Below, one piece after another: positions 1-39,427 of a DNA stretch of 39,427 nt. Within the stretch, counting starts at the first letter, position 1; every line of letters begins with the position of its first letter. Source of the DNA: Eubacteriales bacterium (lineage in GTDB: Bacteria; Bacillota; Clostridia; Oscillospirales; CAG-272); NCBI GenBank assembly GCA_045645605.1, contig JAZRJC010000086.1, positions 1 through 39,427 on the forward strand, read 5' to 3'. The notes under the pieces are model-generated. The model did not search any database and was not told where the DNA came from. It worked only from the letters and a program-made list of their open reading frames with translations. The position numbers were made by a program, and so were the translations under genes.

Positions 1-24
1 GACATGAAAAATTAACATTTTTTT

Positions 25-100
25 GCTAGAATGGCTCAGTTGGTAGAGCAGCTGATTCGTAATCAGCAGGTCGTGGGTTCGAGTCCCATTTCTAGCTCCA
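25..100 (+). tRNA. tRNA-Thr(CGT)
   Basis: 76-nt cloverleaf GCTAGAA...TTCTAGC-TCCA. Anticodon stem GCTGA/TCAGC with loop TTCGTAA, T-loop GTTCGAG, encoded CCA. Confidence 0.97.
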
Positions 101-130
101 AGCCCGTTTGACTTTGTTGAATGGGCTTTT
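100..130 (+). terminator. Probable intrinsic terminator after tRNA-Thr
   Basis: AAGCCCGTTT...GAATGGGCTTTT inverted repeat with a short T tract. Confidence 0.55.
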
Positions 131-156
131 AGTGTACAAAAATAGGAGAGGCTTTT

Positions 157-1305
157 ATGGCGAAAAGAAGAAGAAGAAGAAAAACAAAAAACAAGGGCGT
201 TAAAATATTCGGTCTTATCGTGTTTATTATTTCCGCTGTGCTTTTGACCCTCACAATGAAAAATCTTATTGACGCTCAAAACGAAAGAGAGGCGGCAAAC
301 GACAGGCTTGAGATTATGCAGGCAGAGACCGCCGAGCTTGAATTTTTTGCCTCAAACCGCCCAAATAAAGGCAACGGGGGAAGCACGGGCTCCTCAACAG
401 ATTTTTATGAAAAGATAAAGAGCGGTCAGTCGGTCAATATCCTCTTCCTCGGAAACTGCTCCGCAAGAGGCGAATACGGTTGGATTTCAAGAGGTGCGTC
501 CTCCCTTGCGGCAAGATATAACGTAGCTCTTGGCGGAGGTAACTATACAAATTTGGGCAGTGATTCCTTTTTGGGATATTATCTGATGAACTCAAATATG
601 AAGGGGCTTACGTATGACCTTGTCGTTGTCGTGTTCGGGCACGGCGAGGACACGGAAAACTTCCGAGTGAACTACGACGGCCTTTTTCGTTCTATAAAGG
701 AAAATAACCAGAAATGCGAAATTATCGCCGTTATCGAGGCCGACAAGAACGGTTATAACGCAAACGTCGATTCTGTTCGCGAAATATGCGATCACTACGG
801 CGCGTCGGTTATAGATATGGTTCAGTATTTCAAGGAGAACAAGGTTGACTACAAAAGCTCCACAAGCGACGGAAGAACCCTCACCTATAACGGCTGCAAC
901 CACTATATCGACGCTTTTCTTTCCACAATCGAGACAAACATTATCGAAGGAAAGACGGTTGACCCCGTCACAGAGGGCGTATATTCAACCTCGGAATGCT
1001 TTGCAGATTTTCAATTTATTCCTGTGTCTCAAATGACGAAGGCGGGCGAGAACGCCGTCGAAATAAAAACCAACGCCAAAATGGTAAACCTTATATACTA
1101 TGATAATTATGCCGGCGGAGACATCACGCTTTTCGTGAACGGCAAAAAGGTTGAGGGCTTCAGAAACGTGGGTGTGCAAAACACGGCACGCAGCCTTAAC
1201 AGAAGGCTTGTTTCACAAAATCTTAACGGAATCAACACCATAAGAATCAACTTCGGCAAATCCGACAATATTTCCAACATAAAAGGTATAGTCATCGGAG
1301 GATAA
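157..1305 (+). CDS. Membrane-anchored SGNH/GDSL-fold protein with degenerate catalytic motifs
   Basis: RBS AGGAGAGG. Basic N-terminus, TM helix and coiled coil, then SGNH-like blocks (ILFLGNCS, YDLVVVVFG, ASVIDM, DGRTLT) and a beta-rich C-terminal domain. Confidence 0.65.
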   Translation: MAKRRRRRKTKNKGVKIFGLIVFIISAVLLTLTMKNLIDAQNEREAANDRLEIMQAETAELEFFASNRPNKGNGGSTGSSTDFYEKIKSGQSVNILFLGNCSARGEYGWISRGASSLAARYNVALGGGNYTNLGSDSFLGYYLMNSNMKGLTYDLVVVVFGHGEDTENFRVNYDGLFRSIKENNQKCEIIAVIEADKNGYNANVDSVREICDHYGASVIDMVQYFKENKVDYKSSTSDGRTLTYNGCNHYIDAFLSTIETNIIEGKTVDPVTEGVYSTSECFADFQFIPVSQMTKAGENAVEIKTNAKMVNLIYYDNYAGGDITLFVNGKKVEGFRNVGVQNTARSLNRRLVSQNLNGINTIRINFGKSDNISNIKGIVIGG

Positions 1306-1310
1306 CGCCA

Positions 1311-1988
1311 TTGTCAAAAAGCATTCATAAGGGACATAGACAGAGAATGAGAGATAAACTTTTGGCGTCACAGCCAAGCACTCTCCCGGAGCACGAGCTT
1401 CTTGAGCTGCTTCTTTATTATTCTATTCCCCGTCGAAACACAAACGAGCTTGCACATCTCCTGCTGCAAAAATACGGCTCGATCAAGGAAATCATCAACA
1501 CTCCCTCAAGCGAGCTTATGAATTTTCATCAGATAGGCGAGAATACCATTGCACATCTGAGTCTTCTGAGGGAGATCTTCCAGGGCTACTCGTCGGAGCC
1601 TTATCACAGACAAAGGCTTGATACCATCAAAAAAATCGAGGAATACCTCAGATGGAAAACGGACGGAGAGCTTTGCGAGAGCGTATATCTGCTTATGCTC
1701 GATAAGACGCTCGCTCCAATAGAATGCAGAAGAATGGCAAAGGGCGGCGATATGTCGGTGTCCGCAAACAAAAAAGCCTGCTTCTCGGCGGCCTTTGACG
1801 CAAAGGCGGCATACGTCGTTCTGGCACACAATCATCCCTCGGGTGTTGCGGCTCCCTCCTCGGAGGACAGAGCAGTAAGCCTTAGTCTGCAAAGCGGCTT
1901 TAATCTTTTGGGAATTGAGCTTATCGACCATTTTATTTTTTGCGGCGACAAGGTTATTCAGGTGCTGAATAACTCTGATATTTTTTAG
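1311..1988 (+). CDS. radC: RadC family (JAB/MPN domain) protein
   Basis: HKGHRQRMR and ELLELLL..IPRRNTN N-terminus, HhH motif IGE, JAB motif HNHPSG-x4-SSED, IDHFI. TTG start after GGAGG. Confidence 0.92.
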   Translation: MSKSIHKGHRQRMRDKLLASQPSTLPEHELLELLLYYSIPRRNTNELAHLLLQKYGSIKEIINTPSSELMNFHQIGENTIAHLSLLREIFQGYSSEPYHRQRLDTIKKIEEYLRWKTDGELCESVYLLMLDKTLAPIECRRMAKGGDMSVSANKKACFSAAFDAKAAYVVLAHNHPSGVAAPSSEDRAVSLSLQSGFNLLGIELIDHFIFCGDKVIQVLNNSDIF

Positions 1989-2000
1989 TAAGGTCTATTT

Positions 2001-2041
2001 AAGGATTGCTTCGGGTTTTTTCTCGCAGCAGTCCTTTTTTT
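2001..2041 (+). terminator. Intrinsic terminator after radC
   Basis: AAGGATTGCT...AGCAGTCCTT followed by a T run. Confidence 0.7.
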
Positions 2042-2073
2042 ATAAAAAATCATTCGAACTATTACGAAAATCA

Positions 2074-2102
2074 TTTACTTTTTCTGTTTTTTGGTGTATA
2101 AT
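2074..2102 (+). promoter_or_regulatory. sigma-A promoter for pyk
   Basis: TTTACT-N17-TATAAT. Confidence 0.6.
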
Positions 2103-2134
2103 AATATGAAGAAGCTTTGTTTTGGAGGACACTT

Positions 2135-3550
2135 ATGCGTAAAACTAAAATCGTTTGCACGGTAGGCCCCTCTTGCTCAGATAAAAAGACTCTCTCCGAG
2201 ATGTGCCTTGCGGGAATGAACGTTGCCCGCCTCAATTTTTCACACGGAACAAGAGAGGAGCACCTTGAAAAAATAAATTTGATAAAAAGCGTACGCGAGG
2301 AGCTTTCGCTCCCCATCGCTATAATGCTTGACACAAAGGGCCCCGAATACAGAATAAAGACCTTTAGGGACGGGAAGATTTTTCTCTCCGAGGGAGATGA
2401 ATTCACCTTCACAGTTGACGACGTTGAGGGAGACGAAAAAAGAGTTTCTGTAAACTATAAGAATCTTGTAAACGACCTCTCTGTCGGAGATAAGATTTTG
2501 CTCAATAACGGTCTCGTTCATTTTGAGGTCACCGCTCTTCGCGGAAACGACGTCGTCTGCCGAGTGCTTATCGGCGGCGAGCTTTCAAACAGAAAGAGCA
2601 TGAGCTTTCCGGGTAAGGTTCTGAATCAGGTGTATCTGAGCGAGCAGGATAAGAGCGATATAAAATTCGGCGTCGAGAACGGAGTTGAATTTTTCGCCTG
2701 CTCCTTCGTTTCAAGAGCCGAGGACCTTATCGACGTCAAGAATTATATCGCCGAGATAGGTGGCTCGGAGGCTGAGCTTATTGCTAAAATCGAAAACCGC
2801 TCGGGCGTTGACAATATTGAGGAGATATGTGCCGAATGCAGCGGAATTATGATAGGCAGAGGCGATATGGGTGTTGAAATTCCCTTTGAGGAGCTGCCGT
2901 CGATTCAGAAATTCCTGATAACTAAATGCAGAATGCTCGGTAAGCGTGTTATAACTGCAACCGAGATGCTTGAATCTATGATAACTAACCCCCGCCCGAC
3001 AAGAGCCGAAATATCCGACGTTGCAAACGCCGTTTACGACGGAACGAGTGCCATTATGCTCTCGGGTGAGACAGCGGCGGGAAAATATCCCGTGCTGACA
3101 GTTCAGACAATGTCAAAAATTGCGGAGCAGACAGAGAAATCTATCCACTACGCAAAGAGATTTTATAACAGCGAGTTCAAAATCAAAAACGCCGTTGACG
3201 CCCTCTCTCACGCAACCTGTGCTATGGCTATCGACCTTTCCGCAGGTGCTATCGTCGTTTGCACAAGGTCGGGAATAACGGCGCGAATGGTATCCCGCTT
3301 CCGCCCTCCCGTTGATATCGTCGGTATGACCACCGACAAGACGACCTGGCGAAAGCTGGCTCTTTCCTGGGGCGTCGTTCCAACGCTCAGCGAGGAGTTT
3401 ACCTCAACCGACGTCCTCTTTTATACGGCGAAAAAGACTGTTTTGTCAATATTCCCCTCTCTTAAGTCGGGGGATAATATAATTATGACGGGCGGTATGA
3501 CAAACGGTCAGTCGGGAAACACGAACCTTATAAAAATCGACACGGTTTGA
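2135..3550 (+). CDS. pyk: Pyruvate kinase
   Basis: MRKTKIVCTVGP, ARLNFSHG, DTKGPE, AKIEN, RGDMGVE, PTRAEISDVANA, MLSGETA. ATG at 2135 after GGAGG. Confidence 0.97.
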   Translation: MRKTKIVCTVGPSCSDKKTLSEMCLAGMNVARLNFSHGTREEHLEKINLIKSVREELSLPIAIMLDTKGPEYRIKTFRDGKIFLSEGDEFTFTVDDVEGDEKRVSVNYKNLVNDLSVGDKILLNNGLVHFEVTALRGNDVVCRVLIGGELSNRKSMSFPGKVLNQVYLSEQDKSDIKFGVENGVEFFACSFVSRAEDLIDVKNYIAEIGGSEAELIAKIENRSGVDNIEEICAECSGIMIGRGDMGVEIPFEELPSIQKFLITKCRMLGKRVITATEMLESMITNPRPTRAEISDVANAVYDGTSAIMLSGETAAGKYPVLTVQTMSKIAEQTEKSIHYAKRFYNSEFKIKNAVDALSHATCAMAIDLSAGAIVVCTRSGITARMVSRFRPPVDIVGMTTDKTTWRKLALSWGVVPTLSEEFTSTDVLFYTAKKTVLSIFPSLKSGDNIIMTGGMTNGQSGNTNLIKIDTV

Positions 3551-3619
3551 TTCTCCCCCGTGCCAACGACTAAATTCATTATACAATATAGTTTAGACTA
3601 CAATTAAGGAGGATACGCT

Positions 3620-3838
3620 ATGTTTGGAATAGGAAAAAAGCAAGTATATACGCTGAAAATAGAGGGAATGTCCTGCTCGCACTGCTCGGGAAGAGTGGAA
3701 AAGGCTCTTAACTCGCTTCCGGGTGTTCGGGCAAGGGTAAATCTCGATTCGGCGGAGGCCGTAATCGAAGCTCCCTCAAGAATAGGACTCGAAAAGCTTA
3801 AAAGAGTAATTGAAGATGCAGGATATTCCGTGCTTTAA
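3620..3838 (+). CDS. Heavy-metal-associated domain protein (CopZ-like chaperone)
   Basis: GMSCSHC (GMxCxxC), ends IEDAGY, RBS AAGGAGG. Confidence 0.9.
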   Translation: MFGIGKKQVYTLKIEGMSCSHCSGRVEKALNSLPGVRARVNLDSAEAVIEAPSRIGLEKLKRVIEDAGYSVL

Positions 3839-3868
3839 TCAAAAGAAAAACAAAAGGAGGAAAACCGA

Positions 3869-5101
3869 ATGAACCGTCAGATTGCCGACCTGCTCCGTCC
3901 GAAGAGCTTTGATGAAATGGTAGGCCAAGCACACCTTTTTGGTGAGAAGGGCGTTATCCGCCGCATGGTCGAGAGCGGAAGAATCGGAAATATGATATTC
4001 TACGGCCCTCCCGGTACGGGAAAAACGACAGCCGCAGGAATTATTGCTAAAATGAGCGGAATGACCTTCCGCCATCTGAACGCAACGACGGCGTCTCTCT
4101 CCGACATCAAGGAGATAGCGTCCGACACGGAAAATATTTTCGGGGTCGGCGGTATTCTGCTTTACCTTGACGAGATACAGTATTTCAACAGAAAGCAACA
4201 GCAGTCGCTTCTCGAATATATAGAGGATGGTCGGATCACCCTTATTGCCTCAACTACAGAAAATCCGAATTTTTACGTCTATAACGCGATCCTCTCCCGT
4301 TCATCTCTTTTTGAATTCAAGCCGGTGTCCCCCGCCGACAGCATCCCCGCACTCAGACGCGAGGTTGCCTACTTAAATGAAGAATCGAATCTGACGAAAA
4401 CAGTCGAGAGTGAGGTTCTCGAATATATTGCCTCTGTGGCAAAGGGGGACGTACGTCACTCGATGGTGCTGCTTGAGAACGCATACTTCTGTGCGGACGA
4501 GGTGATAAAGAAGGAGGACGTCGATTCCTTCAATCCCGGTAACGGAAGCTACAACGACGACACTCATTACGACCTTCTCTCCTGCCTTCAGAAGTCGATA
4601 AGAGGCTCCGACCCCGATGCCGCAGCCTTCTATCTTGCGAAAATTCTCGCTATGGGCGATCTCATCTCCGCCTGCCGACGTCTTCAAGTAATTGCAAGCG
4701 AGGATATAGGTCTTGCCTATCCTATGGCGGCGACGATAACCCGTTCCTTGTGTGAAAGCGCGATAGAGTTAGGTCTCCCCGAGGGAAGAATACCGCTTGT
4801 GAACGCGGCGATACTTCTTGCAACCGCCCCAAAATCAAATTCTGCGTATATGGCTCTTGCGAGGGCGAACGAGGATATTGATGCCGGACGCGGACTTAAT
4901 ATTCCCGAACATCTTCGCAGTCCTCTCTTCAAGGGCTACAAGTATCCTCACGATGCAAAAAATCACTATCTTCCCCAGCAGTATCTTCCAAGCGATATTA
5001 AAAATTCGATCTACTACCGTTTTGGTGATAACAAAACCGAGCAGGCGGCAAAGGCATATGCCGAGGCCATCGGAAGCCTTAAATATAAGGACGAAAAATA
5101 A
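3869..5101 (+). CDS. rarA: Replication-associated recombination protein A (RarA/MgsA AAA+ ATPase)
   Basis: LRPKSFDEMVGQ, Walker A GPPGTGKTT, Walker B LYLDE, STTENP, KSIRGSDPDAA, SEDIGLA, YKYPHD. Confidence 0.95.
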   Translation: MNRQIADLLRPKSFDEMVGQAHLFGEKGVIRRMVESGRIGNMIFYGPPGTGKTTAAGIIAKMSGMTFRHLNATTASLSDIKEIASDTENIFGVGGILLYLDEIQYFNRKQQQSLLEYIEDGRITLIASTTENPNFYVYNAILSRSSLFEFKPVSPADSIPALRREVAYLNEESNLTKTVESEVLEYIASVAKGDVRHSMVLLENAYFCADEVIKKEDVDSFNPGNGSYNDDTHYDLLSCLQKSIRGSDPDAAAFYLAKILAMGDLISACRRLQVIASEDIGLAYPMAATITRSLCESAIELGLPEGRIPLVNAAILLATAPKSNSAYMALARANEDIDAGRGLNIPEHLRSPLFKGYKYPHDAKNHYLPQQYLPSDIKNSIYYRFGDNKTEQAAKAYAEAIGSLKYKDEK

Positions 5102-5124
5102 CAAATCAAAAAAGGATCGGAAAT

Positions 5125-7074
5125 ATGCTTGATTCTAACGTAAAGAAAACACAAAACGACAATTACATAGATAATTACGCACCTATTATAGTTATCGGCG
5201 CGGGTCACGCAGGAATCGAGGCGGCTCTGGCGGCGGCACGAATGGGAATAAAAACCCTGCTTTTCACGCTCAGCCTTGACGCTATCGGAAATCTCCCCTG
5301 CAACCCCTCGATCGGAGGCACGGGAAAGGGACATCTTGTCTATGAGATAGATGCTCTCGGAGGAGAGATGGGTCGCGCTGCCGACCGCGTGACGCTTCAG
5401 AGCAGAACGCTCAATCTTGGCAAGGGTGCGGCCGTTCATTCAAAGAGAATACAAGCCGACCGTCGCGATTATCAAAGATATATGAAGCACATAATCGAGC
5501 TTCAGGAAAATCTTCTTTTGGTTCAGGCTGAGGTCACCGAAATTATAACAGAGGATATTGAAAACGACACGGATTCTCAAACGGGAGAATCAAAGCCGAG
5601 AAAGAAAATCACGGGAGTTGTCACCTCTCTTGGCGAAATCTGGCGGTGCGACGCGGCTATAATATGCTCGGGCACGTATCTTGAGGGAAAAATATTTGTC
5701 GGGGACAAAAGCTACGATGCAGGCCCTGACGGTATGCTTCCCGCAAAGGGCTTGTCGGCCTCTCTCTCGGAGAACGGAATAAAGCTTATGAGATTCAAAA
5801 CGGGAACTCCTGCAAGAGTAAAGCGGCAGTCGATCGACTTTTCTGTGCTTGATATTCAGGAGGGCGAGAATCCCATAATTCCTTTTTCCACCCTCACCCC
5901 CGAGGACGCATTTGACAATATAGAGCAGACCCCCTGCCATATCGTTTACACGAATGCCGAAACTCACAAAATTATAAACGATAATATAAAATTAAGCGCG
6001 ATGTATTCGGGTCAGATTCACGGCACCGGCCCGCGCTATTGCCCATCGATCGAGGACAAGATCGTCCGCTTTGCAGACAAGGAAAGACACCAATTATTCG
6101 TTGAGCCTTGCGGTCGCGACACCGAGGAAATGTATATTCAAGGCTTTTCAACCTCGCTCCCGACCTTCGTTCAGCATAAGATGCTCCATTCTCTCCCCGG
6201 CTTTCGTAACGCACAGATCATGAGGTACGCATACGCTATCGAATACGACTGCTGCGATCCGCTTCAGCTTTTCGCAACCCTTGAATTTAAGGAAATTGAC
6301 GGCCTTTTCGGGGCAGGTCAGTTCAACGGCACGAGCGGATACGAGGAGGCGGCGGCACAGGGACTTGTTGCAGGTGTAAATGCGGCGCTCAAAATAAAGG
6401 GCCGCGAGCCTATGATCCTTACACGTCAGAATTCCTACATCGGCACGCTCATTGACGATCTTATAACTAAAGGAACGAACGAGCCTTACAGAATGATGAC
6501 CTCCCGCTCGGAATACAGACTTCTTCTGCGTCAGGACAACGCGGATCTGCGTCTGACACCGATAGGATACGAGATAGGACTTATTTCAGACGAGAGATAT
6601 GCAGCTTTCCTCCGAAAAAAGGAAAAAACCGAGCTTGAAATTAAGCGAATGAGAGAAACCTTTCTCTCGCCTGCCATAGCCAACCCCTTTCTTGAGGGGC
6701 ACGGCGAGACACCAACCGCCTCGGGCATCTCTCTTGCCGAAATTCTCCGCCGTCCGAGCATCAGCTATTCTGATATGGCAGAGATTGACAAGGCACGCGG
6801 TGAGCTTCCCCACGCAGTCACGCTTACAGCCGAGGTCACGATAAAATACGAGGGATACATAAAGCGTCAGCTCTCCGAGGTCAACAGACACGCCTCGCTT
6901 GAGGTGAAAAAGCTCCCCGAGGATATTGATTACACAAAAATAAAGGGGCTTCGCATAGAGGCTATGCAAAAGCTCTCGGCCCTTCGTCCGATGACCATCG
7001 GTCAGGCGTCAAGAATAAGCGGCGTTAACCCTGCCGATATTTCGGTTTTGCTTATCTATCTCGGAATTAAGTAG
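5125..7074 (+). CDS. mnmG: tRNA uridine-5-carboxymethylaminomethyl(34) synthesis enzyme MnmG (GidA)
   Basis: GAGHAGIEAA, CNPSIGG, RFKTGTP, GPRYCPSIEDK, GQFNGTSGYEEAAAQG, TSRSEYRL. Confidence 0.97.
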   Translation: MLDSNVKKTQNDNYIDNYAPIIVIGAGHAGIEAALAAARMGIKTLLFTLSLDAIGNLPCNPSIGGTGKGHLVYEIDALGGEMGRAADRVTLQSRTLNLGKGAAVHSKRIQADRRDYQRYMKHIIELQENLLLVQAEVTEIITEDIENDTDSQTGESKPRKKITGVVTSLGEIWRCDAAIICSGTYLEGKIFVGDKSYDAGPDGMLPAKGLSASLSENGIKLMRFKTGTPARVKRQSIDFSVLDIQEGENPIIPFSTLTPEDAFDNIEQTPCHIVYTNAETHKIINDNIKLSAMYSGQIHGTGPRYCPSIEDKIVRFADKERHQLFVEPCGRDTEEMYIQGFSTSLPTFVQHKMLHSLPGFRNAQIMRYAYAIEYDCCDPLQLFATLEFKEIDGLFGAGQFNGTSGYEEAAAQGLVAGVNAALKIKGREPMILTRQNSYIGTLIDDLITKGTNEPYRMMTSRSEYRLLLRQDNADLRLTPIGYEIGLISDERYAAFLRKKEKTELEIKRMRETFLSPAIANPFLEGHGETPTASGISLAEILRRPSISYSDMAEIDKARGELPHAVTLTAEVTIKYEGYIKRQLSEVNRHASLEVKKLPEDIDYTKIKGLRIEAMQKLSALRPMTIGQASRISGVNPADISVLLIYLGIK

Positions 7075-7133
7075 CTTTTTAATCGTTTTTGTGCCCGATA
7101 GCAATATTTGTCCTGTTTTCCCCTAAAAATGTC

Positions 7134-7162
7134 TTGCAATATTGCTATTTTTGTCCTATAAT
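7134..7162 (+). promoter_or_regulatory. sigma-A promoter for the oxidoreductase gene
   Basis: TTGCAA-N17-TATAAT. Confidence 0.7.
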
Positions 7163-7233
7163 AACACTAAAATTTACATTTTTTGCGTTTTCGCATAAAA
7201 ATAAAACCCACAAAAAGAAAGTAGGTCTAACAA

Positions 7234-8286
7234 ATGAAGAAAAATATAGCAATCGTCGGCTACGGCGGACAGGGTGCCTGGCACGCAGGTCACGCCCAGA
7301 AAAGTGACGTGCTTACCCTTTCCGGTGTATATGACATAAAGACCGAGCGACACGACCTCGCCAAGGCCAACGGAATCCATACATACGATTCGCTTGATGC
7401 GATTCTTGCAGATAAGGACGTTGATATCGTCGTTTGTGCAACACCCAACGATTCTCATAAAGAGATAGTTATCCGTTCTCTTGAAGCGGGCAAGAACGTT
7501 GTATGCGAGAAGCCCGTTGCTCTCTCTCTTGAGGATTTTGACGATATGTGTGCGGCAGCAAAAAAATCAGGCAAGCTTTTCACAGTTCACCAGAACAGAC
7601 GCTGGGACGTTGACTTCCTTGCAATCAAGTCTGTTATCGCGAGCGGCGAGATCGGTGAGACTATCAATATCGAATCAAGAGTTCACGGCTCGCGCGGAAT
7701 CCCCTCCGACTGGAGATGCCATAAGCCTTACGGCGGCGGAATGGTGCTTGACTGGGGCGTTCATCTCATCGACCAGATGCTTCAGCTGATCCCCGAAAAG
7801 ATTACAAAAATCTATTGCGAGCTTAACAATATAACGACCGACGAGGTTGACGACGGTATGCACCTAATGCTCACCTTTGAGTCGGGCAAGCGCGCAACCG
7901 TTGAGGTTGGAACCTACAACTTTATCTATATGCCCCGCTTCTATATGCAATGCAAGAGCGGCTCTGCTATGATTGAGGACTGGCAGAAGAAATGTAAGAT
8001 CGCGAAGATGAAGGCTTGGAATGAAAAAGAGGTTGTTCCAGTACAGACGGCGGCAGGCATTACGAAAACTATGGCTCCCCGCGATGAGATCACCCTTGAC
8101 TCGTATGAAATCGAGCGTCCTTCCTCTGACGTACACGATTTCTACCGCAACGTAGTGAAGGCTATTGACGGAGTAGAGGAGCAGCTTATAAAGCTCTCCG
8201 AGGTTCGCCGTGTTATTCGCGTTATGGAGGCTTGCTTCGAGTCTCACGAAAAAAATCAGGCAATTATTTTCCCTGAGGGACTTTAA
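7234..8286 (+). CDS. Gfo/Idh/MocA family NAD(P)-dependent oxidoreductase
   Basis: IVGYGGQG Rossmann motif, ATPNDSH, CEKP, HQNRRWD, GGGMVLDWGVHLID. Confidence 0.93.
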   Translation: MKKNIAIVGYGGQGAWHAGHAQKSDVLTLSGVYDIKTERHDLAKANGIHTYDSLDAILADKDVDIVVCATPNDSHKEIVIRSLEAGKNVVCEKPVALSLEDFDDMCAAAKKSGKLFTVHQNRRWDVDFLAIKSVIASGEIGETINIESRVHGSRGIPSDWRCHKPYGGGMVLDWGVHLIDQMLQLIPEKITKIYCELNNITTDEVDDGMHLMLTFESGKRATVEVGTYNFIYMPRFYMQCKSGSAMIEDWQKKCKIAKMKAWNEKEVVPVQTAAGITKTMAPRDEITLDSYEIERPSSDVHDFYRNVVKAIDGVEEQLIKLSEVRRVIRVMEACFESHEKNQAIIFPEGL

Positions 8287-8302
8287 TTCATAAGAGTCAT
8301 AT

Positions 8303-8337
8303 AAGAATAAAGGGCTTCGGCTCTTTGTTCTTTTTTT
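8303..8337 (+). terminator. Intrinsic terminator
   Basis: AAGAATAAAGGGC-TTCG-GCTCTTTGTTCTT plus T run. Confidence 0.8.
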
Positions 8338-8338
8338 A

Positions 8339-8367
8339 TTGACAAAAAAGAAGTTTTGACCTATAAT
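8339..8367 (+). promoter_or_regulatory. Consensus sigma-A promoter
   Basis: TTGACA-N17-TATAAT, exact consensus. Confidence 0.85.
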
Positions 8368-8400
8368 ATAGATATACATAAAATAAAGAAGGTGTACGTT

Positions 8401-8925
8401 TTGAAAACAAAAAATAGTATTGTCAAATTAACTGTAAGTGCCGTATTTGCGGCTATGGTCTTTGTTATGACCTGCTTTTTAATGATACCTTTGGGAAGCC
8501 TCGGATACGTTCATCTGGGCGATGCCGCACTTCTTCTTTCGGGTGCCGTTCTGCCATTTCCCTTTGCATTTTTTGCGGGTTTCGGCTCTGTTTTGGCTGA
8601 TATCGTCAGCGGATATGCTATCTGGGCGCCTATAACGCTTGTTGTGAAGCTTTGTATGCTTATTCCTTTTGCTGTTTTGAAAAATAAGGAAACAAAGATT
8701 ATCGGCGGAGGAACCGTGGTGGCTGCCCTTATCGCCGCTGCCGTAAACGTTGCGGGATATTATCTTGGCGAGTCGATTCTTTTCGGCAGCTTTGTGTCGC
8801 CGCTTTCGGCAGTCTTACCGAACACGCTGCAAAGCCTGTCGGGACTTGTCGTTTTCTCGCTTGTCGGCGTCCTTGCAGACAGAGGCCACGTCGTTCATAA
8901 GCTGATGAGAAAATTAAAAGCGTAA
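8401..8925 (+). CDS. ECF transporter substrate-specific (S) component
   Basis: Hydrophobic protein of about 174 aa with AxxxA (SAVFAAM), GYVHLGD, LADIVSGYAIWAP and NTLQ. TTG start after GAAGGTG. Confidence 0.85.
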   Translation: MKTKNSIVKLTVSAVFAAMVFVMTCFLMIPLGSLGYVHLGDAALLLSGAVLPFPFAFFAGFGSVLADIVSGYAIWAPITLVVKLCMLIPFAVLKNKETKIIGGGTVVAALIAAAVNVAGYYLGESILFGSFVSPLSAVLPNTLQSLSGLVVFSLVGVLADRGHVVHKLMRKLKA

Positions 8926-8952
8926 TAAATTCTCAAGAAAGGTAGTCAAATA

Positions 8953-9729
8953 ATGAAAATTCTTGCCGTCGGAGACGTTTGCGGTCAAAGAGCTGTCGAA
9001 TTTCTCGAAAAGAATCTGCAAAAAATAAAAGACTCTCTCTCTGTCGATTTCACTATCGTCAACGGCGAAAATGCCGCCGATATAAGAGGAATTTCCGCCG
9101 CCGATGCCCTTTCTATATGGGATAGCGGTGCCGACCTTATAACTACAGGCAACCACGTGTTCGGAAAAAAGGATATTTTCCCTCTGCTTGACTCGGATAA
9201 AAGAATTATCCGTCCCGAAAATTATCCTGCGGCCGCTCCCGGTATGGGAAGCGCTATTCTTAATATTCTTGGCTACCGATTCCTTTGCATAAACGTTCAG
9301 GGCACGGTTTACCTCGATCCTCTTGACAACCCCTTTATCGCAGTTGAAAAAATTCTCAAAAGAGAAGAGGGAGGCTACGATTTTTCGCTTCTTGACATTC
9401 ACGCAGAAGCGTCCTCCGAAAAAATCGCGATGGCACGTCACTTTGATGGGCGAATCAACATAATCTGGGGAACTCACACTCACGTTCAGACCGCTGACGA
9501 GTGTATTCTGCCAAAGGGAACGGGCTATATCACCGACATCGGTATGACAGGGCCCACCGATGGTGTTATCGGCGCGCTCGCAGAGCCTATCATCGAACGC
9601 TTTCTCACTCATACGCCCCAGCGCTTCTCGGTGGCAGAAGGTAAGATCCGCCTTTGCGGCGCTCTTTTCGAGCTTGACACAAGCACGGGCAGAGTTGTAC
9701 GCGTAGAAAGAGTGGTCTTCGATGAATAA
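8953..9729 (+). CDS. ymdB: YmdB-like (TIGR00282) metallophosphoesterase
   Basis: GDVCG, NGENAA, TTGNH, RPENY, DIHAEASSEK, GTHTHVQTAD, TDIGMTG. Confidence 0.92.
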   Translation: MKILAVGDVCGQRAVEFLEKNLQKIKDSLSVDFTIVNGENAADIRGISAADALSIWDSGADLITTGNHVFGKKDIFPLLDSDKRIIRPENYPAAAPGMGSAILNILGYRFLCINVQGTVYLDPLDNPFIAVEKILKREEGGYDFSLLDIHAEASSEKIAMARHFDGRINIIWGTHTHVQTADECILPKGTGYITDIGMTGPTDGVIGALAEPIIERFLTHTPQRFSVAEGKIRLCGALFELDTSTGRVVRVERVVFDE

Positions 9730-11053
9730 TTCAAGAAATAATTCAAAGAATAATTCAATAAATAAGAAAACCTCTATCAATAATAAAATCAAACCCGACA
9801 AAAACAAGGCTATATATTTTTTAGCCGTTTTTCTCTCTGTTTTTCTTTTAGTTCTCGGATATTTTTATATCTCGGGCAAGGGACGCTTCTACACCCCGCC
9901 AACCGAGGACTATCAAAGAGCTGTGGTCACTGAAATTATCGGCACAAAAGAGGTGCTTGACCCCGAGAGCGTCCCGACCTATGCCGATATTCACTTCCGT
10001 GCAGAAATCACGGCGGGAGAGAGGCAAGGCGAGGTTGTCGAATGTGCACAAAATATGGATTATTACGCACCCTTTAATCCTCGCGAGGTATCTGTCGGCG
10101 ATAAGGTAATCATCGGCATCTTCGGCGACGCCTCCGAGTGGAGCTTCGTCGAGTTCGTCCGTTCTGACGCAATAATCATTCTGTTGGCTCTTTTCGTCAT
10201 TCTTCTCCTGGTTTTCGGACGTCGGAAGGGAATAAAAACCGTTGTCACTCTGACTCTCACGCTTGCCGCGGTCTTTCTCATCTTCATTCCGGCAGTTATT
10301 CTCGGTGAAAATCTCTATCTTTATTCCGTCTTAATTTGCTTTTACATAACCGTTATGACATTAGTTATCGTCAACGGAATAAGCCCAATGAGTCTTGCCG
10401 CTATGATCGGCTGTATCGGCGGAGTTCTTGCCTCGGCGGCAATAACCTTTATAACCGATTTGTTTATAAAGCTATCCGGCTATATCGACGCTCATTCGGT
10501 ATATCTTCTTTACGTCGGCAACGGACTCGACCTTCGTGCACTTATCTTCGGCTCGATACTTATCGGCTGTGTGGGTGCCGTTATGGACGTTGCAGTCGAT
10601 ATCGCAGCCTCCCTCAAGGAGCTTTCGGTAAAGCTTGGCAGCCCCTCACGCAAAACCCTCTTCACTTCGGGAATCGCTATTGGCCGCGACGTTATAGGAA
10701 CAATGTCAAACACGCTCGTTCTTGCCTATATCGGCGGCTCTATTTGCTCTATTATCCTATCGATTTACAATTACGGTGCGTCCCCCGTATATCTTTTCAA
10801 TATGGAGCCTATAATAGTTGAGCTTCTTAAAATACTCGTCGGAAGCATGGGAATTTTGCTGACTCTGCCTCTGACGGCACTCGTGTCGGCGTATATTTAC
10901 ACCATTCCGAGAATGCGTGACCGTCTTGCAAGCGAGCATCGTGCCGAAGAGGGACAAAAAGGATCGGTCATCGTCGCTGACGAATATGCCGATATGCTTG
11001 AGGAGGCAATCGACAGCGAACCTGATTGGAGCTTTAAGAATGAAAATGAATAA
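9722..11053 (+). CDS. YibE/F family membrane protein
   Basis: TM helix, OB-like extracytoplasmic domain, then a multi-TM region with GAVMDVAVDI and GRDVIGTMSNTLVLAY. Confidence 0.88.
   Translation: MNNSRNNSKNNSINKKTSINNKIKPDKNKAIYFLAVFLSVFLLVLGYFYISGKGRFYTPPTEDYQRAVVTEIIGTKEVLDPESVPTYADIHFRAEITAGERQGEVVECAQNMDYYAPFNPREVSVGDKVIIGIFGDASEWSFVEFVRSDAIIILLALFVILLLVFGRRKGIKTVVTLTLTLAAVFLIFIPAVILGENLYLYSVLICFYITVMTLVIVNGISPMSLAAMIGCIGGVLASAAITFITDLFIKLSGYIDAHSVYLLYVGNGLDLRALIFGSILIGCVGAVMDVAVDIAASLKELSVKLGSPSRKTLFTSGIAIGRDVIGTMSNTLVLAYIGGSICSIILSIYNYGASPVYLFNMEPIIVELLKILVGSMGILLTLPLTALVSAYIYTIPRMRDRLASEHRAEEGQKGSVIVADEYADMLEEAIDSEPDWSFKNENE
9725..9760 (+). repeat. 3 x 12-bp imperfect tandem repeat AATAATTCAAnn (encodes NNSR-NNSK-NNSI)
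   Basis: AATAATTCAAGA AATAATTCAAAG AATAATTCAATA read directly. Confidence 0.8.
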
Positions 11054-11930
11054 ATGCACTCTTTGCCCAAGAGAATGTAATGTTGACAGGGAAATCTCTA
11101 AAGGATACTGCGGAATGTCTTCTACCACAAGGATTGCAGGAGCTTCTCTTCATATATGGGAGGAGCCGCCGATCTCGGGCAAGCGCGGCTCGGGTGCGAT
11201 TTTCTTTTGCGGCTGCTCGCTCGGCTGTGTTTTTTGTCAGAACAAGGATATCAGTCGAGGCGGACGTAATATCGGACGTGATATTTCCGACAAAGAATTG
11301 ATATCTCTTATCTACCGACTGGCAGAGGAGGGCGCGCATAATATCAATTTCGTTACGCCGACTCATTTTTCCGACACGCTTACCAGAATTCTGCCCGAGC
11401 TCAGAAAAAGCATTTCAATTCCGATTGTTTACAACTGCGGAGGATATGAAAAGGTTGAAGCTCTCCAAAGGCTTGACGGCCTCGTTGACGTTTATCTTCC
11501 CGATTTCAAGTATTTTTCAGACGAGCTTGCGGGAAAATATTCGGCAGCTCCGAATTACCGCGAGACAGCGGTTGCGACGATAAAGGAAATGTTCCGTCAG
11601 GTCGGGAAGGCAGTTTTTTCGAACGGGCTTATGAAAAAGGGAATGATAATTCGTCATCTGGTGCTTCCCGGCTGCCGACACGACTCAGCGGCTGTGCTTC
11701 GCTTAATTGCCGACACCCTGCCTGTCGAGGACATAAAAATCAGCATTATGCGGCAATATACTCCCGAATTTGCACCGACGGGAATTGACAGCCTTTCAAG
11801 AAGAGTCACAAGCTTTGAATATGATTTTGTGCTGTCCGAGGCAGAAAAATACGGCTTTGACGGATATTATCAGGATAAGTCGTCTGCAACAAGCGTCTAT
11901 ACTCCCGATTTTTGTAAAATGCCTTTTTGA
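11046..11930 (+). CDS. PflX-like radical SAM protein
   Basis: N-terminal CTLCPREC..GYC, HIWEEPPISG, CxxxCxxC (CSLGCVFC), NFVTPTH, YLPDFKY, IIRHLVLPG. ATG at 11046 overlaps the upstream stop. Confidence 0.88.
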   Translation: MNKCTLCPRECNVDREISKGYCGMSSTTRIAGASLHIWEEPPISGKRGSGAIFFCGCSLGCVFCQNKDISRGGRNIGRDISDKELISLIYRLAEEGAHNINFVTPTHFSDTLTRILPELRKSISIPIVYNCGGYEKVEALQRLDGLVDVYLPDFKYFSDELAGKYSAAPNYRETAVATIKEMFRQVGKAVFSNGLMKKGMIIRHLVLPGCRHDSAAVLRLIADTLPVEDIKISIMRQYTPEFAPTGIDSLSRRVTSFEYDFVLSEAEKYGFDGYYQDKSSATSVYTPDFCKMPF

Positions 11931-11946
11931 TTTTTTATTTTAATTT

Positions 11947-11975
11947 GCATAAAAACCGATTTTCGAGAAAAACTA
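11947..11975 (+). promoter_or_regulatory. Putative forespore sigma-G-type promoter
   Basis: GCATA-N17-AAAACTA upstream of a DUF378/YuzA-like gene. Confidence 0.5.
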
Positions 11976-12080
11976 TTGGTGTGGAAAAAACAAATAAATT
12001 TTACCGAATTTATATTGAGTCGCTTCGCGACGCAAAAACAAAATTCTATTTGAGCCGCTATGTGCGGCACGGAGGTTTTT

Positions 12081-12296
12081 ATGTTAATGGATAAAATAAG
12101 CTTGGCACTTGCGATTATCGGTGCTCTTAACTGGGGCAGTATCGGAATTTTCAAATTTGACCTTGTTGCGTGGATTTGCGGCGGACAAGGCTCGCTTTGG
12201 GCAAGAATTATTTATACCATCGTCGGTCTTGCGGGAATTTGGTGCATTTCGCTTCTTTTCCGCGACACAGATGAAATTTCGTCCGATAATATGTAA
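12081..12296 (+). CDS. DUF378 (YuzA-like) small membrane protein
   Basis: IIGALNWGSIGIFKFDLV...RIIYTIVGLAG signature, RBS GGAGG. Confidence 0.9.
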   Translation: MLMDKISLALAIIGALNWGSIGIFKFDLVAWICGGQGSLWARIIYTIVGLAGIWCISLLFRDTDEISSDNM

Positions 12297-12466
12297 CGCG
12301 CAAAAAGTACGGGCTGTCGGCGGTTGAAAAAATACCCTCGACGCCCGTTTTACATATTCGTATAGAAAAATCAGACTGATGCGCTGTGGAAAACGCATGA
12401 AAACGGCAAAAATGCGGCTTGACAGCAACTTTTTTATAATTTTTGAAAAATTTTTATAAAAAAGTC

Positions 12467-12495
12467 TTGATTTTTTCAAAAGTATGTGGTATAAT
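12467..12495 (+). promoter_or_regulatory. sigma-A promoter for tRNA-Glu
   Basis: TTGATT-N17-TATAAT with an extended -10 TG and an A/T-rich upstream region. Confidence 0.7.
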
Positions 12496-12512
12496 ACATC
12501 CGTTGTGGTGAT

Positions 12513-12587
12513 GGCCCGTTGGTCAAGCGGTTAAGACACTAGCCTCTCACGCTGGGAACATGGGTTCGATTCCCGTACGGGTCACCA
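12513..12587 (+). tRNA. tRNA-Glu(CTC)
   Basis: GGCCCGT...ACGGGTC-ACCA, anticodon arm CTAGC-CTCTCAC-GCTGG, T-loop GTTCGAT. Confidence 0.96.
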
Positions 12588-12625
12588 AAAAACCTAAACC
12601 GATTTTATTCGGTTTAGGTTTTTTT
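12588..12625 (+). terminator. Intrinsic terminator after tRNA-Glu
   Basis: AAAAACCTAAACCGA-TTTTAT-TCGGTTTAGGTTTTTTT. Confidence 0.85.
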
Positions 12626-12679
12626 AATAAATACTTTAACACAAAATAAAATATATAATAAATTCAAAACGAGGTTGTT

Positions 12680-12850
12680 ATGGCTACAAAAAGTTTATCA
12701 ATAAGAATTGAAGAAACGACGTTAGACAAATTACACGTAATTGCAGATTACGAGGGAAGAAGTGCCAACAGTCAGATACTTGTGCTTATCCGTGATCTTA
12801 TCGAATCATTCGAACAAAAGCACGGAGAAATAAAAACAGGAAAAAGATAA
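12680..12850 (+). CDS. Arc-like ribbon-helix-helix DNA-binding protein (56 aa, not in the ORF track)
   Basis: Translated by hand: MATKSLSIRIEETTLDKLHVIADYEGRSANSQILVLIRDLIESFEQKHGEIKTGKR. Beta strand SLSIRI, helix, GRSANSQ turn. RBS GAGG. Confidence 0.88.
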   Translation: MATKSLSIRIEETTLDKLHVIADYEGRSANSQILVLIRDLIESFEQKHGEIKTGKR

Positions 12851-12863
12851 CTAATTTGCAAAC

Positions 12864-12897
12864 AAATAACCCACCGTATAAACGGTGGGTTATTTTT
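12864..12897. terminator. Bidirectional intrinsic terminator between convergent genes
   Basis: AAATAACCCACCGT-ATAA-ACGGTGGGTTATTTTT. Confidence 0.85.
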
Positions 12898-12908
12898 CTT
12901 TTATATTC

Positions 12909-15527
12909 TCATATCGAATAATCTGAAAGATTGTTAATCTCGGAGATCTGCTCCTCGATCTCGCGCTTGACCGTAAGCACCTCGTCATAGAAGGCTTTGG
13001 CGGAAAGCCTTGTTGCTCCGTGTCCAAGAACTATTATCTGCTCAAGGCTATCGGACGTCGCAACCCGCACTCTGTATTTTTTGCCCATCTCGTACGTTAC
13101 GCGCTCAATATAAGCGTCGGCAGCCTCGGCCTCCTTTGTGTAAACCACGTGAATGCCGCCAACCTTTTCAACAGAGCCGCGTCCGCCTGCGACCTTATAC
13201 GCGTCAAAAACGAGTATCAGTCCGCATTGGCGGTAGCCTTGATAATTACAAAGCATATTGCAAAGCAGCTGTCTTGCAAGTCCCAGATTGTCCTTTGCAA
13301 CCGACGCAAGCTCCTCCCAGGCGAAAATTATATTGTATCCGTCAACGAGAAGATATTCGGGAAGGGTAACGGGATCTTTTCGGGGTCTTGTCTTTTCTTT
13401 TTTCTCACCACAAACAACCTTTTTGCCCTCGGGGGGATTTTTCCGCTTTCTTATAGGCCCATAGGTCTGCTCAAAAATTCCGATAAGCTCGTTATCAAGA
13501 ATTACCGCGTCCTCATAGGAAAGCCGTTTCTTTCTCGGCTCGGGTGCGCCTGCCGACGCGTCAGCACCCTCTCCCTCGTCATCGGTTTCACTCTTTATAC
13601 CACTCTCAAGATGCATATAGTGTGGCACGTCCTGCCATTTGACGATAAAGCCTGCCCCGTTTGCACAGAACACCGAGTCTGCCGTGTTTTCAACGTCCGT
13701 CTCGGGGTCGTAAGACGCCGCCTCACGAACCTCGTCCTCATTGTGACACCTCTTATAGCCGCCGAATTTGACGGTCAGCCGTCCCTTGCCCTTTGTATAG
13801 GAGCTGACCTCTGCCGCATATCTTCTCATCTCGCATACGGGAGCCTCCCCCGAGAGAATTGCACGCTCGCCGTCATTTTCAATCTCAAAATTACCGCCCA
13901 TCTGCGAAATATCCGTCATCGCACGGCCGATATTCTCGGACGGTATCTCAAGACGGAACGCATAATAGGGCTCAAGTATCGCACTCCTTGCCTGCATAAG
14001 CCCCTGACGGACTGCTCTGTAGGTCGCCTGTCGGAAATCTCCGCCCTCGGTGTGCTTTATATGTGCTCTGCCCGATATTATCGTAATCTTCATATCCGTT
14101 ATCGGCGAGCCTGTAAGAACTCCAAGATGCACCTTTTCGGAAAGGTGCGTCATAATAAGCCTTTGCCAATTTCGGTCAAGCGTATTTTCACTGCAGATGC
14201 TGTCAAAATAAAGTCCGCTGCCTACCTCTCCCGGCTCAAGCAGCAAATGCACCTCTGCATAGTGTCGAAGCGGCTCAAAATGTCCGACGCCTTCAACTGT
14301 ATCAAGTATCGTTTCACGGTAAACCACTCTTCCAGAGTCAAACTCCGCACAGATTCCGTACCTTTCGCTAAGCATTCGCCCGAGAATTTCAAGCTGAACC
14401 TCTCCCATAATGCTTACGTAAATTTCACGAAGCCTTCCGTCAAAGGAAACCTGAAGCTGCGGGTCCTCGTCCTCAAGAAGCTTGACCTTCGTATAGACCT
14501 CGCTTATGTTAACGTCGGGCGGGAGCTTCATTCTGTAGGTAAGGACGGGCTGAAGCGTTGGGGGAGTGCTGTCACTCTCACAGCCGAGTCCCTCTCCGGG
14601 ATAGCTTCTCTCAAGTCCCGTAAGCGTGCAGACCTCACCTGCCGAAACAGACTCGACCGCCTTATATTTGTTACCCGAATAGATTCGTATCTGGTCTATT
14701 TTTTCCTCTTCACCGTCGATATGGCGGATAATCTCCTTGGTTTTGAGCCCTCCGCCCGTGATTTTTATATGAGTAAGCCTTGTTCCCTGCGGGTCTCGGT
14801 TGATTTTATAGACTCTTGCACCAAATTTATTATGATATTTCCTCTCTCTGACAAGAGAGGCAATCTGACCGATAAATTTGTCGATTCCCGAAAGCTTCAG
14901 CGCCGAACCGAAGAATACGGGAAAGATTTTTCGCTCGCCGATAGCACGGACAAGCGCTCTCTGCCGATTCTCTCCGCAAAATTCTCCCGACATATAAGCC
15001 TCAAGAATCTCCTCGTCACGAAGAGCGGCCTCCTCTGTGACCGCGTTGCTATGTGGGTCGGAAAAGTCAATACACCCCTCGCCAAGCTCCTTCTTAAGCG
15101 TCCTCATAATATAATCCTTGTCGAAGCCGCCAAGGTCTGTTTTATTGACGAATATAAAGGTTGGGATTCTGTGATTTCTCAAAAGGCCGTGAAGCGTGAC
15201 GGTATGCGCCTCGGGGCCGTCTGTTCCGCTTATAACTAAAATTGCATAGTCAAGCACCGAGAGAGCCCTCTCTGTTTCTCCTGAAAAATCAACGTGACCG
15301 GGAGTATCGACAAGGGTAAATTCCACGTCACAGCAGATGAAGGACGCTTGCTTTGAGAAAATGGTGATTCCTCTGTCCTTTTCCATTATATCGGTGTCAA
15401 GAAAGGCGTCTCCGTGGTCAACCCGCCCATATCGTCTGACTGCTCCGCAGGTATATAAAAGTGCCTCCGAGAGCGTTGTCTTGCCTGCATCGACATGGGC
15501 TAAAATGCCAACTGTAATTTTCTTCAT
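12909..15527 (-). CDS. EF-G/TetM-like translational GTPase fused to a C-terminal Rae1/YacP-like NYN ribonuclease domain
   Basis: G1 AHVDAGKT, G2 RGITI, G3 DTPGH, G4 NKTD, EF-G-like domains II-V. The last ~150 aa carry LLVDGYN, VFDAY, ADAYIE and VATSD. Confidence 0.9.
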   Translation of the reverse strand: MKKITVGILAHVDAGKTTLSEALLYTCGAVRRYGRVDHGDAFLDTDIMEKDRGITIFSKQASFICCDVEFTLVDTPGHVDFSGETERALSVLDYAILVISGTDGPEAHTVTLHGLLRNHRIPTFIFVNKTDLGGFDKDYIMRTLKKELGEGCIDFSDPHSNAVTEEAALRDEEILEAYMSGEFCGENRQRALVRAIGERKIFPVFFGSALKLSGIDKFIGQIASLVRERKYHNKFGARVYKINRDPQGTRLTHIKITGGGLKTKEIIRHIDGEEEKIDQIRIYSGNKYKAVESVSAGEVCTLTGLERSYPGEGLGCESDSTPPTLQPVLTYRMKLPPDVNISEVYTKVKLLEDEDPQLQVSFDGRLREIYVSIMGEVQLEILGRMLSERYGICAEFDSGRVVYRETILDTVEGVGHFEPLRHYAEVHLLLEPGEVGSGLYFDSICSENTLDRNWQRLIMTHLSEKVHLGVLTGSPITDMKITIISGRAHIKHTEGGDFRQATYRAVRQGLMQARSAILEPYYAFRLEIPSENIGRAMTDISQMGGNFEIENDGERAILSGEAPVCEMRRYAAEVSSYTKGKGRLTVKFGGYKRCHNEDEVREAASYDPETDVENTADSVFCANGAGFIVKWQDVPHYMHLESGIKSETDDEGEGADASAGAPEPRKKRLSYEDAVILDNELIGIFEQTYGPIRKRKNPPEGKKVVCGEKKEKTRPRKDPVTLPEYLLVDGYNIIFAWEELASVAKDNLGLARQLLCNMLCNYQGYRQCGLILVFDAYKVAGGRGSVEKVGGIHVVYTKEAEAADAYIERVTYEMGKKYRVRVATSDSLEQIIVLGHGATRLSAKAFYDEVLTVKREIEEQISEINNLSDYSI

Positions 15528-15530
15528 AAA

Positions 15531-17489
15531 TTATTTTCCGTCACCGAAGAATATTTTCGCCATATCAGATGCCGAGAGCGTAAGGCTATCGCTCATAAAT
15601 TCGGCACCGCCCGAAAGCCAGGAAAGACGCGACATACCGTTCCAGGTCATAAAATAGCTGACTCTCTTGCCGCTATCAACCAAATCGTAAAGAGAATCGA
15701 GGATATCCTTGCCCGAATAAAGCTTTGCCTGCTCGTCCTTTGACGCGGCCAAAAGCTCACTCAAAACCGCATATTCGGAAATCGCGATGGGCTTACCTAT
15801 GGAAGCCAGCTCGCCTATCTCCTTGCCCGAGGACAAGAGGGCCTTTTTGTTTTGCGCATCAATATCCACGCCGAGAATATCAACGTATTCGTCGCCGGGA
15901 TATGCGTAAAGAGGCGAAAGCGCCGCATCTGACAAGGCGCTATATACCCAGACCATATCAGAAACACCGCGAGAGGCAAAAAATTCGTAAGTATAAACCC
16001 AAAGCTCACGAAGAAGCCCGGCGTCAATAATATCCTCTCCCTGACGCGCGCTGAACCAGAAGCCCTCGCCGTTCATTTCGTGATAAGGACGGTACAGAAC
16101 GGGAATCCCGTTATCAGAAAGTGCTTTCAAAAATTCAGCCTCAAGCGTGAGAGACGCAACAAAATTATCGTGTGCAAAATTGCCCTCTGTCAGAATCTTC
16201 CGCATTCCGTCATCGCCGCCAATATATCCTCGGCAACGACCCTCCTCCGTCCAATTCTCTGTCGGATTCTCGGAATGTGAGCAGATAGCTATAATTCCGC
16301 CCGTTGCCGCATAGTCGTAAAGCTCGCAGATAGCCTGACTCCTCTCGGCTCCGCCAAGACGCGAAAGATAAAGCCCGTATTCGCCCAAATCAACGCCGAG
16401 CATCGCAGGATATTCGCCCGTTGCCCTCTTGAATTCCTCAAGAGCGTATTTCGGCATCGCCTGTGAGCCGCCAAGCTGCTCGCCTATAATTATTTTGTCT
16501 TTATCCTCATAAACGTCGGTAATAGCCTCGCGAAGCTGCTCCCTCGTGTATATACGAGCACCCTCCACCGAAAGATCAACGCAATCGGCAAATCTTATAT
16601 CGTACGAGCCCCCCGACGGCTTCATTTTTTTGAAAAAGTCGCCCAAAAAATACTCAAGGGCCGTATCAAAGGTTTTATAGCTTCCGTAAACTGTCAGATT
16701 TCCCTTCGCGTCAAGCCTTGTGCCGTAGTGGTTTACCAGAGTATGCGAATTGTCGAAAATAATATATTTTCCGGTATCGCCAAGCTCCTCGGCAATACCG
16801 AGGCTCGTTCCGATTACCTTTTCAAGAATTTCGTCGCTTATACATCCGAGGTCAATCTCCTCGTCGGTCGAATAGAGCTTATATTTTGAAATGTCAACTC
16901 CCGAGATTGAAAGGCTCTCAAAAAGATGCTCGCGAATAAAGAGATATCCGTCACCCTTTGGATATTTAGCGACTGCATTCAGGGCGTCAAGGAAGTTTTC
17001 GGTATAAAATTCAACTGCCGCCGCCGTTGCTCGCTCACTGCCCCCGACGATAACTAACTTCTTGCCAACCATTTTGATTATGAAGTCCTCAACGCCAAGC
17101 CCCTTGGAGCAATCAATACTTTCCTCGCGTTCGCTGACACCAACGAGAATTTCCTTATCCTGTATCTCTCGTCCCGTCTCGCCCTGCCAATCGGTTCCGA
17201 GAGCAAGATCTATGCCGGTTGCTTTTTTGATAGCATCTCGCAGAGAGGTGGCCGTCTGCTTTTCCTCCTTCGTTCCCGTGTCGCTTCTGATAATGCAGTA
17301 TTCCGATAGGTTTTCGAGATATTCAAGCTCAACAGCCCCTCGAGAGTCCTCAAGTACCCCTCCGTCATTCTCTCCCGAAAAATCAAATCTGTTATTGTTC
17401 TGCTTCAGATTTGAGCAGGATATGACAGAAAAGGAAAGCAGGAGAATTATTCCCGCCGCAAAAAGTCTATTTATAATTTTATTACTCAT
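15531..17489 (-). CDS. Lipoprotein with a C-terminal glycoside hydrolase family 26 (beta-mannanase-like) domain
   Basis: Lipobox VISC. GH26 motifs RPYHEMNG..FWF, WVYS, YPGDEYVDILGVD, AISEY. ATG at 17489 after AGGAAAGG. Confidence 0.82.
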   Translation of the reverse strand: MSNKIINRLFAAGIILLLSFSVISCSNLKQNNNRFDFSGENDGGVLEDSRGAVELEYLENLSEYCIIRSDTGTKEEKQTATSLRDAIKKATGIDLALGTDWQGETGREIQDKEILVGVSEREESIDCSKGLGVEDFIIKMVGKKLVIVGGSERATAAAVEFYTENFLDALNAVAKYPKGDGYLFIREHLFESLSISGVDISKYKLYSTDEEIDLGCISDEILEKVIGTSLGIAEELGDTGKYIIFDNSHTLVNHYGTRLDAKGNLTVYGSYKTFDTALEYFLGDFFKKMKPSGGSYDIRFADCVDLSVEGARIYTREQLREAITDVYEDKDKIIIGEQLGGSQAMPKYALEEFKRATGEYPAMLGVDLGEYGLYLSRLGGAERSQAICELYDYAATGGIIAICSHSENPTENWTEEGRCRGYIGGDDGMRKILTEGNFAHDNFVASLTLEAEFLKALSDNGIPVLYRPYHEMNGEGFWFSARQGEDIIDAGLLRELWVYTYEFFASRGVSDMVWVYSALSDAALSPLYAYPGDEYVDILGVDIDAQNKKALLSSGKEIGELASIGKPIAISEYAVLSELLAASKDEQAKLYSGKDILDSLYDLVDSGKRVSYFMTWNGMSRLSWLSGGAEFMSDSLTLSASDMAKIFFGDGK

Positions 17490-17521
17490 TAATATAAAAT
17501 CCTTTCCTCGTTTCTGCCTAT

Positions 17522-17550
17522 ATGGTATCATAAAAAAGACTCGATGTCAA
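17522..17550 (-). promoter_or_regulatory. sigma-A promoter for the GH26-GTPase operon
   Basis: Minus strand TTGACA-N17-TACCAT with extended TG. Confidence 0.6.
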
Positions 17551-17575
17551 CCGAAATCAAAGAAATACGAAAAAT

Positions 17576-17652
17576 AAAAAAGCTGATTGCTCAGCTTTTC
17601 TTTGTGTGATTATTTTTTATATGACAGAAAGGGGCATATCTCTATGCCCTTT
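17576..17652 (-). terminator. Two tandem terminator-like hairpins downstream of the 38-aa gene
   Basis: On the + strand: AAAAAAGCTGA-TTGC-TCAGCTTTT (17576-17599) and GAAAGGGGCATA-TCTC-TATGCCCTTT (17627-17652). Confidence 0.7.
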
Positions 17653-17687
17653 GAATTTTCACATATTTTATTCAAACGTCTCGGAAA

Positions 17688-17804
17688 TCAAGCAAACAAG
17701 AGATCCCCTGCGTCAACTTCCATATCAGATCCTATACTCGCGCCGTCTGTATTGCCGAGATCGAGAGCAATAACTTGTGCCAACGGTGAAATATACTCCT
17801 TCAT
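17688..17804 (-). CDS. 38-aa peptide with YxxP leader, lasso/RiPP precursor-like
   Basis: MKEYISPLAQVIALDLGNTDGASIGSDMEVDAGDLLFA. RBS GAAGGAGG 5 nt before the ATG, with its own promoter and terminators. Confidence 0.75.
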   Translation of the reverse strand: MKEYISPLAQVIALDLGNTDGASIGSDMEVDAGDLLFA

Positions 17805-17844
17805 AACAACCTCCTTCGGGGGGACTAAACATACTTTCATCGTA

Positions 17845-17873
17845 ATTATATCGTCTTTTCTTCCTTTTGTCAA
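17845..17873 (-). promoter_or_regulatory. Perfect sigma-A promoter for the 38-aa gene
   Basis: Minus strand TTGACA-AAAGGAAGAAAAGACGA(17)-TATAAT. Confidence 0.85.
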
Positions 17874-17942
17874 TAGGTTTTTGAAAAATTTTTATTTTTT
17901 CTGTGAAAATCTTTTTGTTCTTCGTTTTCTTTAATTTGTCAT

Positions 17943-20207
17943 TTATTCTGCCGCTCTGCCGTTGGCTTTTCCCTCGACAACACTCATCTCAATTCTTCTG
18001 GTCGGTATATCGGACGCCTCTATTTTGACACGGACAGCCTGCCCCAGTCGGTAGCTCCTTCTTCCCGACGTAAGAGTATAGCTTTTTTCATCAAAGCTAA
18101 ATCTGCCGCCGAGTGCTTCAAGCGGAACAAGACCCTCAACCGTGTTCGGAAGGCTTACGAATATGCCAAAGGCGGTAACAGAGCTGACGACGCCGTCATA
18201 TTCCTCCCCATCCTTGTCCGACATATAGACCACCTTATACAGATCGTCGATCTCACGCTCCGCATACAGCGCGCGAAGCTCGTTTTCGCTTGATTTTACG
18301 GCACTCTCCTCGGCAAATTTTTCAAAATGCTCAAGCGTCGAGCCGTCAAGCTCTCCTCGGAGCACCTTTTTTACAATTCTGTGAACCGAAAGGTCGGGAT
18401 AGCGCCGGATAGGAGAGGTGAAATGGCAGTAAAGATCAATAGCAAGACCGAAATGAGGCTTTGGGGCAGCCGAATATTTCGCCTTACTCATCGAACGAAG
18501 CATAACGGCCGAAAGAACTGCCGACAGCTCCTTTTCTCTCGCCTCCGAGAGTACTGCAGAGAAGGCAGATGGATAGAGTCGGGTCGCTCGGAGTGGACGA
18601 ATATCAAGACCGAGGTTTTGCGCAAACTCAGTGAAGGAATGAAGCTTATCTGGAGAGGGTGGCTCGTGTACGCGGTAAACGCAGGGAAGCGACATTTGCG
18701 TAAGCCAGGTTGCAACAGCCTCGTTTGCACAAAGCATAAACTGCTCGATAAGTCTCTCTGCGTCGCCTCTCTCGCGCGGAATAATATCTATAGGATAGCC
18801 GTTTTTGTCAACGAGAATCTTTGCCTCCTCTGTATCAAGCTCAACAGCTCCTCTTGCCGCGGCTCTTTTCGCAAGAATTAAGTATAGCTCTTTCATTATG
18901 CGAAGGCTTGGCAGGGCTTTTTCGTATTTTTTGCCGATCTCCTCATCTGCCTCGCCCGACAAAATCTTGTTTACCTCACTGTAATAGCCGTGAACGCAGG
19001 AGGAAATTACACTCTCGCAAAGGTCAACGTCAAGAATCGCGCCCTTGCCGTCAAGCGAGATAAACGCCGAGAGGGCATAGCAGTCCTTGCCCGAATCAAG
19101 AGAGCAAGCCCCGTTTGAGAGGGCGCGCGGCAGCATTGGAACGACCTTATCGGTAAAATAAACGCTCGTTCCTCTTGCCATAGCTTCCTTATCGATGGCC
19201 GATTTTTCCCTTACGTACTCGGAAACGTCCGCAATATGAACGCCTAAAATATAGCCGTCATCGGTTTTCTCAATAGAAATTGCGTCGTCAAGGTCCTTTG
19301 CGTCCTCTCCGTCAATCGTGAAAATTATCTTGTCACGAAGGTCTCGGCGGCCGTCTGTCGAAATCTCTCGGCGTGCTTCGATTCCAGCCTCACGCTGGGC
19401 GTCCTCGGGGAATTCGGGATTGATGTTATATTCAGCAAGAATTGCGGCGTAATTTGCCTCCCTCGTTCCGCTGTCCCCAAAATTTGATATAATTTCACCT
19501 ACCATATCCGAATTGCGGGACGGATATTTTACGATCTCAACCTCAACTTTATCGCCGTCCTTCAGGGCGGAATTTCCGTGCGTGGGAATATAAACGGTAT
19601 ATGGGATTTTGCCTGAATCGGGCGCGAGGGTAACAACACGGCGTCTTTTTCTTCCGTGAAACGAGATATCAATATTGAGAACACCGATTATTTTCTTGTT
19701 TTTCTCGGCTCTCTCAACTATTCTTACAATCTCTCCGTCGCTACCTTCAGGATGTCTTTTTTCTTTTGCAACAGGAATGAGCCGCCCGCCCCTTCCTCGA
19801 CGGAGCTTGCTTTTATCAAAATGCTCGTGGCTCTTCCTTTTATCGTAGGGCTCACTTCTTCTGACGAGAACTCTGTCGCCGTCGATGGCATACATCGTTT
19901 TGTCGGACGAGATAAAAATGTCGTCGCCGCCCCTTGCTTCAGCGCCCTCGGGAGTTACAAAGCCGTAGCTTTTGCTTGTGCCTCTGTATGTTCCCATAAC
20001 AAGTCCTGACGCCTCGGGGGTCATTATTTTGCCGCGTTTTGTGCAAACGCAAAGGCCATCGCGCTCCATTTGGGCAAGAGAGTCATAAAAGTCGTCAAGC
20101 TCTGATGCCTCGATGCCCAAAGCCACTGATAAGTCCTCTGCCTTTTGAGGAATATATCCCTCGGATTTTATTTCTTCTTCGATCAGATGTCTATATTTTT
20201 CCTTCAT
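17943..20207 (-). CDS. rnr: Ribonuclease R
   Basis: Cold-shock domains (GFVTP, DIFI), RNB motifs TIDGEDAKDLDDA, HIADVS, RGTSVY, HFTSPIRRYPDL, and a C-terminal S1 domain. Confidence 0.95.
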   Translation of the reverse strand: MKEKYRHLIEEEIKSEGYIPQKAEDLSVALGIEASELDDFYDSLAQMERDGLCVCTKRGKIMTPEASGLVMGTYRGTSKSYGFVTPEGAEARGGDDIFISSDKTMYAIDGDRVLVRRSEPYDKRKSHEHFDKSKLRRGRGGRLIPVAKEKRHPEGSDGEIVRIVERAEKNKKIIGVLNIDISFHGRKRRRVVTLAPDSGKIPYTVYIPTHGNSALKDGDKVEVEIVKYPSRNSDMVGEIISNFGDSGTREANYAAILAEYNINPEFPEDAQREAGIEARREISTDGRRDLRDKIIFTIDGEDAKDLDDAISIEKTDDGYILGVHIADVSEYVREKSAIDKEAMARGTSVYFTDKVVPMLPRALSNGACSLDSGKDCYALSAFISLDGKGAILDVDLCESVISSCVHGYYSEVNKILSGEADEEIGKKYEKALPSLRIMKELYLILAKRAAARGAVELDTEEAKILVDKNGYPIDIIPRERGDAERLIEQFMLCANEAVATWLTQMSLPCVYRVHEPPSPDKLHSFTEFAQNLGLDIRPLRATRLYPSAFSAVLSEAREKELSAVLSAVMLRSMSKAKYSAAPKPHFGLAIDLYCHFTSPIRRYPDLSVHRIVKKVLRGELDGSTLEHFEKFAEESAVKSSENELRALYAEREIDDLYKVVYMSDKDGEEYDGVVSSVTAFGIFVSLPNTVEGLVPLEALGGRFSFDEKSYTLTSGRRSYRLGQAVRVKIEASDIPTRRIEMSVVEGKANGRAAE

Positions 20208-20331
20208 TTTTTCTCCGTTTTACCTTGTTTTTGGGGGATAAATATATTTAATATATTTTCTGCAAAAAGCGTTTATTCTATACTTTTTGAGTATCTTTTT
20301 GATTGGGGGGGCTTATTTTCTATAAAAACTC

Positions 20332-20455
20332 CGCAAAGCTTTATGTAGCGAGCAAATTAAAAACCCACCCAAGGTGAAAGTTTTTGGCCAAGCCTTTTTT
20401 CAAAAAGGCGGCGAGGGGCACGGGGGCGAGGAGCCCCCGAAACAAAGAGCTCCCG
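20332..20455 (+). repeat. Dispersed multi-hairpin intergenic repeat, copy A
   Basis: Near-identical blocks shared with the reverse complement of 38036-38182: CGCAAA.CT.TATGTAG.GAGCAAATTAAAAACCC and GG.GGCGAGGGG.A.GGGGGCGAGGAGCCCCCGA. Confidence 0.85.
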
Positions 20456-20456
20456 A

Positions 20457-22037
20457 TTATAAAAGCAGGGATTTTAGTTCTTTTGCGTTCTCTGCTGCGA
20501 GAGATATTTTATGTGTTTGTTCGATTTCCTCTCTTGTGCGGAAACCCCAGAGCACCGAAATGCACGGCAGACCGCTATTTTCGGCGGTTTCTATATCAAC
20601 CGCCGAGTCGCCGACGAAAACCGCCTCATCCTTATTTACGCGAAGCTCACGGAGAGCAATTTCGGCCATATCGGGAGCAGGCTTTCTTCTGACGCCGCGC
20701 GCCTCCATCTCGCCAACCGAAAAATCCACGAGATTCGGGAAAAATTTTTCTGTAAGGCCACGAAGAGCCGAGTCCTCCTTATTTGAAACGACCGCTATCA
20801 GATATCCCGCCTTTTTCAGCTCGGACAAAAGCTCGGGTATTCCGTCGTACGGCCTCGTTACCTCGGCGCTATTTTTCTTATAATGCTCATCAAAGAGGGC
20901 AACCAGCTCGGAAAACCTCGGGTTTTCCTCTCCTCCCTCAATACAGCGACTGATAGTTTTCTTTATTCCGTTTCCGATAGCCAGACGAATAAACTCCTCG
21001 CTTTTTTCCTCCATACCGCACACGGAAAGTGCATAATTTACACTACTGCAAAGGTCGGGAAGGGTTTTGAGAAGCGTGCCGTCAAGGTCAAAAAGCACCG
21101 CCTTATATTTGAGGTTATAATTCGTTTTTGCCTCGTTTTCCGTGTTCTTATCCTTTTTATTCATTATTGCGATACCCAAAATTAAAATAGCAACCCCTGC
21201 AACTATACTTGCCCGAAGCTCCTCTCCGTATGCGGCAACGCCCAAAAGGGTCGCAACGCAAGGCTCAAGGGTTGCAACGACAGACGCGTGGCTATTATCA
21301 ACCCTCTTCATTCCCTCCGTATAAAGCACGAAGGGCATAGTACAGCAAACAAGGCCAAGTCCCGCCGACAGAAAAATCGTCTTTATGCCAAACGAGGACA
21401 CTATCCCCTCCATATCGGCAAAGGGCATGGCTGTGAGCGTAAAAAACACGAAGGAATAGAATGATATCGTCATTGAATCGTATCCCTTATTGAGCGCTAT
21501 TCTGCTGAAAATGCTATAAGAGGCGTAGCTTATACCCGACCCGATACCAAAAAGAATACCGACCAGCGAATATTTCTGCTCACCCTCAAAGATACCGCAA
21601 ACCAAGGCACAGCCGACGAAGGTCAAAAGAATAGCCAACCATTTTTTGCCCGTCATTCTCTCCCCGAAAATGAGTGCGGACAAAAGAGTGACCACAGCCG
21701 GAGCAACGTATATAAGCACCGACGACACCGCAAGTGACGTGTGCTTCATTGAATAGAAATAGAAAAAGGTCATAAAGAAGATACTGAAAACCCCCGAGCA
21801 TAAAAAGCACCACAAATCCTTTAGCCTGATTTTGAGGGCGCTTCTTTTGGTCAGGAGCAAAAACATTCCGAGCGTTATAACGGCAAAAAAGCCTCGGAGA
21901 AAAACGAGGCTCATCGTTGAGATACCTATATCGGTGAGTGATTTTGTAAAAAAGCCGATGACGCCCCAGCAAATCGCCGCCAAAACTATGCAAAAATACG
22001 AGAAGGCCTTTTTCGGCGCTTGTTTCTTGTCTGTCAT
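20457..22037 (-). CDS. EamA/DMT transporter fused to a HAD-family phosphatase
   Basis: About 295 aa with two EamA repeats (CWG, LEPCVATLLG), a polar linker, then DLDGTL, SNK, RKPAPD and GDSAVD. ATG at 22037 after GAGGG. Confidence 0.88.
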   Translation of the reverse strand: MTDKKQAPKKAFSYFCIVLAAICWGVIGFFTKSLTDIGISTMSLVFLRGFFAVITLGMFLLLTKRSALKIRLKDLWCFLCSGVFSIFFMTFFYFYSMKHTSLAVSSVLIYVAPAVVTLLSALIFGERMTGKKWLAILLTFVGCALVCGIFEGEQKYSLVGILFGIGSGISYASYSIFSRIALNKGYDSMTISFYSFVFFTLTAMPFADMEGIVSSFGIKTIFLSAGLGLVCCTMPFVLYTEGMKRVDNSHASVVATLEPCVATLLGVAAYGEELRASIVAGVAILILGIAIMNKKDKNTENEAKTNYNLKYKAVLFDLDGTLLKTLPDLCSSVNYALSVCGMEEKSEEFIRLAIGNGIKKTISRCIEGGEENPRFSELVALFDEHYKKNSAEVTRPYDGIPELLSELKKAGYLIAVVSNKEDSALRGLTEKFFPNLVDFSVGEMEARGVRRKPAPDMAEIALRELRVNKDEAVFVGDSAVDIETAENSGLPCISVLWGFRTREEIEQTHKISLAAENAKELKSLLL

Positions 22038-22109
22038 TATCCGTATTCCCTCTCTTTTCTGTTTTTTGGTGTACCTTCTGAAGAATCCTCGGTCTTTGAG
22101 CTTTATAAA

Positions 22110-22473
22110 AAATGTAACCGAGTCTATAAGCCGGGTTATGTCTTGTGCGGTCATCTATCTGTGCGTTATGTCACCACAACGCTCCGACAAAATGTCGTGC
22201 CACCCGCGGATATGTGTCGGGCAAACGATCCGCATACGGTGTTGCTTCGGATAGGGTTTACATTTGCACATAGTTACCTATAATGCCGGTGAGCTCTTAC
22301 CTCGCCTTTCCATCCTTGCCGGTTTTTTCAAAACTTAGGCGGTTTATTTCTGTTGCACTTTCCCTAAGGTCACCCTCGGCTGACGTTATCAGTTATCCTG
22401 CCCTTTGAAGCCCGGACTTTCCTCACGATAATACCTTTCGGCGCCATATCGCGCGACCACACGGCTCGGTTAC
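22110..22473 (-). ncRNA. rnpB: RNase P RNA, bacterial class A
   Basis: Minus strand: P1 GTAACCGAG/CTCGGTTAC, GAGGAAAGTCCGGGCT, GAAAGTGCAACAGAAA, GGTAAGAGC, TAAACCC, AACCCGGCTTATA. Confidence 0.95.
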
Positions 22474-22479
22474 GAGAAT

Positions 22480-22508
22480 ATTATACAACATTTTTGCGGA
22501 AAAGTCAA
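22480..22508 (-). promoter_or_regulatory. sigma-A promoter for rnpB
   Basis: Minus strand TTGACT-N17-TATAAT, about 6 nt before the P1 helix. Confidence 0.8.
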
Positions 22509-22571
22509 TCAGATATTGAATTTTGGACGCTCGGGACACTTTTCGTCCGTTTTTTCAAAAATCATCAATAG

Positions 22572-22611
22572 AAAAAAGCACCTATGGTGAATAGACCACA
22601 AGTGCTTTTTT
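22572..22611 (-). terminator. Intrinsic terminator after pgsA
   Basis: AAAAAAGCAC.T.TGGT...ACCAC.AGTGCTTTTTT inverted repeat. Confidence 0.75.
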
Positions 22612-22620
22612 ACCCGACCG

Positions 22621-23232
22621 TTATTTCTGCGGGTCGAGGAACTTCCAATAGGTTTTAAGATAATTAACTCCCGACCAAACGGTTGCAACCACGTTCAAAA
22701 ACATAAGAACGTATGTTAAAATATGATAATTCGGCTTATCAAGAAGGTCGAAGAGAACGGGCTCAAGAAGTGCAATCTCAACGAAGGCAATCTGAGTGCA
22801 GGTCTTGATCTTGCCGAGAATATCTGCAGCAACCACAACTCCGCTGTTGCTTGCAACAAGACGGATAGATGTCACCGCAAGCTCTCGCATAATTACGAGA
22901 AGTGTTGCGATAAGCGACATGAGTGCAAGTGTGCCGTCGCCCTCGCCGATGATTCCAAATTCAAGCGGTCTGCAGAATTTATACGTGAGAACCACCATCG
23001 CCGTAATTACCATAAATTTGTCTGCCAGAGGGTCAAGGAACTTGCCAAAATCGGTTACAAGATTGTTTTTTCTCGCGAGTTTTCCGTCAAGCATATCGGT
23101 AAGGGCGGTAAGGCCAAAAACTATAGCCGCAAGAACGCCCGACAAAACGCTGTTTATCGGAATAAGCATAACCACGATAATCAGCGGAACCATAAACAAG
23201 CGTAAAACTGTCAATTTATTCGGAAGATTCAT
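22621..23232 (-). CDS. pgsA: CDP-diacylglycerol--glycerol-3-phosphate 3-phosphatidyltransferase
   Basis: MNLPNKLTVLR, DMLDGKLARKNNLVTDFGKFLDPLADK, RELAVTSIR, GKIKT. Confidence 0.95.
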   Translation of the reverse strand: MNLPNKLTVLRLFMVPLIIVVMLIPINSVLSGVLAAIVFGLTALTDMLDGKLARKNNLVTDFGKFLDPLADKFMVITAMVVLTYKFCRPLEFGIIGEGDGTLALMSLIATLLVIMRELAVTSIRLVASNSGVVVAADILGKIKTCTQIAFVEIALLEPVLFDLLDKPNYHILTYVLMFLNVVATVWSGVNYLKTYWKFLDPQK

Positions 23233-23258
23233 TTTCTAATATCCTTTCAAATACCTTA

Positions 23259-24578
23259 TTAAATAACCTTGCCGATAAGGTCGTAGTCCTCGGCGTAGTC
23301 AATTTTAACCTTGACGAATTCACCCGACTTCAGCTTCTTCTTTGACGTGAAGAAGATTTTTCCGTCAATTTCGGGCGCGTCCATATAGCTTCTGCCAAAA
23401 TACGTCTCGGAGCAAACGTCAAAGTCCTCACAAAGAACGGTGAGCGTTCTTCCGATAAGAGCCTTGTTTCTCGCCTCGTTTATATCGAGCTGCGAGCGCA
23501 TAAGAATATCAAGTCTGTCCTGCTTTATCTGCTCGTCTATCTGTCCGTCAAGGTCGTATGCGGGCGTACCCTCCTCGCGCGAGTAGGTAAACGCTCCCAT
23601 GTGCTCGAATTTCGCTTCCTCAACAAACTCGCAAAGCTCACAGAAGTCCTCCTCGGTCTCACCCGGGAAGCCTACGATAAAGGTCGTTCTTATAACTATA
23701 TCGGGAATTTCTCGGCGAAGAGACGCCACAACCTCGCGAACAGTCGCTCCGTCTCCGTGTCTGTTCATTCTCTTGAGCATATTGCCCGAGACGTGCTGAA
23801 GCGGAAGGTCAATATATTTTAAAATCCTGTCATTGTCGCGTATCTCTGCAATAAGCTCGTCGGTTATCTTATCGGGATAGCAGTACATCAGACGGATCCA
23901 CGGAATCGTCGTTTCCTTCGTTATTCTTTGAAGAAGCTCGGCAAGACTGTATTTTCCGTACAGATCAAGTCCGTATCTCGTAGTGTCCTGTGCCACGACG
24001 CAAAGCTCACGAACCCCAAGGCTCTCGAGCTGCTTTGCCTCCGCAACAATATCCTCTATCGGACGGCTTCTGAATTTTCCTCTTATCGAGGGAATGGCAC
24101 AATAAGTGCATTTGTTGTCACAGCCCTCGGCAATTTTTATGTACGCCTGATATTCGGGAGTCGTCAGAACTCGGTCGCCGCCAAGGCGAACGCACTCCTT
24201 ATCAAGATATTCCGAGAACCTTTCCTTTTTCTCAACTGACCTGACCGCGTCCACTATGCTGTGAATACTTCCAACGCCCAAAATAGCGTCAACCTCGGGC
24301 AGCTCCTCAAAAATATCGTCCCTATATCGCTCGGCAAGACAGCCGGTTACGATAATTCCTTTAAGCGAACGGTTTTCCTTGAGCCAGCCGATGTCAATAA
24401 TGTTGTCAATAGCCTCCTGCTTTGCACTCTCAATAAACGCGCAGGTGTTTATAACCACGATATCCGCCTCGGTTTCGTCCGCCGTTATCTCGTAGCCCGC
24501 CGTCACAAGCTCGTGAAGCATAACCTCGGTGTCCAGCTGATTCTTCGGACAGCCGAGAGATACAAATCCTATTTTCAT
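23259..24578 (-). CDS. rimO: Ribosomal protein S12 methylthiotransferase RimO
   Basis: SLGCPKN, NTCAFI, GCLAERY, EGCDNKCTYC, and a TRAM domain ending APEIDG. Confidence 0.95.
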   Translation of the reverse strand: MKIGFVSLGCPKNQLDTEVMLHELVTAGYEITADETEADIVVINTCAFIESAKQEAIDNIIDIGWLKENRSLKGIIVTGCLAERYRDDIFEELPEVDAILGVGSIHSIVDAVRSVEKKERFSEYLDKECVRLGGDRVLTTPEYQAYIKIAEGCDNKCTYCAIPSIRGKFRSRPIEDIVAEAKQLESLGVRELCVVAQDTTRYGLDLYGKYSLAELLQRITKETTIPWIRLMYCYPDKITDELIAEIRDNDRILKYIDLPLQHVSGNMLKRMNRHGDGATVREVVASLRREIPDIVIRTTFIVGFPGETEEDFCELCEFVEEAKFEHMGAFTYSREEGTPAYDLDGQIDEQIKQDRLDILMRSQLDINEARNKALIGRTLTVLCEDFDVCSETYFGRSYMDAPEIDGKIFFTSKKKLKSGEFVKVKIDYAEDYDLIGKVI

Positions 24579-24631
24579 TTCTATACCTTCTTCTTTATAT
24601 ATAGGAAAAATTAAACGCAATTTCTCATAAC

Positions 24632-24660
24632 AGTATACCACTAACTTGCAAATATGTCAA
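24632..24660 (-). promoter_or_regulatory. sigma-A promoter for rimO-pgsA
   Basis: Minus strand TTGACA-N17-TATACT with extended TG. Confidence 0.75.
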
Positions 24661-24694
24661 CCGAGATTTTGCAAATGGTAAGATTCTTTCGCTG

Positions 24695-24724
24695 AAAAAA
24701 GCACCTCCGAAGAAGTGCTTTTTT
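24695..24724 (-). terminator. Intrinsic terminator after the tRNA
   Basis: AAAAAAGCACCTC-CGAA-GAAGTGCTTTTTT. Confidence 0.75.
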
Positions 24725-24725
24725 C

Positions 24726-24802
24726 TGGTGGGCCATCAAGGACTCGAACCTTGGACCGACCGGTTATGAGCCGGTAGCTCTAACCAACTGAGCTAATGGC
24801 CC
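24726..24802 (-). tRNA. tRNA with CAT anticodon, most likely tRNA-Ile2 (lysidine-modified)
   Basis: GGGCCATTAGCTCAGTTGGTTAGAGCTACCGGCTCATAACCGGTCGGTCCAAGGTTCGAGTCCTTGATGGCCCACCA. Has a G1-C72 pair and no three-GC initiator anticodon stem, and resembles Firmicute Ile2. Confidence 0.9.
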
Positions 24803-24820
24803 TCAATTGATTGCTTGACT

Positions 24821-24849
24821 ATTATAACTCATTTTGCTCCTTTTGTCAA
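24821..24849 (-). promoter_or_regulatory. Consensus sigma-A promoter for the tRNA
   Basis: Minus strand TTGACA-N17-TATAAT. Confidence 0.8.
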
Positions 24850-24911
24850 GTACATTTATCCTTTTTCTTCAGATAAAATTCCCCTTTTTTCACAAAAAAT
24901 CAAAAAAGCTA

Positions 24912-24940
24912 TTGACAAGGCGTTTTTTTAATGGTATAAT
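24912..24940 (+). promoter_or_regulatory. Consensus sigma-A promoter for rplU-prp-rpmA
   Basis: TTGACA-N17-TATAAT with extended TG. Confidence 0.85.
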
Positions 24941-24945
24941 GATAT

Positions 24946-24998
24946 GCCGCTTAATGAGGGGCTTTTTAAGTGCGTCATGCCGCCCCGTCTTAGCGAGA
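24946..24998 (+). promoter_or_regulatory. Probable L21 ribosomal leader RNA
   Basis: Structured 5' UTR (CGCT...AGCG enclosing GGGGC/GCCCC) directly upstream of rplU, where Firmicute L21 leaders occur. Confidence 0.55.
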
Positions 24999-25023
24999 CA
25001 TAAAAGAAAGAGAGGTGCTTTTC

Positions 25024-25335
25024 GTGTTTGCAGTTATCGAAACCGGCGGAAAGCAGTACAAGGTTAACGAGGGCGACATCATTTTTGTTGAAAAGCTCGA
25101 CGTTAACGAAGGCGAAAGTGTTACTTTCGACAAAGTTATAGCATTATCCACAGGCGACAAGTTCGTTGCCGGAACCCCCACTGTTGAGGGTGCCAAGGTT
25201 GAAGCCAACGTCGTTAAAAACGGCAAGGGCAAGAAAATCTACATTCTGAAGTACAAGCCCAAGAAGAACGAGAAGAAGAAGATCGGTCACAGACAGCCCT
25301 ACACTAAGGTTCAGATTACTAAAATCGAGGCTTAA
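25024..25335 (+). CDS. rplU: 50S ribosomal protein L21
   Basis: [13 protein letters not shown]...GHRQPYT. GTG start after AGAGGTG. Confidence 0.97.
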
Positions 25336-25350
25336 TAAGGTCGGTCTGCT

Positions 25351-25710
25351 ATGACGAAAATCGTTTTTTACAGAAGCGGCGGAGCTTTCTACGGCTTTGA
25401 GGAGAAGGGCCATTCGGGATTTGGCGAGGAAGGGAACGACGTTCTCTGCGCGGCACTTTCCGCTATGACTATGTTCATAATCAACGCAATAGAGGTTTCC
25501 TATGCGTCTGACATTGAGTACGAAATCGATGAGAAAACAACAGATATCCGCGTCCGCTGTAAGTCTGCGCTCCTTAAATATGAGGAGGACGAGCGTAAAC
25601 GCTATGCCGTTTCGGGTCTCTTCTGTGCATACTACTATCAGCTGAACGATCTCGTTGAGGATTATTACGATTTTCTCAGTGTCGAGGTTGTTGATATTGA
25701 CTATCAATAA
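25351..25710 (+). CDS. prp: Ribosomal-processing cysteine protease Prp
   Basis: GHS..G..G.DVLCAALSA His/Cys dyad, located between rplU and rpmA. Confidence 0.92.
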   Translation: MTKIVFYRSGGAFYGFEEKGHSGFGEEGNDVLCAALSAMTMFIINAIEVSYASDIEYEIDEKTTDIRVRCKSALLKYEEDERKRYAVSGLFCAYYYQLNDLVEDYYDFLSVEVVDIDYQ

Positions 25711-25753
25711 CGAAAATTTAAGAATGTGAAATCAGATAACGGAGGTAGGAATA

Positions 25754-26032
25754 ATGTTAAAGCTTAGCTTACAGTTCTTTGCTCATAAAAAAGGTGTTGG
25801 TTCTACAAAGAACGGCCGTGACAGTGAGTCCAAAAGACTTGGTGTAAAGAAGTCTGACGGTCAGTCTGTTGTTGCGGGCAACATCATTATCAGACAGAGA
25901 GGAACTGCTGTTCATCCCGGCAACAACGTTGGTATCGGCAAGGATGACACACTCTTCGCTCTTATTGACGGTAAGGTAAAGTTCGAGCAGAAGACAAAGA
26001 CAAAGAAGCAGGTTAGCGTTTACGCTGACTAA
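25754..26032 (+). CDS. rpmA: 50S ribosomal protein L27 with a Prp-cleaved N-terminal extension
   Basis: [30 protein letters not shown]. Confidence 0.97.
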
Positions 26033-26073
26033 TTTCCAATACGGAAATCTTCTTTATTAACGACAATACAAAT

Positions 26074-26143
26074 AACGGAAGCTGTATGCTTCCGTTTTTT
26101 GTTTTCTGCAAACAAAAAAGGGATGCCGCTTGCGGCATCCCTT
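26074..26143. terminator. Paired terminators between convergent rpmA and the small membrane-protein gene
   Basis: AACGGAAGC-TGTAT-GCTTCCGTTTTT (+) and AAAAAAGGGATGCCGC-TT-GCGGCATCCCTT (-). Confidence 0.8.
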
Positions 26144-26162
26144 CAACTTTTCAAAATCAGAC

Positions 26163-26402
26163 TTATTCTTCCTCGTCGGAGAGAAGCTCGCAATCGCAGA
26201 GGTCGTCTGCATCGCAGAACTCGCAATCGCAATCGTAGTCCTCATCAAGGAAATCGTCGTCGATGGCACAAAGACGGCAATACTTACGGCAGAAAATATA
26301 AACGCCGTAAATAGCAGCTGCTACCGCAAAGGTAACACCTACAGAGATAGCAATAATCTTGCCTACGCTTGGGCCCTTTTTCTTCTTTTCAATAAAAAAC
26401 AT
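26163..26402 (-). CDS. 79-aa single-pass membrane protein with a Cys/Asp/Glu-rich tail
   Basis: RBS AGGAGG, KKKK followed by a TM helix and an acidic Cys-rich tail. Upstream TTGATT-N17-TATAAT (about 26515-26543, minus strand) and its own terminator. Confidence 0.8.
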   Translation of the reverse strand: MFFIEKKKKGPSVGKIIAISVGVTFAVAAAIYGVYIFCRKYCRLCAIDDDFLDEDYDCDCEFCDADDLCDCELLSDEEE

Positions 26403-26671
26403 ATTTACCTCCTATGCCACAAAGATGGCTGATTAAAATTATAATAAAGTGTTTCTGACCGAACTCAACACTATTATTGACAAGAGAGCATACGCATTAT
26501 ACCTTTATACATATATTATACCATCACATTTTCAATAAATCAATAGTCTTTTTGCACTATTGTAAAATTTTTCAAAAATTTTATGATTTTTTCAACGAAT
26601 TTCTCAAAACATCTTTAATTTTTTCGCATTTTGTGGTATCATATATGAATACGAGGAAAGGGAGTGACGAA

Positions 26672-27523
26672 ATGACCTTCAACGAGCTTGAAAAAAAGCT
26701 TTCGGCGGCAGGAATAGAAAATTCCTCGCTTGAGGCTACGCTTTTGCTCTCGCATTTTTGCTCTCTTACCCCATCATCTCTCCCCTATTCAAAGGATATC
26801 GACTTTGTGAGCAAGGAGCTGACCGATGCCGTCAGCAAAAGGCTTGGCGGATATCCGCTTCAGTATATTCTTGGGGTTTGGTCCTTCTTCGGCCTTGACT
26901 TCAAGGTGAACGAAAGCTGTCTTATCCCGCGTCCCGACACCGAAATTTTAGTTGAAGAAACAATAAAAAGGCTTCGGAAAAAGAGAATCGAGAACGCAAG
27001 GATAGCGGATATCTGTACGGGAAGCGGCTGTGTTGCCATCTCTCTTTTGTCTTCTCTGCCGCGCGCGACGGCGATTGCTACGGATATCTTTGACCAAACG
27101 CTCACCTTGGCGAGGGAAAACGCCGAGTCGAATAAGGTTTCGGAGCGGTTTTTCGCCTTTATCTCAGACGCCACGGCAGACGAGCTTGACAAAACGGACA
27201 GACCGGCAGATTTTCTGCCGCCATACGACGCGATAGTGTCAAATCCCCCCTACATTGAAACGGAAGAGATAGAATCTCTCTCGGCAGAGGTAAAGCGCGA
27301 GCCTTGTGCCGCCCTTGACGGAGGAGAGGACGGGCTTGATTTTTACCGTGCCATCGTCAAAAATTACAGGAAATATCTGACCCCCGACGGCTTTTTCGCC
27401 TTTGAGATAGGATATAATCAGGCGGCGGCACTTACAAAAATTGCCGAGGAAAATAATATGAAATGCGACGTAAAAAAGGACTACGGCGGTCGTGACAGAG
27501 TTGCGGTTCTTTATAATGATTAA
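26672..27523 (+). CDS. prmC: Release factor glutamine methyltransferase PrmC (HemK)
   Basis: PLQYILG, LIPRPDTE, DICTGSG, SNPPY, ALDGGEDGL, EIG. ATG at 26672 after GGGAG. Confidence 0.95.
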   Translation: MTFNELEKKLSAAGIENSSLEATLLLSHFCSLTPSSLPYSKDIDFVSKELTDAVSKRLGGYPLQYILGVWSFFGLDFKVNESCLIPRPDTEILVEETIKRLRKKRIENARIADICTGSGCVAISLLSSLPRATAIATDIFDQTLTLARENAESNKVSERFFAFISDATADELDKTDRPADFLPPYDAIVSNPPYIETEEIESLSAEVKREPCAALDGGEDGLDFYRAIVKNYRKYLTPDGFFAFEIGYNQAAALTKIAEENNMKCDVKKDYGGRDRVAVLYND

Positions 27524-27541
27524 GCAAATTTGGAGGTATTT

Positions 27542-28573
27542 ATGAATATAGTTGTTCTTGCAGGCGGTCTCAGCCCCGAGCGTGACGTCTCACTCACGTC
27601 TGCCGGCCTTATTGCAAACGCTCTTATGCGATGCGGACACAGAGTCCTGCTTGCAGACGTTTACGAGGGAATTGCGGAGAGCCCGGTAACGCTTAATATG
27701 TTCAAGGAAAACTACACCTATACGTATAACGTTGACACGGCTATCCCCGACCTTTGCGAGATAAAGCGCCGTAACGGTGGCCGCGAGGCCCTTATCGGCC
27801 CGGGTATTCTTGACGCCTGTCTTTTGGCCGACGTCGTTTATATCGGTCTTCACGGAGCGATGGGCGAGAATGGTCAGCTTCAGGCAACTCTTGATAATTT
27901 CGGAATAAAATACACAGGCTCGGGCTATATCGGAAGCCTGCTTGCAATGGATAAGGATATTACGAAAAAGCTTCTCTCAATCGAGGGTGTTCCCGTGCCT
28001 CCCGGCGTTTCGTGCGATCTTTCGCGTGACGACGTCTTTGGCGAGGTTAAGAAAATCGGATTCCCCTGCGTAATAAAGCCTTGTAGCTGCGGCTCAAGCG
28101 TCGGCGTCTCTATTATAGAGAATGCGGCGGAGCTTTCTGCGGCACTTGATTTTGCAAGAACATACGAATCGCAGATACTTATTGAAAAGAAGATCGTCGG
28201 CCGCGAGTTGACGGTTGCAATTCTTGACGGAGAGGTTCTTCCCGCTATCGAGATTATCCCGAAAAACGGATATTACGATTACAAGAACAAATATCAGAGT
28301 GGTCTTACAGAGGAAATTTGTCCCGCCCCCATTACGGAGGAGGAGTTTTCCCGTATGGCAGACTACACCCGCCGTGCATTCCGCGCACTCAAGCTTCGCG
28401 GCTTTGCAAGAATAGACTATATTATGACTCCCGACGGTGAAGCCTACTGCCTTGAGGCAAATACCCTCCCCGGTATGACCCCGACAAGCCTTTTACCGCA
28501 AGCGGCGGCGGCGGTCGGCATCGGCTATGACGCTCTTTGCGAGAAAATAGCAAAAATGGCTCTCGAAAATTAA
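27542..28573 (+). CDS. ddl: D-alanine--D-alanine ligase
   Basis: GGLSPERDVS, LHGAMGENG, MDK, KP...GSSVG, YDYKNKY, RIDY, EANTLPGMT. Confidence 0.93.
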   Translation: MNIVVLAGGLSPERDVSLTSAGLIANALMRCGHRVLLADVYEGIAESPVTLNMFKENYTYTYNVDTAIPDLCEIKRRNGGREALIGPGILDACLLADVVYIGLHGAMGENGQLQATLDNFGIKYTGSGYIGSLLAMDKDITKKLLSIEGVPVPPGVSCDLSRDDVFGEVKKIGFPCVIKPCSCGSSVGVSIIENAAELSAALDFARTYESQILIEKKIVGRELTVAILDGEVLPAIEIIPKNGYYDYKNKYQSGLTEEICPAPITEEEFSRMADYTRRAFRALKLRGFARIDYIMTPDGEAYCLEANTLPGMTPTSLLPQAAAAVGIGYDALCEKIAKMALEN

Positions 28574-28589
28574 GAAACGAATAATTAAC

Positions 28590-28631
28590 AAAAGCACTTA
28601 TGATAAGCTTCGGCTCTCATAGGTGCTTTTT
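28590..28631 (+). terminator. Intrinsic terminator after ddl
   Basis: AAAAGCACTTATGA...TCATAGGTGCTTTTT. Confidence 0.8.
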
Positions 28632-28782
28632 CGCTTGGCAACCGCACCTCAAAATCAAAATCTCTTCCGAAAACTTATAGACAAAAGCTCTCTTGTGTGG
28701 TAAAATATATATAAGACCTCATATTAAATCTTCTCAAAAGGAAAGGATGCTTTTGTTTTGCAAAAGCAAGGGGCATAAAATA

Positions 28783-29949
28783 ATGAAAAAAATTCTACAT
28801 ATAGCAGACCTGCATCTCGACAGTCCCTTTTCTGCCTTCGACCCGCTAACAGCAGAGGCGAAAAGAGAGGGACTTCGCCGTACCTTTCGCTCGGCAGTAA
28901 AATACGCAAGGGAGAACGATTTTTCGCTCCTTCTCATATCGGGTGACCTTTATGACGGCGGCTTTATAACAAGAGAAACGGCAAGAATGCTTTGCGATGA
29001 GCTCTCCTCCCTCGCGATTCCCGTCGTAATCGCCCCCGGGAACCACGACCCTTACGTAAAATTCAGTCTTTATGAAAGCCGTGCGCTTCCGAAAAACGTC
29101 TTCGTCTTCACCGATGACAAGCTGGATTTCTTCGACTTCGACGAGCTTAATATAAGAGTTTACGGATACGCCTTTTGCGATAAGCACCTGCGTCAAAGCC
29201 CGCTTTCGGGCGCGGACGTTGAGCCGTCGACAAAAATCAATATTCTCTGTGCTCACGGCGACACCGAGTCGCCTCTATCCCCTTACGCGCCTCTCTCCTT
29301 TGCCGAAATTTCAAGGCTCGGCTTCACCTATACGGCGCTCGGGCATATTCACAATCCTCCCCCACCGCAAAAGGAGAACGGCTGTGTGACAGCATACAGC
29401 GGATTCTTTGACGGACGCGGCTTTGACGAGCTCGGCTATGGCTCGGCTCTCGCGGTGACGCTTCTCGATGACGGGGGCGTCGATATAGAGAAGCTCTCAT
29501 TCTCAACCGAGAAATATGAAGAGGTAACGCTTGACGCCATTGGTATCGAAAACGACACCGAGCTTTGCGACAAGATTTCGGGTCTTATTGGCAGCGGCGG
29601 ATACGACGAAAGGGTCTCACTCCGCATAGTTCTTCGCGGCAATCTGCCTCCCGATTACATCCCCGATATCCCGCGTCTTGAGGAGACGCTTGGACAAAAT
29701 CTTGCCCTTCTTCAGATAAAAGACGAAACCACCCCTCTCCTCTCGGACACAGAGCTTAAATATGACAAAACCATGAGGGGCGAGCTTTACAGGCGTCTTT
29801 TGCCAAAGCTCACCTCGGCAGACCCCGTCGAGAAGGAGACCGCCCTCCTTGCCCTGAAAATAGCTCTTGCAGCTCTTGAGGGCGGAGAGATATCAAGCGT
29901 AATCAATCCAAAATATAACGAAAGCGAGGCTTCTCCCGAATGGTTATAA
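28783..29949 (+). CDS. Mre11/SbcD-like metallophosphoesterase nuclease (YhaO-like)
   Basis: ADLHL, GDLYD, GNHD, AHG and LGHIH motifs. Confidence 0.9.
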   Translation: MKKILHIADLHLDSPFSAFDPLTAEAKREGLRRTFRSAVKYARENDFSLLLISGDLYDGGFITRETARMLCDELSSLAIPVVIAPGNHDPYVKFSLYESRALPKNVFVFTDDKLDFFDFDELNIRVYGYAFCDKHLRQSPLSGADVEPSTKINILCAHGDTESPLSPYAPLSFAEISRLGFTYTALGHIHNPPPPQKENGCVTAYSGFFDGRGFDELGYGSALAVTLLDDGGVDIEKLSFSTEKYEEVTLDAIGIENDTELCDKISGLIGSGGYDERVSLRIVLRGNLPPDYIPDIPRLEETLGQNLALLQIKDETTPLLSDTELKYDKTMRGELYRRLLPKLTSADPVEKETALLALKIALAALEGGEISSVINPKYNESEASPEWL

Positions 29950-32276
29950 AGAGACTATATATTGAAAGCTTCGGAAAAATAAAGAATCGCGAGATTTCTC
30001 TCGCGGACGGCATCAATATCCTTATGGGTGAGAACGAATCGGGAAAAAGCACCCTTCTGTCCTTTATCAAGTTTATCTTTTTCGGCTTCCCGAAAAAATC
30101 TGCCGACGAGTCGATTAGCGAAAAGGAAAGATATCTTTCCTGGGATACCGATTCGGCTGTCGGATACGCGGAGATTTCCGCCGACGGCACAAATTACAGA
30201 ATCGAGCGAAGCCAGAAGGGGTCTTCGCGTGAAAAAGTTGCGATAATAGATATGGCAAGCGGTTGCGAGGTTCTCTCGGGCGAGCGTCCGGGCGAATACT
30301 TTTTCGGGGTCAGCGAGGCGGTCTTTGACAGCACCGACTGTATCCGTCAGCTTCGCCTCTCCTCGATTGACGGCGGTGATATCGGTCTTGCTATCGAAAA
30401 TCTTGCCCTTCACGCAGACGAAAGCGTAAGCACTCAAAAGGCTCTTTCGAAAATTGACGCCGTTCGAAAAAAGTACCTTCTCAAAAAGGGTAACGGCGGT
30501 CTTCTTTATGAGCTTAACACAAGAAAAAATCAGCTTGCGGCAAGAATAGACGTCGCAAAGCAAAAAAATATGCAGATTTTGAGCTACGAAAGTGCTCTCG
30601 ATAATCTCTCCGTCGCATGTAAGGCACGAAAAGAGGAGCTTGCGGCAAAGGAAAGACTTTGCCGTGCATACGACACGTCCCAGCTTCTCCGTCGCTTTGA
30701 TACTCTTCACAGCACAGAGGACAGACTGCGCTCTATTTCTGCCGAATCAAAGAGAATCCACGAAAAATTCGGAATCGACAAGCTCGCAGGCTTCGTCCCC
30801 GACCGTGCATTTATCAATTCTCTCTCGCTCTCAAAGGAGAAGATTCTCTCCTCTTATGCAGAGCTTGAAATAAAGAACGCTATGCAACGCTCCACCGAGG
30901 CCGTAACTCCTCCCGACGAGAAAATGTGCTCTGTGGCAAAGAGAATAGAGCAGGACGGAAAAACGCCCGAGGAGATAACCGCCTCATATAAAAAAGCGAC
31001 GTCCGAGGCAAAGAAAAAGAAGCGCCGAGGCATATTCTTTGCGATTTTGGCGGTGCTTTCTCTTCTTGCGACGGCAGGTGTAGGAGTTCTCTTCTATCTC
31101 GATGGCGGCTTCTTGGGTCTTTTGTCAAAAAGAGGCCTTGCCGCACTTGGAATAGGACTTATCATCTCACTTGAGAGCTTCATTTATTCCGCAATATGCC
31201 AAAAAAAGAAAAAGAACTTTTTGAAGGACGCCTCTGACGTTTTAGAATACTGCGATTTTGATGAAGAGAGAGAGCAAACCAATCTTTCGAATTATCTTTC
31301 GCTTTGCTTTGCGGCGCTCCGAAAAAAAGAGCTTTTCGCGACTCAATACACGAACGCCAAGGAGAACGTCACAAGACAGACAGACCTCCTCTCAACCTCT
31401 GTATCGGAGGGCGTCGCTCTTCTTGAACCCTTGAAAATGACCGCCGACTCCGCCAACGCAAGAGACGTGGCAGAGGCTCTGGGACGAGCAATCTCTCTTT
31501 GTGAGGGCTTCCTCTCCGAGATTGACCTACCTGATACCGAATATAAAAAGTACAAGGCACTCCTTGACGATAGAACGGCAGAGCTTTCCGAATATAACGA
31601 GGCGGAGCTGCGTGCCGCGATATCTCCCGATGACGAGGAGCAGCTATCCTCGGTAAATATATCTATCCTTCGTCGCGAATGCGATTTTATAAAGAGCAAG
31701 CTCGAATCCTCCGAGAGCCGCCGCAACGCTTATGAAAGAGAGCTGATAGGCCTTCGGGCAACTGCGGAAAATCTCGAAAGGTTAACCGAGGAATACGCGT
31801 CTGTTTGCCGTCAGGCAGAGGAGAGCGAGAAGATTTTTAATGCTCTCGTTCTTGCCTCCGAGTCGATCGAGCTTTCCTCGGAGAAAATTAAAAACAATAC
31901 TCTTCCGAGGCTTCGAGAGGAGGCGTCAAGGATCTTCTCTCTGCTCACGAACGGAAAATATCCGGAGCTTGGTATCGAAAAGGACTTTTCTCTCTCCGTT
32001 TTTGCCGAGGGCGAGACCCGTCCGATCGACGCTCTCAGCGGCGGAACTCGTGACGCGGCTTATTTTGCGCTTCGCATAGCGCTCTGCTCGGTATTCTACA
32101 ACAAGGAAAAGCCGCCTCTCCTTCTTGACGAGGTTTTTGCTCACACTGATGACGGCAGAACGAAAAACGCGCTCTCTATGCTCGGCAATCTTGCAGATAC
32201 GGGCTATCAGATTCTGATTTTCACCTGCCACAGTCGTGAAAGTGAGCTCTCAAAGCTCCCCCCTATCAAAATTTAA
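29940..32276 (+). CDS. Rad50/SbcC-like ABC ATPase with an internal TM hairpin (YhaN-like)
   Basis: Walker A GENESGKST, coiled coils, two hydrophobic helices mid-protein, LSGGT, LLLDE, FTCH. Overlaps the upstream gene. Confidence 0.88.
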   Translation: MVIKRLYIESFGKIKNREISLADGINILMGENESGKSTLLSFIKFIFFGFPKKSADESISEKERYLSWDTDSAVGYAEISADGTNYRIERSQKGSSREKVAIIDMASGCEVLSGERPGEYFFGVSEAVFDSTDCIRQLRLSSIDGGDIGLAIENLALHADESVSTQKALSKIDAVRKKYLLKKGNGGLLYELNTRKNQLAARIDVAKQKNMQILSYESALDNLSVACKARKEELAAKERLCRAYDTSQLLRRFDTLHSTEDRLRSISAESKRIHEKFGIDKLAGFVPDRAFINSLSLSKEKILSSYAELEIKNAMQRSTEAVTPPDEKMCSVAKRIEQDGKTPEEITASYKKATSEAKKKKRRGIFFAILAVLSLLATAGVGVLFYLDGGFLGLLSKRGLAALGIGLIISLESFIYSAICQKKKKNFLKDASDVLEYCDFDEEREQTNLSNYLSLCFAALRKKELFATQYTNAKENVTRQTDLLSTSVSEGVALLEPLKMTADSANARDVAEALGRAISLCEGFLSEIDLPDTEYKKYKALLDDRTAELSEYNEAELRAAISPDDEEQLSSVNISILRRECDFIKSKLESSESRRNAYERELIGLRATAENLERLTEEYASVCRQAEESEKIFNALVLASESIELSSEKIKNNTLPRLREEASRIFSLLTNGKYPELGIEKDFSLSVFAEGETRPIDALSGGTRDAAYFALRIALCSVFYNKEKPPLLLDEVFAHTDDGRTKNALSMLGNLADTGYQILIFTCHSRESELSKLPPIKI

Positions 32277-32285
32277 TTTTCTATA

Positions 32286-32326
32286 AAAGGAAAATCTGCC
32301 GTATTGACGGCAGATTTTCTCTTTTT
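32286..32326. terminator. Bidirectional intrinsic terminator
   Basis: GAAAATCTGCCGT-ATTG-ACGGCAGATTTTC flanked by A and T runs. Confidence 0.8.
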
Positions 32327-32335
32327 CGTTTGGTT

Positions 32336-33166
32336 TTACTTCTGCTCACGGTCGCAGCCACAGTGGCGAACGGGGATTCTATCCTCATCACAGGACCCCT
32401 GGTGAAATGACGGAGACGAAAATTCTCTCGTCGGGAAGGCCATGCTTCTGAAGAGCTGGCAGGGGTTTCTGTCGTCGTCCGAGATACATTCCTTGTCGGG
32501 AACCGAATATTCTGTTCCGCTTATCAGGTATTGCGCGGGGCGAACTATACGAACGACAGAGAATATACCGATAGTTACCCGAAGAACACGAACTCTTCCT
32601 TGCGTGTCGGCAGGCGAGCCGTTCATCCTTCCGAGAATCGTCTCGGGAATTTCCTCAAGACAGCAGCAACAGCAGCAGCCACATTCCTTGACCTCGGCTA
32701 CGTTTACGTCAAGAACTACGGGCGCTACCACCTCAACTACAGCTGTCGGGGTGTTTTTCGTAAACGAGCCCTCAGAACAGCATGCGCTGCTTTCGTATCC
32801 GCTTCTGTAAACGCTGACCTCACTGTCACCGCCAAATAAAATCACCTTCTTTTCAACAACGGTAACGCCCTCAAATTCTCGCGTTTGTCCGCACATACAA
32901 GCTTCAAACTGTAAGCATATATAGAATTTGATATTAACGGCGTAAAAGCCGCGGTTGAACTGTATCGGGTCGATGTTTATACAGGTCCAGGCAATCTGAG
33001 CATTCTTAACACGAACGTTAGTCGTATGTTCTATTATTTCCTGCCCGAATTCCGTTAAATATACACCGATATTTTCATAGCAATCACGATCGCGGCAAGA
33101 ATCAAGAATCCTGTTGGTTTCTATGCAGATTCTGTCGCGTGAGCCGCAAAACTTGTTATCTGACAT
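32336..33166 (-). CDS. Cysteine-rich hypothetical protein, possibly sporulation/coat associated
   Basis: CIETNRILDSCRDRDC N-terminus, CGCCCCC tract, C-terminal P.KEC...NPCQLF...FP. RBS AAAGGAG. Confidence 0.7.
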   Translation of the reverse strand: MSDNKFCGSRDRICIETNRILDSCRDRDCYENIGVYLTEFGQEIIEHTTNVRVKNAQIAWTCINIDPIQFNRGFYAVNIKFYICLQFEACMCGQTREFEGVTVVEKKVILFGGDSEVSVYRSGYESSACCSEGSFTKNTPTAVVEVVAPVVLDVNVAEVKECGCCCCCCLEEIPETILGRMNGSPADTQGRVRVLRVTIGIFSVVRIVRPAQYLISGTEYSVPDKECISDDDRNPCQLFRSMAFPTREFSSPSFHQGSCDEDRIPVRHCGCDREQK

Positions 33167-33338
33167 ACCATTTTCTCCTTTTTTGAGATAGAGCGAGCAC
33201 ACTCTTCCTTATTATTCTATGCGGTTGTTCTCTTTTTGACATTGTTTTTTCGAAAATTCATTTTGTTTCGAGTATTGATAATTTTGTCTCATTATGATAT
33301 AATGATTATAGAACATCATCGACGGCAAGGAGAATTAT

Positions 33339-34193
33339 ATGTTAAAAGCAAAATTCGGCCCCGGCGGGAACAGCGAGAGCTTTTACGCCGCAGGCAAAAA
33401 ATCAACGCTTGAAGCGCCCGAATGGGTAAAAAGCGTAGGGCTTGACGCTTACGAATACGAGGCAGGGAACGGACTCCGCACCTCTGACGCAACTCTTCGC
33501 GCTATCGGCGAGGAGGCAAAAAAGAACGACGTATCAATGTCTCTTCACACACCGTACTTCATCTCGCTTTCGGGAGTCGAGCCTGAAAAGAGGCTCAACA
33601 GCATCAGATATATAAAGGAAAGTCTGCACGCGGCAGAGCTTCTGGGCGCTAAAACTATAGTTATTCACAGCGGAAGTGCGGCGAAAATCTCAAGAAGTGA
33701 AGCTATGGCGCTTGCGCGCGATACCCTTGAGAGAACCGCTATGGAGGTTGGTGAAACCAAGATTCATTTAGGTCTTGAAACGATGGGTAAGATAAATCAG
33801 CTCGGCACGCTTGACGAGGTCATCGAGCTTTGCAAAACCGCGCCCTGCTACTATCCCGTCGTTGACTTCGGACACCTGAATGCACGTGACCTTGGCGGTG
33901 TTTTCGTTACAGTTGACGATTACGCTCGCGTTTTCGATAAGATTGGCGAGGCGCTCGGAGATGATATCTCAAAAAATATGCACTGTCATTTTTCGAAGAT
34001 AGAATATACGAAGGCGGGCGAGAAAAAGCACCTGACCTTTGATGATAACGAGTTCGGGCCCTTCTTTGAGCCGCTTGCGGAGGCTATCATTAAATACGAC
34101 CTCTCCCCGACCATTATATGCGAATCGGCCGGAACGATGGCAGAGGACGCACTCTTTATGAAGAGGGCTTGTGAGGAGCTTGCTCGGAGGTAA
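33339..34193 (+). CDS. Endonuclease IV-like TIM-barrel protein (AP endonuclease family 2)
   Basis: Zn-ligand motifs HTPY, HSG, ETMGK, DFGH, HFS, KKH, CES. Confidence 0.85.
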   Translation: MLKAKFGPGGNSESFYAAGKKSTLEAPEWVKSVGLDAYEYEAGNGLRTSDATLRAIGEEAKKNDVSMSLHTPYFISLSGVEPEKRLNSIRYIKESLHAAELLGAKTIVIHSGSAAKISRSEAMALARDTLERTAMEVGETKIHLGLETMGKINQLGTLDEVIELCKTAPCYYPVVDFGHLNARDLGGVFVTVDDYARVFDKIGEALGDDISKNMHCHFSKIEYTKAGEKKHLTFDDNEFGPFFEPLAEAIIKYDLSPTIICESAGTMAEDALFMKRACEELARR

Positions 34194-34196
34194 ATT

Positions 34197-34823
34197 ATGT
34201 CAAAAATCACATGGAAGGGCGGGGCGCTTATAGCCCCGCTGCCGCCTATTATGGTAAGCTGTCGCGACAAGGACAGCGGCAAGGACAATATAATCACCGT
34301 CGCCTGGACGGGAATTTGCAACACAATTCCGCCGAAAACCTATATCTCGGTTCGTCCCTCGCGTCATTCATATAACATCATAAAAAACAGCGGTGAGTTC
34401 GTGCTGAATCTGACCTCTGCCGACCTTGTCCGCGCTGCCGACTACTGCGGTATATTCACAGGTGCCAAGGTCGATAAATTCGAGCGTTGCTCGCTCACAA
34501 AGGAGGATTCCACCCACGTCAGCTGTCCGCAGATTGCCGAGAGCCCGTTGTCTATCGAATGTAGGGTCACAGATATTATCCCTCTCGGAAGCCACGATAT
34601 GTTTCTCGCTGATATTCTGGCGGTAAACGTCGCCCCCGAGCTTCTTGATTCGGACGGCAGACTCTGCCTCCATCGCGCAGGTCTTTGTGCCTTTGCTCAC
34701 GGCGAATATTTCGAGCTTGGCAAAAGGCTTGGAAAATTCGGCTTTTCAGCCACAAAGAAAAAGAAAAACAAGGGAAACGGCAAAAAATCATCTGCAAAAA
34801 AGACGTCGGGCAGAAAGGCGTGA
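34197..34823 (+). CDS. Flavin reductase-like FMN-binding protein
   Basis: P.P..MVS, NIITVAWTG, SVRPSRHS, GEFVLN, IECRV, LGSHDMF, and a Lys-rich tail. Confidence 0.9.
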   Translation: MSKITWKGGALIAPLPPIMVSCRDKDSGKDNIITVAWTGICNTIPPKTYISVRPSRHSYNIIKNSGEFVLNLTSADLVRAADYCGIFTGAKVDKFERCSLTKEDSTHVSCPQIAESPLSIECRVTDIIPLGSHDMFLADILAVNVAPELLDSDGRLCLHRAGLCAFAHGEYFELGKRLGKFGFSATKKKKNKGNGKKSSAKKTSGRKA

Positions 34824-34873
34824 CGCCGCACAGGCTTTTTGCAAGATTGATAATAAAAAATTTCACAAGAATA

Positions 34874-34902
34874 TTGACTTTGGTCTTTTTTTGTGATATA
34901 CT
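34874..34902 (+). promoter_or_regulatory. sigma-A promoter for scfAB
   Basis: TTGACT-N17-TATACT with extended TG. Confidence 0.7.
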
Positions 34903-34934
34903 GTTATAGAAAACAAATAACGGAGGACTTAAAA

Positions 34935-35084
34935 ATGGAACATATTAAGACTTTGAACACTCGCAATCTGTGCGAAAGCGCAAAGAACGGCGGTTGCGGC
35001 GAATGCCAGACATCCTGCCAGTCGGCTTGCAAAACAAGCTGCGGTATTGCAAATCAGCCTTGCGAAAATAAGGCAAGCAAGTAA
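34935..35084 (+). CDS. scfA: SCIFF ranthipeptide precursor
   Basis: MEHIKTLN...GGCGECQTSCQSACKTSCGIANQPCE, RBS GGAGG, adjacent to its maturase. Confidence 0.96.
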   Translation: MEHIKTLNTRNLCESAKNGGCGECQTSCQSACKTSCGIANQPCENKASK

Positions 35085-35098
35085 TTTTGCTTCTTAAC

Positions 35099-35130
35099 TT
35101 GGGAAAGAGCCTTAGCTCTTTCCCAAATTT
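35099..35130 (+). terminator. Hairpin/leaky terminator between scfA and scfB
   Basis: TTGGGAAAGAGC-CTTA-GCTCTTTCCCAA followed by ATTT. Confidence 0.7.
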
Positions 35131-35150
35131 GTTGTTACAAGGAGTTTTTT

Positions 35151-36530
35151 ATGATACATCAGTATAAATTGGGCGGACTTAATATCGTTCTTGACGTAAC
35201 CTCGGGCGCCGTTCACGTGGTTGACGAGGTCGCATACGACATAATTGAGATTTTTGAGGCAGAAGAAAGGCCCGCAGTGCTCAAAAAAATAGGCGAGAAA
35301 TATTCCGACAGAGAGGATATTTCGCCAAAAGACATCGAGGAATGCTATAATCAGGTCGAGGCACTCAAGAATAGCGGTCAGCTTTTCGTGCCCGACAATT
35401 TCAAGCCGATGGCAGGCGAGCTTAAGCGTAAAACGGCGGGAGTTATAAAGGCTCTTTGCTTACATATCGCGCACACCTGCAACTTAAATTGCTCATATTG
35501 CTTTGCAAGTCAGGGCAAATACCACGGCGACCGTGCCGTAATGAGCTTTGAGGTCGGAAAGAGAGCGCTTGATTTCCTTGTTGAAAACTCGGGCAGCCGA
35601 CACAACCTTGAGGTTGACTTTTTCGGCGGCGAGCCTCTTATGAATTTTGACGTCGTAAAGCAGCTTGTCGCTTACGCGCGCAGCATCGAGAAGGAAAAGG
35701 GCAAGAATTTCCGCTTCACACTCACAACCAACGGCGTGCTTATCGACGACGACGTTATTGATTTCGCAAACCGCGAGATGTCAAACGTGGTGCTTTCTCT
35801 TGACGGACGCCGTGAGATTCACGACAGATTCCGCGTTGACTATAACGGCGTCGGAAGCTTCGATAGAATCGTTCCGAATTTCCAGAGGTTAGTTGAGGCA
35901 AGGGGCGGCAAAAACTACTATATGCGAGGAACCTTTACTCACGCAAACCCCGATTTTCTTGAGGATATAAAGGTAATGCTCGATTTGGGCTTCTCGGAGC
36001 TTAGTATGGAGCCTGTCGTTTGCGCACCGGGCGACCCTTCCGAGCTGACGGCGGCCGATATGCCGATAGTTATGGAGCAATACGAAAAGCTTGCCGAGCT
36101 TATGATCGAGCGACGTCGCGCGGGCAAGCCGTTTACCTTCTATCATTATATGATCGATCTTCAGGGCGGCCCTTGTATTTACAAGAGAATTTCAGGCTGC
36201 GGCTCGGGTACTGAATATATGGCGGTAACGCCTTGGGGCGACCTTTATCCCTGCCATCAGTTCGTTGGCGAGGAGTCGTTCTGCCTTGGAAACATCTGGG
36301 ACGGAGTCAAGAACACCGAGCGTCAGTGCGAATTTGCGGAATGTAACGTATATGCGCGTCCCGACTGTGCTGACTGCTGGGCAAAGCTTTATTGCTCGGG
36401 CGGATGTGCGGCGAACGCTTATCATTCGACTGGAAGCGTAAAGGGTGTTTATAAATATGGCTGCGAGCTCTTTAAGAAGAGAATGGAATGTGCCATTATG
36501 GTTGCCGCTACCCAAATGCTTGAGGAATAA
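35151..36530 (+). CDS. scfB: SCIFF radical SAM/SPASM thioether-forming maturase
   Basis: N-terminal RRE (IVLDVTSGAVHVVD), ALCLHIAHTCNLNCSYC, FFGGEPL, SPASM GPCIYKR..GCGSG..YPCHQF..CADCWAKLYCSGGC. Confidence 0.96.
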   Translation: MIHQYKLGGLNIVLDVTSGAVHVVDEVAYDIIEIFEAEERPAVLKKIGEKYSDREDISPKDIEECYNQVEALKNSGQLFVPDNFKPMAGELKRKTAGVIKALCLHIAHTCNLNCSYCFASQGKYHGDRAVMSFEVGKRALDFLVENSGSRHNLEVDFFGGEPLMNFDVVKQLVAYARSIEKEKGKNFRFTLTTNGVLIDDDVIDFANREMSNVVLSLDGRREIHDRFRVDYNGVGSFDRIVPNFQRLVEARGGKNYYMRGTFTHANPDFLEDIKVMLDLGFSELSMEPVVCAPGDPSELTAADMPIVMEQYEKLAELMIERRRAGKPFTFYHYMIDLQGGPCIYKRISGCGSGTEYMAVTPWGDLYPCHQFVGEESFCLGNIWDGVKNTERQCEFAECNVYARPDCADCWAKLYCSGGCAANAYHSTGSVKGVYKYGCELFKKRMECAIMVAATQMLEE

Positions 36531-36545
36531 GCCTCACAGCGTTCG

Positions 36546-36636
36546 CCAAGGGAAAGGTTTCGGTCAAGCCTTTTCAAAGGCTTGCGCAGTCAAGGCACGG
36601 AGCCTTGTCGCTCACCGCAGTGAGCGAAACTCCCCC
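36546..36636 (+). repeat. Dispersed multi-hairpin repeat, divergent copy B
   Basis: CCAAGGGAAAGGTTTCGGTCAAGCCTTTTCAAAGGCTTGCG aligns to copy A CCAAGGTGAAAGTTTTTGGCCAAGCCTTTTTTCAAAAAGGCGGCG. Three consecutive hairpins. Confidence 0.65.
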
Positions 36637-36676
36637 TTTATTCGAGCCATACAAAAACCACGAAAGGAGTGCTTTT

Positions 36677-38035
36677 ATGTCATCAACAAAAAACAAAAAA
36701 TCAAATACTCCTATCTGTGATTTTGTCCGTAATTACGCAAGGTCGAAAAGCGTCCGCCTTCATATGCCAGGTCACAAGGGCCGTGGCTCGCTCGGCTTCG
36801 AGCAATACGATATAACCGAAATCGAAGGTGCTGACAGTCTTTACGAGGCCGACGGAATTATTGCCAAATCCGAGTCGATTGCAACAGAAATCTTCGGAAC
36901 GGCAAGAACGCTTTTCTCAACCGAGGGCTCGTCGCAGTGCATAAGAGCTATGCTCTCGCTTATTATGAAATATGCCAAGAGCCACAGAGAAGTGCCGAAA
37001 ATTTTAGCGGCTCGAAACGCCCATAAGGCCTTTATCACGGCGGTCGGACTTCTTGATATCGACATCGATTGGCTGACTCCGCATAAGGACTCGAATCTCC
37101 TCTCCGCAAGAATTGATATTTCCGCCCTCGAGGAGCAGTTAAAGACCTCCTCCCCGACGGCACTTTATATCACCTCCCCCGATTATCTTGGGGTATGTGC
37201 CGACGTCGGTCAAATAGCCGAAATATGCCACAAGCACGGGGTTCTTTTAGCGGTTGATAACGCCCACGGAGCGTATCTGAAGCTTTTGTCTCCCTCAAGG
37301 CATCCGATAGACCTCGGAGCTGATATTTGCTGTGACTCAGCTCACAAAACCCTGCCTGCCTTGACGGGTGCTGCCTATTTGCATTTGTCAAAGGCTCTTC
37401 CGACATCAATTATAGGCTCGGCAAAGGACGAGATGGCCCTCTTCGGCTCAACGAGTCCGTCATATCTTATTTTGCAGTCGCTTGACAGCCTTAACGGGAA
37501 GATTTTGGGAGGATATCGGGATACGCTTGCTACTTTTTTGCCAAAGGTCGAGAGCCTCAAGGCTCAGCTTTCGGATATCGGATACACCCTTATCGGCAAC
37601 GAGCCGTTAAAGATAACTCTTTTGACAAAAAACTACGGCTATTACGCGTTTGAGGTCGCAGAGCACCTTGCGGCGAACGGCATACTCTGCGAATTTTCCG
37701 ATAAGGACGCCCTTGTGCTTATGCTCTCACCCGAAAACGAGGACGATTTGCCAAGGGTGATCGACGTTTTATCCTCTCTGTCCCGAAAAACGCCGATAAC
37801 TGTCGGCTTCCCAAAAATACATATTCCCCAAAAAGCCTGCTCTGTGCGTGAGGCTATGCTCTCAAATAACGAGATTTTGCCCGTCGCACTGTGCGAGGGA
37901 AGAGTTCTGGCGGTGGCAAACGTAGCCTGTCCGCCCGCTATTCCTATCGCGGTCTGCGGCGAAATAATAGATAACGAAACTATAAATCTTTTCAAATACT
38001 ACGGAATCGAATCCTGCCGCGTTTTGGTTGTATAG
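36677..38035 (+). CDS. PLP-dependent Orn/Lys/Arg decarboxylase-like protein (YaaO-like)
   Basis: LHMPGHKG, DITEI, RNAHKA, TSPDYLG, VDNAHGA, SAHKTLP (PLP lysine), STSPSY, CPPAIP. ATG at 36677 after AAAGGAG. Confidence 0.9.
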   Translation: MSSTKNKKSNTPICDFVRNYARSKSVRLHMPGHKGRGSLGFEQYDITEIEGADSLYEADGIIAKSESIATEIFGTARTLFSTEGSSQCIRAMLSLIMKYAKSHREVPKILAARNAHKAFITAVGLLDIDIDWLTPHKDSNLLSARIDISALEEQLKTSSPTALYITSPDYLGVCADVGQIAEICHKHGVLLAVDNAHGAYLKLLSPSRHPIDLGADICCDSAHKTLPALTGAAYLHLSKALPTSIIGSAKDEMALFGSTSPSYLILQSLDSLNGKILGGYRDTLATFLPKVESLKAQLSDIGYTLIGNEPLKITLLTKNYGYYAFEVAEHLAANGILCEFSDKDALVLMLSPENEDDLPRVIDVLSSLSRKTPITVGFPKIHIPQKACSVREAMLSNNEILPVALCEGRVLAVANVACPPAIPIAVCGEIIDNETINLFKYYGIESCRVLVV

Positions 38036-38182
38036 GGGGCTCCTTTTTATCGGGGGCTCCTCGCCCCCATACCCCTCGCCACCTTTGAAAAATACTTATT
38101 GGCTTCGCCAAACGTGGGACGAAACTTTTACAGATGGGGAGTTTTTTGGGTTTTTAATTTGCTCTCTACATACAGTTTTGCG
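38036..38182 (-). repeat. Dispersed multi-hairpin repeat, copy C (inverted relative to A)
   Basis: Reverse complement aligns to 20332-20455 and carries an extra TTGGCGAAGCCAA mini-hairpin insertion. Confidence 0.85.
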
Positions 38183-38205
38183 TAATCGAAATCAAACGGG
38201 TCGTC

Positions 38206-38239
38206 GAGGAGCTCCTCTTTTGAGGAGCTCCTCTTTTTT
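38206..38239 (+). terminator. Terminator built from a duplicated 12-bp palindrome
   Basis: GAGGAGCTCCTC-TTTT-GAGGAGCTCCTC-TTTTTT. Confidence 0.6.
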
Positions 38240-38366
38240 GATACAAGGCCTACAAACCAAAAAATTAACAAATTTGTGTTGAAATATATGCGAAAATATG
38301 TTATACTATTATGTATTTTAATATAAATATGAAGCTAAATATCAGAAAATGGAGTAAAAAGTAAAA

Positions 38367-38696
38367 TTGGAAGAAAAGCGTTTCAGAAAAAATGACAATT
38401 CCTTTATCTGCCAAAATTGCGGCAGGACGGTTGAGCCTCTCGGCTACAGCTCGCGAAATCACTGCCCGTTTTGCCTCTGCTCTTGTCATCTTGATATAAA
38501 TCCCGGTGACCGTGCGAGTGATTGCGGCGGTCTTATGACTCCTCTGCGCGTGGAAACAGACCCTCGAAAAGGGTATATCATCGTCCACAAATGCACGAAG
38601 TGCGGCGAGATAAGGCGAAACAGAGCCGCCCACGAGGCAAAGGTACAGCCCGACGACATAAAGCTTTTAATAAAGCTGACAAGCGGCGGAGCTTAA
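38367..38696 (+). CDS. RNHCP domain zinc-ribbon protein
   Basis: FICQNCG, SRNHCPFCLCSCHLDINPGDRA..CGGLM, HKCTKCG. TTG start. Confidence 0.9.
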   Translation: MEEKRFRKNDNSFICQNCGRTVEPLGYSSRNHCPFCLCSCHLDINPGDRASDCGGLMTPLRVETDPRKGYIIVHKCTKCGEIRRNRAAHEAKVQPDDIKLLIKLTSGGA

Positions 38697-38753
38697 CAAA
38701 GTTACATTTTTATTGAGCATAGAAGAATACGAAAAACCGAAAGGAACAGGCTA

Positions 38754-39427
38754 ATGATCAAAATTGAGAACCTTGTGAAAAATTACGGCAATTTCTGTGC
38801 CGTTGACGACATCAGCTTTGAGGTTGAGAAGGGCGAGATCGTCGGCTTCCTCGGCCCGAACGGAGCAGGAAAAAGCACGACTATGAATATGCTTACGGGT
38901 TATCTCTCGTCAAGCGCCGGCACGATAAAAATCGACGGAGTTGACCTTCTCGAGCATCCTCTTGAGGCAAAAAAGAAGATAGGCTATCTTCCCGAGCAGC
39001 CGCCCCTTTATCTTGATATGAGAGTTGACGAATATCTGAATTTCGCCTACGACTTAAAAGGCTGCCGCCTTAACAAAAAGAAGCATCTTGACGAGATATG
39101 CGAGGTGACGAAGATATCCGACGTCCGCCACCGCCTCATCAAGAATCTTTCAAAGGGATACCGTCAGCGCGTGGGTATTGCGCAGGCGCTTATCAACAAT
39201 CCCCCCGTTATAATCTTCGACGAGCCGACTATCGGTCTTGACCCGAAGCAGATTATTGAAATCAGAAACCTTATCCGCAACCTCGGAAGAGGTCACACGG
39301 TTATTTTGAGCACTCACATTCTGCAGGAGGTGCAGGCTGTTTGCGACAGAATTATCATCATCAACAAGGGAAAGGTCGTTGCAAACGAAAAGACCGAAAA
39401 TATCAACCGTGCAGTCAGCGGTAACCG
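38754..39427 (+). CDS. ABC-2-type transporter ATP-binding protein (3' truncated by the window end)
   Basis: Translated by hand: MIKIENLVKNYG, Walker A GPNGAGKST, LSKGYRQR, IIFDEPT.GLDP, LSTH. No stop before the window end. Confidence 0.93.
   Translation, partial: MIKIENLVKNYGNFCAVDDISFEVEKGEIVGFLGPNGAGKSTTMNMLTGYLSSSAGTIKIDGVDLLEHPLEAKKKIGYLPEQPPLYLDMRVDEYLNFAYDLKGCRLNKKKHLDEICEVTKISDVRHRLIKNLSKGYRQRVGIAQALINNPPVIIFDEPTIGLDPKQIIEIRNLIRNLGRGHTVILSTHILQEVQAVCDRIIIINKGKVVANEKTENINRAVSGN

Follow-up and report, generated by a model that had tools for sequence, protein, structure and literature searches.

The stretch of DNA analysed here (the window, 39,427 nucleotides) contains a gene in which a translational GTPase and a nuclease are encoded by a single open reading frame. 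The gene comprises 872 codons plus a stop codon (12909..15527, minus strand; delimited by the open reading frame list, Pfam and an AlphaFold2 model), and these limits are exactly those given in the first-pass annotation. It is confirmed as an intact, one-ORF fusion of a five-domain GTPase of the EF-G/Tet type and an NYN nuclease of the Rae1/YacP type. The gene is chromosomal and has housekeeping genes as neighbours. Directly upstream is a GH26-family gene (15531..17531, minus strand), and since its stop codon lies 3 nt before the ATG of the fusion, the two genes are probably carried on one transcript. Two further elements come from a consensus scan only: a promoter-like sequence, TTGACA-17-TATAAT, upstream of the GH26 gene (17845..17873, minus strand), and a terminator-like 14-bp hairpin just past the stop codon of the fusion (12864..12895, no strand assigned).

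The order of the Pfam domains demonstrates that the proposed architecture (an EF-G/TetM-like GTPase, a linker and an NYN domain) is real. In the GTPase part, these are GTP_EFTU (residues 4-225, E 4.5e-45), EF-G_D2 (235-306), EFG_III (343-396), EFG_IV (399-513) and EFG_C (517-597); in the C-terminal part there is NYN_YacP (726-866, E 4.1e-46, 157 bits, the cut-off being 24.6). The AlphaFold2 model of the full protein has a mean pLDDT of 92.4 and a pTM of 0.76, and among its Foldseek matches are ribosome-bound EF-G (E 1.3e-54) and TetM (E 1.7e-45). The fusion has the five-domain body typical of EF-G and EF2, i.e., motifs G1-G4 followed by domains II-V in order. The G domain (residues 1-230; 14838..15527, minus strand; Pfam GTP_EFTU) contains G1 (AHVDAGKT, 10-17), G2 (T55), G3 (DTPGH, 74-78, with the catalytic His78) and G4 (NKTD, 128-131). 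These motifs, read as intact at first sight, vary little or not at all across an alignment of 112 relatives of 39-90% identity, the invariant residues being D13, G15, K16, T55, D74-H78, K129 and D131. The G domain is followed by domains II and III (residues 231-398; 14334..14837, minus strand; Pfam EF-G_D2 and EFG_III, Foldseek), domain IV (residues 399-515; 13983..14333, minus strand; delimited by conservation in 138 fusions and comparison with Tet and EF-G) and domain V (residues 516-597; 13737..13982, minus strand; Pfam EFG_C).

In EF-G and TetM, domain IV is the part of the protein that reaches the decoding centre. It is also the best conserved domain of the fusions (column conservation averages 0.68, and 22 columns reach at least 95% in 138 fusions), and it has two loops that are specific to the clade, GHFEPLRHYAEV (residues 414-426) and GRAHxKHTEGGDFR (486-499). 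Neither Tet nor EF-G has loops like these. The loop that had been singled out in the first-pass annotation as differing from the Tet loop does read AHIKHTEGGDFRQA (residues 488-501), where aligned true Tet proteins from genomes have GLYYSPVSTPADFR and EF-G has GSYHEVDSSEMAFK. The fusion was rejected as an elongation factor G: it scores 257 bits on the EF-G profile TIGR00484, below the cut-off of 659, and the loop motifs SGGxGQ(Y/F)GH and SYH(E/D)VDSS are replaced by others.

Beyond domain V, the GTPase continues into a conserved C-terminal extension of 48 amino acids (residues 598-645; 13593..13736, minus strand; defined by conservation and the model), consisting of a helix, a β-hairpin and a second helix, with Y606, D611, S618, F620, C621, G624, W631 and H639 as its conserved residues. 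This extension is confined to the fusion clade and a sister clade of unfused GTPases. Within the full-length model its pLDDT is 95-97; predicted on its own, it has a mean pLDDT of 65 and a pTM of 0.40. A search of the ESM Atlas with residues 586-700 retrieved nothing but fragments from this same family, each below 0.9. As a hypothesis only, C594, C621 and H639 together with H595 or H623 might form a zinc site.

The extension is joined to the nuclease by a linker of about 77 amino acids (residues 646-722; 13362..13592, minus strand; recognised from its charge pattern, disorder in the model and conservation), the first half of which is acidic and the second half basic (median net charge of the basic half, +5). 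Disorder is predicted at residues 653-669 and 695-713, and mean conservation is only 0.23; across the family, the spacing between H639 and D729 has a median of 90 amino acids and ranges from 43 to 147. Within the linker there is a conserved amphipathic helix (residues 671-690, predicted as helical at 671-689; 13458..13517, minus strand) with the pattern E-[LIV]-x-x-I-F-x-[RK]-T-[YF]-G. This helix is kept in all 138 fusions, and its positions 681, 684 and 685 are hydrophobic, without gaps, in 98-99% of them.

The nuclease domain (residues 723-872; 12912..13361, minus strand; Pfam and alignments) lies where the first reading had put it, at about 12909-13360. The four acidic motifs then recognised are all present: VDGYN (D729), VFDAY (D775), ADAYIE (D804) and TSD (D826), and the four Asp residues are invariant in 112 sequences. 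Given that the G1-G4 residues are equally invariant in these relatives, both catalytic centres can be taken to be under selection. The features that define YacP are a GYN following the first Asp and four conserved Asp residues (Matelska 2017, PMC5499597); the fusion has both, together with a PF05991 score that places it in the Rae1/YacP family, and it aligns with Bacillus subtilis YacP/Rae1 (PDB 5mq8/5mq9) with an E value of 1.9e-22. Thus, the fusion and B. subtilis Rae1 (ribosome-associated endoribonuclease 1, 5MQ8/5MQ9) have in common the NYN_YacP family, the GYN motif and the four catalytic Asp residues, but in the fusion the nuclease is tethered covalently to a translational GTPase of 650 amino acids. 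Two other differences separate it from stand-alone Rae1. Firstly, it sits outside the cysS-mrnC-rlmB-yacP operon, in which, for example, the stand-alone yacP of genome G300 is found. Secondly, its tail past the last Asp is only 46 amino acids, compared with 63-68 in 20 of 20 stand-alone proteins. This full-tail range is an empirical one, taken from those 20 proteins rather than from the literature, and the fusion described here falls short of it, as do the other fusions with tails under 55 amino acids (82 of 138 in all). The shortened tail would fit a nuclease whose targeting has been taken over by the GTPase. In a tree of NYN domains, the fused set lies apart from 19 of the 20 stand-alone ones (SH-aLRT 88).

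A fusion seen in one metagenome-assembled genome could be an artefact of assembly. The region that includes the junction, residues 560-872, is matched by at least 7993 clusters (at 90% identity), and among the 80 best species-level loci 77 have the fused form; therefore, the fusion is not such an artefact. All 120 clusters listed, out of these at least 7993, have NYN_YacP and EF-G domains together, and the combination is far more frequent than chance.

It had been expected that such proteins would be named as tetracycline-resistance determinants, and database entries for these fusions do carry that label. This raises the possibility that the fusion is a ribosome-protection protein, acting against tetracycline or another A-site antibiotic, with the nuclease as an accessory. 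There are reasons to consider it: the best PDB sequence matches are TetO (E 6e-76) and TetM (E 1e-72), the clade is sister to true Tet proteins, and a resistance mechanism involving RNase activity has been proposed (Atkinson 2015, PMC4342817). The fusion shares with Tet(M), Tet(O) and Tet(W) the five-domain body without a large G′ insert and the intact GTPase motifs. However, identity is only about 29-32%, domain IV loops I and III differ (loop III reads GRAHIKHTEGGDFR, compared with GLYYSPVSTP(A/S)DFR in four true Tet proteins), and the fusion adds the C-terminal extension, the linker and the nuclease. On the tet_protect profile (NCBIfam NF012153), it scores 416 bits against a curated cut-off of 775; in 150 genomes, the nine true Tet matches score 812-1001 bits, whereas no fusion exceeds 447 bits, which is about the range of EF-G. 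Pro509 of TetM, in the YSPVSTP loop, lies in the tetracycline site (review PMC8161019), and the corresponding region of the fusion is GRAHIKHTEGG. The GTPase phylogeny called for in the first-pass annotation (a quick IQ-TREE analysis of a limited sample of 60-61 rows, with EF-G as outgroup) groups the fusion with the unfused sister clade (support 100), as sister to the Tet clade (support 100) and outside it. In addition, two genomes (G147 and G102) already have a true Tet gene beside the fusion. The fusions are chromosomal and widespread in Clostridia, whereas Tet(M), Tet(O) and Tet(W) are found on mobile elements; in 20 other fusion loci, there was no mobile-element or resistance context and there were no conjugative-element genes. 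In a plasmid collection, the full fusion was found in two records only, both of them large non-mobilizable replicons with housekeeping genes. The profile scores, the other domain IV loops and the position outside the true Tet clade argue for rejecting the fusion as a tetracycline-resistance protein, and ribosome protection as its function is considered very unlikely, although the protein might protect against a different natural drug of the A site. The present annotation of these genes as tetracycline resistance probably inflates resistome counts in gut metagenomes.

The GTPase also exists without the nuclease. An unfused sister form of about 655 amino acids is encoded in genomes G076, G092, G096, G124, G195, G209 and G300, and a closer unfused form, of 644 amino acids, is found on megaplasmids of Ligilactobacillus salivarius. 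(Strain P1CEA3 of that species, which has a megaplasmid, is tetracycline-sensitive, with an MIC of 1 ug/mL [PMC10778751]; this would count as evidence only if the strain has the unfused homologue.) The unfused sister is 43-50% identical to the GTPase body of the fusion and has the same domain IV loops and C-terminal extension, but it has neither linker nor nuclease and ends just past ...YMH. It occurs together with a stand-alone Rae1 only in G096, G209 and G300, where the two genes are not adjacent. Seven of nine genomes with the unfused GTPase were without any Rae1, and the unfused GTPase was not associated with stand-alone Rae1 (2/9 compared with 42/89, Fisher p 0.18, related genomes not being independent); therefore, the GTPase must have a job of its own. 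A literature search found no characterisation of the unfused sister.

The relationship between the fused and stand-alone forms of Rae1 is of a different kind. Co-occurrence was counted in 149 genomes of the class Clostridia, each at least 90% complete, drawn from a class sample of 300 genomes. The fusion was present in 51 (50 plus one frameshifted copy), a stand-alone NYN_YacP in 44, and both in none. Across the whole 300-genome sample too, the two forms did not co-occur: in three genomes that appeared to have both, the second match was only a 21-bit one or lay at a contig end. In the source genome, a metagenome-assembled genome (MAG) that is 76% complete, the search for a stand-alone rae1 suggested by the first-pass annotation found no second NYN_YacP. 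As the two forms were found together in 0 of 149 Clostridia genomes, the fusion replaces Rae1 and stands in for it, and by the same lack of co-occurrence it is probably its functional equivalent. In many gut Clostridia the fusion is the sole Rae1, and in this sample of Clostridia, which includes major gut genera, the fused form is the majority form (51 of the 95 Rae1-bearing genomes). Surveys that rely on a plain HMM match do not separate the two. Among cultured bacteria, the fusion is carried by Agathobacter rectalis, Intestinimonas butyriciproducens, Mediterraneibacter glycyrrhizinilyticus and [Clostridium] polysaccharolyticum. The gene is also dispensable and patchy: in the family of the source organism, the fusion was found in 10 of 61 genomes, and neither form in 49 of 61.

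The stand-alone enzyme Rae1 cleaves mRNA upstream of ribosomes that have stalled (PMC12407103) and feeds tmRNA tagging following collisions (preprint PMC13622287). The reading favoured here, to which we give slightly better than an even chance, is that the fusion is the organism's Rae1 built into a ribosome-docking GTPase, and that it carries out GTP-gated cutting of mRNA on stalled or collided ribosomes for rescue by tmRNA. Ribosome binding, substrate, GTP gating and geometry are what we infer for the fusion, as follows. In its GTP form, the Tet/EF-G-like body would bind to the factor-binding site of a stopped 70S ribosome, where the conserved tip of domain IV would read the state of the decoding centre. 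The NYN domain, on a tether of about 77-90 residues whose single conserved helix would serve for docking and which also has a basic stretch, would then reach the mRNA and cut it, either at the stalled ribosome's edge or in the space between ribosomes that have collided. Hydrolysis of GTP would release the factor, and the truncated mRNA would feed rescue by tmRNA-SmpB, as shown for stand-alone Rae1 of B. subtilis. In favour of this reading are the selection on both catalytic centres, the replacement of Rae1, the shortened tail of the nuclease, the well conserved and distinctive domain IV, the one conserved helix of an otherwise variable linker, the activities of stand-alone Rae1, the presence of SmpB and the chromosomal setting. 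Against it stand the unfused GTPase with its own job, the patchy distribution, the failure to find conserved rescue-linked neighbours or, above threshold, tmRNA, and the distance that the tether must bridge, Tet-type factors being described as binding with domain IV in the A site (review PMC8161019).

On two points this reading departs from the first-pass annotation, which was sound as to the architecture, the conserved catalytic residues and the missing Tet loop. Its idea that domain IV guides cleavage within the A site derives from the Rae1 model of 2017, which the authors of Rae1 have themselves since superseded; and to call the fusion a one-protein quality-control system was an overstatement, as rescue would still need tmRNA-SmpB. 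SmpB is encoded in the source genome; no tmRNA was found above threshold in the source MAG (76% complete).

A GTPase at the factor site would place a nuclease within reach of rRNA, tRNA and mRNA alike, and the basic half of the linker could bind any RNA. Accordingly, the tethered nuclease could cut rRNA or tRNA rather than mRNA, inactivating or dismantling defective or idle ribosomes in turnover, dormancy or an abortive response. The patchy distribution fits an accessory stress function of this kind, and defence against phage mRNA has been raised as a possible role of Rae1 (preprint PMC13622287). However, the strict exclusion between fused and stand-alone forms argues for a common substrate, which is mRNA in B. 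subtilis; moreover, 0 of 5027 defence-system models were matched, and the 20 loci had neither an antitoxin or immunity gene as partner nor any conserved neighbour. Cleavage of rRNA or tRNA is therefore held to be unlikely.

In eukaryotes, the GTPase eIF5B/Fun12 and the PIN nuclease Nob1 act together in a test-drive of the nearly finished ribosome followed by trimming. By analogy, the fusion could be a ribosome-maturation factor, in which the GTPase would put an almost complete ribosome through such a test-drive while an end of pre-rRNA would be trimmed by the NYN domain. A role in rRNA/tRNA maturation was in fact the first to be proposed for YacP, from the cysS-mrnC-rlmB-yacP operon (Matelska 2017, PMC5499597), and the 3′ end of 16S rRNA would be close to where mRNA leaves the ribosome, the place at which Rae1 reportedly cuts. 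But the fused gene no longer lies in that operon and has conserved rRNA-processing neighbours in 0 of 20 loci, the failure to find it in most genomes of its own family is odd for a maturation step, and the experiments on Rae1 concern mRNA cleavage that depends on translation and stalling, not rRNA processing. Such a role seems highly improbable.

Returning to Rae1-type cutting of mRNA, a wider proposal, put forward tentatively and held to be rather doubtful, concerns the whole GTPase clade, fused or not. It would be an unrecognised bacterial rescue factor that reads the decoding centre by means of its invariant domain IV loops; the fused form would license its tethered Rae1 only when GTP-bound on a stopped ribosome, and the mobile Tet proteins would be an offshoot of this housekeeping lineage rather than its parent. 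If this is true, the fused form would be the bacterial equivalent of no-go decay, GTP-gated and contained in a single chain.

In the eukaryotic stalled-ribosome system, Hbs1-Dom34 is the partner on the GTPase side. The fusion would resemble SmrB of Escherichia coli, and Cue2/NONU-1 with Hbs1-Dom34 in eukaryotes, in cutting mRNA at stalled or collided ribosomes ahead of rescue, but the folds are unrelated and in those systems nuclease and GTPase are separate proteins, so that the analogy is a functional one only. SmrB and Cue2 have been named as analogues (preprint PMC13622287). Recently, Rae1 has emerged as central to a collision-rescue pathway of Gram-positive bacteria, and according to the authors of the same preprint there is no structure of ribosome-bound Rae1, its binding being transient. 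A Rae1 tethered to a factor could probably be locked on the ribosome, by a GTP analogue or a GTPase mutation, and thus the question of how Rae1 finds the ribosome becomes approachable.

In-silico surveys have already recorded fusions of a Tet-like GTPase with NYN_YacP (Atkinson 2015, BMC Genomics, PMC4342817; Matelska et al. 2017, NAR, PMC5499597). The protein described here, with an N-terminal Tet-like GTPase and a C-terminal NYN_YacP in one ORF, is a member of this catalogued family and shares the architecture and taxonomic group of the Clostridia fusions. As far as the available text of these surveys goes, they give the fusions one or two sentences, take the GTPase as a Tet protein and refer to ten species or to "some Clostridia"; relative to that text, the replacement of Rae1, the separate clade, the unfused sister and the linker helix are new. 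The expectation that the combination would be in databases without functional characterisation was borne out: beyond the two in-silico surveys, a literature search found no experiment on any member.

With regard to the neighbourhood of the gene, no conserved neighbours tied to rescue were found in 20 other loci. RNase R is encoded near the fusion in this window and in 0 of the 20 others. Scattered translation-related neighbours, mostly seen once each in the 20 loci, are RtcB, pseudouridine synthases, a release factor, trigger factor and a YbaK-like protein.

The minus strand of the window carries a single unbroken open reading frame (12909..15527) encoding 872 amino acids, in which a translational GTPase is joined to a Rae1-type nuclease. 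Pfam assigns GTP_EFTU to residues 4-225, EF-G domain 2 to 235-306, domain III to 343-396, domain IV to 399-513, EFG_C to 517-597 and NYN_YacP to 726-866 (E 4e-46). The closest sequence alignments of the GTPase body are with TetO and TetM, then with EF-G, and the sequence of the B. subtilis YacP/Rae1 crystal structure aligns with the nuclease part (E 1.9e-22); the reading frame, GTPase architecture and NYN domain described in the first-pass annotation are borne out in every detail. A confident AlphaFold2 model, computed from an alignment of 112 relatives (mean pLDDT 92.4, pTM 0.76), has disorder confined to residues 653-669 and 695-713, with a helix (671-689) between, and in Foldseek this model matches ribosome-bound EF-G (E 1.3e-54) and TetM (E 1.7e-45). 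An antisense open frame of 739 aa (13020-15239, plus strand) spans most of the gene and is probably a shadow of its codon bias.

Fusions of this kind are already catalogued and functionally uncharacterised, as had been anticipated. A YacP-like NYN domain on Tet proteins of ten Clostridiales species is described in Atkinson 2015 (PMC4342817), together with the suggestion of a resistance mechanism involving RNase activity; Matelska 2017 (PMC5499597) lists a fusion of TetM with NYN_YacP from some Clostridia, describing its role as unclear; and no experimental study of such a fusion was found in the full-text literature searched. The Rae1 survey in a 2026 preprint (PMC13622287), as its detection step is described, used hmmsearch with no size filter, and therefore cannot separate fused from stand-alone Rae1. 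New here are the standing of the fusion as the majority and exclusive Rae1 form in sampled Clostridia, the distinct GTPase lineage with its unfused sister, the conserved tether helix and the frequent loss of the nuclease tail.

The fusion is a real and common gene, rather than an assembly artefact absent from other genomes: a search with the junction (residues 560-872) matched at least 7993 clusters at 90% identity, and all 120 clusters listed have both NYN_YacP and EF-G domains (853-1002 aa in 117, the other three being fragments). The best 150 representatives of 50%-identity clusters are 40-58% identical, 137 of them being 820-1000 aa long and aligned end to end. When species-representative genomes were scanned with two clade-specific peptides, at least 600 stretches matched, all confirmed; among the best 80 loci, 77 are fused, two leave the contig end and one is unfused. 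Among the named carriers are Lachnospiraceae, Oscillospiraceae, Ruminococcus, Blautia, Dorea and Faecalibacterium, and the species Intestinimonas butyriciproducens, Mediterraneibacter glycyrrhizinilyticus, [Clostridium] polysaccharolyticum and Desulfosporosinus acididurans. Three gut-metagenome studies have runs that contain part of the window, no run having half of the sampled words. Close relatives, 64-66% identical from domain IV through the extension, occur in records labelled Prevotella sp. (two, fused; L086, L147) and in a Bifidobacterium tibiigranuli metagenome-assembled genome (one, unfused; L137), which points to mis-binning of the contigs or to transfer from Clostridia into other groups. 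Two relatives (L057, G350:C1; L058, G169:C2) are apparently broken, one by a single in-frame stop within a domain II insert, in a genome complete as a single contig, and the other by a frameshift near residue 565; pseudogene formation, sequencing error or recoding could each account for them.

On the NCBI tet_protect model the fusion scores 416 bits against a cut-off of 775. Of the matches in 150 Clostridia genomes, nine, from eight of the genomes, pass this threshold at 812-1001 bits, two lie at about 560 bits, and every fusion scores 447 bits or less, close to the 380-412 bits of EF-G; a true Tet gene and a fusion are co-resident in two genomes (G147 and G102). In a quick maximum-likelihood tree (60 rows, EF-G as outgroup, partial loci L004-L012 and truncated L020 excluded), the true Tet proteins group together in a single clade (support 100), and the fusions and the unfused set make up a second (support 100). 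Within the latter, a bipartition separating the fusions plus five short representatives is supported at 98, the unfused set at 97-98. Over the GTPase body, fusions are 48-57% identical to the query protein, the unfused set 43-47%, Tet proteins 29-32% and EF-G 24-27%. Domain IV loop I reads EPLRHYAEV in the fusion clade, VPPNPFWAS in Tet proteins and SGGKGQYGH in EF-G, and loop III reads GRAHxKHTEGGDFR, GLYYSPVSTPADFR and GSYHEVDSSEMAFK, respectively; the departure from the Tet loop seen earlier holds for both loops, which also differ from EF-G; TetM Pro509, in loop III, is located inside the tetracycline site according to a review (PMC8161019). The score, the tree placement and the loops, all of them sequence tests, contradict identity as a Tet resistance protein. 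As judged by these comparisons, the GTPase makes up a lineage apart from its Tet neighbours, marked by decoding-centre loops and a C-terminal extension of its own. A protective role against tetracycline or some other A-site drug, which the alignments with TetO and TetM might bring to mind, is quite improbable; conjugative or resistance context was absent from 20 other fusion loci. Only one further gene with an EF-G domain IV was found in this 76%-complete genome; it encodes a 695-aa EF-G-like paralogue (L002, contig C21, about 26.6-30.0 kb) with P-loop GHGGTGKT, which lacks the catalytic His because its G3 reads DTPGY; no canonical fusA was seen there.

In an alignment of 138 fusions, G1, G2, G3 (with catalytic His78) and G4 show no or hardly any variation, domain IV is the most conserved domain (mean 0.68 vs 0.46-0.57 for the others), and the invariant NYN positions are four Asp, Tyr731, Asn732 and Thr797. 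The 48-aa extension after domain V (residues 598-645; helix, hairpin, helix) is strongly conserved (Y606, D611, S618, F620, C621, G624, W631, H639) and limited to the fusion clade and its unfused sister. C594, C621 and H639, each present in 120-127 of the 138 fusions, could with H595 or H623 form a metal site, purely as a hypothesis. The linker (residues 646-722 here; median 90 aa, range 43-147) is acidic, then basic, and weakly conserved except for an amphipathic helix found in all 138 fusions, with positions 681, 684 and 685 hydrophobic in 98-99%; the tether carries a conserved putative docking helix.

In the organism's own family, NYN_YacP was found in 10 genomes out of 61, in every case within a frame of 747-925 aa, and 49 have neither form. 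At class level, 198 of 300 genomes (at least 90% complete) have a match; among the 150 matches listed (51 further), frames counted by hand are at least 618 aa in 94, 168-216 aa in 54 and otherwise in two, and three genomes have two matches, the second being sub-threshold or at a contig end. The GTPase state was scored on the first 149 of these genomes with a clade-specific profile (domain IV through extension): 50 are fused (all NYN-positive), one has a frameshifted fusion, 42 have stand-alone Rae1 only, two an unfused GTPase plus stand-alone Rae1, seven an unfused GTPase only and 47 neither. Therefore, in plain counts over related, non-independent genomes, the fused form occurs in 51 of 95 Rae1-bearing genomes, and none has both. 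The fusion stands in for Rae1 as its majority and mutually exclusive form in sampled Clostridia; species of either state occur within one genus (e.g. g92, g175).

An NYN tree (41 rows) sets the fused domains and one stand-alone protein, from genome G300, opposite 19 other stand-alone proteins (SH-aLRT 88). The G300 copy lies in a classical cysS-mrnC-rlmB-yacP operon, and a different contig of that genome encodes an unfused sister-clade GTPase terminating just past the extension; with modest support, this looks like the pre-fusion state. The tail after the last Asp is 63-68 aa in 20 of 20 stand-alone proteins and shorter than 55 aa in 82 of the 138 fusions (46 aa in the query), so the nuclease has tended to shed its tail after fusion. 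An unfused homologue (644 aa, 50% identity over residues 1-641) occurs on Ligilactobacillus salivarius megaplasmids, with 44 matching Ligilactobacillus plasmid records. One example (L161, NZ_CP117984.1, 123205-133100) is divergent from adjoining rpsN (ribosomal protein S14) and a ‘putative metal homeostasis protein’, a curious neighbour in view of the Cys/His pattern of the extension.

In B. subtilis, tmRNA tagging after collisions is Rae1-dependent, according to the preprint PMC13622287, which also states that no structure of ribosome-bound Rae1 exists. In the fusion, the GTPase body would direct the protein to the ribosome and set, under GTP control, how long it stays there. Domain IV would sense the decoding centre and the NYN domain, on its tether, would cut mRNA at the edge of the docked ribosome or of a collided neighbour, after which tmRNA-SmpB would rescue the ribosome; taken whole, this is narrowly probable. 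The genome encodes SmpB and a MutS2-like Smr protein; a search of this 76%-complete assembly found no tmRNA. Against this reading, the unfused GTPase occurs without Rae1 in seven genomes and with it in two of the 149, and the fusion gene is dispensable in most of the organism's own family. Because the unfused GTPase mostly occurs without Rae1, the body must have a function of its own. The same nuclease could instead be directed at rRNA or tRNA, which is unlikely, or serve pre-rRNA maturation, which is less likely still.

The window is an ordinary stretch of chromosome, with genes for MnmG, YmdB, RNase R, a MiaB-like enzyme and a PrmC-like methylase, and tRNA genes. A GH26-family glycoside hydrolase gene (15531-17531, minus strand) stops 3 nt ahead of the ATG of the fusion, and a consensus scan predicts a promoter upstream of the GH26 gene and a hairpin after the fusion stop. 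Among 112 neighbouring proteins of the 20 other fusion loci, from different families, no neighbour recurs consistently. RNase R (RNB, CSD2 and S1 domains; 17943-20207, minus strand), two genes upstream of the fusion, is near it in none of those 20; its position here is a suggestive hint of RNA decay. GH26-domain genes lie one or two genes from the fusion in two of the 20 (L040, L051), which may be chance or residual synteny.
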